Shown here in pieces: positions 1-64,000 of a DNA stretch of 64,000 bases. Positions within the stretch are counted from its first letter, which is position 1. Each line of letters opens with the position of its first letter. This DNA is from Chlorokybus atmophyticus (taxonomy: Eukaryota; Plantae; Mesostigma and Chlorokybus algae). The notes beneath the pieces were generated by a model. The model worked only from the letters and a program-made list of their open reading frames with translations, searched no databases and had not been told where the DNA came from. The stretch is taken from contig RHPI01000777.1 in assembly GCA_009103225.1 (NCBI GenBank), forward strand, positions 62,001 to 126,000, read 5' to 3'. The position numbers and the translations under genes were made by a program.

Positions 1-255
1 GGCCAACCACCTTGCCGCCCTGTGGCTGGCGGCAGGAGCGGCGGTCTCCTTGGCGGCAGAGGCGGCGGGGATTGTTGGTGTTTCTAGGGGCTTGCTTGAG
101 AGTCGTAGAGACGATAGGGAGGCGGCGTCATCTGCTGAGACTGCTTGCTCGGTGGGTGCGCGTGCAGGCTGCCGGCGCAGGTGGAGGATTAGGGTTTGCT
201 GCTTGTGCAGGTTGTTGGTTGGGAGGGGAGCAGCAGGGTTAGGCTGCACGCCGCC

Positions 256-3018
<2,763 letters not shown>

Positions 3019-4325
3019 TTGGAACGCAATGGTTTAGCGGTTTGTGCGCGCTGTAAATGCACCTGTGTGCATGGTGTCCAATCTTGGATTTGCATTACTT
3101 GTGTATTGCATGTTCGAAATCATCAATGCATGCAATGGCTTTTTGGCTGCATGGTCTCAACTGTTTCAACTGGCATGGTGCTGAACTTGATTGTTCAACA
3201 ACCGCAGTGGTGATTGCTGCGGTTGTTAAACATCAGGCACTAACACAGGTACTTGATTACCTCTACATGCTCGACCTGCAATTCAAGGGTAATCAAAAAA
3301 GCACACAGAGTTCTAGGGTGTGAAGCCCTTTACACACATATGGTCACACCTGCTGTGTGCTGTGTGCTGTGCATGCGCGTGATGCAGCTTGCATCTTTTG
3401 TACACTGTAATGCACATGTTTGCATTTGATTGTTGTACGTGTGTTGGCGCACGTAGCATACTCTCTAAGCCTTGAACTTGCATTTGCGGAGGACATACCT
3501 AGATGGCATGTTAAACTCAACAAGTGATGGTTGGTACTCATGATTTGATGCGCAAAGTTCCAACACATTGTCCCTTCAAAACTTGCACATAAATGGTGCA
3601 TACATCATCTGCACACAATGATAAACATGCAATTGTTTTCTTGCAACATATATGTTTGCAAGTAAGGGAGAGCGTGTATGTTGTAATGTAGAAAACTTGT
3701 TGGTGATAAGTTGGATTATGTGATGTAAAACATCAAGCAGATTGTGTCCTGCTTACTTGACCATTATGTTCTTCACTTGAAATTACATGCACAAAATGCA
3801 TGGTGCAGGGAAAGTTGTAACTCTGCAATTGGGTAATCAAGTTGCATGTGTTATAGTTTAAACAAGTGCAAAACGATGTTTACAATCTTCTATCATTTTA
3901 TATAATGGCGGACGAACATTGAGAAGAGAGAGAGAGAGAGAGATTGAACATCGCCATTCTTGCATCGGTGTTATACGCATGAATGAATGTTTATCTTGAT
4001 GTATTATGAAGCTATACCATTAAACTCGGCGCGTTCATGCCTAATCGCTTGAGCACTTGTAATTCCCTCAGTTTATAATAAAGATATCATATAAATCATG
4101 ATGCATTAAATAAGTTACAGTTCTAGAGGTTCGTGGGTAGCTTCACCAAAATACCATATTGGTTATGCGTAACTTACCCATAACTGAGCTCATGGCTCAA
4201 TAATGAGTAAATGCTTGCAAAAGAGTACTCTCATTATTGCTGAGCCCTCTTTATTGAAGGCTCACATAAGGGGGGCCCTTCGAGTAAATGTGGTATTTTT
4301 GTGTGCTTTCACTTCTCTTCATATA

Positions 4326-4860
4326 TGTAACGGGAAGGTACATTATATTACCACAAATCGACCATAAAAGTACCAAGTCTTTTGTGGTCGAGTGGGCTGT
4401 GACATTGGTCCTCGGAGCTTGAGACCCGGGTTCGATTCCTGCCTTGCACACGAATTCCGCGGTCGTTGATTCTCGATCCAATAATCGTCGTAAATGGTCA
4501 TTTATAAGTGCCATCATCGATGGGTCGCGACTTGCCTAATGGCAGTCGCGCCGAACTGACCAGTTCAGTCGGCGCGGCAGGGCGCGACCTGCCTATCGCG
4601 GCGACGCGACCTGTGGGGCCGGCAGCGGCGCGATATGCGCGCGCTGACCGATATGGGCCTAAATTGGCCGGTCCTCTGATGGTGGGGCCGGTGACCGACC
4701 CTAAATCAGACCCCTGGGATTGATTCCCCAGCTGATGGGCGCCAGCTGCCGAGGACGTCAGCGTTCTTAAGTGGGGGGGAATGTAACGAGAAGGTACATT
4801 AAATTACCACAAATCGACCATAAAAGCACCAAGTCTTTTGTGGTCGAGTGGGCTGTGACA
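4326..4860 (+). mobile_element. Non-autonomous miniature LTR retrotransposon (TRIM-like), complete
   Basis: 79-bp direct repeats 4326-4404 and 4782-4860, both TG...CA, with 3 mismatches. 5-bp TSD ATATA at 4321-4325 and 4861-4865. PBS-like TGGTCCTCGG at 4406 follows the 5' LTR; polypurine tract AAGTGGGGGGGAA abuts the 3' LTR. No pol ORF inside. Confidence 0.88.
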
Positions 4861-5679
4861 ATATAGCATCCTCCTTTATTAAATGGCTTGTGACGCTTTA
4901 CATCTGAGGGGGATGATTTACGAAGGTGTCACGGTGATGACCCTCGGCACGCACCTCCATCTCGCACTCCTGATGCCCCCTGCCCCAGCTGGATCACCCG
5001 AATAGTTCCCCTGATTAATCCCTTGAAAACCAGCGTGACAAGACCCATCGACGCCCCTCTCATGCGAACCAATCAGCAGTGAGAGCTTATGGTGGCGGCC
5101 GACATCGACGGCTCCCTTAGGCAAACCCTAACAAGGAAGTTGGCAGTAAGTTGCAAGTAAGCGGACTGGCGCGGAAGCAGCGGCGACACTTCCACTAAGA
5201 CTTCCGAATGTCACACCAGCCTAAGCGAACCGCGTGCATGCACGCGGCCTTGCATTAGAACTGAAACTTGTAAGAGTTCACACCTTAAACCCTTGTTGTA
5301 TACTTTTCCTCCTGACTTGCCGCACCTTTTGTTGCTCTGCATTTCTCTTGCGAATTGCTGTTGAATCCCGCTGCATGTGGATTGCATCACCTTCTACACA
5401 ATACTGTATTTTGTATGCCTTGCACAGCCGCCTCGGCAATTGCAAACATCCACTAGCGCACGGTTCTTGAGTGCTTGCAGAACGTAAACTCGCTTTACTT
5501 AGCTAAAACTCAAACCACGCACAAACACCCTTGCATGCCTGCTTTGTGCTTGCTCACATGCATCCTCAGTATTATGAGCTTGTTAACTTGCAACTTACTC
5601 CACAGCACTTCAGTCATCGTTAGGTGTTTCTGCTTGTTTTGCTTTGCTCGTGTTCGTTATATGTGTGTGCATGCGTCTC

Positions 5680-6830
5680 AAGAGTCATGGGCTCAGCTGG
5701 AGGACCCGACAAGCAAGATCATCCCAAGGTTATATAGGCTACCCAACTATGCTACCCCGTTAGCAGACTTCACTCCGAATTCCTCCTTTCTACCAGAAGA
5801 ACAAGTGGGCGAACCCGACCCACTCGCTGCTGCAAGCATCTGTCGTTCTCTCTATCGTGACCACAATTCAAAAAGCGAAGAAGACATGGTGGCCACCAAT
5901 GGCACTCGCAGCAGCAGCGGAGACAGTAGCAGCGGCAGGAAGCTCATCTTCATTGGTGCTGCTGGCTCCATCTCATTAAAGGGGTTGCTCAGTCGCTTCA
6001 ACTCCATCATCCTAACAGTGAAAATACGCGCAAAAGGCAAATGGAACGACCTACAGCAGAACCTTATTGCCGCTAATTACTTGGATGACGTGGCAATGGG
6101 CGTGTGGCACGAGATTGCCTCTGCACGCGACATGCTTCAAGATGAAATCCTTCTCCGCTATGGTTCCTCTTCGGGTCCCACCACAAGAAGTCGATTAAGA
6201 ACACCATTGACCCTACCAGCTACGGCACTGTGTACAAGGTTGTACAGGTGCGCGCCACAGGCACTCTATCTCTTTGGGCTCCATTTTTAATATTTGAAAT
6301 GACCATGTGCTAAATTGCTTTCCATGTCATCTCCCGTACGTTGAAGGCCTCGGCAAACCTCGCCCGGGGGTTTAATGACCCGAGCAATGCACCGGATGCG
6401 CCTCAGACCGTCGCCCTCTGGTGGGATGTGACACTTGCTGGGGCACCTACCACAACATCACTACGAGTACTGCAGCCCCTATGCTTCTTACTCTCCCCTT
6501 TGCAACTTTGCATGCTGCCCTGCAGCATTGATAACTTTTCACACTTGTGCACTTCACCGTACACACTCCCATTGCGAGACACATCCCGCAGTCGAGCCTT
6601 TCTTGCACGACAATGGTTTTGAAGTTTAAGAAGAAGCTGCTTAGGCAAGCAGAGATGGTTGTTAATTCGCGTCCACGCAATATGTTACTTAATCTGAACC
6701 ACACTATCTGGCAAGCATTGCTAAGGTAATGTCATTGCACAATCTGTACGCCTACAGCGGTTTTGTTCAGCATGCCAGCCTCCATTCAACAGAGGCTATC
6801 GACCATTGGGCAACTGCTTGAAGCGTATGA
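5680..6830 (+). other. Unassigned spliced coding-like region, probably a degenerate gene or TE gene
   Basis: Long open frame (ORF 5475-6290) with protein-like composition, plausible introns (donors near 6248 and 6725) and a frame change near 6160. No family recognised. Confidence 0.3.
6156..6394 (+). repeat. 239-bp direct repeat, copy 1 (copy 2 at 17067-17305)
   Basis: By eye the sequence cgctatggttcc...gcaatgcaccg is identical at both loci. Confidence 0.92.
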
Positions 6831-8252
6831 GGTAGTACAATTAATACAAACCTCGTCAACAACGAGTCACTCGTTCATGCGCCAGGTTTGCACGTGATGC
6901 GCACCACAAGCAACGCAACGTACACAACATGGCCAGGGAGGCACCGCGGGTGCGTGCGCGGCCGGTCCCCAATCACTTGATGGCTTGTGGCGGCCGGGAT
7001 CGCCGCAGCGCGTCGCGGCCAAAGCTTGTTCTGGTTGTTCACAAACTCCCTCGCTGTCCCGGTCACTCAGCATCACTGTCCGGCATAAACCAGTGTCTCT
7101 TGAGCACACTGAAGTGAGCACCCGCCGCGGTCGCCCATAGTGGAGCAGATCCTGGTTACGGCTGATATCGGAGTCCTCTGCGGGGGTCCTAGCTGAATTA
7201 CCACCTTTCGCTGCCAGAGGATAGCCCGAGAAAACCAGGAGCTGTAGATATCTGAAGTTTCATGTGCTGCTTTAACGGCGTTTTACTTGACCGAACGCAC
7301 GTACGGACTGCATTGGACGAATGCACGTTAGGTTTCTGGAAAATAGGTCTGGAACGTGCGGGCAGCGGCGGCGGCGGCGGCGTTGGGGACCGTGGTGTCG
7401 GCGAGAGCGCCATTCAGCGTCGTTGTGTCTGTTGCGTGGGTTGTTCAGTGCCTGATCTGACAGCAACACGGTTGTGCTTCCTCGTAATTTTCCAACTATG
7501 GGTGTTATGCTTGGGCGAAAGAGGCGCCGGCGCTGTTGTGCATGTCGGCGTTCTCTTCGTAAATGAGGGGTCCGTAATTGGAAACAAGCAGTTCTAGCGA
7601 CTACTTAAGCCAGTAGTATTTGTGCTGTTTGTCAACGTCCATCCATCTTGAAGAGTAGTTACAGTAGCTTGCACCATGCAGCAACCGGGCGTGCCCACAA
7701 TACTGCAGGCCAGGCAGGCTTGCTCGCCGCCATCTTCACAAGCTTCCCCTCAGGTTAGCTGCATGTTTGCCAACACGGCCGTGATTATCTGCGTGCTGCC
7801 TTACAACACATAACGCAAACATTTTGCGCTTAGCATGCTATGCACAAATTGTTACCACCGCACAGCATACATAAAACGCGTGCAGTTGGCAACTGCCGTT
7901 AGGCTGGAAACTTGTGCCTGTTTGCCTGCGTAGCAGCCGTAGTTGTGCAGGGCATGGTTGGAACTGGAGCACTGACAAGACAATCTTGCAACTAGTTGCA
8001 AACGAGTTGTCTTTTCTCACCCGTGATGAAGCGCATGAAGTGTCCAACGTTGATTGGTGGTAGTTCTCTTGAATTGAAAAGTTGTCCGCAGCTGGCTAAA
8101 CAATTATTGCTGAGACTACAACCATTGTGCGCTTGAACTCACAACCAACAGGGATTTTGCGCTGGCCTGGCCATTCTTGGTACGTAGTTAAGGCTGGCTT
8201 TGACCATTCTTGCTTACAGAGTGGAGAAGACTCTGTTTCACCCACTGACAGC

Positions 8253-11200
8253 ATGGAGGAGGCAGCTGGTGTGCGTGGGATGCTGGATGACATACACATC
8301 ACGGACGCTGTGGATTCACAGACGCATGCAGCTTGGGCGGGTGTTGTGGATGACAGGGCTGCTGCTATGAGTCCTCGGCAGGAGGACACAAGCACCGTTA
8401 AAGGTGCAGTGTCCATGGACATTCAAGAGGCAGGCGAGGAAAAGGCAGAGCTACAGGATCGATTGAGTACGCAGCTCGCAAGTGCCGTCAAGATGTTGGG
8501 AAGTGAACGCGCTGACATGCTCGCACAGGTAAAGGCGCATTGCATTGCACCCCAGCAACAGTCCATGTAGAGGTTGCAAGCAGTAGTAGCTGCCCAGCAG
8601 CACAGGGGCTTAAACATAAGCACAATAATATAATCCCTGGTCGCATGCAAGCACATGCATTATCAACATGCAACCGCTTGAGAAGTTGGACTGAACCGTA
8701 CATGCAGGTGTGGCGGCCATCCAAGTCGTCGGAGTCATTCATGCTGGAAACGCGAGGCATGCCGTTCTCGACAGCGGTGCGCATGCGTGGCTGTATACGC
8801 AGTGTACTTGTTACTACACCTGGCAATAGCCTAGGATGGCTGGAGTAAAAGCAGTCAGAGGCGGTACAGCATGTATAAAACTTGTTGTTGGTGTGTATGC
8901 AGGCGAGCGGCACGGGACTGTCGGTGTATCGCGACGTGTCAGCAGCATACACATTCCCAACAAACCTCGGCAATGGGAAGCTACTGCCAGGCTTGCCTGG
9001 GCGCGTCTGGCTGAACAGGAGACCCGAATGGTCGCCCAATGTACAGTTTTTCGATCGATCGGAGTACCTGCGCAAAGAGCCTGCCGTGCAGTGCAATGTG
9101 CGCGCAACTTTGGCGACACCAGTGTTCTCCCAGGACGGCTTTCGTTGCGTTGCAGTGTTGGAGCTTGTGATGCTCAGCGATGACATTCTCTTTGGGCATC
9201 AGCTGGAAAGTGTATGCCACGCGCTGAAATCAGTCGACCTTTCTGGTTACCAGGCGTCCAAACCGCTTGCATTGGAGGTATATGGCTTGTGTAGCATGCA
9301 TGTGGCCAGTCGCTGGTCCGATGTTCATTGCCGGTGATGGTTACAACAGGTTTCGCAACACCCTCGGGCAACAATCTGCTCGGAGCTCTTCGGCGTCCTG
9401 CAACAGGCCTGCCAAGAGCACAACCTACCTTTGGCTCAGGTAAGAGCACGTACTGCAGTACGTTGCAGTCGGTTGTTTGGGGCCCACATGAGCATTTTGC
9501 TTTTGTAATCATCTTCTGTAATCATCTTACGACAAAACCAAGCTCACAGTCTGCTACTACAGGCTTGGATGCCCACTGTGCAAAGCGTCTCCTGTAGTAA
9601 GGACGATGGCGCCAAACAAGATGCAGCCACAACAGAAGTTGTCATGCAGACTGCAAGCGCACCATCTTGTGTTCGAGATCCTGTAAGTGTGCACCGTTGA
9701 GCCACTTGACACGTGCCAACGGCTCAGTGCTGAACCAATGTGATTGTCACTGTAGACAATGTGGGCGTTCCGGACTGCTTGTGTTGAGCATACCTTGGCA
9801 AAGGGTGACGGTAATCCTGGGCGAGCGTGGCAGTCCGGCGAGATGGAAACATGCCGGGACATGGCGTCATACAAGCGCTCAGAAAACCCTTTACAGCACT
9901 ATGCTCTCATGTTTGATGTGCATGGCGCATGTGCCGTGCGCGTGCGCAGCCAGCTGAGCAAGAACACAGACTACGTTTTTGAGGTACTGCTTGCATTGCT
10001 TGCACTATATGCTTTTGAGTTGTGTTGCGATAATGCAGTTTGCAACCACTTTGGTACAAGGAAGTTGAACTCACCAGGCCAATGTCATTGCAGTTTTTCC
10101 TGCCCCGCAATGTGCGCGACTCTACAAGTCAGGACCTGCTGTTTGCAAAGATAGCGCGCACCGTGGAAAGTGCGTGCAGCCACATGTCCTTGCGAGTGCA
10201 GCCAGGCATGGCCACGCGCTGCGCAGCTGGCCCGCGCACATCCTCTGCAGCTAGCATTGCCACGGCCATTGTTGGGCCAGCCCATCCGCAACCGCAGTCC
10301 ACTTTAGATGTCAATAATGGCATGGCATTCATTCGACGCAAGGAAGGCCGAAGAAGGGGCTCTGGAGAAAAGACGATTAGCTTAGACGTTCTGCAGCGAC
10401 ATTTCGCTGGTAGCTTGAAGGTGAGACTTGCAAAGCAAGGCGTCTGGTGCGATGCTTGGATTTGCCATGTTACCCAGAGGTCCTGTTTATAACAAGCATG
10501 TTCATGCTCACAGGACGCAGCAAAAAGCATCGGGGTCTGCCCCACAACGTTGAAACGAATATGCAGGCAACATGGCATACAGCGTTGGCCATGTCGCAAA
10601 ATCAATAAGGTACATGTTGTGAGTTGTCAGCTGAGGGGATGTTTTGCATCCTTGCCACATCTCTCTGAGGCTTTCTATTGTTACACTCTTTGACACAGCG
10701 CCTGCTGCTGCAGGTTAGCCGATCTATACGCAAGCTTCAGAATGTGATTGAGAGCGTACAGGGTGCTGATGCCACCCTTAGAATTGACCCTTTCACTGGG
10801 GATGTAGTGGCAGCAGCAGCAGCTGCGCAAGCAGCAGAGCTTGCAGCCAAAGTGAAAAGTGCAAAAGAGGGCAAGGCAGCAACAAAGACTGACAAACCAC
10901 CACTGGCTCCAACAACATCACAGCCCAGCCCAAGCACACGACCACCATCGGCACCGACGCGCGCAACAACAGCGCAATCGGCCAAAGAGCCTTCACCTGC
11001 CAACCTGCAGCAAAGACCAAGTTCATTGCATGTTGCAGTAGCTGCTGGCAGCTCGAATGACATGTTCTGGTCAAATGCAACATGGCATGGTGGTGAGGGC
11101 GGGGTGATGATGCGCGCTCAGCAAGAAGGTTGGCTCTCTGCCAATGATCTTCTCATGGATGAGCCCTTGCTGGGCAGGTCCACCTCAATACGGTCAGGCT

Positions 11201-12323
11201 GGCCAGATCACGGGGCTGTCTCATCTCCATCGCTCTCTGTGGAAGATGGAATGGATGCGGACTTGGATGTCCTTGATGCCACAGCCCATGGCGCAGACAT
11301 TTTGCATGGTGCCTGGTTGCAAACTCCGGACATGGACCATGATGTGGGCACCAGCGAACTCAACGGCTTTCCTCCAAGCACTGCACTGCCAAACCTGCAC
11401 AATGTTGTTTCCTCCGCGCCTTCACGCTCTTTGGGCATTGACATCCCTGCAGCTGAGAGCAGGCCAGCCACAGGAAGAGGTTCGCCAGAAGGGCGAATGC
11501 ATGGTGGATCATTGGTCGCCATGGCGCTGGGAAGGTGAGCTACTGCTGAGGGTGCTGCATTGCGTTGAATTGAGCTTCGTCTCTGAGTGGCAGTTTTTGA
11601 AATGAGCATACTCAAGTTGTCTACGACAGCTACTGGATGTTTTCTGATGTGATTCAATCGTGCAATGTGTTGAAGGTTTGAATCCACTTCAGCGAAATCG
11701 CCAGCCAAATCAGGAACGGTGCCGCTGGCGCCATTTGAAGGACTGTCTGCGCTGGCTGAGCATCATGCAGATGCGCCAAACTGGATGAGCCCAGACAAGC
11801 CAGCAGGTTGGGCTCAGCACGCCATGCAGGATACACTGTCAGTGTCATTGCCACCACTTAGAACAGAGGCCAGTATCTCGCACAGTCCACCCAGCCGGGC
11901 GTCACCCTCCCCCAAAGAAACGCTTACCGTCAAAGCCACGCTCAACGATGACACTGTGCGCTTCCGTCTTCATCCTGATTCAGGATACGAGGGGCTGGTG
12001 CAAGAGGTAGGGATTGGGATGGTACATGAAGTGTGCATCTGCTGTACATTTGCTCCAAGGTCTCACTTGTGCACTGCTGGTGATCAGGTGGCCTCATCGT
12101 TCCAAATTGAGCCGACTGCGTTCACTCTGAAGTACATGGATGATGATGAGGAGTGGATGATGCTTGCCAACAGTCGGGTAGGCAGTGTGGCTGTCCTGCT
12201 TGTAGGATGCATGGTGATTTCCAATTGCAGATCAGCTTACGTGCTATTCTCCAGGATTTTGCGGAATGCATCATGTTGGCGAATGCGAAGAATGTTATCA
12301 AGCTTCATGTGCGTTTGCGGTGA
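8253..12323 (+). CDS. NLP: NIN-like protein (NLP): GAF-like nitrate-response region, RWP-RK DNA-binding domain, C-terminal PB1
   Basis: Spliced exons give [56 protein letters not shown] and VFE|FFLP. RWP-RK: [14 protein letters not shown]|[32 protein letters not shown]|VSRS. PB1: [15 protein letters not shown]...[15 protein letters not shown]...VIKLHV, TGA at 12321-12323. The start ATG 8253 is inferred. Confidence 0.93.
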
Positions 12324-12386
12324 CTGCCACTTTGGCTATACAAGGCGGACAACGCCGTGTTAACATTGCCGTTCTTGTGTACAGGT

Positions 12387-12560
12387 TGTGTGTATATGCA
12401 ATAACATAAAGCTATCCAATTTTTCGAGACATGTCATCTAGGATTGATATGTCTTGGGCTGGTGTCAGGTTCGTGTGTGTGTATATGCCATAGTATAAAG
12501 CTATTAAGTTGCTCAGACACGTCATCCCAGGAGTGGTATGTCATAGACTCGTGTCAAGTT
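12387..12560. repeat. Degenerate tandem duplication, two units of about 88 bp
   Basis: Both units run tgtgtgtatatgc..ata..ataaagctat...gaca.gtcat..cagga.tg.tatgtc.t.g.ct.gtgtca.gtt. Confidence 0.6.
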
Positions 12561-13141
12561 GCTTTACACCATGAGAGGAACATGTCACAACAGAGGTAGC
12601 ATGTAGGTTGTGCTATGTATGTAGGTAAGAAGCTGAGCTTATTACCGAATACTATCCCCTTGATATTGTTACTACGGTACTTGATGAGAGTTGGTGATGA
12701 ACACAATAGTGTCTTCGATTTACTTTACATAGATGAGTTTGGTGTATAGCGGACATTGCAAACCGCTCAACCTAAGTGTACAAGAGGCGCCATGGGGATT
12801 TGTGTTGCTTCCTTGCTGTTGTGGTGTAGAATGGTTGTCATATAGTTTGATGCAATTGCCAAAGCCATACAAGAGGTTGCATTTGTTCGACTGACTCACT
12901 CGTATAGGCCGTGTGCACTGCTGCAAGTGCCTTACACCCAGTGCGAGATGAGTGACATGCACTCTGGTTGTAATAATGACTGCATGCCCGATGCATGCAC
13001 ATATGCACGCCGCATTGTATGTACATTGCAAGTACGAGAGAATACCAGTAACAAGGGAAACACACTTGAGAAACCACACTATGATTAAGGCCAGCTTTTG
13101 CCTTCATGCAATGACATCAATGCATGTACTTCACTTCTATG

Positions 13142-13470
13142 TTAGCTTTGATGTATGCCATCTTCTTGATTGAAAAGGACAAAAGTGTCTAGTGTAGCAT
13201 TAGCGTGAGCATCAGCAACAACTACACGCCGACCATGCAGCGCGAAGTCAATGTGCGGGCTTTTAATGTCATCGCCGCCAACAATTGCCTCAGGTTGCAT
13301 GAACTCCGAGCCACGAGGAACAAGGCTCCGGTCATGCAACTCGCAATGTCCGTTAGTTCTATATAGCCAATGTTCTTTAAAGGTTATTGTATTCAGCAGC
13401 ATCCAAGCGCCGTCATCGCGTGAATCAGTTACTTGATTCATGAAGCAGTAGCAACACATAGCTACAGAAT
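13142..13470 (-). pseudogene. C-terminal fragment of a paralogue of the neighbouring F-box gene
   Basis: FMNQVTDSRDDGAWMLLNTITFKEHWL...DRSLVP...HGRRVVVAD...LDTFVL aligns with FMGQVTDAGCHDYTWLLLNTATFKERWL...DRSLVP...HGRHVVLAD...LDTYDL of the 14743-16422 gene. The upstream part is lost at the poly-C/N junction. Confidence 0.7.
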
Positions 13471-13491
13471 GTCCTGACCCACCTCCCAAAG

Positions 13492-13571
<80 letters not shown>

Positions 13572-13572
13572 N
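13492..13572. repeat. 80-nt poly-C run ending in an N, likely an assembly junction
   Basis: Directly visible. Confidence 0.9.
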
Positions 13573-13720
13573 GTACAGTGGCAGCGGTGGTGTCGACGTT
13601 GGGCTCGTGCATGCGCTGGCCGAGCATGCGACTGCTTATGTGCTCGTATGGGCAGGCACGCGGGACCGAACGAACAGCAGGCCCAACCTGCTGAGGATCG
13701 TGCTTGGGGCGCCGGCATGA
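13573..13720 (+). pseudogene. larC: Last exon of a second LarC-like (nickel-pincer Ni-insertase N-terminal domain) gene copy
   Basis: Reads RWPSMRLLMCSYG-[1-nt shift at tatgggcaggc]-AGTRDRTNSRPNLLRIVLGAPA-TGA. This matches the LarC motif WPxM..xGYGAGxRD...RPNxLRxxxG and is paralogous to 20124-20301. Confidence 0.7.
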
Positions 13721-13998
13721 TCTTGTTGTTGTGGTGGTTGGGTACACTTGACTGTTACTGCAAACGCACATATTGCCTGGTACTGTGCTGGCCTTACGAT
13801 GGTTGTACCAAGTATCCTTATGGTGCATGAGGGAACAGGTGCTTAATGGGGCGCAACCAACGCTGCAAACACTCAGGCATGCGACAAGCATTGGTTTGAA
13901 TCGAAACAAGGTATGTGACGACAAGAATCGATAAGCCACTATGGAGTATGGGCACAAAGTAAGGGCAGGGAAGGCAGGCGGGCAACAAGTCTGCCCGC

Positions 13999-14373
<375 letters not shown>

Positions 14374-14742
14374 GCGCGCGCGTNCCGAGCCCACGAGCCC
14401 GCTGCACTGGCATAGGTCATGACCAGGTGCCAGGGTAGGTGAGGTGGCTGTGGTTTCACTGTGGTGGTGTGTGGTTTGATGCACTTACATCCGTTTTATA
14501 TCACAACGAGAGGCACGCACAACCCTGACTATGGTAATATAGCTCACGATATGTTAGTGGTACTGCCTTTTGCTGGAACTGTCGCAGTTTGGCTAGTGAG
14601 CGCATGCACAACAATACCAGGAATACAATACAATGCTTGGTGAGTGCGGGACACTTGGATATCAAAAGCCTATGTTCCATCCCTTGTTATGATACACCCG
14701 CATTTCTTCTACCACCACCACTACTTCTTGTGTACGCTAGCT

Positions 14743-16422
14743 TCAGTCTACGCCCTCGTTTTGACTCAGGAGGTCATAAGTGTCCAACACAGTGATTGTC
14801 CGGACATCCGCAAGCACTACATGTCGACCATGAATTGTGAAGCCAATGTTTGGATTCGTATCGAAGCCGTAGTCAGAGCAGCTCTGACTTTGGCGGCGGC
14901 GGCGGCCGTGGCAGCTTGGAGGGACAAGGCTCCGGTCAAGCAACTGGTAAGCGCCGTCGACCATGCATAGCCAACGTTCCTTGAAGGTAGCTGTATTCAG
15001 CAGCAACCAAGTGTAGTCGTGACAACCTGCGTCCGTTACTTGACCCATAAACCAGTCGCAGGTGGTGGCGCCAGCAACGAAACGCATGTACCCCTCTGGT
15101 GCATCAAGATATGTCTCACTACCGGTCTTGCTATAGCACACCAACGAATCTCTGAACATCAACACGACACATGAAGGCATGTCCGCCCTCTCAACCACGT
15201 TATCAAGTCCATTCTCGCGCAATGCTCTGCTCGTCGCTGCATGAAGGTCGCGTGGCAATGTCGTTATGTCACCGCTGATGGTGGCCACCGACAATAGCTC
15301 CGGCTGCCAGTGGTCATGACGGAACACTGTCGCATGAAGCAACAGCTTTGTCTCCAACCCACCATCTGACGTTGTCACAAACCCGCAGTTGAAGTCAAAG
15401 CCTTTCATTGCATGAGTCCCTAATGTTGAAAAGTCGGGCACTGACTGAACACGTGCACTCACGGTGCGCGGACGGCATCGTGAGTCCCGATCAACCACGC
15501 CGTCTTCACTCAGCACGACCACACGACTGCTGTCAAAGTAGACAGGCATAGCCGTCCGACGGTTGTCCTCATCGCGATGACAATCGGGTACAATGCCGCA
15601 CATGATGCAAGTGCGCTGATTGATATCCCAATGCCAGAAGTGCCCGGAGTTCAAGTACACTGTGAGGAGGTGATTGTCCCATACCATTGCCGTACGACAA
15701 ACACCCCGAGGAGGCGTCTCAAGGAGGCGAAAGCTCTCGCACTGATCAGCGATAGGGTCCCAGAAATGCAGCAAATACATGCACACCATGTCACCCCTCA
15801 GAATACAATAGAGAGTGGCTACGACTGTGTCGCAAAGCACTACTTTCGCTGCTTTGTGCAGGTCGGACGGTCGCGGTAATTCGTTTGATAGGAAACAACG
15901 TGGGTGCAGGTCATGTTGGCGCTGCGCCACACGCCCGGATGACGGCCAACTCGCCACGCGCCTCTGTAGATCAATGAAGCGCCTGTGCCAGCTGCGTCCA
16001 TCAGCATTGCTGTTGCAATGCGAGCGTGCCATGCCGCAGCCCCTTGAAAACTTTAGCTGATGCCACACTTTCCATAAAGAGTCGTCATGCGCGGCAGTCT
16101 TCCAATTGCTGTGAGTTTCAAACAGTGTCAGCAGTTGAGTGCGGCTACAGCACACACGCATGCACACGCACACACATGCAGATGCGCGCACGCGCGCGCG
16201 CGAACCATGTCAGCAGTGTACACAACAATCTTTTGCGTACCGGCATACCGCAGCCGCCTTTGCAGCCTCTTGCGCTCCCACTTGTCTAAAGATGTGATGC
16301 AAGCAGTCCACTGGCAATGTGGTCCAGTCAGGTGTTTGGTCATCGTTGCATGCAACCTGTGCATCGGACAAAAAGCTCAAGGGCAGCTGTTGGCAACTGC
16401 AATGCCAAAACCCACCTAGCAT
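14743..16422 (-). CDS. F-box protein with an unrecognised C-terminal domain
   Basis: The F-box motif DWTTLPVDCLHHIFRQVGAQEAAKAAAVCR (exon 16356-16241) splices via a GT-AG intron (16240-16109) to NWKTAAHDDSLWKVW. The frame then stays open to TGA at 14743-14745. The start is uncertain. Confidence 0.8.
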
Positions 16423-17066
16423 GTTGGGTGACCCTACTAATAGTCCTTGACAAGCAGCCTTACAAGTAATGCATGTGCGTCATAGAGCTCCAGCCAGCAA
16501 AGTGTGCATGTGCTGTGCAACAAACTTGCTGAAAGTGGAAGCTGTGTCATAAGAGCTGCATTGGTGCAGCATTTGCTATACTACATGGACTGCATGGTTT
16601 CCAACTCAGCACAAGGTGTCCATTGCATAAGGACAGCAACACCTGTTCTGACACTATCGAGCTACACAAGTCTCTGCATCTGGTACAAATTTACAGGGGT
16701 CACATGCATGCAACACGCTATAGCTGTAGCCAGCAATAACGTGATCACAGCTTGTTGTCAACCATGCTGGTTTTGAGGGTTTCTGGAGCAAGCATTTCAG
16801 AGAATGCAACACAGCAGCTCGTGTATGAACTGCAAGCTTCACAATCTCAACGATTGGTTGGGGCCAGCTGGGAGCTCACACACGCGTTTTGCACTGAAGA
16901 ACATGCAGCATAAAGCTAGGTGCTGCAGAAAACGAATGCCGGCAGCAGCTACGTGGATGGTCCAAGTGAACCGGTTGTGTGACTGTCGTGTGTTAACAGC
17001 TGGCTTCGGTACAGTCCTTTCTGTCTGCCACCCCGACTTGACACAACAGCTGGCCAGAGGGGGGAA

Positions 17067-17305
17067 CGCTATGGTTCCTCTTCGGGTCCCACCACAAGAA
17101 GTCGATTAAGAACACCATTGACCCTACCAGCTACGGCACTGTGTACAAGGTTGTACAGGTGCGCGCCACAGGCACTCTATCTCTTTGGGCTCCATTTTTA
17201 ATATTTGAAATGACCATGTGCTAAATTGCTTTCCATGTCATCTCCCGTACGTTGAAGGCCTCGGCAAACCTCGCCCGGGGGTTTAATGACCCGAGCAATG
17301 CACCG
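17067..17305 (+). repeat. 239-bp direct repeat, copy 2; ends exactly at an N
   Basis: Identical to 6156-6394; the next base, 17306, is n. Confidence 0.92.
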
Positions 17306-18594
17306 NAACATGCAGCATTGTGAGTGTGGCCATACCTTGTTGGGCAGCTGGTTATGCTCAAGCTTCACCGCCGCCGCCATCCGTTCTCCCGAGGCGGCCA
17401 GGCTACCGTAGGCACGCCGCCTAAGCGAGCTAAGCCCTAAGAAACGCTTCGACTGCCCACTCTTCCAGCAGCAGCAGGCTGCGCTGTGCAGCTACGCCTC
17501 CTGCTACACAGCAACAACAGGCAGAGCTCTTCTCTCTCAACAGCCATGAGCTGTGGTCGCCAATGCCATCCCGCCCGCCACCAGCAAACACGCCACGACG
17601 AAACTCGCAAATGAGGAATGAGTCAGTTCATCACACGGGTGTTGCCAACAAAGGCTGCTCACTGGAATGGGCGAGGCGCTCTCTCGTCCCAAACAACCGA
17701 TGCCCGGCTGTGGTCTTGGTGTCCGCTGCCGCCGTGGCGCAGCACGCGCACACAAGCCCCAGCGACTCACTGACGAACAACCCCAGGCAGGGGTTGGTGC
17801 ATGCCCGTGCTCATGGGCTCACTGGGATAACGCTCTTACGCTCTTTCATCCGTTCCCTGTGCGGTAGCTCCCTGTGTGCGTACTTGTCTCATAAGCCGTA
17901 CGCATACTATGCTGCTGCTGCTACTAGCCTAGCCTTCTAGTGCACGCCCCTGCAACGGAGGGCAGGGCATGCATGCAGTGTGAAGTGGTGCATGGTGATG
18001 ATGACGGCTGCTGCAACAGCTCAACTTCTGGAGTCTTGGTCGGCCAAGTCAACGCTGGTAAGCAAAGGAGGTATGAGAAATGCAATTACACTTGTCACAC
18101 ACGCATGCACACAAACACAAACACGCACACATACAGACTCACACAGAAGCACCCGCGCACACACACGCATGTGCACCCACAGCACAGTACTTGATACCAG
18201 ACCAAACAGCCACCTCCATTTGCGCAAAGCCATTTCTTGCCTCACAGTGTGTAATGCAACAAATCACTACCACGCAGAGACACTGACTCTTTTGCATTGC
18301 CTGTGGTCTTCCCAAAGCAGCAGCGGCGACAACAAACGCTTGCAAGGACATACCACACAGCGGCCCCCAAGCACCTCGTCCGCGACCGTGACCACAAGGA
18401 GCACACCGGCACCCACATTCATAACCACGACACATTGAGCATGAGCACCAAGGCGAAAACGGCCAGAGCAAGGTTGCACAAAGCTCATGTACTTAGACTG
18501 GTGTATTAGGGTTGTGACAACCAAGCTAGTACCAACTCTCCAGCACTTCGCTGATTGGTACTTGTCCTCTATCAAACGCTGACTACCCACTCCC

Positions 18595-18740
18595 ATGTTG
18601 ACTCCCCGCTCCCACTCCCCCCCTCTTGATCGCGGTGCGGGGTCGTTCCTGTGGCTCTTCCTGGACGCATACGCGGCGGGGGCTCGCGGGGGACATGGTC
18701 GTCGCCGCCGCGCTGGTGGATCTGGGGCTGCCGGTTGAAA

Positions 18741-18834
<94 letters not shown>

Positions 18835-20301
18835 GGGGCGATGGTGCGTGCGTGTTCGGTGCGCGCGTGCGTTCGTTAATTCGTGCGTGCTTGTGCGTGT
18901 GTGTGTCGCAAGTGTTGATGCATGTGTTTGCAATGGCAGGTATTAAACGAGGGGCTGTGCAAGCTGGGGGACTGGAAGGTTGAGTGCGAGTTTCAAGGCG
19001 TTACACGCTCGGCCATGTATGCATCAAGGCAGTTGTAAGTAACATGACACATGTATGCACTTGCACGTGCCGGCACGCATGCGTGAAAGCAGCTAACAAG
19101 AACGGCCTCAGACACACGTGCGTGCGGAAACACACACAATGGCACATGCGCAGACACATGCAGGGGGGAGGAGGAACACGCCTGCATGCGCCCGCACGCA
19201 CACACGTAGGGCATCCGTAGGCACACATGCACACATCTGCAAACAATCACACCCGCACACGCGTGCATACTTGCACACACGTGCACATGCGAACATGCAC
19301 AGATGTCCATTCCTTATGTGCAGGTTCGTTGTGAGCGGAGACGGAAGCACAGCCGGCACGCGATTATGCGCAGAGATCAGGCGGTTGATATCCGCAGCAG
19401 CTGTTAAGGATTTCGGTCTGACGGAGGGGCGGCCAGGGCTGGCATTGGATGCGTTTCGACGGCGTGCGGTGGCCGAAACCAGCGTGCACGGGGTCGGAAA
19501 AATGGACGATGTGCACTTTTACGAAGTAAGTGAAGGGTGTCAGGGTGAATGACACGCGCGCGCACGAACACACATGCGCTCAGTTACACCTGCGCCTCAA
19601 CATGATATGGTGCAGTGTTGTCAAGTGCGCTGTTTCTCAGCAGTGGTTCACGCGACACAATTGCAGCAGTTGATGTGGCAGCATTGTATGAATTCAGCCA
19701 TAGACGGCATTGTGGACGTGGTGGCGGCACCCATTGCGCTGGACTACCTCGGGGCGGGAAAAGTGGCGGTGGTGCTCCCCGTCGGCCGCGGCATCCTCTG
19801 CGGCACCGCACATGGCCCGTTCACACAACCCCTCGCATGCCGCAGTGAGTGTGCTGTCACAAGTTGGCACCCACGCATGACACAATAAAACAAGGACACA
19901 TAGATACACACACACATGTGGACGCACATGCACACGCACAAGCACGCGCACGCTCATGCGGACACGTACATGCACAAGCACGCATATAGATCACACAAAG
20001 ACGCGTTCACACGCATGCGCGCATATACGCCCCCCCACCCACCCACCCACCCCACCACCACCACACACACACACACACACACCAACACCATTGTCTCTCC
20101 TCACCCCTCCCAACCCGCCTCAGATCACTGTGTGCTGCGGGCGCGTGTCTGGTGACTGCAGCGGTGTCTATGTTGGGCTTGTGCACGCGCTGGCCGAGCA
20201 TGCGGCTGCTTGGCTGCTTGTACGGGGGAGCATGCGGTATACCTGTTAAAGGAGGGCGAACTGGCGAACAGGCCGATTGCAGCGTGAGCGGCTGCTGCTA
20301 A
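18595..20301 (+). pseudogene. larC: Intron-containing LarC-like gene (nickel-pincer nucleotide cofactor Ni-insertase/DUF111, N-terminal domain), frameshifted
   Basis: Exon 1: MLTPRSHSPPLDRGAGSFLWLFLDAYAAG-[extra G in the run 18678-18682]-LAGDMVVAAALVDLGLPVE. Exon 18940-19028: VLNEGLCKLGDWKVECEFQGVTRSAMYASR. Exon 19324-19525: FVV...AEIRRLISAA...ALDAFRRRAVAETSVHGVGKMDDVHFYE. About 19697-19844: AIDGIVDVVAAPIALDYLG...LPVGRG..CGTAHG. From 20124: LVT...RWPSMRLLGCLYG. Motif order matches bacterial LarC (D..SG.xGDM..ALxDLG; AEAxVHG...VHFHE; DSIxDIV; LPxGxG...AHG; LVT; WPxM..GYG). Confidence 0.8.
18741..18833. repeat. 93-nt poly-G run that hides the first larC splice donor
   Basis: Directly visible. 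Confidence 0.9.
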
Positions 20302-21715
20302 TAAAGGAGGAGGGACAACATTATCAAGCAATACAATGTGAATTGAGAAGAGATAGCCTATAAGGTTTACAAAAGCTGCACAGCGTGCATGTGCTTGTGT
20401 TGGTGGATACCGTCAATACGTGGGACACGCTGCGTGCGTGTGTTGGTGTGCAAGTCTGTATACCCTTGATCAATGTGGTGTTGCTGCAGCATTTGAGAGT
20501 GCATGGGTCATCCTTAAGCTTCTGTGTTGGTGATGTGTGTGCGTGAGCCTATGGCGGTACCAGTCGTACTTACGTGCATGTGCATGCGTCTGCGGGTGTT
20601 TGCTGAAGGGGACTTGCCGGGTCGCTGGACGGGATGAAGCTTGTGGTGGCGCAAGGCGATGACATCATGTTGTGTACACATTCGGCTGAGTGTGTGGCTT
20701 AATCTCCACAACTTCTCTGAAACGCACAAATGCCTCCAATAGCTCTCTATCGCTGACGCATGCGCACGTGCACCCAAGCTCGAATCGTCAAGAGGAGTAT
20801 CAGCACTGCATCTACTCGCACGAACGTCTCACATACTGTTGGTTTGTCTGTTTTGAGTGCGTCTGCGCGGAGTGTAGCTGATCAGGTAGCGGTGCGCAAT
20901 CTGGCCTGAGCGCACAAAAAACTCCGCATGCCTCCCTCAAGGCCCCGCTTGCAGCTGGACCTTGGAGGAGCCTAGCCTAGCCTGAGCAGAACGCTAGAGC
21001 TTAGTGTGTGAAGTGTGTGGTGTATAGGGAGCGCCGTATGCTATGCCAAGCCCTTATGCATACTGTCACATGTATGGTACCTAGTGTGTCAAATAGGAGC
21101 CTCGTATTCAGTAGCGCTGTGCGGTTATCTGAATGACGCTGATGATACCGGGTGGTGCTGACGCCCACACAAGCACATAGAACAGGCTGAGGACCTCCAG
21201 TTGTTGGTCTTCTTGCGGATGCGCGCGGATGCGCATGTGCATGTATGGAAGGCGTGCACGGAAGGTGTATGTGCATGTGCGTGACTGCGCGCGCTCTTGC
21301 ATGTGTGTGCGAATGAAGGCAGTGCACTGCATCCTCAGGCCCTGTTAGAACAGATCTACGCTTTGCTCACATTCTGCACACTATTGTGCTTGCATAGGTA
21401 TTGTGGCTTTACCTATGCACACCTGCATGTAGGCCTAACCGTTAGGGTTCAGGGTGGGATAATGGTAGATAGTAGCGCAAACCAGTACATGCACGCACAT
21501 GGACTCCATGTCGGATATGATGCATATCATCCTACACACACCTTTGCGCGCACACGCAATGACACACATGCACATGCTCGCACTACCATAACCACAACCA
21601 CAACCACAACCACAACCACAACCACAACAGCAACACCATTAACGCAACAAGAACAACGTGTCGGACAGTGTCTACACCACCAGCACTCACTGAGTGGCAC
21701 GTCAGTGCTGCACTA

Positions 21716-22174
21716 TCAAAGGCTACAGTAAAGGACAAAGGCTCCTAGTGCTGTTGCGACCTGCCAAGTAAGAGGCAAGACTAGTCCTGGCTCGTAGAAT
21801 GGTAGACGCCAGCAACTGGTTACGCCCGACACCTGGCGCACACGGGCGAACCTGCGAAACAAGCCTGTGAGACTGTTGACGGTCACCACAATTTTGCTGC
21901 ACAATTGTATGACACTGATGACTGGCAGTCATCACGCTGCAACAACTTGTTGAACGTACCTTGTCCTGGTGTCCTCAAAATCGTTGAGGAAAAAGGACCG
22001 CAGCTCGCTCGCGAACGTTGCAACCTTGGCCGACAAAAAAATCCAGCGACACATGGCAGGAACATCGACATCCTGATGTCGTAGCGAAACTGAAAGTGAC
22101 GGCGCCACTTTCAACAGAAGCCAGGTGCCAAACCACATTGTGAGCAGCTCCAAGGCCTTCGAGACGATTACCAC
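21716..22174 (-). other. Unassigned coding-like exons
   Basis: Two protein-like open frames (IVSKALELLTMWFG...FEDTRTR; IVVTVNSLTGLFRRF...LVLPLTWQ) with plausible GT donors. No family recognised. Confidence 0.25.
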
Positions 22175-22308
22175 GCTCTTGGAGATCGCTTTACCTAGCC
22201 CTTTACACGTTCAACATGGTCATAAAATAGTGGTTGCCCAGCACTGCTGACTGAGTCAGCGCATTGCGCCATGCAGTGTGCCATGCAATGCAGCTGCGCT
22301 AGTACTGG

Positions 22309-22950
22309 CTATTGCTGCTGCTCGATGCTACCTGGGCGAATGTGCACGATGACCGTATCATTGTCGTCCGGGTCCGTTGCCGCCTGGAGCAGCTCCTCCG
22401 GATACGCGCTCAAGCCCTTCGGCCCCTGCAATTGGGTCAGAAGCTCTTGGTGGTTCGACCATACTGTAACAACCGTTGCACTCCAAGGCAGAGCATCGCC
22501 GGCGGCGCCGCCGCGCAGCGCACTGCGCGCTACGCTCCTCGCCTCCTCCGGGGTGAGCCTGCGAGTGCTGCTTAGGCCCATGCAGACATAGGGTGGTGCG
22601 TCTGACGTGACCACAGGCGCCGGAGCCAAGCGATGGGTGGCGGAAATATGACGACAGTCAACTGCCGAGGTAGCGGAGGACTGGGGGCGGGGTGCACTGC
22701 GACCGTCCCAGACCCTGAGCCCTGAGGGTGGTCGCTGGCTACCTGCGCAGTAAATGCAGGTGCGCATTATCACACAGTCATACACTACAAACCTTTGATA
22801 ATGCCACGCTGTGCAAGACACTTTAAGCAGACGGACTTCCGACTTGATCAATACAATGCTTTCAACTGCGAGACCTGCTGCTCTGCTGCTTGCTTCTGGC
22901 GCTGCTGCTTTGAGGTGCGACGGCGAACCAGCTCTAGCTCGGCTGGGTTC
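22309..22950 (-). pseudogene. Unassigned spliced gene, apparently frameshifted (coiled-coil exon plus 3' exon)
   Basis: Coiled-coil frame ELELVRRRTSKQQRQKQAAEQQVSQLKALY-TGA shifts to LIKSEVRLLK. A long 3' exon ends ...LLTQLQGPKGL...DPDDNDTVIVHIRPGSIEQQQ. Confidence 0.3.
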
Positions 22951-23119
22951 GGCTCCCGCATCTACACGACATACCACACAACAGATTGCATGAGTTGTCG
23001 TAATTGTTAACACATACTATGCGTACGATGCATACTCGCCCCTTGTAGGTTAGCGAACAAACAATGGCGTTGTCAGCATCATCGCAGATTGACATCCTCC
23101 AATGCATGATGCTCGTGCT

Positions 23120-23466
23120 GCGGCGGACGGAAGCAGCACACCAAGTGATGCAGCAGCGGCAGCCAGCCAGCAAACAGCAAGCATTGGCAAGCACCTCTGT
23201 TGCTGCGTCATTATCACCACCATACATCATCATCATCACGATGGTGCGCGTGTTTCCGCTCGTGCGACATACGATGCATGATCATGCTGCGGCAGGCGGA
23301 CGGGCATAGCACACCAAGCGAGGCAGCAGCAGTAGCAAGCGAGCAAGCCAGCCAGCAAGCGATCACCTCTGCTGCTGCTGCTGGCGGACGGGCATAGCAC
23401 ACAACACACCAAGCGAGGCAGCAGCAGTAGCAAGCAAGTCAGCAAGCAATCACCTCTGCTGCTGCG
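23120..23466. repeat. Three imperfect copies of a unit of about 80-90 bp
   Basis: ggcggacgg..agcacaccaag.gaggcagcagcagtagcaagc...cacctctg.tgctgc recurs at about 23120, 23295 and 23383. Confidence 0.7.
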
Positions 23467-24193
23467 GAGTCGTCGTCGCCGCTGCTGGTGCTGCGGGCGG
23501 CGGAGGCGGAGGCGGCAGCAGCGGCGGCGCTGGCGCTGCCGGTGCTCGCCATCATGGTCTAGGCTGAGGCTGAGGCTGAGGCTGGGGCCACCCAAACACC
23601 CACACCGCCCGCTGCCCCCACCGCCAGCGGCGCCAAACGTGCGGAACGGCAAGCGCGAGCACTGGGGCGCGAACGAGCAGGGGGCTGCCCGCATGCATGC
23701 ATGCATGCACCTGACCAGTCGGATGGCTGAGATATGACCTCATATCGGCGCCAGATCGGAAGGCGCTCGGTCCGTCGATGCCAATTGCCCCGCCCGGCTT
23801 CACGTCATGACTCACGACGGGCGAAGTGTGCCTAGAAAGCTCTTAATATAGAAACGCAACAAATCATGCAAGCTACTTGACTTTAGGCTTGTTACTATGC
23901 AGTTCGTCCTTCCGTTGCTATGAGCAAAGACCAACTGCAGTCAGCACACGGATTCGCCCTCCATAAATACGCCGACGACATGTTGTGCAATATTATTTTA
24001 TAATTCCAATTAAAAACCCCGATAATGCTTTTGGCATTGCAAATATTCATAAATATTGGTCACTCATTGCGCGGTTGTTCAATATGGATTGTGTGTGATT
24101 GTAGATTTCAATGAAGTGAGTCAGTTGTGGGTCCGGTCCGCTGTATCAGTAACCAATGTCATGCTGGATACTATATCCAAAAATCTCTGACAA

Positions 24194-24763
24194 TCAAACA
24201 AGCAATAAACGATAAGCCCGTTCATTGATTTTCGACATGCACAACCATATGACTTCAATACCAATAAATGCATACAAATCCTCACACCGTTTGGGAACGG
24301 CTATCTTGTCCGTTTTTGCATTGGCAAGCACTCGCTGCACGATCTCGCTTGCTCGGACGTTGATGGCAGCAGGCGCCTGGTATCGTAAGGCTTCGTCCTT
24401 CGCTGCGTCTTGTAAGCTCTTTACAAACAACTCAAGTTGGTTCCATTTCTCTGATTGGAAAGCCAGCAGAAAACCTTCAATTGCTTGATGGTAATGCGGT
24501 TGTTCAATTGCCGGCTCTCGCACCAATCCTGTACATGAATGACTCATAAGCCATTGCCAAACGCTCATAACATAAAAGCCATTGTCATCTACATTGCTCA
24601 CGGAGTATGCCTTGAGACCACTCTTATATTTCACCCGTGTGCTTCTCGGCCGCACTTCGTGCTTACGCGCGACCAAATGGTCAATGGTTGTTGGCGGTGC
24701 TGTCTCTCTGTTTGCTTCGCCATGGTCACCCTCGTCGACGTCCGTGTCCGCATGTGAGGCCAT
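24194..24763 (-). CDS. Intronless orphan ORF, 189 aa
   Basis: ATG at 24763 (MASHADTDVDEG...) is open to 24194 with non-repetitive, globular-looking composition. No family recognised. Confidence 0.35.
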   Translation of the reverse strand: MASHADTDVDEGDHGEANRETAPPTTIDHLVARKHEVRPRSTRVKYKSGLKAYSVSNVDDNGFYVMSVWQWLMSHSCTGLVREPAIEQPHYHQAIEGFLLAFQSEKWNQLELFVKSLQDAAKDEALRYQAPAAINVRASEIVQRVLANAKTDKIAVPKRCEDLYAFIGIEVIWLCMSKINERAYRLLLV

Positions 24764-26779
24764 GCAGGCTGCAACACGCGAGCTGATGTGAGCACACGTG
24801 TGTGCCAGCAGGCGCGTCAAGACGGGTGCGCAATCCCTGTATATGCACCGTTGTTGCATGCACATGCTAGCACACTTGTCATACTCACTCTGCTTGTAAA
24901 CAGCATGTGTGCACAGGATGCTACCGATTGCAGCAATATGCATGTGCAACACATTACTATAAAGTTTGGCGTACAACGCCACTACGGTGGGCTGAGGCAG
25001 GTTGGGAGGCGGGGGTGAGGAGGTGTTGGACCAACATACACACTGTTGGTCAGCGTTCACAGCTAGCATGCAAACGTCGCCGCCTCGCACGGTCATCTGA
25101 ATTGATCTCTCTGTTTCCATGCAGGCACTAGTTACATAACTGCACATGATGATCTGCGCACACTTGTGCACGTGAGGAGGTGCACACACTCATGCACTCG
25201 CCACACAATGCGCTTACAGCAAACATGGTGACACATGTTGTCAGTGTGTATGTCCAGCACAATACCAAGCACCAACATTCAACACCAGCTGCTGCAGCAG
25301 CGGCCACCATCCACAAAACCAAACCTTCAACGTGCTCTACCACATACCCTGTTACCATCTCTACGCACAAGCCAGGGTGGGAGGCGGGTGGGAGGTGGTT
25401 GTCACCTTTTACATCAGAGGAAGGGGGTGAAGGGGAATGTCGCAGCCTCTAGCGCTGCGGCCACTACCAGTGACGTCGTTGTGTCCACTGCTGTTACTTG
25501 TGTCTTCACTCGCGTTTGCACAGACCTGTGTGCACACGATGAGGTTGGAATCGTGCGTGTGAGCGCGCGTGTGCATCAATGCAATGTACGTGTGCGCGTG
25601 TGAGCGTGTGTAAACGTGAGCGTGCTTTACGCAATTGGTTAGTCAGTTTGAGTATGTGTGGTCTCTATTTCCCCTTGAGGAGCCGGGCACGTGCATGTGT
25701 GATGGTGGATGTATATATATGCCTGTCTGTGCAAAAGTAATGCAAAAAATGATGCCGGAAGTATGCAAGCTGCCGCTTGTTTGCGGCGCAGTTGTACACA
25801 CATGCACAGCATAATGTTAGATGCAATGGTAAATAGAAAAATCTAGATTGGTGAGCGGTCAAACTTTGAGAAGTAAGCAATTACAAGCATCTAACATATA
25901 GCTATGCACCCATACTGCTGATAAGGCCGCCTCCCCCGCCGCCGCCGCTACTACTGCCGCCGACGCTGCGACTGCCCCTGCCGCCACTGCCGACTATGCT
26001 GCCAACGAGAGACTAAGATATCGACTGTTAATGAGTTTATGAGTGCGCTATCGTAGGTATTGTCAGTAGCCTAGTATTGCGTCGTGTGTGATATCGAGCT
26101 TCCTTGCCCCAATGGTATCTAATAAATGCATAGTTAAAGAACCCTTTAAGTCCGTAGTCTGTGCAATCGGTGTAAACGCTCAGCGTCGCCAGTAGGGCAA
26201 GTTTCCACTGCATAACCGTCTACACGTAGACGTTGAGTTTGATGGCGCACACGCATACGGTACCGGTAGGCGCCAGCAAGCAGGCTAGCCGTGGGGGTAT
26301 CGAGTGAGAAGCCAAGCTGATGCCAACCTTAGTCTTAGCATGTTAGCCTTAGGGTTAGCCTTAAGAGCGACAACTATTTAGCCTCCAACGAGCCGACAAG
26401 AAGGAAGTCGTCTTGGAGAAGAAGTGCCGCCGCTGCTTCGCTGCTCTTCGTGAAGCGCAGCTCTCCGTAACCCTAGCGTGGTGGTGGTGGCGGTGGAGGG
26501 TGTTTTAGGCGTCAGCCGACGACGCATGTAGTTAGTCCGGCGGACGGTCGGTGGGCACCGGCAGTGGCATTGCTACTGGCCCCTGCGCCAGTTCCAGTTC
26601 CGTCCACAGGTCAGCAAATGGCCGGCCTTGAGCCATTGCCAGCGCTGTCGATACAACTGCCGACGCTCGCCGGGGCTCGTTGCAGCGTTGGCGCCACACT
26701 TTTGTCCACTGCGGCGACGCTGAGTGTGGTGGCGGTGGAATTGTAAGCTGCCTGCCGTTAGCTGACAAGCTGAGCCGAG

Positions 26780-28299
26780 GCGGCGGCAGCGGCGGCGGCG
26801 GCAGCGGTGGTGGCGGTGGAGCTGTGGGCGGTCTTAGTCAGCTGAGAAAAGGGTATGGGGAGTGGTCCGCAACGCGGATTGCAGAGGTGGTGCCTGTAGC
26901 CTGGTGGGGTGCGGTGCGTCGCAAAACTGCTGCGCCTCCTGCCACAAAGGACGGACTGAGCAACACCCGCTGTGATGCGCCTCCTGCCAAAGATAGGGAG
27001 GACATGGAGGCAAAGGATGATGAAGACTTGCTCTTGAGGTAACCGCAGTCCCCGGTGCCAAGACCAGCAGTCTGACAGCATGGCGGTGCAGTGCAAGCGC
27101 GCTGCCTGTATTTGTCGCAACCCTTGTCAAAGCATTATCTCTGTCGCTAAACCTGTGTCGTCGCAATCGTGTGCAACTTGCACTGGTGTGTCCATTAAAC
27201 AACACACGATCGCACCTATAACCCTACTTATTTGCATGGCGGCATTTGCTGGCAGCAGTGATTGCACGTTGGAGTCGGACAGCTCGCTCTCATGCACAGA
27301 CTCGCCCTTCGCGTGCGCACGCAGCAACGCTAGCTCTTTAGCAAGTGAGTGTGCTCTACAGCTGTGATACTCGTTTCGGTCATTGCGTAGCTTCACCTAT
27401 GTCTGCAAGCTTGTTGCCATCATAGTCGTTCTCCTGCTGATCACAAGCACCTCTCTGTTGTGTAGTGCAGTGATTGATCTAGGTCATATGTTTTGTAGTA
27501 TATGCAAATTGGTGTTTTGCACAGGGGAGCGTAATATCTACTATCGGTTGTACTATTGCACTGACCAGCAGCCGCTGACATCGGTGCGAAGGGTCACTGT
27601 GAGGTTCCCCGACAAATACGACTATCAGCACATAATACGCGCGGTGGAGGTTGCGATCCTTGCAGAAGATGCCCGGCATCGTAAACGTACGCTGATTTGA
27701 ACAAACTTGAAGCATGTGAGCAGTACCCCAGCAGTGTTCTAGCAGCTCTGTGCGACTTGTTGCAGAAGTGTTTGACGTCTTGCTGCATCTGCTGGCACAA
27801 TGCAACAGGACACCTTGAACACCTCTGGAAGGCGGGTTTATTGTGGGATGGTTATCCAGCAGTCTTTATGTGAGTAGCCCTTGGCTTCTGCATTTCAAAA
27901 GTTCAGCTGTTGGTGCATTGGCTTTGGACAGCATTGTTCCGTGTGCAGGTGGTTCACACGGAATCACACATACCAGTATGTCAAGTGCGGTTTGCCATTT
28001 CCTGCCAGCGATGCGAGTGACCCTTTAGAGGCAACGGTTCCGCCTCCGGATGGTGAGTCCTGATTTTGTGTGGGTATACCGGCACTACCGGCATGTTGGT
28101 GCGGTTCGTTCTGATACACAACTCTGCTGCTCATGCAGGGTATGTGCCTGTCGAGCCATGGCCAAGAACGCATCTACTGCCCAGTTGGGTGACCAGGTTG
28201 TTTCATTCCGAAACAGAACAGGTGTACACTTGGCCCTGGTACATCGACCACTGGCAGAAATGCGTTGATCGCCCGGGAAGACCCATTGACAATGGCTGA
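26780..28299 (+). CDS. Hypothetical multi-exon protein
   Basis: Exons with GT-AG ends give ...VTVRFPDKYDYQHIIRAVEVAILAEDARH | GHLEHLWKAGLLWDGYPAVF | WFTRNHTYQYVKCGLPFP...PPD | GYVPVEPWPRTHLLPSWVTRLFH...RPIDNG-TGA. The 5' end is uncertain. Confidence 0.4.
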
Positions 28300-31200
28300 G
28301 CTGGCTCAGAACCACTGGGACATACTTCAACTGCGCAGCACTTCTGACTCATGCGAGTTCAGCTGTAAGCCACGGTGGTTGGGCACGCACGCTTCTCTGA
28401 GTTGAGCACCTGTCCGACGAGCTTGCAGACCACGAAGGTCTAATACGGCGCAGGCGTCTGAGAAGGCCTCTCTGGGTGAGCGTGAGGCGCACGAAGCTGA
28501 GGCAAGTGAAGTTGACGCAAGGGCTGAGCAGTGTGATGTAGTTGAGCAGTGTGGCTCGCTGTCTGACTGACTGCGGTGGGCTATTGACTGAGTGCGGTGT
28601 GCATCATGGGCTCAGTGGTAGCGAGCATAATGTGCAAGTGTACTAAAGCATTGTATATATGGGGTCTGCATGCAATAATCTGTGTTGTTACTATAGTCAT
28701 TCACACGACTTGACGCAATGTCACGTCATGTTGGCGCGGTGCCAAAGGCTGATATCATATTGGGCTCATGCAAGCTGCTTGCACATGGTAAGCACACGTA
28801 GCAGCATTTTCCAGCATTGCTTTGTTGAAAATATGGAAACTGCAGTCAATGCGCAGTGCGGAAACGTACGGGTAAGCACACACATAAACGCGCACACCCG
28901 TATGGACTGTTCGCTAGCTTATGTACGTGCTACCTCTGCTGCCTGACCAGCACTGCTTGTATTTCAAGGTGCACAACAATGCAGCGAAGCTAGCGTGAGC
29001 TTACCTGTTACTTGACGTTGCAGATATGGCAGATGCAGACAGCCACAACATCCGCGGCAAGACAGAAATGTCCGAACATGTTGTCGTGGTTGAAATCGTG
29101 CTGTGCGGTGGCATCTTGATGTTCCCATGATGCAGGATAATGCCAACGTGACTGAGTGCAATGAAATTTCAACAGGTTCTATTTGTGCGTGCGTGCGTGC
29201 GTACAGGATATGCTGGCAGTAGTTGGAGACATGCATGACCTCACTCACAGCATGCCAAACAGCATCATGCAAGCACATTACAACACAACCACCGGGCTAT
29301 ACACACAGTTTGTTCCTCACTACACTACACCAGTCTAGACCTCCCCGTTAGACATGCATACATGCGTATTGGTAGTGCTTGCATGCGACTGGCATGCGTG
29401 TGTGTATGCTTGTGCAGTGATAGGCAGGGATGACAGTACGTAGCTTGGTGTGACGGTGTTGCATACTAGTATATTCACATTAGTAGCGCAGTACCTGCCC
29501 ACACGGGCTCTCAGTTGGTGTTGGCAGAGGCAGCAGTAGCAGCAGCACAGCATGATGACTCCATCCCGTGTGCAACGTGCAGAATTCGGTAGTTTATTAT
29601 AGCCTACTAACCACATGCAACAAATTGTCACATGCAAAGTGTGTCTTTTTGCCATCTGAGGCATGGGATTGCAAACTGTTGTGGCAGTCCTAGAGCATGC
29701 TCTTAAGTTGTTGGATGGGGGTAGTAGCAGCATTGACAAGTCGACATAACTCGTTTTCGTCACCTTGTGAGCACATTATGCAAATACATTTCTAGGTGCA
29801 ACACTACAGAACTCACATATATGCATACAATGTGCATGTGTCACATGGGGGCTGTAGTTGCAAGTGATCGTGGCGGGTACAGTGATAGTGATTAAAGACA
29901 CCGATAAAGTCAGTGTTGATGCATGTACGTTCGATAGTTTATGCACTGCACACCGCATTAACTGCCAGGCATGTTTAACATGTATTAGCCACACTACCTG
30001 CATAGACCAACGGACGTTGAACTTTTCATACTCTTAACAGTGATGTATATCAGACAATACACTTGTGCCTCTATACATCTTCACACCATGCATTGCACTT
30101 GTCATGCTCCTGTGGAATGCCTCACATGGCGTTTTTAGAATTGTCCTATGTTGCCGTAAAGTTCACAAGCAGACCCTGCACATCAAAGAAAGTTATTTGC
30201 TGTCGTAGCAATTTGCCAGTAAGTGTTAACAACAAAACATACCTCGTTCACTTGTTTCACCATGTTCTTGTTGTTTTTGTCGGTGTCGTTGGCTTGTTGC
30301 ACGGCACGTAAGACGGGGCGCAATTCGCGGTGCAAGGTGTCCAGGCGCTTGTGCACGGTTGCCTCCATGCTTTTCATCATCTCAACAGCCTGCGTGCAAG
30401 GCCGTGTACACGTGAGCATGTTCGTGAGCATATGTGGCATACGCTAGTGCAGGATGCATGCACATGGCAGTCGTTGCCATGTGAGTTTCTCGCACACCTT
30501 CTCATCATCCCTTTCAACGAGGTTCTCGTTCGTCATGTTTGTCTTGGCTGGACGGCTCTCGAGTAAATGCCATAGCGGTGCAGCAGTGCGCGAACCACTT
30601 TATCAATATACTTCTCATGATTGTTGATATGGACTGCATTGCCTTGGCTTTCAGACGCCAACACCGCCACCGCCAACAGGGTGCCTGCAGATCAATGCTG
30701 TTTTTAGGTTCTTTTTCAAGTATTTGAGCCAAAGAGACACAGCGTCCCTATGCACACAGACATGCACACAAAGTGCAACAGCGCACTTTCGAGTGAGCGT
30801 GTCGATATTGCTTTGCCATCGATTACAAGCTTTGCCCAAGCGCTCTCGGTGTCCGCTTCAAACATCTCCTTGTTATAGGTTTGCGCTGCAATGGATGCCA
30901 GCATTGCTGAATTGTCCAGTGCACCCCACTTTGCAACCCACTCTTGCAAACAACAAAATAATGCATGGTTCGACAGATACACCCTGTCAGTTATCACACA
31001 ATATATGCAGGAATGAGTGATACAACATGCAATGAGCCAGCAATAGAACACACAAATCTAACATATAACACCCAATGAATACGTACTTGAAGCCATCAAC
31101 TCTTGCCCAATGCAGCAGAGTCTTTGTAAAGTCCACGAGTATAGCAGCAATCTTTGCATTCAACGTGGCCACCTTCTTGGTATCCCGAAAGAATAAGCCC

Positions 31201-33919
31201 AAAAACGCACAAGGAGTCAACAATCAGTGCACTGCATCAAACCGTGCAGAATATGCACGCGCGCTCACACCCCTGCTGCGTCGCTAATTGCAGTCTTCCA
31301 GTACCTTCAGAACGGCGTCAAAAGCCGCAAAAATGATAGGGAGCAGGAAGTTTATTAAGGTCAGGTACACCTGTGTGGTTGGTGCAGGGTGCAGAGGGTA
31401 AGAGTGAGCGTGAGTGTGTTTATGTTGAGGAACCCACAACCCACAGAGGTATATTAGTAGAAAGCAGCTACCACGTCAGGTAACCCAACGCTCTGCGTTA
31501 TGCACGCACCACAATGATGAAGCTTTAAATAAACACCATGCCGATTGCAAACTGCCGTATAGGTCCTGCAATCGGTCGCTGATCTGTGCACAAGAGACGC
31601 ATGACTGTGTGCACGTGTGTGTCTTTCTGCATTGGTAAATGTTTCTATTTATGACGACATCTGCACCAGTGCACCTGCGCATGCATGTTTGAGTCACCTC
31701 GATGCGGCCGACAAGCATCGTGAGGCAGGTGACACAGGAATCCCAGAACTCGAAGAATCGGAGGAGGGATTTGCCGAAGGCAAAGAACGCAAGGAAGGCG
31801 TAGTGTAGTATAACAATGGACGCGAGCAGAAAGAAGTGGAAGAGCTCATCCCCCGCGCGGGACAACGTCGTCATTAGCAATCCCAGGCGCTTTGGGAAGT
31901 CGCACATCTGCAGTACCCTCAGCAACATGAGTATGATGCTGTGACATATATGAAACAATAGATAAATAACAAGTTTAAAAATACATCGCATGCAAGTTTG
32001 TGCGGGATGTCTGTGCATACGCGGGAATGCACAATACCCCACCCCACTACGTGCTTACTTAAAGCCGATGACAAACACGTATGAGCTTTGGAGGTTGGAC
32101 ATGGCATCACAGTGCCCAGAAACTGTGCGTGCACAAATTGAATGAGTTGCACATTGTTAGGACTGCTGCTGTTGCATTAATGCCATACCTGCTCATAATC
32201 ATTAAGGCCTTGCCCGTTGCTGTAAAGACGCGCTGCGCGCACCAAAAATGTGTTGGACATGTAAAACTCCGGGTTGTAAACGTTGTACTTGAGGTTGGGG
32301 TTAAACGTTGCCGCATACTGTAACGCATATACAATCTTGCAATGGGACAGTGTACAAATCTACTTGGACACGTGCACGCGCAGATGCACACGCACCCGCA
32401 CAATCACTCATGTCTGCGGGTGCAACCTTACCACAAGAGTGCAGCAGTTACCATGCCGCATTAGATATACGCAGTATCAAACAGATTCTTGCCAGTAACA
32501 ACTGTGAGAATAATCATGTTACACTTGGGTGCGTAGGCGCTCGCGCACAAGCAACACGGTTATTACCAACTTCTCTTCATCTAAACCTACCAACAGGAGG
32601 TCAGATGTAAGTCAAATGTAAAGTGGCAACGATAACGCCTCCTTCACCTCCGACACTGCCGACCACGCGACGCCCGCAATGACAACCAACTGCAAGTTTG
32701 GACAAGTTCAGCACCTAATACACATATACATGCACGCATGCACGAACACATACCTTAAGCACGAAACTGAACCAATCGTCAATGTCTTCATATACTTAAC
32801 CGTTGAGGACCTGAATCTTGTACTTGAGATCGATGACGCCGGGGATGAATGCGAACGTCATGCGCAGCCATGCGAACATCTGCGACTGCTTATTGTAGGT
32901 TATTGCTTGGAAGAGCACCACCTTTGTATGGACATAAAAAAAACCGCCCATCATCTAAGAATGTGAGCATGTCAGCCGAGCGATTTGCATTTAAGTCAAT
33001 GTTAAAAAAGAACGGGAACCCCAAGCGAAACGCATATACGCCTGACTGGTTTGCAGCAAGTGCAATCAATCCGTAGGGAGTTCCGTAAATATTCACCTTT
33101 ATGAGAAGAGAAGGGAGTGTTGCATGCTTGCATGGGTGCATGCATTTTCTGTCAGTGCAAGCAGCTCACATGAGCTGCTTACATGGATGCACCTACCTCT
33201 GGCGACAAATTGTAGTTGGCACCAAAGTGTGTTGGCGCGGTTGCATCGAACAGATTCAACTCCTGCAAGAATACTGGGTCCTTACCATTTGGGTCCCGAG
33301 ACGTTGTAGCATCCGATCAACCCACGGCTGCTGCCAACTCATCGAACCTGCAATCGCAATCCCTCATGTTGCTGATGACGATGATACCGACAATGATGAA
33401 ACAGCATTATTAGCTGCACGACCGTACCGGTCGTTGCTGCAGTTGCCGGGAATTCGGCGATGCTGGCGAATGATGATACCGCCCAGTACCTACGTGAAAG
33501 CACGAGTGTCATGATGTCTGTTTGTGTGTCGCTGCACATACCTGTACGTGCACCAACTTAAAACACATGCGTTGCATGCATGTATAGACAAATACCTGTT
33601 GCGGGATGCGATGCTTCGGTGCCTAAGCTGTGCGGTGATGATATGCGTATTTTATGAGGACGCGGAAGTCCCAGCGGAGTATTGTTGCAGCTGCTGCTGC
33701 TGGACGTACTGTTGCCGTAGCATCAACCTTTCCAATTGCTCAGCGGTGGGGGCACCAACCGTGAAGGAGTACCCATTCGAATGGCTTGGCTGACAGCATA
33801 AATCTGCAAGCATACAAGCACACACGCAAATACAGTGCGCGCGCGAGTAAGAGGGTCATTGACGTCAACATCTTTATGCAACAGCAATAGCGACATGTGT
33901 GCAGTGGTAATGCTAAATA

Positions 33920-34410
33920 TAGTCTACCCTCGATGTAGTGACCACGAATGTCTGGAGGCATTTTGTCACTATACGGAGGTGTTGTTCCTGCAATGTAGTG
34001 ACAGACGGTCACTATAACACATTAATGCTAAGTAATGACCATTTGTCATTGCAACGAGGGATTCATTACTTAAAAACACAAATATTTAATATACAAAAAG
34101 TAAGATATGCGTTCATCAAGAGCCGGACATCTCTATGGACTAACAATTGAGCATCACATCGAAGTGTTCATGCCATTCCATGTAGCGACAACTAGTCACT
34201 ACAACGAGGTTTTATAAACCCTAATCAGTGCATTTCATATTTATTGCCCTCGTTATAGTGACGCTCTCTACTAGCACCGATTGTCCTTATAGGGAGTGTG
34301 ATAGTCATTACAAAGGTGGAAATTTGCCTCATGTAAAACGGTTATTCAGTGTTTTGTCACTACTAAGAGGGTGTCGTAAGAAAGAGTGTCATTATAGCGA
34401 GGGTAGACTG
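33920..34410. mobile_element. Tc1/mariner (pogo/Tigger-like) MITE, 491 bp
   Basis: About 23-bp TIRs (c/t)AGTCTACCCTCG.T.TA.TGAC at 33920-33942 and 34388-34410, flanked by TA (33918-33919) and CA (34411-34412; probably a mutated TA). About 10 internal copies of GTCAYTAYAACGAGG-like motifs occur in both orientations. Confidence 0.75.
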
Positions 34411-34665
34411 CATTATAAACATATGACACTGGAATTTCTGTTGTCGCGGTACAGTCTAGAAGCAACGGGACTTCCTGGCAGCAGTCGCCCATGTCGTACT
34501 CGCAGCCTTCGCTTTGGCACTCATCGCTACAATAGCCGTTACCTTGCCACAGCCTTCAGGCCGCTACGATCGGGCACAAATTGCTCCGGATCGACGCCGC
34601 GGTATGCTAGCAGGAAAATGCAAGCGTATGAGTGATTATCTAGAAATATTGTAATACAGCATGTT

Positions 34666-34884
34666 GATACGGGACATTTGAGAGTGAGAGTGAGCATGAG
34701 CAAGAGTGACTGCGGCAGCAAGTGGTGACGAATGTGCAAGTTTTGTTATTGCGAGTGCTTGAAGTGCAACGATACGGGACGTTTGAGAGTGAGAGTGAGA
34801 GTGAGCATGAGCAAGAGTGACTGCTGCAGCAAGTGGTGACGAATGTGCAAGTTTTGATGTCATTGCGAGTGCTTGAAGTGCAAC
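34666..34884. repeat. Tandem duplication, units of 105 and 114 bp
   Basis: gatacgggac.tttgagagtgagagt...gcttgaagtgcaac occurs twice head-to-tail (34666-34770 and 34771-34884). Confidence 0.9.
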
Positions 34885-36225
34885 GAGAAGTGAAGCAAAT
34901 CTGAATAATAGCAAGATACATGGTGCTGATCACGCAACAACAACATGTACCATGTGGGCTGGATGGGATGTAACTCTAATCTTGACTGAAGCTGGCATAG
35001 TCATACCCGCAAAGCACCATGCTTGCATACGCGCTTTCTGCCCAATGCGAGTTGTTGAAGAACAAACTCTTGTAAAACGTGTCTTCATTCAGGTTCAGCG
35101 CCTCCACATACTTATACCAATACAGCACATGCAGTGTGTGCACATGAACATGCGCGCAATTGTGCAAACGTATGTCACTTGTCTTGTGTGTGAGAAGCCG
35201 CGGCAGAAAGTAAAAACTAGAAGCGTAGGTCCTCACTCACCCTGACGTTGAGGTAAGAGCCATACTGAAACACAGAGTCCGTCTTTAACTGGTTGGTATG
35301 GTTTCAGTACAGGTTGCACAAGTTGATCGCTGTTTTATTGCGCAGCACCGGTCGTACACACTGTCAAGCAGGGCATAGTCGGTTGACTCCTCGTAGTTTT
35401 GTGCAGCTGGTGTCAACCCCAGCGGACATGAGAAGAATAGCGCCCGCACCCACTCACAGGCCTATCGCGCACCACTCAGCATCATAATAATCATTACAGT
35501 CGTCACACGCACACGCATAACGCATGCATATTCACGGCGTTCACCTTTTCACAGCGGGTGACATTTTGTCGGCAGTACATCCAGCTCTGGAGAGTGTTGT
35601 AGCCGTTGCTCGTATAGTTGCTAAACAGTGTCCGTCGCAAGTCCTCCGTGATTGACAGCTGATCGGAACCAGTCACGCTGGGCGCCGATGCCCACTTCAA
35701 TGGCGTGCTATTGCACGTATGCCCAAGTTATGTTATAAGCATGCCGGACACTCTCACAACAACGAAGCTGCCCCCCCCCCTCTTGTCCCTCTGCACACGC
35801 AAGTTGTGCAAACACAGCATACCGAGTCACATTGCCGTTGAGCAGATGAGTTTCCACTGCCGTGTTGTACCCTGAGACCAAGCGCAACTGTAACTCGACT
35901 GACCTGTTGCTTCCCGACACGCACACATGTATATTAGTTCCTGCACATCAACTCTGACCAGTTAGCTTGAAATCGGTGTCATTCATGGGCAGATGCTCAA
36001 TTGAGCCCTTGACGCCGCCCCCTTGTGCGTTCAGGCATAACTCATAGTTGCCTCCCGATCTGAAGATTGTCGTGCGCTGGAGGCCCGCATTGCCAGAAAA
36101 GTTCATCCACTTGCCGTCACCTACGCGGCGGGCACACACATGAATGGGTCGGGTGGGATGAATCAGCAAACACCACGTACCAGCATGTGTCCCAGGCACT
36201 AGGACGATGACACGACCCTGGGGGG

Positions 36226-36514
<289 letters not shown>

Positions 36515-39500
36515 GGGTTGCTTTATGCTCTTCCATGTTGTTGCATAACAGACGGCATACTAGTTCACGTGGCAAGACACGCGTACCTTGTGGGCAGATG
36601 TTCCATGTGACGGTTGATAGTACCGTATTGTGGAAGGTGTCCACAAGTTGACCTGCATGAGTTATTGGGGGTGGGGGTGGGGAGCTGTCGGGGCCCCGAT
36701 GCCACACTTGTAAAAAGCAGCGCTGCCACACTGACACAACCACCTCGACTTTCGTGACAATTGCATCCCATCCACAGTCTTGTGGATAATAGAAGCGGCC
36801 TGCGTGTTGGCGATGGCACATGTGGTAACATGTGTGTCATGATGCCAATTGGTGCAAGCGGATGCGCATTAGCACGAATGTACCGACACCTGGCTTCTCA
36901 ACGGGGGACATGCACTCGCCGTCACCGCAATGCGGGTCTGTCCGTATCCCCTCAACTGTGATGTCGAGCCTGCACATGCGCATGTGCCTGAGTACATGTC
37001 CTGCCAACATGTTAGGCAACACACGGCCAACATGCACATACCCTCACGAGGTCATCACAGCAGCTGCGTCTTTCATCTCTGTTTTGATATTGTTGTTCTC
37101 GGTGGGGAGGATTGTCTTGATTGCGCGTGTCACTTGGTATGCGTCCGCTGGATCCCTGCGTGTGTGCATGCGCATGTGTGTGCGAGTGCGTGTGTGGTGT
37201 CAGGAGGAAAGGNCATCGGCGAGTACTTCCAGGGCGTGCGCACGCATTCGTGTGTGTGTGTGTGCGCACGTGTGTCGTACATCCCACAACGTGTCTATCA
37301 AACCATTGCATAAAGAGGACGAGCATGTAGATGCTCATAAACAGGATGAAAGAAAAGAGGTGGCGGTATGGCTGCTTATGGCTGTCCCACGCAGCGTAAT
37401 GCTCGTACAGCTTGCGAATCACCGATTCATCATGCGCCTGACAGAGATAGACAAAAAAGTTGCTGTCACACGCTACCGTCTGCATGTGCGCGTGTGCATG
37501 CGCTTGCATGTGTTGTGGTGGTGGTGGTGCGGGNNNNGGGAGGCGCATGTGTGTATGTGTGCATCTATACGGACCAGCTGCGACCAAAGGAACGATTCGG
37601 TCCGATCGGAGCCATCTTCCTTGTGCTGCTTGTCGCCATTGCTGCCATAGCTGAAGTTGCGGTTGTCAACATGGTCCTCGTCGACCATGCGCTGCCAACG
37701 CCTCCCTTTGCCGCTTCCTGCACGCACATATTCCCTCAACGACAACAATAACAGCAACATCACTGGCAAGATATCCAACAACAATAACAGCAGAGCCCGT
37801 CCCTTGCATACTTCTCTCTGCAGGTCTCACCTTTGTAGGCCTTTTAAGCTGGACTGTCCTCAGGAATCGGCTCCATGATGCTCATCTTCTTCTTGTTGTT
37901 GTTGTCAACAAAAAAGAAGCTGAGCTACTTCAGGCCCTACTCTACTGAGTGTGCACATGCACAGGTGCTGCAACCCAACCACAACAGGCACCAACTCCCT
38001 CCCCCTCCCCCTCCCCCTGCCCCCAAACATACACAAACAAATGCGTACTAGCCAGCAGCTGTTTTAGTATTCGCACGCAAATGACGCAATCGACTCGGAC
38101 TAAGGAACAATCGTCGTCCTCGAGTCGATGCCGATCAGATGCGGGAGAAAAGTTAACCAACGACAATGTGTACAAAATCTACACATCAGCCACTAAAAGC
38201 TTGGGAAACTTGAGATACATGACCACACATTGCGTTGCAAAGACTGCTGCAAGCTGCGGCTTGACTTTTTAGGGCAGTTTGTATGACCGTGAAGGTAGTC
38301 TTGTCAGCTGTTAGCGAATGACGCAGCTTGCGTTGCACAGCAACATGAGTTCTGAGAGTGACATGACAGGTGAAAGCGCGCTGTTTAGTACAAAATGTAG
38401 GACAACAGTGCAATGCAGCTTGACAATGCGCATTCGTGCATTATGCTGCAAGGAACCCACACAAGATTCTCGTGAACCTCCTAATCTATGCTTTGTACCT
38501 GTCAGATGACACCACTATGCATGCGTGTGTGGCTGTGTGCGCGCAGCTAAGCGGTTGCAACGGCATGCCAGTGCTCCTCTGGCCAATGGCAAGAGGCACT
38601 GGCAAGCCGTGGCAGGTTATGTGCACACAGAGGAATGCAGGAAGCTTCTGAAATGGGTGTTGCTTGCAATTTAAAGCATTATGTGTGTACAGCTAATGCA
38701 CACCATGTCAGTTAATATTCGTTCTTAAAGCATTGCATTACGAGGTTTGTCACGTCAACAAGCACCCTGCGCCTTGCATGCTGCATTGTAAGCTCCGCCA
38801 ATGAGAGATGAAACAGTAGAAGTGCAGCCATGAGAGGAACAGCTAGCGCCTTTTTCACATGGCTAAATTAAACACATATACACAGGAGGAACAACAACAA
38901 CCCACAAGCAACTCGTTGTTAGCCTTGAAACGATTGTACTCAAGTGTTAGCCAAAATTCCAGTTCACGTGCACATCATGAACTTCACAAGAGCACGAGGC
39001 TACAGCTGAGAGCGAACAACAACAAGGCAGCAAACAACCGCCTCAAACCTCAATCGGCAAGAAAGCGCTACGCTACAGATAGCAAGCACTCTCGCCAGCT
39101 GACAGGCGCTACCCAAACAGATGGGAAAGCTTATGCCAACACAGCTCTAGGTAGCATGCATGGGCCCACAGAGTGCATGCTGGCAGTGCGGCGCCTAGCC
39201 GCCGCCGCCAGTAAGCAATAGCTGTCTGCTGCTGCTGCTGCTGCTGTCGTTGTCATTGTTGTCGTTGTTAACAGCGTTACCCTAGCTGGGCGACGCCATC
39301 CGCAACTGGAGGAGAGCTCTCGGCTACCAGTGCGCTAACTTGGCCACTGGTAACAGCCCAAGGGTTGCCAACTTGCCTCCAATGGTCCTCCCTCGCATTG
39401 CATGGCTTGTTAGCATTGTGGGAGCCACAGCTGTTGCATGTGTGAGTTCTATGATGTAGTAGTCAGTTGTGGGCCTCAATTGCTACCCTGCTGATTTGCC

Positions 39501-40899
39501 AATGCCAAGCGACAAGCGGCATCTTCCTCGGCAATGTGGGGTTGTGCAGGATATAATTGTAGGGGTAATGTGCACATACACACATTGTATGCAAATACAT
39601 AAATATGTCATGCTGCGAACCCAGCCACAAATCCACAGATGTCATTGTCGTGCTTATCACCCATGAGATTAACGGGCTCCGAGCTGATCTACTCATCAAT
39701 ATTTGTACCGCTACAAGGTAGCGGGCCCCTGTGATATGTGCATGTGTGTGCTCAATGTAAATCAACTATGTCATGGTTTACGTGGCCACTTCAACTCAAC
39801 TCAGCTTGGTGAAGGGGTGGCATTGTGCCTCAAGGTGGCATGATTTCCGCAGCAGCATTCTAGAGGGGAGGGGGCTGATGCTGTCGTGCACTTTTTTGGC
39901 GCAGACTGGTCAGTGGAGTGTTTGATACTGTTTTAATAACAATGCAATGCAACATTTTGTGTGCACGTTGGGAGTGGAAACCACACCGACATGCACATGA
40001 TAGCACACGCAAGCCATTGCAGTGCTCTGGGGCAGCACATGTTACGTAAACGCAAAGCTAACAATAGGTCATACAACACAATAGTTTGATTGCAAGCAAC
40101 CAATACCCACACGCATTCATGCCACTTCAAGAGCAAAACAAAACGCCAACTTGTTCTAACCAAAGTCACAAGCCAGTGACTTTTGTATATTTCTTGCATA
40201 ATGCTACGCGCGTTGCGAATGCGACCTCACTCGTCACGTGCACTCAGCATGTTGTTGCGCTGCTAGGCATATGGTTGTTGCCATACAAAGTCACAGACAA
40301 GGACCCGCGCGCACGCGCATAGTTAACAAACATCAGCCTACAATCAAGTGCAGCTACAACCCGGTTCAACCGAGTTGTTTTTTCATTCCGCAGCGTCACC
40401 AATTAGCAATGCCACCACCAACCTGCCTGCGGTGATGCTATCGCGGACACCACACATCATACACACACATCATGCTGCATACATGTGTGTTGGTCGCGAT
40501 GTTCGCAAGGAAGCACACCACCGTAGCGTCCACCTTATGTGCATGACACGCATAGTTGACACAATAAGCAAGTGAATTCATCTTTACATCTCACAACAAG
40601 AAACAGAAGCGCAGTAATGATAAATTTTTGCAAATTGCGACAAGCGACGGAGAACCTAACAGGCACTTCCAGCGCTAGTAGCGTGGTTAGTAAACTTGCC
40701 GTGCAAGGCAAGAGTACGGCAACAGCTAGCATGCATGAGGAAAAGCGACTTGCAAACATTGCACGAAGTAAAGCACACATATATATGATAAGCATACTCA
40801 ACCGAAAGCTAACAACAACAATGCTTCAGCAGGCGTCAACCGCATGCGAAGCTGCATTTGAGGAATGCTACTCACGGCGTTGCAGGCACCTGCATGTTA

Positions 40900-41065
40900 T
40901 TCGGGCCAAATCAGCCACAACAGGTAGCTGAGCTTAAGAAGCGCTGCGACCACCTCTACAACCTCGCCACTGCCGCCGCTAACGCCGTTGGTACCATACA
41001 TGTCACATGTGTCTCGCATGGCATTCCGCAAAACATTGGTGGAAGCTGTCCCCCCCGCCCGACCT

Positions 41066-41107
<42 letters not shown>

Positions 41108-44100
41108 CTCACTGGCAGTGCCCATGATGTTGTGAATGTGTGCAGGGTATGCGAGGTGCAATCAAAAGGATGTATAACGCAAACATCAGCACAATCACAA
41201 TCAGATTAATATGCCATGATGTACGCTAAGTTGGCATACATCTTCGGGGGGGCTATCACACGCTGCTAGTTCACACCTCACCGACTACAGTACCTAAGAC
41301 CTCCCCTTAATGCATGCATACCTGTGTACATGTTGTCAATCATGTGCCCACACGTGTCTGCGTCCTTTCTTCATTTGGGGACGGCGAGTACGAGTGAGCA
41401 CGTAAAGATTCATCAACTAGCATAATGAAAAGGTAACTCGTTGTTGCACACTACGACAGCAACAATTCCAACACACTTTGCTTGCATAGATGAAGAAGCT
41501 TGTGTATATTATATGCAACAATTGTGTGCAACGCAGCACACCGACAACAACAAGCAATGGCACAAAACAAAAGCTGTCCTTACCTTAGCACAATATAATG
41601 TATGCGTGTGTTGCTTTGTCAAAAGAAAAGAGTGTGGTCGGTTTCATGATGTTGAAAGTTGATAGTATGACTTCATATTGCGAGCTTTTATACCGGGCAT
41701 GACATGGCCAAGCTTGGTTACAAGTGTTCTTGACTTTTTGCAATATGTTTGCAATAATAAACTTGACAGCGGTGATACACCATGCTCACCAGCATCAGCT
41801 TATCATAAACATTATACATATCATGACACCTCTTAGCTCAGGTCAGCAGCTGCTCTCGTAATGTCCAACAAAAGCTCTTATCAAAACACTGACCTATCCG
41901 ATCAATAAGGTCGTGGAAATGCTGCACAACCTGTGCAGTTAAGTGCGCCTACAGCCGCGTGTACTTTAAGTCTTTAGCCACCTGCAGCATAGGCGAGATG
42001 ACGTTAGGAATGGTGTTTGTGTACATGTTGCTGCGCAACCAGTGAACCATCATGTCCTCACAGGTCCCCAAGATGCGGGAACATCGCTAGTTGGGAATAA
42101 CTCAGCAGCTCAAACGCAACAACGTCCGGGGTATGGGCTGGGATAGCGTCTGTAACCAGGTAGCGCAGAACAGTGTGGAACGCCGAGGACGGCTCCTGCT
42201 CCTGGATGGTGATGATGCCTTCATCGGCGTGCCTCAGCAGCGCAGCAAAATACTCGCTCCTTTGCACAACGATACAGCGCATTGTCTGCATCTGCATTAC
42301 ATAAATGTAAGACATTGCAAGACAAGAACGTAAATAAGGACATGCTCAAAATGTGTGCATGAAAATATGCCAGTTTGGCAAGGACGTCATGCATAGGATG
42401 ATGCGCAAGCTATAATATCATAGAGACATCGCATAGATATCTCTTATAAAAGATATCTAATTATGGCATAGCCATGGATGATAAAATTGGCCACGCTTGA
42501 ATTTGCTTCTGCAATTACTGGCATGCTGAGCATGTCTTGGGCAAAAGTGGATTGCGGGCGCAGGCATGATGGTGGCAAGGTAATGCAGTGTCCGTCCGTG
42601 GCGTAAATAACACCGCGTCATGCGCCCAAAGCAAGCTGGCGCAGATTCATGAACCTTGCTGCCAAACATGCGCAGCTGTAAGTGGATTACCTCTCACACG
42701 AACACACGCGTGCACACAAACACGCACACACACTGGAACGCTCGCAAAAGTGCATGCGTATGTGCGTATGCACGCAGTGCAACAACAACTCGTGTGTGCT
42801 CATGCGCACATAATAACTACACTGTAGGCTGCACCGTTCCACAGGTGGTTGAGTACTCAATGCTGCAACATATGAGCTAGTACACACAGCACATCGCATC
42901 CAGTAGCATTGCTGTCATATTGAAGATGCCCAAGAAGCCGACCTGTATGGTTACCTGCTAAACCCACGCCATCAACATGCTCTGGTTCCTCATTGTTAAT
43001 GTCGTTGTCAGCGCCATCCTCGATGCGTTTGTTCCGAGCGCTCGCAACCCGCACAACTTTGTTGCCGTTGGGTGAGCCATGGTAGATGGTGCTGTCACTT
43101 AATGCATAAGCCATGGTGGACAATCACATGACTGACACAAGACTAACACACAATTGTAGTGAACAGCTGGCTGGCATATACAAAGTGACAAACTGTGTGC
43201 GATGAGAAGGGAGCGGTCCGGTAGCACAACAATGGTCTGTGGGAGATAACAATGCTTCGCGTCGTCATACGTGTAATACCTAGACAACGCGTGTTTCGAG
43301 TGCTGCATGCACAAGCCTACCGACACACTCATCGGCGAGTACTTCCAGATTCTGTCGTAGTCAGTGTGCCTGTCATCGCCGCCCACGAGCGACGTTTCTA
43401 TGGGCGAGCACGCCAGAGTGTTGGGCATGTAATAGCTGCCACTTCACTTTGGTTCTTTTTGCATCTGCCTGTGGCGGCTTGTCAATGCTCACCATTTTAT
43501 GCGTGTCTAGATCCACCTGCCAAATGGCGCAGTCAATGTCGTCGCTCTCCTCGTGGTCAATGAGTCAATGGTTGTGCGCATTGCACATCATGATGATGTG
43601 GTTGTATTGCACAATCTCATGATTACCGTGATCATCATCACTGCCGATCCCATTAGGACCGTTCATCTTTCTGAACTGACCTTTCCAGTTAAGGGTGCTC
43701 ACATGGCTCGAAGGCATTATGCGCCTGACCTGCCAGTCCTCCTAATCGACATACACGCAACCGCGAGCATTTATCGCTAGCACACTCACTCAACATGATG
43801 CGCTTGTTAGCGGGGTCGCCGTCGCTGTGGCCTTAGTGCCCGCTCCCCGCGATGGTGGTGACGTTGCCCGTGTTCAAGCATAGCTTGCGCACGCAGTGGT
43901 TCTCTGTGTCTGCAATGTATAAACAATCTGCCTCCGGGCTCATGGCCAACCTTAATGGACTCTTGAAGTGCGCCTTTCGTGACAACCAGCTGTCTATAAA
44001 ATCCTCCTCTTCTCCCCCCGCTATCGTTTGTACCGTCTACGGCGCTCGTTTTATGTTGAGGTCCGCATCAAACTCATATTGCAAGAATAGTGATGATGTT

Positions 44101-44400
44101 AAAGGCAAGCCGTTGAAAAAGCTTTGCGGCTTAGTTAAAGAAGCAACCGAGCTCTGCACAAAGAAGCGCACTACTCAACTGACCTTTTTAAGTGAGGATG
44201 GCTTCGTTGTTGGGTTTTTAAGCTATCTCTTGTCTGTTGCTGAACTTCACAATGATGTTATTGATGCCATTCGCAATATGAGTTTGCTGCGGACCTCAAT
44301 CTGGCGCCATGCAATGGATGCGCTCGCTAGGTTTTTAGCGGTATGCGTGTGCCACGCCAGGTGTAAAGTGAGGCGTGAGTACATACGTGCATAATGTGTT
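40900..44400 (-). pseudogene. NHL-repeat + BTB/POZ protein pseudogene
   Basis: NHL-type repeats: AHFKSPLRLAMSPEADCLYIADTENHCVRKL...VTTIAGSG, AINARGCVYV, IVVLPDRSLLIA, FMNLRQLALGA*RGVIYATDGH. BTB: RSEYFAALL...AFHTVLRYLVTD. In-frame stops at 44037-39, 43833-35, 43742-44, 42618-20 and 41949-51, plus a frameshift near 43790. Boundaries are approximate. Confidence 0.8.
44058..44297. mobile_element. 240-bp TIR element (MITE-like) with GAG...CTC ends and no visible TSD
   Basis: 25-bp inverted repeats GAGGTCCGCA(t/g)CAAACTCATATTGC (1 mismatch) flanked by TT and AA. Removing the element joins the NHL frame WRQI|NIKRAP*TVQTIAG. Confidence 0.65.
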
Positions 44401-45695
44401 ATAACTGTTGTCAAGCCCTTATGTGCTTGACAACAGCCATATCGCGCAAGCATCAAAGCAGATCTAACTGACGTACGTGAAAGCATCATGTATGATACAG
44501 TGCACAACCAAGCTGGTAAAAATACTTGCTTGCTGCTGTTCAATTGGGTAGCACTGTGCGCATGCTACCAATAGCTGCGCTTGTATAAAGATTTTTGATA
44601 AGCGGATCACACATCGCAGGATGTTTGTTGCAAGGTTGCAGATTGCACAAAGGACTGCAATGACAACAAAAGCTTTTCCGCATACTCGCCTTATGCAGAC
44701 TGCTTTTGCAGAGTGTCCCGCAAGCATATACACTTGTGCAGCTGTATCACATGTCCTGCAGCAATGACCATCGCAATACTACTTACTTATAGTCACGCCG
44801 CCCAAGGCAACGTTACCCCGCTTGCGTGTGCAACATTTATGCGCTTGGGCGTGTATGTGGCTGTGTGCTCGCTTGCATGTTGATACGCACCCGTTTTATG
44901 TGCATATGTAATGCCAATGGTAGCAATGCAAAATTCAGCTTCAGTCTGCAGCTAGAGCTGCAGGGGGCCAAAGTACACACACAGCACATCAGCACTGTCG
45001 TGCACACGTCTTGTGACAGCACAAGCGCATGGATAGCATGCTGTTTGCCCTGCAGCAAACGCATAGACAGGCAGGCAAGCAGGCAGCTGCAATTGTGCCT
45101 GCTACTCACTTGCTGCCTTGCCAGCTGTGCCAGCAACCTTCAATAATACAGCGCACCTTCAGTCCGCAAGCCAGCACAGCAGCTCTCCTTCACCAACAAG
45201 CCTTACACTGAGCCCCAATGACTACGCAAGCACGAGCTGGAAGAAGAGGAGGAGCAGAGGCAGGAGGCGGCGGAGGATAAGCACAGCAAGCTTGTCCGCT
45301 TTGAAGTGTCAAGTTGGCGGGAAGCGCTGTTGGCGCCGACGGTCGGTGCAGATTGTTTAGCATCGACCGTCCGCTCTCGATGGCTACAGTTGACTGCATC
45401 ACAGAGCAGTGAGAGAGTGCCCACCGATAGTCGGCGCAGTCCAGGCATGCGCCACTGTCGGCGATCGGCGTTAATTGCAGCAGGATTACGCGGTCACTTG
45501 ACGGCAGTATGGCTTCCTCCATTCGTTGGTTTAACTGACCTCCTAACCGCGGTGCTGTCAGCATGGCAGCCCAGCGGCGGCGGCGGCGACGGACGACGAG
45601 GATAAGCCTGGCTTAGCCAGCAGGTCAGTTAGCTCCGTGGGTTGGTTGCGGAGCAGTGGAAAGAGCTGAAGGCGGCGTTGCGGGGGAGGCGTGCC

Positions 45696-48600
45696 ATGCC
45701 GGCGTTCCGCACTGCCTACAATGGCTATGGGGTAAACGACCAGTTGCCTGGGAATTGTTGTCAACGTTGCAGTCTTTTGTTGTTGTCGTGTTGTTGTGTG
45801 CATGTGTTCGGATTGAAGAATAACATTGCCGGCAACTTGCGCAAGCTACTTTGCCAGTTGTGGTATGTTGTACTGTCGTGTCACATCAGCAAACAATGCT
45901 ACAAGTAAACACCACAGCCTATCCCCATCAACGCATGTTTTCTTCATGCTTGCACGAAGCTTCACTCATGCTTTCTTCAGATGGACTCAATGCTCGGACT
46001 CAGTGCTTTAATTGTATGCAGTTTTTATGCCATGCTTATTATGGTTGGATGACAATGTTGGATGCTTGGACAGGTGGCGTTCAGCCCGTTTGAGGAGGGG
46101 AGGCTTGCGGTGGCGACGGCGCAGAACTTTGGGATCATCGGCAACGGCAGGCAGTACGTCCTGCAGGTAGGTGAGAAGGAGGCAGAAAGGAAAGTTGGGT
46201 GTGTGTCAGTCGACTTGCTGTGTGCACTGTAGTGTTGTGTGTATGGCTGCTGTTTGGTATGCCAGACCACCAACCACTCGTTGTAGTAGTTGGTTCATCT
46301 ATTATGTTTTTGCCAGTCTCAACCAATGTGACGCTTGGGCTTGCAAATGCGCTGTAGCAACTTCGCACTCCACTGCTATGCCAATGCCATTGTAAGCGAG
46401 AAGACTTGAATGCATGCTAGTGGGAACCAACTTAGCGCACATTGCATTTGCGATTATATCCTCTAAGCGAGTTGGCATCGCTATTCCATAGCACTTGCCT
46501 GCTGTCGGTAGACACAGGGCTCTAAGTGATCAACAAGGGTGATGGTGCATGTAATGTAGCACTGTGCATTGGTCGCCTCGCTATTCAGAGGCATCTAGGA
46601 GCTTATGGGTCTGGTCTGTGACGTGGCTGCCATAATTACACCCGTGGTGCTCATGCAACTGTGTGTGTATGTGTTGCAGCTTGCCCCAAACGGCCTTGTA
46701 GAGGTGGCTGCTTTTGACACTGCGGACGGCCTTTACGACTGCTGCTGGAGCGAGGTGGGATGTTTTGGTGCTTGTTGGGTTTCGTGCCATCAATTTGCTG
46801 CTCATGTCCACGAGCATTACACCATTACACACTACACACACGCGCAGACAAAAACAAAAACAGCTGACCTTGTGCAGGAAAACGAGAACCTGCTGGTTTC
46901 TGCAAGTGGGGATGGCAGCGTCAAGGTGCTTTCTGTTTTGTCTCACTTCAGGTTTTGTTCAACACTGCTCTGCTGGTGGACGCACATTTAGGTGCATATG
47001 TTGGGAGGCCCGGCATTGTGCTTTCATCACATACTGCATGGTTCATCGCATTGTTATGTAGGTATGGGACTTGGCAGCGCCTCCGTCCGCAAACCCGTTG
47101 AGAAGCTTTGAGGAGCACACGCATGAAGTGTAAGCGCGTCGTTGCCTTCAGGCTGTTAAGTGGTTAATTGTTGGCAATGCACAGCATATGCGCCTAGCGA
47201 CTTGGTTGTTGTACGTTTGGTACAGGTACTGCGTGGCTTGGAACACTGTTCGCAGAGACTGTTTCTTAAGTGCCTCTTGGGATGACACCCTTAAGGTACT
47301 CATTGACAATCTGCCTACATGCATCTTAGTGAGTGCGTGGTTGTGTGCACGTGCTTGTGTGCAGGCGCTGCTGCATGTCGCTATTTTGCTGCTACATTAT
47401 ATAACATTATACAGCTTTGGAGTCTGAGGAGTGCCCCCTCGCTAAGAACCTTTGCGGAGCACTCGTATTGCGTGTATTCCGCCTCATGGTAACATACCTT
47501 GGCGAATGCCGAAGCTGTGTTACATCTTGTACGTTCCCCTTTCATTATTTGCAACAGGAACCCTGTTGAGGCGGACGTGTTTGCGTCGGCCTCGGGCGAC
47601 ACAACTGTGCGAATATGGGACGTCAGAGGTAACGCCCATGTTGCACGTGCTTGTGCACCAACATTCATGCCAAAGTTGTGCACGCCGACAGCATGCCTGC
47701 ATGTTATCTGGAATCTGCGGATTCACTGCGCATGTGCTCCTGTTGAGTGTGATGTCAGTTATGTGTTTCCTGACGGTGACAGCTCCTGTGTTGGTGCATG
47801 TGCATCGAGTGTTCGAACACTGATTGTGCATGTGTGTTTCACAGTGCCGCATGCGACGCTGACCATCCCGGCCCATCAGTACGAGGTTCTCTCATGTGAC
47901 TGGAGCAAGTACAACGACTGCATACTTGCGACGGGGTCAGTTGATAAGACCATCAAAGTCTGGGTGAGTGCACCGCCGAACAAAAGTCGCCTGTAGGTAG
48001 TGTTTGTGTCAATACTCTGTGGCTACTTCGCTTACTTGGTCGCTTGCTTTGCCTGTCAAAGCTCAGTCGAGTGCTTGACGCAGGACGTGCGCATGCCTGA
48101 ACGGGAGATGACCACTCTGCATGGCCACACGTACGAGAGCTCATGCAACTCATACGGCCAACCAACATGACAATCAACAAGTGTGTGCGCGCGAAAGATG
48201 ACAACCAAGTTGTAATTCTCTTCTCTTCGTGCAGATATGCGGTGCGAAGAGTCAAGTGCTCTCCTCACAGAGAAACTGTCATCGCATCATGTTCATAGTA
48301 AGTGCAGATTATTCGCATACACGCATGCACACGCACACGCACGCGTACATGCACCCACACGTGCAAACATGCCCATGTGCACACGGTAACACATACAGCT
48401 CTCCTTGTTGGTAATCTTACCGACTATGGCTGCTTCAGCGACATGACCATGTGCGTTTGGGACTATGCTCAGCCAGAAGACGCGCTTATTGCCAGATACG
48501 ACCACCACACGGTACGTAGTAGATGCTGTCAATTTTGTTACGCATTTTCCATACCTTGTTGACTTTTATTACCAAATGACCTGACTTGCTGCCCTGCAGG

Positions 48601-48713
48601 AGTTTGCAGTGGGTATGGACATGAGCGTCCTCGTTGATGGCATGCTCGCAAGCACAGGCTGGGACGAGATGACGTATGTGTGGCAACAGGGTGCCGACCC
48701 ACGAGCTGCTTGA
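45696..48713 (+). CDS. PEX7: Peroxin 7, PTS2 receptor (WD40)
   Basis: MPAFRTAYNGYG|VAFSPFEEGRLAVATAQNFGIIGNGRQYVLQ; DTADGLYDCCWSE; ENENLLVSASGDGSVK; FEEHTHE; LSASWDDTLK; FASASGDTTVRIWDVR; IPAHQYEVLSCDWSKYNDCILATGSVDKTIK; YDHHT|EFAVGMDMSVLVDGMLASTGWDE; TGA 48711-48713. Confidence 0.96.
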
Positions 48714-49285
48714 TCTAAGTTGAGTTCTCTTCTTAGAAAGGGCAATTCTCAATGTTCAGTATGTTGTAACTGCTGTAGCGTAGCATATAGCGATTAAGTG
48801 TACATTGTGTAAAGTGTCTTGTCCAGTTTATCTCAAATGAAGCACTGCTGATTGCTTGCCATATCGACATGTCTTATTGAGCATGTGCCTGTCAGGCACT
48901 GCCCGACGCTGTTGCCTTGTATGTAGCAAGTATTATCTACACAAATCACGAGTTTACCCATCACAACACAATCTCTCAAGTGGTGACATTTGCTACTAGC
49001 ATTTCACACTGCTCAAAGTTTCGCCAACCGACTCTGTTGGCATATCTACAATACTCCAGGCCCCAATTGCCCGGCCAATAGCATAAATATTACTACAACC
49101 GCAACTCGCTAAGGGGTGCATCTCTATCTGTGATAGGCTGCCTCCACCTCCAGTTGCAAAAATAGTCATCTACACTGATCAATGGTACTAGACTGCCGCC
49201 AGAGTGCACTCGGATATTGATAATGTAATCAAAACACACATCCAAAAAGAGCTGTCCTCGGGTAGCGTGAAACCCAACATGGCCC

Positions 49286-51499
49286 TCATTGCATGGCTCC
49301 TCTTCGCACCCAACGCAGAGCCCTGAGGACATTGATCTGTCCCCCACTCTTGACGCATCCGGCGAGTGTGGGTGTCACGTCCACCGTGCGCAGGAGGATG
49401 GACTTGACGCCCTTGGGGGTGAGTGATTGTGGTTGCGTTGCGGTAATGTTGTTGTTGTTGTTAATGATGAGTTGTCGTGCCCTGGCGGCAGCAACAGCCT
49501 CCTGCCTACATATCTGAAGAGCGAACATCAACGCCGCCGCGCCCGACACTTGAGGCACCGCCATTGAAGTCCCGCTGTTCAACTGTACACACAAAAGGAG
49601 AGCGATTGTCAGTATGTGTGTGGTGTGAGAGTAGAAGGTTGTGTCGGGTGTTGTGTGCGTGTGACACTTACAGCTGTTGTCCCGCCAGGCCACAGGCTGA
49701 GAATCATCTCACCAGGCGCAAACACATCAACCGTCCGCAGCCCTGAGTGTAAGCGACTAGTAAGTACGCCTGCTGCACTCCGACACAACACTAACACCAA
49801 CACAACCACCAACAACATCTGGTCCCCACCGCAGTTCGTGTACGCCGATTTGCTATACTGCATCCCGTTGCTCGCCACGCTTATCACGTTCGTCAGGTCG
49901 TTGTACCCGGACGGGTAGTGTCCCGGCGCCGCGTCGTTGTCGGACGCGCCGTTGCCGGCAGAACACACCGCCAACGCGCCTGAGGCGCCCGCGGCAGCGA
50001 GGGCGGCGCGGAGGGAAAAGGAGGGGACGGTAGTGCCCCAGGAGTTGGAAATGACCTGTGTGGGTGGGTGGGTGGGTGAGTGTGNNNNNNNNNNNNNNNN
50101 NNNNNNNNNNNNNNNNNNNNNNNNNNNNNNNNNNNNNNNNNNNNNNNNNNNNNNNNNNNNNNNNNNNNNNNNNNNNNNNNNNNNNNNNNNNGGGGGGGAG
50201 GGGGGGGTTCAACTACTGATGATGGAGTTGTCCCTTTGTACCCACCTTGGCGCCCATGGCAGTGGCGTAGCCGATGGCCCGGACGGCGTCGAACACGTAT
50301 CCGTCACCCTTGGCGTCCATGAACTTGAGACACATGGCGCGCGCCGACCATGCCACGCCGGTGGTGTACACTCCATTGTTGCCCACCGCAGCTGTTGATG
50401 CAGTCACTTAGCCATAATCAGCATGCATGCGTACGCATCTGTCTCACGCTCTGTCTCACGCACACACACATGTGCACACGCACACACACTCTCTCGTCCA
50501 CTTACCAGCGATGCCGGCAACGTGGGTGCCGTGGCCATGGTCGTCCATCACCTCTCCCGACTCCGTCACAAAGTTGTACCCATACACGTCGTCCACGAAG
50601 CCGTTGTTGTCGTCGTCCACGCCGTTGCCGGGGATCTCACCCGGGTTGCGCCACATGTTGGCGGCCAAGTCTGGATGGCTGTAGTCACACCCGGTGTCTG
50701 CAAATGTGATGCAAAGCGTGTTAGAGTTGAAGTGAGTAGATGTGTGGTGGGCGTGACACAGCATGAATACATACCCACGAAAGCGATGACGGCTTTGCTT
50801 GCATTCGTCATGATGCTCCAAGCCCTTGGCAACTGCACAATCAAACAACATTGTTTCAGCTGATGACGCTGCAAACACGTCCACATGTACAAACGAATAG
50901 AGATACACAACCACACGTACACAGTCACGAACGCGCACGGTCACACACTCACTCACTGGCACGTATGCACGCACGCACACACATGCACACACCTTGCATG
51001 CATTCTCTCACATACGCGCATGCACACACACTCTACCTGCATCGCTGTGAGTGCCCACTGCTGCGCCGCCATCGGGTCCCGCGAGTACACTCTGGCTTCA
51101 GCAGCATTCAAGGAGGCGTTCGTCGGCACTGATGATGGTGCGGGTGCTGGTGTTGATGTTGGGGATGTGTCTACTCGCACGCGGCAATGTGGCTCGCAGA
51201 AGCGCACGCCCTTAGCCTGGTAACGTAAGTGTATGTGTACGGTTGGAAGTGAAAATGATCGGTCTAACACGCTCACTTCGACGTGTTGGTTAGCTTCCTA
51301 CTTAGGACGAGGGGCAATGATCAATGAACAACTCATCATGCTTCTTGCAAACTGTCGCACCTGTTGCATTGTGGCGCGTGCTGAGGTGGCGAGCAGACCC
51401 ACTGAAGCAGACAGCAGGCGGGGAGTGGCGAGCTTGAAGCGCGCGACGCCACTCACGCCACACCTGGCGCATGAGGGACGTCTCAGTGTGTGTATGTGC

Positions 51500-51562
<63 letters not shown>

Positions 51563-51848
51563 TTTCAACAAGCAAGTGTTGAGCTTCTGTCAGCCTTCGT
51601 GCGAGTCCACCCACCCACCCACATACACTCGCTCACCTTGCCATGACACGCAGTCCGGCCACACTGACATGTGCGTCCTTGTAATCACTCCCCAGCTGGC
51701 ACAGGAACTCGTCCGGTAAGCAGTCGTCTTGCAGTCGCCAGCGTCCCGTGCCTCCATCACCGCCCACATTCCCTACCAGAGCCGCCGCCGCAGCATTGGC
51801 CAGCAACGACACCACCACCAGCAGGCACAGCTGCTTGGCAGCCGCCAT
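49286..51848 (-). CDS. Secreted subtilisin-like serine protease (peptidase S8)
   Basis: Signal peptide MAAAKQLCLLVVVSLLANAAAA. Catalytic Asp in VIAFV|DTG, His in DDHGHGTHVAG and Ser in SGTSMAVPQVSG. Also EIPGNGVDDDNNGFVDDVYGYNF, ISNSWG, SAGN and VDVFAPG. An N-gap lies inside one intron. Confidence 0.93.
50085..50191. other. Assembly gap (N run)
   Basis: Directly visible. Confidence 1.
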
Positions 51849-52248
51849 GACTAGGCTGAGTCGCTCGCTGGCCTGGTCTGGTCTGGACTGGCCTGTTGTG
51901 GTGTGATAAGTAGTTGGCGCTGTCACCCAGAGTAGTTGGGTGGGCTTGCGTTGGCCTGGCTGCTTTTGGCCTGGTCTTGGTTCAGGCTGCTGCGGCGGCC
52001 CAAGTATAGAGCCCGCACAGCCGAGCTGAGAGCATACACAGAGGAGCAGTATCCACTTTCAGGTTCTGGTCACGAGCCTGCTGCCTCGGAAGGGAAGCAG
52101 GGTAATACATAAAGGGAAGATACACATATCAGATATCCAGTCGTCAAGATTCCTCAACGGAAGCTGTGCGTTGCGGAACTTCCCGGTAGGGACACGTGGC
52201 GCGCACACCATGTGACGATTCTGGCGTGTTGTGCCACCGTACCCTACG

Positions 52249-52260
52249 TTTGGCGCCAAA
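52249..52260. promoter_or_regulatory. Palindromic E2F-type site TTTGGCGCCAAA in the divergent subtilase/MSH6 promoter region
   Basis: Matches the E2F consensus TTTSSCGC on both strands, about 390 bp upstream of the MSH6 ATG. Confidence 0.55.
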
Positions 52261-52649
52261 AGCGGACAATTGTACAACAGTACGGTTAATTACGGTAGCC
52301 TTCGAAATCGACGACACTGGCTTTATCGCGCCCTGCCAACACAAGACGCACAGGCCGCACAAGGCGCACAAGATAGAGAAGCCTTTTTCTCCCGCGCTAA
52401 AGCAAAATCTTCAATTTGAGATTAAATTTAGGGCTGGCTGAAAATTGCATGTGTTTGTGGGCGGGGAGGAGGTGGGTGTCATCGGCGGCGGCGACTGCGC
52501 TGCGGAGGTTGGCTTTGTCTCTTTGCCTGGGAGCATAGAGAGGAGGCGTTGCAGAAACAGAAAGTGGACGAAAATGGGTGCTGTCAGGTAGGATCGCCTG
52601 CCAGGCCAAGGACTTGCTTGGTTGGTGTAGCATACATACTGCCGTAGAG

Positions 52650-55600
52650 ATGGCAGGCAGGGGTAAGGTCAAGGGCAAGGCGCCGCCTCCGCCTCCGCCT
52701 TCTTTGAGCTCGCAGCGAAGCATCAACTCGTTCTTTGTCCCGAAGTTGCACCGGGCGAAGCCCTTTTTTGAAGGTGGGCTGCTGTAACTGCTGGCCGGGT
52801 TGACTCTCAGGCCTGCCATATGTGTATGCATGCAACATGCAGCGCGTGTAGTCCGTAAAACATCAGTTTCCACTGTCGCTCTACAGCTGTCCTGACATCA
52901 TGTGGCCAGCAAGCACAGCTTGTTAGTAATGCCAAGTCCCACCTCGTTGTATCAAGTGTTCAGTGTTGCCCTGGTGCAGCACCGAAAACTTGAGTTCTCT
53001 CTGCACATAATCACCGCTCGTTGTAAGTAATAACGCGGTGCTTTTGATTTCGTGAATAGCTGCAGAAGCTTGCAGCTGCAGTGCCAGTTAAAGCGGCTTG
53101 GTGATAACACTACACAGTTATAACAAAAATGGCCAACCAGCAGTGGTACTGGCATTGCTAATCATGGCCCTGTGCGTGTGTTCTTGTCTGCATGTGTGCG
53201 ACTTGTATGGTTGCGCGCATGCTGAAGAGGTTGCACCGTCAAAACAGTCTTCTTTAGTGCTAATGTTATGGCAGTTTCATGGCCTTGGTGTGCATGCGTG
53301 ACTTGTATGGTTGCGCACATGCTGAAGTGGTTCACTTCCATTGTCAGAGCAACCCTCTCAAGAATTGAAAAACACTCCCTCTCCATCCGACGTGACATGC
53401 ACTTCCATAGGCGGTAAAAGGCATAACACCAAACCTACTGCAGATGGCGAAGCTACGCCTTCGCCACCTGCACGCAAGCGCAGCACGCCTTCTCCAGTCA
53501 AAAATCTCGCAAAGGACCTGTCGCCATTAAACACCGCTGCACCATCTGAGGCTGTTGATGGCAAGGATGCTGTTGGACGCCGCTTGAAGGTACACATGCT
53601 TTTGAACAAGTCGAGAAGTAGCTGTATTGTTTGAGCAAGCGTTTGTGCCAGCTACTGCATTTGCATCAGCTGTTTTTTAGAATGGAATGTGCTCGTCGTG
53701 TGAAGGTTTTCTGGCCTGAGGAGAAGCAGTGGTTTACTGGCCGAGTGGCTGCCTTCAGCCCTGTTACAAAGAAGCACAAGGCACGTCTGCCCTCTCTTTG
53801 ACTTGTCCTTGATGTCCTTCAACGCCTGGCTGACGTTACAGTCTGTGGCTGAGCAGGTTGTGTATGATGACGGTGATGAAGAAAAGATACTCTTACGAAA
53901 CGAACGCTTCTCCTGGGTTGATGCTGCAGTTGTTGCCACGCCAACAAAACAGCGGGTCAGCAGTGGTGAACAGCAGAAGACTCGGAAGCGAGTTCTGTCA
54001 GACTGGTCTGATAATGAAGAACAGGGCCCTGAAGCTACTGGGAAGTTCACGCAAGGTAAGACAGTTATTACCTGGTCACATGTCGCTGAACATGAAGGGT
54101 GCTGGAATTTGTGGCAAAGTCGTTGCAGCTAAATACAGATTGTGCTTGCATACATTGTCACTCGAATGCCTAATGTGACTGCAGTGACCAACGTGTTTTC
54201 TGATGGTGGCAGGTGTTATTCATAACTTGTCTCCTAAGCAAGATGCTGGGCCAAGGAGGAAGCTGGTGAAGAAGTCAAGGGCGGAAGCGCTCAGCGAGGA
54301 TGCACCCAAGCGCAAAAGGCAGAGAAGCAGCAGCCCTGCACAAGAGACAGTGCCTGCTGAAAACACACCTGCTGTAAGGATGGCAGCTGCTGCGACATTG
54401 GCTGAACCCGACAGGGTGAATGCTAGCAACTTACATGACATGGCGACCAATGCTGAGCGCTTTGCTGAACGTGAAGCACAGTATCTACCTTTTCTCAAGT
54501 AGGTGTCCAAGCTGGCGTGTAATTCCGCACCTGTTCAATCCTGATGGAACTTGTGTTGTCACACGCAGAGAACGGCTAGATGCACGGCGACGACGGCCAG
54601 ACGATCCTGACTTTGATATCAACACACTCTATGTTCCACAAAGCTTTCTTGACAAGCTCACAGGCGGGCAACGTCAATGGTGCGTTGTACGCGTCACACA
54701 GAGACTCAGCTTTGTGACACAAGTGTGTCATCCGACAAGACATACACATTGACACTAGTCGTGCGTGTATGCCAGGTGGGACTTCAAGCGCAAACATGCC
54801 GACCACGTCCTCTTGTTTAAGATGGGGAAGTTCTATGAAATGTTCGAGATGGACGCTCATGTAGGAACCTCTGAGCTGGGCCTTGAGTACATGAAAGGAA
54901 ACCAGGTGCGTGAGTTGCCAGTCTCATCTTGCTTTAGCTGAAGCTGAAGCTCACAAGTAATTAGCCAACCTGTTTGTGTCATGTTGTTGTTCAGCCTCAC
55001 TGCGGCTTCCCAGAAAAGCGTTATGCGGAAAACGCTGAGCGCTTGGTACGCAAGGGCTATCGCGTGCTGCTTGTCGAGCAGGTGGAGACTCCAGAGATGC
55101 TCGCGCAGCGCAAGAGTGCCGGCAGCAAGGACAAGGTCAGTTGCCGGTTGCATGACGATGTGAGATGGCAGGTAGTAGTGCTGACTGCATTGCTGCATAC
55201 ACAAAGGTGGTGCGGCGTGAGGTTTGCGCGAAGCTGACACGCGGCACGCTCGTTGACAGCGAGATGTTGCAGTCCAATCCCGACCCTTCGTACCTGCTTT
55301 CTATTACCGAGGCACCAGTTAGAGAGGATGCGCAGGACATGGAAGCCGTGGACATTGGTGTCTGTTTTGTAGACACCGCTGCCAGCCGTTTTATGCTTGG
55401 GCAGGTGGAAAATTCAGCCCAAGCACAAGTTTCAACAAGTTGCTGTTTGTATGGTTCTCATCTTTGCGCGTGTGCAGTTTCGCGATGACGCGGCCCGGGG
55501 GCGCCTGCAAAGTCTGCTAGCAGAGTTTCGCCCAGTGGAAGTTGTCAAACAGAAAGGTAGCCTACTCATGTGTTGCATGTCGGACGCTGTGCAGCATGGT

Positions 55601-58600
55601 GCTGCTTGCTATGGCACAGCTTACCAACATTTTGTCATGTAGGTCAACTTTCCCATGCTACTGTCAGCACGTTGAGAAATCATTTGCGACAACCTTTGAT
55701 CAACGAGTTGTCCGACTCGATAGCTTGGCAATGCGAATCCATACTCCATCGCTTGAACAAGTACTTTGCTGAAGAGCAACCTGCTGCTGTCAACTACCTC
55801 GTTGAAGCAAGTAAGCTGTGGACATGCAAGCAGTGCGCTGCACATGCCAATTGGGTGTTTGCACAGCGTCTGCGTAGTTACTGTGCCCTATGATGCTGGC
55901 CACCACAGACACTGCAAGCTTGCAATGTCGTCCATACTACACGAACACACAACTGCAATAGTGCTTGTGACATGCACGATCTTGGCAGCTGATGTCTGCG
56001 ACATGCAGAACATGATGGGAAGCTTGCATTGTCTGCATTTGGAGGCTGCATTGAGTATCTGAAGGGCGCTCTGTTGGACACGGAAATCCTCGCAGCGAAG
56101 CGCATTCAACTGTTGTCGGAATTTCTGCCTGATGAGATCCGCCAAAGCAACCCTGCAGGCACTGTGCTGGATGACTTGACTGAGCGCTGTTTAGAGTTAG
56201 ACAGTGCTGCTCTTGAGAATCTAGAGGTAAGCGCAGCTGTTTTGCAATCCTTTCATTTGCTTGACACAAGTTCATATGGCCACGATGTCATTGCTGCGTG
56301 TCACATTGATTGATGTGGCCTTTGAGCGACGACACTTGTTGCACAGATACTGGAAAACAGCTATAATGCCGGCACAAAGGGCACGCTGCTGTCCACTTTG
56401 GATCGCACAGTGACTGCAGCGGGGCGACGGCTGCTGCGCCGTTGGATTTGCCGACCATTGTATCATGTTGACGGCATCATAGCAAGGCAGGATGCCATTG
56501 CTGGTAAGTGTCTGCAACTGAAGTCATGCAGCATGCTTTGGTGTGCAATGGTACGGCATTTGCCAAACTTGCCACTGCACAGGTCTGAAAGGGCCTGCTG
56601 CTGAAGCCTTGTCGGGATCCCGCGCAATACTTTCATCCATCCCAGGTATTCAACTTTGCTACTCTTGAGTGTTGTCTTCTGTGTTCTCTTCTAAGCGGCC
56701 ACAATCATGTGTAGTAATAGTGTCAACCATGCTGCCAATGCCGCATAATCAGTTGTTGAAATTGTTTTTGCGTTTTTAACCTGTATTGGTGACGCACTGA
56801 TATAACGCACTACTAATTCCTTGTTGATTTGTCCAGACCTGGAGAGGTTATTGGCACGGCTCCAGGCAGCTTTTGGGAACACAGGGCGATCAGCCTCCCA
56901 TGTTGTACTGTATGAGGACGCAACGAAGAAGAGAGTTCGAGAGTTTGTTGCAATCTTGAGAGGCTGCAGATCACTACTCACAGGTACAGCACTGAGTCTA
57001 GATGATTGATGTATGCTTCCAGACTGACGCAGGGATAATATGTGTAACGGTCGGCGCAGTGATCGCACACTTGCCAACATTTGCTGTGTCTGCAGTGCTG
57101 TCAACATTCGCTCCTGCCTTGGAAGACATAGCATCGGAGTACTTGCTCTCGCTTGTGACACCAGGCAAGCGCTTTGACGACCTTCGCCCTGTGATTGAGC
57201 AGTTTGAGGCGGCATTCGACTGGACAGATGCTGAAAGCGAAGGTACCGGATTGGGGCGTTGAGTTGGACTGTTGCTGCTGCTGTACTTTATGCTGCCAAC
57301 CATGCCGTACGCATTATGGCGTTGTGGTTTGACTTATGCTTATGTTTACAACAGGTCGCATCACTGCACGCGCTGGTGTGGACACTGCACTTGATGAAGC
57401 AGAAGATGCAGTTCAGAGTATAGAGTCCGAGCTGGAGACTTACCTAAAGCAGCAGCGCAAGGTATCACAAGTGTTTGGCTTTTCCCACGTGTTCCGTCAT
57501 AGCCACCTTTACGCCTACTGTACTGCTAATCATGGAGTGTCATGAGCTGCATGCATGACTGCATTGCATGGGTACCACACATTCATCTCTGTCTATAGCT
57601 GTCTATAGCTGAGACTCCTGTTGTGGCAGGCGCTTCGCAGTGAGGTTACATACCAAACAGTAGGCAAGGACATTTATCTCCTTGAAGTACCAGATAAGGT
57701 AGGCTGGCATTGTTGGGATGCAAGGCCTGCAGTGGCACTTGTGCTGCACGCAAATGCACTAGCTGCACATGTCCGCCTCCCACATCAAGCTGTTGTATGT
57801 CTGCAGGTTAAGGTTCCAGCCAATTTTGAGCTGCGATCGCATAAGAAGGGCTATAGGAGATTTTATACGCCTGAGCTCATAGAACTTGTTGCTGAGTTCA
57901 CGCAAGCTCAGGTTGGTTTCTCTTGTTTATTGATTGATTCGCAGCTGTTTGCAAGGAGGTTAATTGCTGATGTTGACTGTAAGACGTTTTGACTCATACA
58001 CCGACATGTGCACAGGAGCAACGGGAGGCAGCTTTGAAAGGCATTTACCAGGCATTGGTTGTGAAGTTCTGCAGGTGAGTTGTGCACATGTGATTCATCT
58101 TTCCCATGCAGCCCAAGAGCGCGCGGATAACTTGATGCACTGTGACAGCCATTCTGCGAGTTGGACGCGGCTCGTGCAATCAATGGCCGAGTTGGACTGC
58201 CTTGGCAGCTTGGCCCAAGCATCAGCCTTGGCGGACGGCCCGATGTGCCGCCCAATCTTTCTTCCTCCACCGAATGACGAGTCCAACACAGGGAGCTACC
58301 ACGTGAAGGACCTGAGGCACCCATGCGCTGCGGCGCTGGCTGTCGGCTGCTCGTACGTACCCAATGATACCAGCCTCGCCGCCAACGGACAGGCTCCGTT
58401 GATACTTCTGACTGGACCCAACATGGGCGGTATGGTTACACCTCATGCACAACTTGCAGCAGCAACATTATCATTGGTCCATCCTCTGTCTTACTCTTAC
58501 TGAAGCCACAAGCTGCGTGTGGCAGGCAAGTCGACACTGCTGAGACAAGTCTGCCTCGCTGTCATCCTCGCGCAGGTTGGTTGCCTGATAGGGCTACACT

Positions 58601-59687
58601 GCACAATAACAAGAAAGTGTGGTGTGCCGCGAGCACTGACTGTGGTCTGTGTGGCAGATTGGTGCTGACGTCCCGGCCACTTCCTTTGAGCTCACGCCCG
58701 TGGATCGGATGTTTGTGCGCATGGGTGCAAGGTGTGCGCAGTTTGATCCGAGTCTTGTTGCCGGGGCTTGACCTTGTGGCAAGTTGTACTTGTTAAACCT
58801 CATCTCACTGCATGCGTTGCCTGCAGGGATGCGATAATGTCTGGACAGAGCACGTTCATGGTTGAGTTGATGGAGACAGCGGCAGTCTTGAAGAATGCAA
58901 CAAGGCAGTCGCTGGTGGCTCTGGACGAGCTTGGTCGAGGGACAGCCACTTCTGATGGATTTGCCATTGCGTAAGCATACCTGGCGTGTACAAGACTTGT
59001 TATGGAGCATATCTCATCCATCTGTGTGCAGGTATGCTGTGCTGGACCATCTGGTGCAACAAGTTGGATGTCGCGGGTTGTTCTCCACGCATTATCATCG
59101 CCTGGCGGACGAGTACCAGTCAAGCCCCAAGGTGAGGGCAATTTGTGTGTGTGCGCGGGCTTGTGCACGCATGCGCGTGTGTGTGTGTCAGTGCTGTGTT
59201 GCATCAGTACTGACCATGCGTCTGTTGTTGGTGCCAGGTTGCGTTGTACCACATGGGTTGCGCCGTTGCGAGTTCCCCCACCCCCGACAAACAAGACGTC
59301 ACCTTCTTGTACAAACTAACGCGTGGCGTCTGCCCCAAGAGCTACGGCACCAATGTCGCCTTGCTTGCAGGTACGACACACACATGCATGCCCTCCACCG
59401 AGGGACAGCAAGTCAAATCTTCCTCATGCACCTTTGCTGATCACCTGCTCCTGTCATCATTCACAGGCATGCCGGAGAGCGTTGTGACGCGTGCAGCTGC
59501 CAAAGCTGCGCAGTTGGAAATTGAAAGGCCAGATTGGGCCCTTCCAAGCAGCACGAGCGCCGATGCTGCGACGATGATAACAACAGAAGAGTCTGAGCTG
59601 GTGCAGGCCGTGTGCAAGCTGTCTGGTGATGACAGCGGAGATGTACAACACGTTTGGGACACAGCTCGCAAGCTCGTCACGACATAA
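52650..59687 (+). CDS. MSH6: DNA mismatch repair protein MSH6 (PIP box, Tudor domain, MutS domains I-V)
   Basis: PIP box QRSINSFF. Tudor: VGRRLK|[12 protein letters not shown]...VVYDDGDEE. Mismatch-binding motif [14 protein letters not shown]; PHCGFPEK; Walker A LTGPNMGG|KSTLLRQ; [12 protein letters not shown]; LFSTHYH; [20 protein letters not shown] 59685-59687. Confidence 0.97.
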
Positions 59688-59983
59688 GCACACGTCACGC
59701 AATTGTTGCTATGTAGGAACAACTGCTCTGTACATGAACATGCTGTCATGCACATTCAGTGGTAAGTCGGCCAGTTAGCCCCAATTGGCTGCTACTGGCC
59801 TGTTGTCTACACAGTGTGTGCGTTGTTGGGGTGTTGCAAATGGATACTTCATCATTTACAGACAAAGGACCTAGCGCTTGACTGCTGCAGTAACAATTAG
59901 CCTATTGAATGACAACAAGCAACAATAATAATTAACAATATGTATTTCAACAAGTTTCGGACTGGGAGAAGAGGCAATATTCT

Positions 59984-61857
59984 CTACCACGTGCTTGAGC
60001 GCTGCGGCACAGTACGCCCTATCTGTTCTGCATCTGCCGGCCCATCATAAAAATGCGTTTGCACCTGCCACACCACAGAACAAGGTACCCACATGAGCCT
60101 CGTGCATGCGTGCGCGCGCGCGCGTGCACACACACACAGGCGCATGCACACCCAGCCACGCGCGCGCAAGTGCTTGCGTGTGCGTGTGTGCGTGCGTGCG
60201 CATGTGCGTGTACACACATGCGCACTCGCATATTTGCATGCCGTGTGTGCAATGTCCACATGCTGTATGCATCTTTGACAGCCAGCATAGAGCAAGTGAG
60301 CTCGCTCACCTCAACGCTACTCCTTCGTCTCTCTCCACCATGGAACCTCTTCAGGTACTCCACCTGCAGGGCGTCCGCGTCGGTCGACAGCTGCCGCCAC
60401 GTGACCACCGCGTTGGTGGCTGCTGCTGCTGAGGACTTGCGGTGCGGCTCCATCTATCATGCATATATCATGCATTACACAAGGTAAACAGTAAGGTTTG
60501 ACATACTTCAGAAGTGTGACATGAGAAACACAGAGTGTGTGTGTGTGTCACACGCACCAAGTTTCTGGTGTGCTGCATGTTCAAAGGTGGGACGCGCGTG
60601 AGCGAGGTCTGCTGCTGCCACTTCTGGTCTTGCACCCCGAACTCAACCAGATGCGTCAATGAGCCTGAAGCAACAACATAAGTGGTGCGTTGAACAATCT
60701 CACGTGTAGATCTGCCAGTGCACGCACCCACATTCACCCACACACAGCCATAGACAGACACCACACCTAAAGACACTTTGATGCCATTCTTCCAGCCATG
60801 CTCCATCTCCTGCAACACATACACACACAAACTTTCTTTTCAGACCCGCATCACCTCTGAATGATAACCCTGCCTGCAGCAAATGTCCTCATTAGCCCAA
60901 ACCCAACTTGACCTCCAAGCTCACCCTGAAGATATCGTTGGGTTGCGGCGCAAAGTGAGTCCACGCGGCCTCGATGGCCAAGTCCATGAGGACAGCTACA
61001 ACGGACACAAGCAGGAGACACAGCCAAAAGGAGCCTTGCGCATAAAGCTGTGGTGGAGCAAAGAGGAAGGCAAGGCTTAGACAACACATCGTATTGCACA
61101 ACACAATACAATAATTGTCAAAACATACACACATACACGCACGCACGCACACATCCTTCTCCCTCACCTGTTCTGCCAGGAGCGACATGTCCGCGAATAT
61201 CCCCGCCATGCCCCATATGGCCGAGCAGATGATGAGGAAGATGAGCCAGGCGCCCATCGACCAACCGAACAGAGACGTCAGGTTCGACCAGGCCCAGAAA
61301 CGGGTCCGCACCGCGAGCCTCAAGTTCTGCATGTGTGACAAATAGTACAAGCATGAGAAAGAATAACAACAAGAAGAAGAAGAAGAAGAAGAAGAAGAAC
61401 AACAACAACTACAACAACAACAACACAGATACAACAACGATGGCACAGATACAACTACAACAACTACAACAACAACAACAACAACAACAGTTACAACAAC
61501 AACAGCAACAATATCATTAAGACAACACCAAACCCACCACAATAATGTTGTTGTTGTTTTTGGTATTGTTGTTGTTGTTGTGGTGGCGGTGGTCATTGTT
61601 GTTGTTGTTGTTGTTGTTCTTCACCGACCCCAAACAACACACCACCCCCAACTCACCACGACGAACACGACGCACGTGTACGCCGCGGCCCCCACGGCGT
61701 ACAGCCCCATCTCCTGTCCCCCCCGCGCGTCCCCGTTGGACGCGATCGCGAGCAGGGACGCGAAGAAGCAGAGGAGGGAGTGCCAGAGACCGGAACCGAA
61801 CCAGGCGAGGGCCGAGAGGAAGAAGCGACGGCGCTTGTCGAGCTGGAGGGGAGAAGG

Positions 61858-61900
<43 letters not shown>

Positions 61901-64000
61901 TGTGCGTGACACATGTGCATGCCTGCTCGCACACACGCGCACGCATGCACTTGTGTCACGCGAAGACGCTCCCTGACAAGTCTCTCAACACACTTGTCAC
62001 GCGTGAGGCTGTGTTGTGTTGTATGGTCAAGTGGTCGTATGTCCAACACCCACAACTCACACATCTCCCCACCTGTGTCTGTAGGTACAGCGCCGGGTTG
62101 TTGAGCACCGTCCCCGCGCCCACGTCCTGTTCGAGGAACGCGTAGGCCATGGTGGGCAGCGCGGTCCAGAGGAGGTTGTACGTCGAGATCAGCGCCGTCG
62201 TGTAGAGGGGCTGGCTGGAGAAACCGGAGAACCAGGCGAGGTAGAAGTTGCCGCCGACGTACACCAGGTTCTGCGAGGAGGGGGATGTGACCCAGATGAG
62301 CTTCATGCGATAGTGATTGGATGTGCACTCTCGAACGCGCGCGCACGCACACACATGCGTGTGCGTGCGAAATCTCCACAAGCTCGCACACAGACACACC
62401 CACGCACGCACGCATGTACACGCACAAACTCACATGCGTGCGCAGGTAGAAAAGCGTACACCCACATGCATGCACACAGGCGCAAGCGCGCGCACACACG
62501 GGCGTTCACTCCCACACCCACAACCACACCGTGTACTTGCCTTGTAGAATGCGTACAGCACCAGCTCGCGGTTTCGGCTATAGGACCACCGCCCGTGCAC
62601 AAGCAGCAACCGCACCAGAAACCTTTCATTCCAACTTTGTCAGTCACCACCACACACACAACATCACATCCGACATTTGACCCTCTTCTCTCCCCACCTG
62701 AACTGTGCCACGGCATAGTCGCTGGCAAGCACCGCCGCCATGCCTTCTCGTCCGCTGATGCCAACCTGCACACGCGCACACGGGTACAGCATCAGTGAGG
62801 TTTTGTGGGATGATGACACACAAGACAACATTTGCGTGTGCGTGTCTTGTTGTTTACCCCGATGTGCGCGGCTTTGATCATGCCGACGTCATTCGCGCCG
62901 TCGCCCACGCCGAGCGTGACGGCGTGCGCGTGGTCCTTGACCAACTTTGTCACCTGCAGATGTGACGTATTGTTATGGCCTGTTACACGCACTCTGTGTG
63001 TGTGCGTGTGCTGTGGTTGTGTGTCTCTCTCTCTCTCTCCCCGCCATGCCTGTGCTTTTTGCAGTGGCGACACTCTGCAGCACAGCACGGCGTTGCACAT
63101 CATGCATAGTTCCAGGAACAGCAGGGCGTTCTCGGGCTCCAGGGCCCACTCAAGCACCGCACCGTCCACCACAACACCCATCTCCTTCTATACACACAGG
63201 TCCAAGTGAGCCACGCCCCGATCNNNNNNNNNNNNNNNNNNNNNNNNNNNNNNNNNNNNNNNNNNNNNNNNNNNNNNNNNNNNNNNNNNNNNNNNNNNNN
63301 NNNNNNNNNNNNNNNNNNNNNNNNNNNNNNNNNNNNNNNNNNNNNNNNNNNNNNNNNNNNNNNNNNNNNNNNNNNNNNNNNNNNNNNNNNNNNNNNNNNN
63401 NNNNNNNNNNNNNNNNNNNNNNNNNNNNNNNNNNNNNNNNNNNNNNNNNNNNNNNNNNNNNNNNNNNNNNNNNNNCCACGGTATCCCCACACCCACCTTA
63501 GCATCCACTGCTCTTATCCCCCTGGCCTCCTTCGCCATCCCTCCCAGCATCTCCCTCACTCCCTTCCTCGCACTCGCGCACGTCGCCTCTTTCCCCCCCC
63601 CCATCCCTCCTCCTCCTCCTTCAGCAGCCGCCATGACGATGCGCTCGGTGGCTAAGAACAGCTGCATCGAGTCGCGGAGTAGGTTGCAGCTAAGCGCAAT
63701 AGACACCGCCGTCTCGACCTGGACCAGAGAGAGTCGGTGAGTCGGTGAGTCAGTGACTCGGTGAAATCAGTGAGATAACACACCTACCTTATCTCCCGTC
63801 AGCAGCCATATCTTGATCCCCGCCCCCCCCAACGTCCCAATCGCCTCCGGCACCCCTTCCTGCAGCTTGTCCTCCACGGCGGTCGCTCCGACAAGGACCA
63901 GACCCACCTCGACCTCCTCCGCCAGGGAGGCCAGAAGGGAGTCGCGGTCGGAGAGGGCGATGGAGGCCTGGCGGAAACGGAGGGACCAGGAGGAGTACTC
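59984..64000 (-). CDS. P4-type ATPase (phospholipid flippase, ALA-like), 3' part; 5' part lies beyond the window
   Basis: LVLVGATAVEDKLQEGVPEAI, IKIWLLTGDK|VETAVSIALSC, AVLCCRVSPLQKAQ, TLGVGDGANDVGMIKAAHIG|VGISGREG, VHGRWSYSR, YNLLWTALP, C-terminal TM segments. TAG stop at 59984. Confidence 0.95.
63224..63475. other. Assembly gap (N run)
   Basis: Directly visible. Confidence 1.

Follow-up and report, generated by a model that had tools for sequence, protein, structure and literature searches.

A probable decayed LarC1-type gene copy in Chlorokybus atmophyticus and its relation to LarC1-only genes on eukaryotic contigs

Within the analyzed window, i.e., the whole stretch of 64 kb of Chlorokybus atmophyticus DNA, the locus at 18595–20301 carries a LarC-like motif series that is real and far beyond chance. 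The locus is most probably a decayed paralogue of the LarC1-only gene family found on eukaryotic contigs, a family that has received little study.

Homology and exon arrangement of the locus

The Pfam search revealed three pieces matching the profile PF01969 (Ni_insertion/LarC) in collinear order, all of them on the plus strand, namely 18626–18742 (profile positions 5–26; E 0.06, 12.9 bits), 19325–19528 (positions 70–119; E 1.3e-3, 18.4 bits), and 19697–19846 (positions 121–165; E 4.7e-4, 19.8 bits), each single-piece match lying below the gathering score of 22.1 bits. Two of these pieces, 19325–19528 and 19697–19846, were also matched by TIGR00299 (NCBIfam). The stitched translation, for which one G of the G-run was skipped and an X was placed at the exon 4/5 joint, achieved 115.7 bits (E 3.7e-34; profile positions 6–179) against a LarC1 profile based on 119 relatives, with the window copy left out, the top score among 200 shuffled sequences being 3.1 bits. 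The preliminary description, which had read the motif series at this locus and had named a Pfam/HMMER search of the stitched protein as its check, is confirmed by the collinear pieces and by the value obtained for the stitched protein.

The pieces 18940–19035 (exon 2) and 20125–20298 (last exon) were without a Pfam match on their own, and the last exon alone did not match the LarC1 profile either. Among the open stretches of the 64-kb window, only three exons of the locus scored against this profile, together with a weak match at 13478–13717. A PDB search with the exon pieces related 19697–19846 only weakly to LarC (12bi; E 0.78), and this match was used for residue numbering, not as proof. 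The Rfam scan of the 64-kb window yielded zero matches.

RNA data were represented by one small run (X1, Logan contigs), being 90–97% alike to the window. Since none of the RNA contigs was at least 99% alike to exons 1–3, they may stem from a paralogous gene, or individual contigs could be graph chimeras. RNA contig 1 covered 17500–17896 and 17951–18056, skipped 18057–18319 (GT..AG), and continued over 18320–18688, indicating that the transcript starts well upstream of 18595, the position where the gene had formerly been thought to begin. On the plus strand, an upstream exon (17951–18056) and an upstream intron (18057–18319) thus precede the exon at 18320–18739, which comprises a His-rich tract and the start of LarC1 (PPLDRGAG...LFLDAYAAG / LAGDM...DLGLPVE). 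At 17897–17950, the RNA contig has 153 different letters compared to 54 in the window, located around a GCT repeat, this segment being length-variable between copies or strains.

The ATG at 17992 opens an 85-codon frame (MVMMTAAAT...), which runs into the His-rich tract (HLVRDRDHKEHTGTHIHNHD, approximately 18370–18440, frame 0) and meets a stop at 18507. The frame of this upstream His-rich tract is thereby terminated, and no open frame links it to the LarC1 part. Regarding an extra intron linking the two frames, no AG was found in 18583–18625, and the RNA contig is continuous there.

Exon 1 closes with ...GLPVE at 18739, followed by an A and, directly behind it, by 93 G's (18741–18833, plus strand). 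In the RNA alignment, the segment 18730–18846 was masked as a repeat. Exon 2 (18940–19034, plus strand; VLNEGLCKLGDWKVECEFQGVTRSAMYASRQ-) is bordered by an AG acceptor and a GTAAG donor, and corresponds in the alignment to the family loop between DLGVP and RFVV. It is joined in frame to exon 3, the joint reading ASRQL/FVV instead of the ASRFVV proposed previously. Exon 3 (19324–19525, plus strand; FVVSGDG...AVAETSVHG...DVHFYE) covers PF01969 positions 70–119 and ends with HFYE followed by GTAAGT; AEIRRLI and AVAETSVHG...HFYE, which had been listed as separate pieces, both lie within it. The exon-4-like piece (19682–19844, plus strand; AIDGIVDVV...LPVGRGILCGTAHGPFTQPLACR), recognized from PF01969 positions 121–165 and the 12bi alignment, is followed by GTGAGT. 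Joining the donor at 19525 to the canonical acceptor at 19697 breaks the frame, and to connect exons 3 and 4 in frame, either the acceptor 19681 or the donor 19529 combined with the acceptor 19697 is required. No RNA supports this piece.

The exon-5-like piece (20124–20301, plus strand) was delineated by frame reading. From the acceptor 20123, a stop is reached after 9 codons, the only in-frame acceptor being 20161. This last piece reads GACLVTAAVS...RWPSM...YGGACG in one frame and NRPIAA-stop in another, with a stop at 20299–20301, and its homology to the end of the family sequence is recognizable only when frames are combined. Its LVT, listed in the preliminary description, aligns with the GAC(L/I)VAA stretch, the ELVTPTG block itself being deleted. 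The use of alternative acceptors would allow exons 2 through 5 to be connected in frame.

LarC1-only relatives and phylogenetic placement

Bacterial LarC is a two-part protein, in which the CTP-dependent activation of the pyridinium-bisthiocarboxylate mononucleotide is the task of LarC2, and LarC1, featuring a His cluster and an acidic pocket, is the site of nickel insertion. In Lactiplantibacillus plantarum, larC1 and larC2 are adjacent frames that are fused in translation by a programmed ribosomal frameshift; separate coding of the two parts thus has a precedent. In contrast to this adjacent arrangement, a six-frame search of the 64 kb around the window copy with a LarC2 profile derived from 107 LarCs of bacteria detected no LarC2 (best E 0.95). 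In a recent hexamer model of LarC, the intermediate crosses a cleft on its way from LarC2 to LarC1 (PMC13510736).

Using the 68 residues of exon 3 as the query, a phmmer search of the whole library returned four matches, one of which, P0003, was 57% identical to exon 3. The other three were repeat proteins and were rejected as LarC relatives. P0003, encoded at locus L001, resides on metagenomic contigs of a compact eukaryote (picoeukaryote), its neighbours including ribosomal L7Ae, zf-CCCH, FtsJ, a VTT domain, and SecA. The L001 gene starts with a leader and His-rich tracts, followed by LarC1 up to VHFHE, a 145-base intron, and the rest of LarC1, and it ends after RANLVRLVAGG. It covers PF01969 positions 1–119 and 119–238 of 375 and then stops, LarC2 being absent. 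The intron after HFHE is located at the same codon boundary in L001 and in intron 3 of the window copy. The L001 intron behind VHFHE (6627–6769) begins with GCGAGC and ends with CAG, and is therefore an apparent GC-AG intron.

Searching with the P0003 domain recovered 119 further LarCs. Eight relatives (P0003/L001, P0009, P0010, and P0012–P0016) comprised LarC1 alone: fewer than 90 residues follow the RPN block, and His-rich tails are present at the N- or C-terminus. On the contigs examined for P0009, P0010, and P0013, the neighbouring genes are eukaryotic ones split by introns (Aquarius, cytochrome haem lyase, uDENN, and DnaJ). Profile searches of the loci L001–L003, L009, and L010 likewise detected no LarC2. 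A search for eukaryotic LarC2-only proteins with residues 285–428 of P0011 was discarded, the best 120 matches looking like bacterial fragments or split calls, many of them labelled Deltaproteobacteria or Polyangiaceae.

Judged by these sequences, the family consists of the LarC1 (nickel-site) domain only, usually accompanied by a leader and His-rich tails, and is devoid of the CTP-binding LarC2. The previous assignment of the locus as a LarC gene therefore stands with regard to the LarC family, the introns, and the eukaryotic setting, but not with regard to a whole LarC. Similarly, the His-rich loop reported as missing is indeed absent; however, its absence is typical of the clade and of its nearest bacterial relatives, and is thus no sign of decay.

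The window copy resembles bacterial LarC (PF01969/TIGR00299; Moorella thermoacetica, PDB 12bi) in the order of the LarC1 motifs, those in common being G-x-x-GDM, R71, A-x-AE-x-x-VHG, VHFHE, A-x-D-x-x-x-D, and HG(P/K)LP. It differs from the bacterial enzyme by being without LarC2, by the replacement of His118 by Tyr, by the loss of the E187 and N238 blocks, and by a broken frame, and its gene is intron-split, with an upstream leader or His-rich tract. With the LarC1-only proteins, which belong to the same clade, it has the entry motif P-x-L-x-RGAG-x-G-x-LF-x-DA(Y) in common, as well as the intron after HFHE in the case of L001. These proteins end with the LarC1 domain and possess His-rich tails, not an internal His loop.

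The preliminary description had also called for a LarC tree, which was calculated for the LarC1 domain with 116 rows (IQ-TREE quick, LG+C20). The window copy was placed within the LarC1-only clade from eukaryotic contigs, with SH-aLRT values of 96 for the 9-row clade and 98 for a 4-row subclade with P0009, P0010, and P0013, values to be read with caution given its long branch. Its end branch amounts to 1.95 changes per column compared to a median of 0.16, i.e., 12 times as much. Sister to the LarC1-only clade are P0011 and P0029, two full-length LarCs of bacteria, and next comes a group that includes a "Proteobacteria bacterium" MAG. A bacterial origin of the clade would fit this tree, in which it is nested among bacterial LarC. 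Gene transfer from bacteria, followed by loss or splitting-off of LarC2, would give a LarC1-only branch.

Lesions, RNA joints, and assembly quality

Exon 1 contains a net +1 frame shift within the G-runs at 18678–18692, as had been suspected. RNA contig 1 matches 18648–18688 without gap or mismatch, its 15 gap letters and 9 mismatches all being located elsewhere, which indicates that the G5 run at 18678–18682 is present in RNA. In intron 1, the GT donor is gone, with the G93 tract in its place. The change from HFHE to HFYE, which had also been recognized before, lies at 19514–19525 (Tyr codon TAC, 19520–19522) and removes the His118 equivalent. The exon-4-like piece lost the invariant VG before it as well as the PPPA motif, and one extra Ala is present in the DM..AALLDLG helix of the window copy. 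The degenerate 3' end was equally borne out: besides the ELVTPTG deletion, the last exon shows a destroyed DRPNLLRLVLG block and further frame breaks. An uninterrupted reading frame is absent, considering the +1 shift, the stops between leader and domain, the frame changes in the last exon, and the donorless intron 1.

Residues were numbered according to M. thermoacetica via the PDB 12bi alignment, an offset of 18 fitting H160 and H116/H118. In the His cluster of LarC1, the equivalents of H108, H116, and H160 are kept and H118 is Tyr, and six of the seven acidic-pocket positions (D15, R71, E104, E119, D124, D128, and E187) are kept, D15 only after frame correction, E187 being lost. Exon 3 retains the equivalents of R71, E104, H108, H116, and E119, and the exon-4-like piece those of D124, D128, and H160. 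E187 disappeared with the ELVTPTG block, and N238 as well as the C-terminal RPN block are lost. The roles of the LarC1 nickel-site residues have been studied, and the H118A, E187A, and N238A variants showed LarC activity under 10–20%, that of H118A being below 10% (PMC13510736). Since the alanine variants cut activity, the loss of all three equivalents in the window copy was counted as evidence of decay.

Across ten relatives, 57 invariant columns were defined. The interrupted window copy keeps 36 of them (63%), in contrast to the LarC1-only relatives, which are open frames with 93–100% (57 of 57–61 each in the seven other eukaryotic members). LarC1 profile scores were 318 bits for the intact P0009 and 123+91 bits for the L001 gene, both being inside the profile training set, and 116 bits for the window copy, which is outside of it. 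The earlier suspicion of a dead copy is most likely right in view of the invariant columns, the 12-fold branch, the replacement of H118 by Tyr, and the frame breaks. As deduced from its lesions, the copy at 18320–20301 can apparently no longer make a LarC1 domain. The frame break in exon 1, together with the leader/His-rich frame stopping before the domain and the donorless first intron, would prevent its formation, and an essential nickel-site His, the E187-bearing block, and the RPN block would be missing in addition.

RNA contig 2 begins exactly at 19324, fits to 19525, and then continues with an exact match of its loose end to 22294–22323 (chance expectation 0), the start of a downstream exon on the plus strand. 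The joint 19525/22294, with GT at 19526 and AG at 22292–22293, represents a canonical 2.8-kb intron skipping "exons" 4 and 5, with a contig depth of 64, and the frame after it reads CTG CGC TAG (Leu-Arg-stop). For the exon-4-like piece, zero RNA depth was obtained in X1; contigs show presence and not absence, so exons 4 and 5 may still be used in RNA. The comparison of splice junctions with RNA, which had been recommended from the outset, thus brought to light two GT..AG joints, 18056/18320 and 19525/22294. The region 22294–23100 (plus strand), RNA-joined to exon 3, overlaps a 234-codon open frame at 22309–23013 (minus strand) without a Pfam match.

The exon-3 part of RNA contig 2 (94% alike) showed seven differences and three single-base gaps in comparison to the window, all in 19425–19493. 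C19457T turns CGA into TGA (in-frame stop), the E104-equivalent codon is changed to Asp, and zero of the scorable exon-3 changes are silent. The expressed exon-3 variant is broken too. RNA contigs 1 and 2 are regarded as coming from a paralogue or as graph mixtures of paralogues, and at least one near-identical copy would be transcribed. The only RNA-supported joint from exon 3 would skip the rest of the gene and end in a stop.

A transcript of exons 1–3 and the exon at 22294 could also be imagined to give a short working product, either a truncated nickel-binding peptide or a pseudogene-derived regulatory RNA, as the canonical joint with its depth of 64 and the His-rich 85-codon frame opening at 17992 might suggest. 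We consider this very improbable, because the reading frame with the His-rich tract terminates at 18507, ahead of a domain whose own frame is shifted, and because a stop codon interrupts the expressed variant. Moreover, the LarC1 fold would be cut after HFHE without D124, D128, H160, and E187, and no sign of conservation of such a product was noticed.

A second copy, comprising the last exon only, was identified at 13575–13700 (plus strand) after a C80+N gap. It is 79% identical to 20152–20237, matches the LarC1 profile weakly at positions 219–242, and reads WPSMRLLMCSYG (keeping SYG), followed by a -1 shift and AGTRDRTNSRPNLLRIVLG-stop. It retains RPNLLRIVLG-stop, compared to only the NRPIAA-stop remnant, in another frame, of the focal copy. 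Its -1 shift was also found in RNA, and the loose end of the short RNA contig 3 (over 20165–20211) is identical to the second copy at 13637–13666, not to the focal copy. When the picoeukaryote protein was compared to the window with tblastn, only the focal locus and the fragment at 13575–13700 were found, and no further full copy. Several copying events of the LarC1 family seem to have taken place within some tens of kb of the Chlorokybus genome.

The second LarC1 fragment is adjoined by a 72%-alike fragment (13142–13460, minus strand) of a 482-codon open frame at 14743–16191 (minus strand), which has no Pfam match and F-box/WD40 proteins as language-model neighbours (score 0.94, a lead only); a unit of LarC1 and the 482-codon gene may therefore have been duplicated. 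An open frame at 11719–12363 (plus strand) matched the PB1 domain (E 2.2e-5, just above the gathering score). Approximately 430 bases at about 13950–14384 represent a (GA)n/(CT)n microsatellite, leading to long false open frames on both strands.

The LarC family being mainly prokaryotic, bacterial contamination or a chimeric scaffold segment has to be considered as well. It is extremely improbable, since the coding pieces are split by GT/AG introns, two of them RNA-supported, the closest relatives reside on eukaryotic contigs, and the flanks contain eukaryote-type genes (the F-box-like lead and the PB1 domain). On these grounds, the original view that the segment is not a contaminant is upheld.

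The G93 run (18741–18833) and a C80 run (13492–13572, ending at an N) are both located at borders of LarC1 copies; they look like gap fillers (e.g., no-signal G calls), or may be a real insertion. Furthermore, the 239 bases at 6156–6394 recur with 100% identity and in the same orientation at 17067–17305, where they end at the N at 17306, and this exact duplicate is probably a scaffolding or gap-closing artefact. In light of the G93 tract, the C80+N gap, single N's, and the duplicate beside an N, some of the frame breaks could be assembly errors.

Taken further, these nearby artefacts might mean that a working LarC1 gene of the alga has been obscured by frame shifts and a G tract introduced during assembly; the copy retains the majority of the acidic-pocket residues as well as three of four conserved His, and in-frame alternative splice sites exist. 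We regard such a working gene as very unlikely, because the losses affect 21 of the 57 invariant columns, among them the His>Tyr exchange, the deleted ELVTPTG block, and the RPN block, and indel errors cannot account for substitutions. Moreover, the end branch exceeds the median 12-fold, the G5 run at 18678–18682 reappears in the RNA contig, and the RNA skips exons 4 and 5. The lesions are presumably real and not assembly errors. Since substitutions and block deletions cannot be homopolymer errors, and since the G5 run and the shift of the second copy were found in RNA, the copy at 18595–20301 is with good confidence a true pseudogene, dead or dying.

Implications for the LarC1-only family

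Some unicellular eukaryotes possess genes for NPN biosynthesis, and the LarA homologues of eukaryotes are gluconate 2-epimerases (PMC11770544). In the literature searched, DUF111 is mentioned in passing for one moss and one diatom, and nothing specific on LarC or lactate racemase in green algae was found. The hint at NPN or nickel biochemistry that the locus had been thought to give is not supported by the locus alone, as the broken front half of an enzyme does not show nickel-pincer chemistry. Taken alone, the locus, as a probable pseudogene, is of minor importance. It serves as a pointer to the LarC1-only clade, a coherent group from eukaryotic contigs that is characterized by His-rich tails and the lack of LarC2, and in which the intron position recurs in a picoeukaryote.

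An intact paralogue elsewhere in the genome presumably does the work, and the role of the LarC1-only family is likewise inferred. The decayed copy might mark a recently amplified LarC1-only family in an early-branching green alga, in which case an entire clade of eukaryotic algae might make the nickel-pincer cofactor with a split LarC, i.e., a His-tailed LarC1 and a separate LarC2, probably in the plastid; this proposal is tentative, and we consider it possible rather than probable. Of greater interest is the question, at the level of the family, whether algae have a split LarC. If an intact paralogue, LarC2, LarB, LarE, and a LarA homologue were all present in the alga, the split LarC would become testable, with its halves as separate proteins. 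If true, it would represent a eukaryotic version of a pathway that is regarded as essentially prokaryotic.
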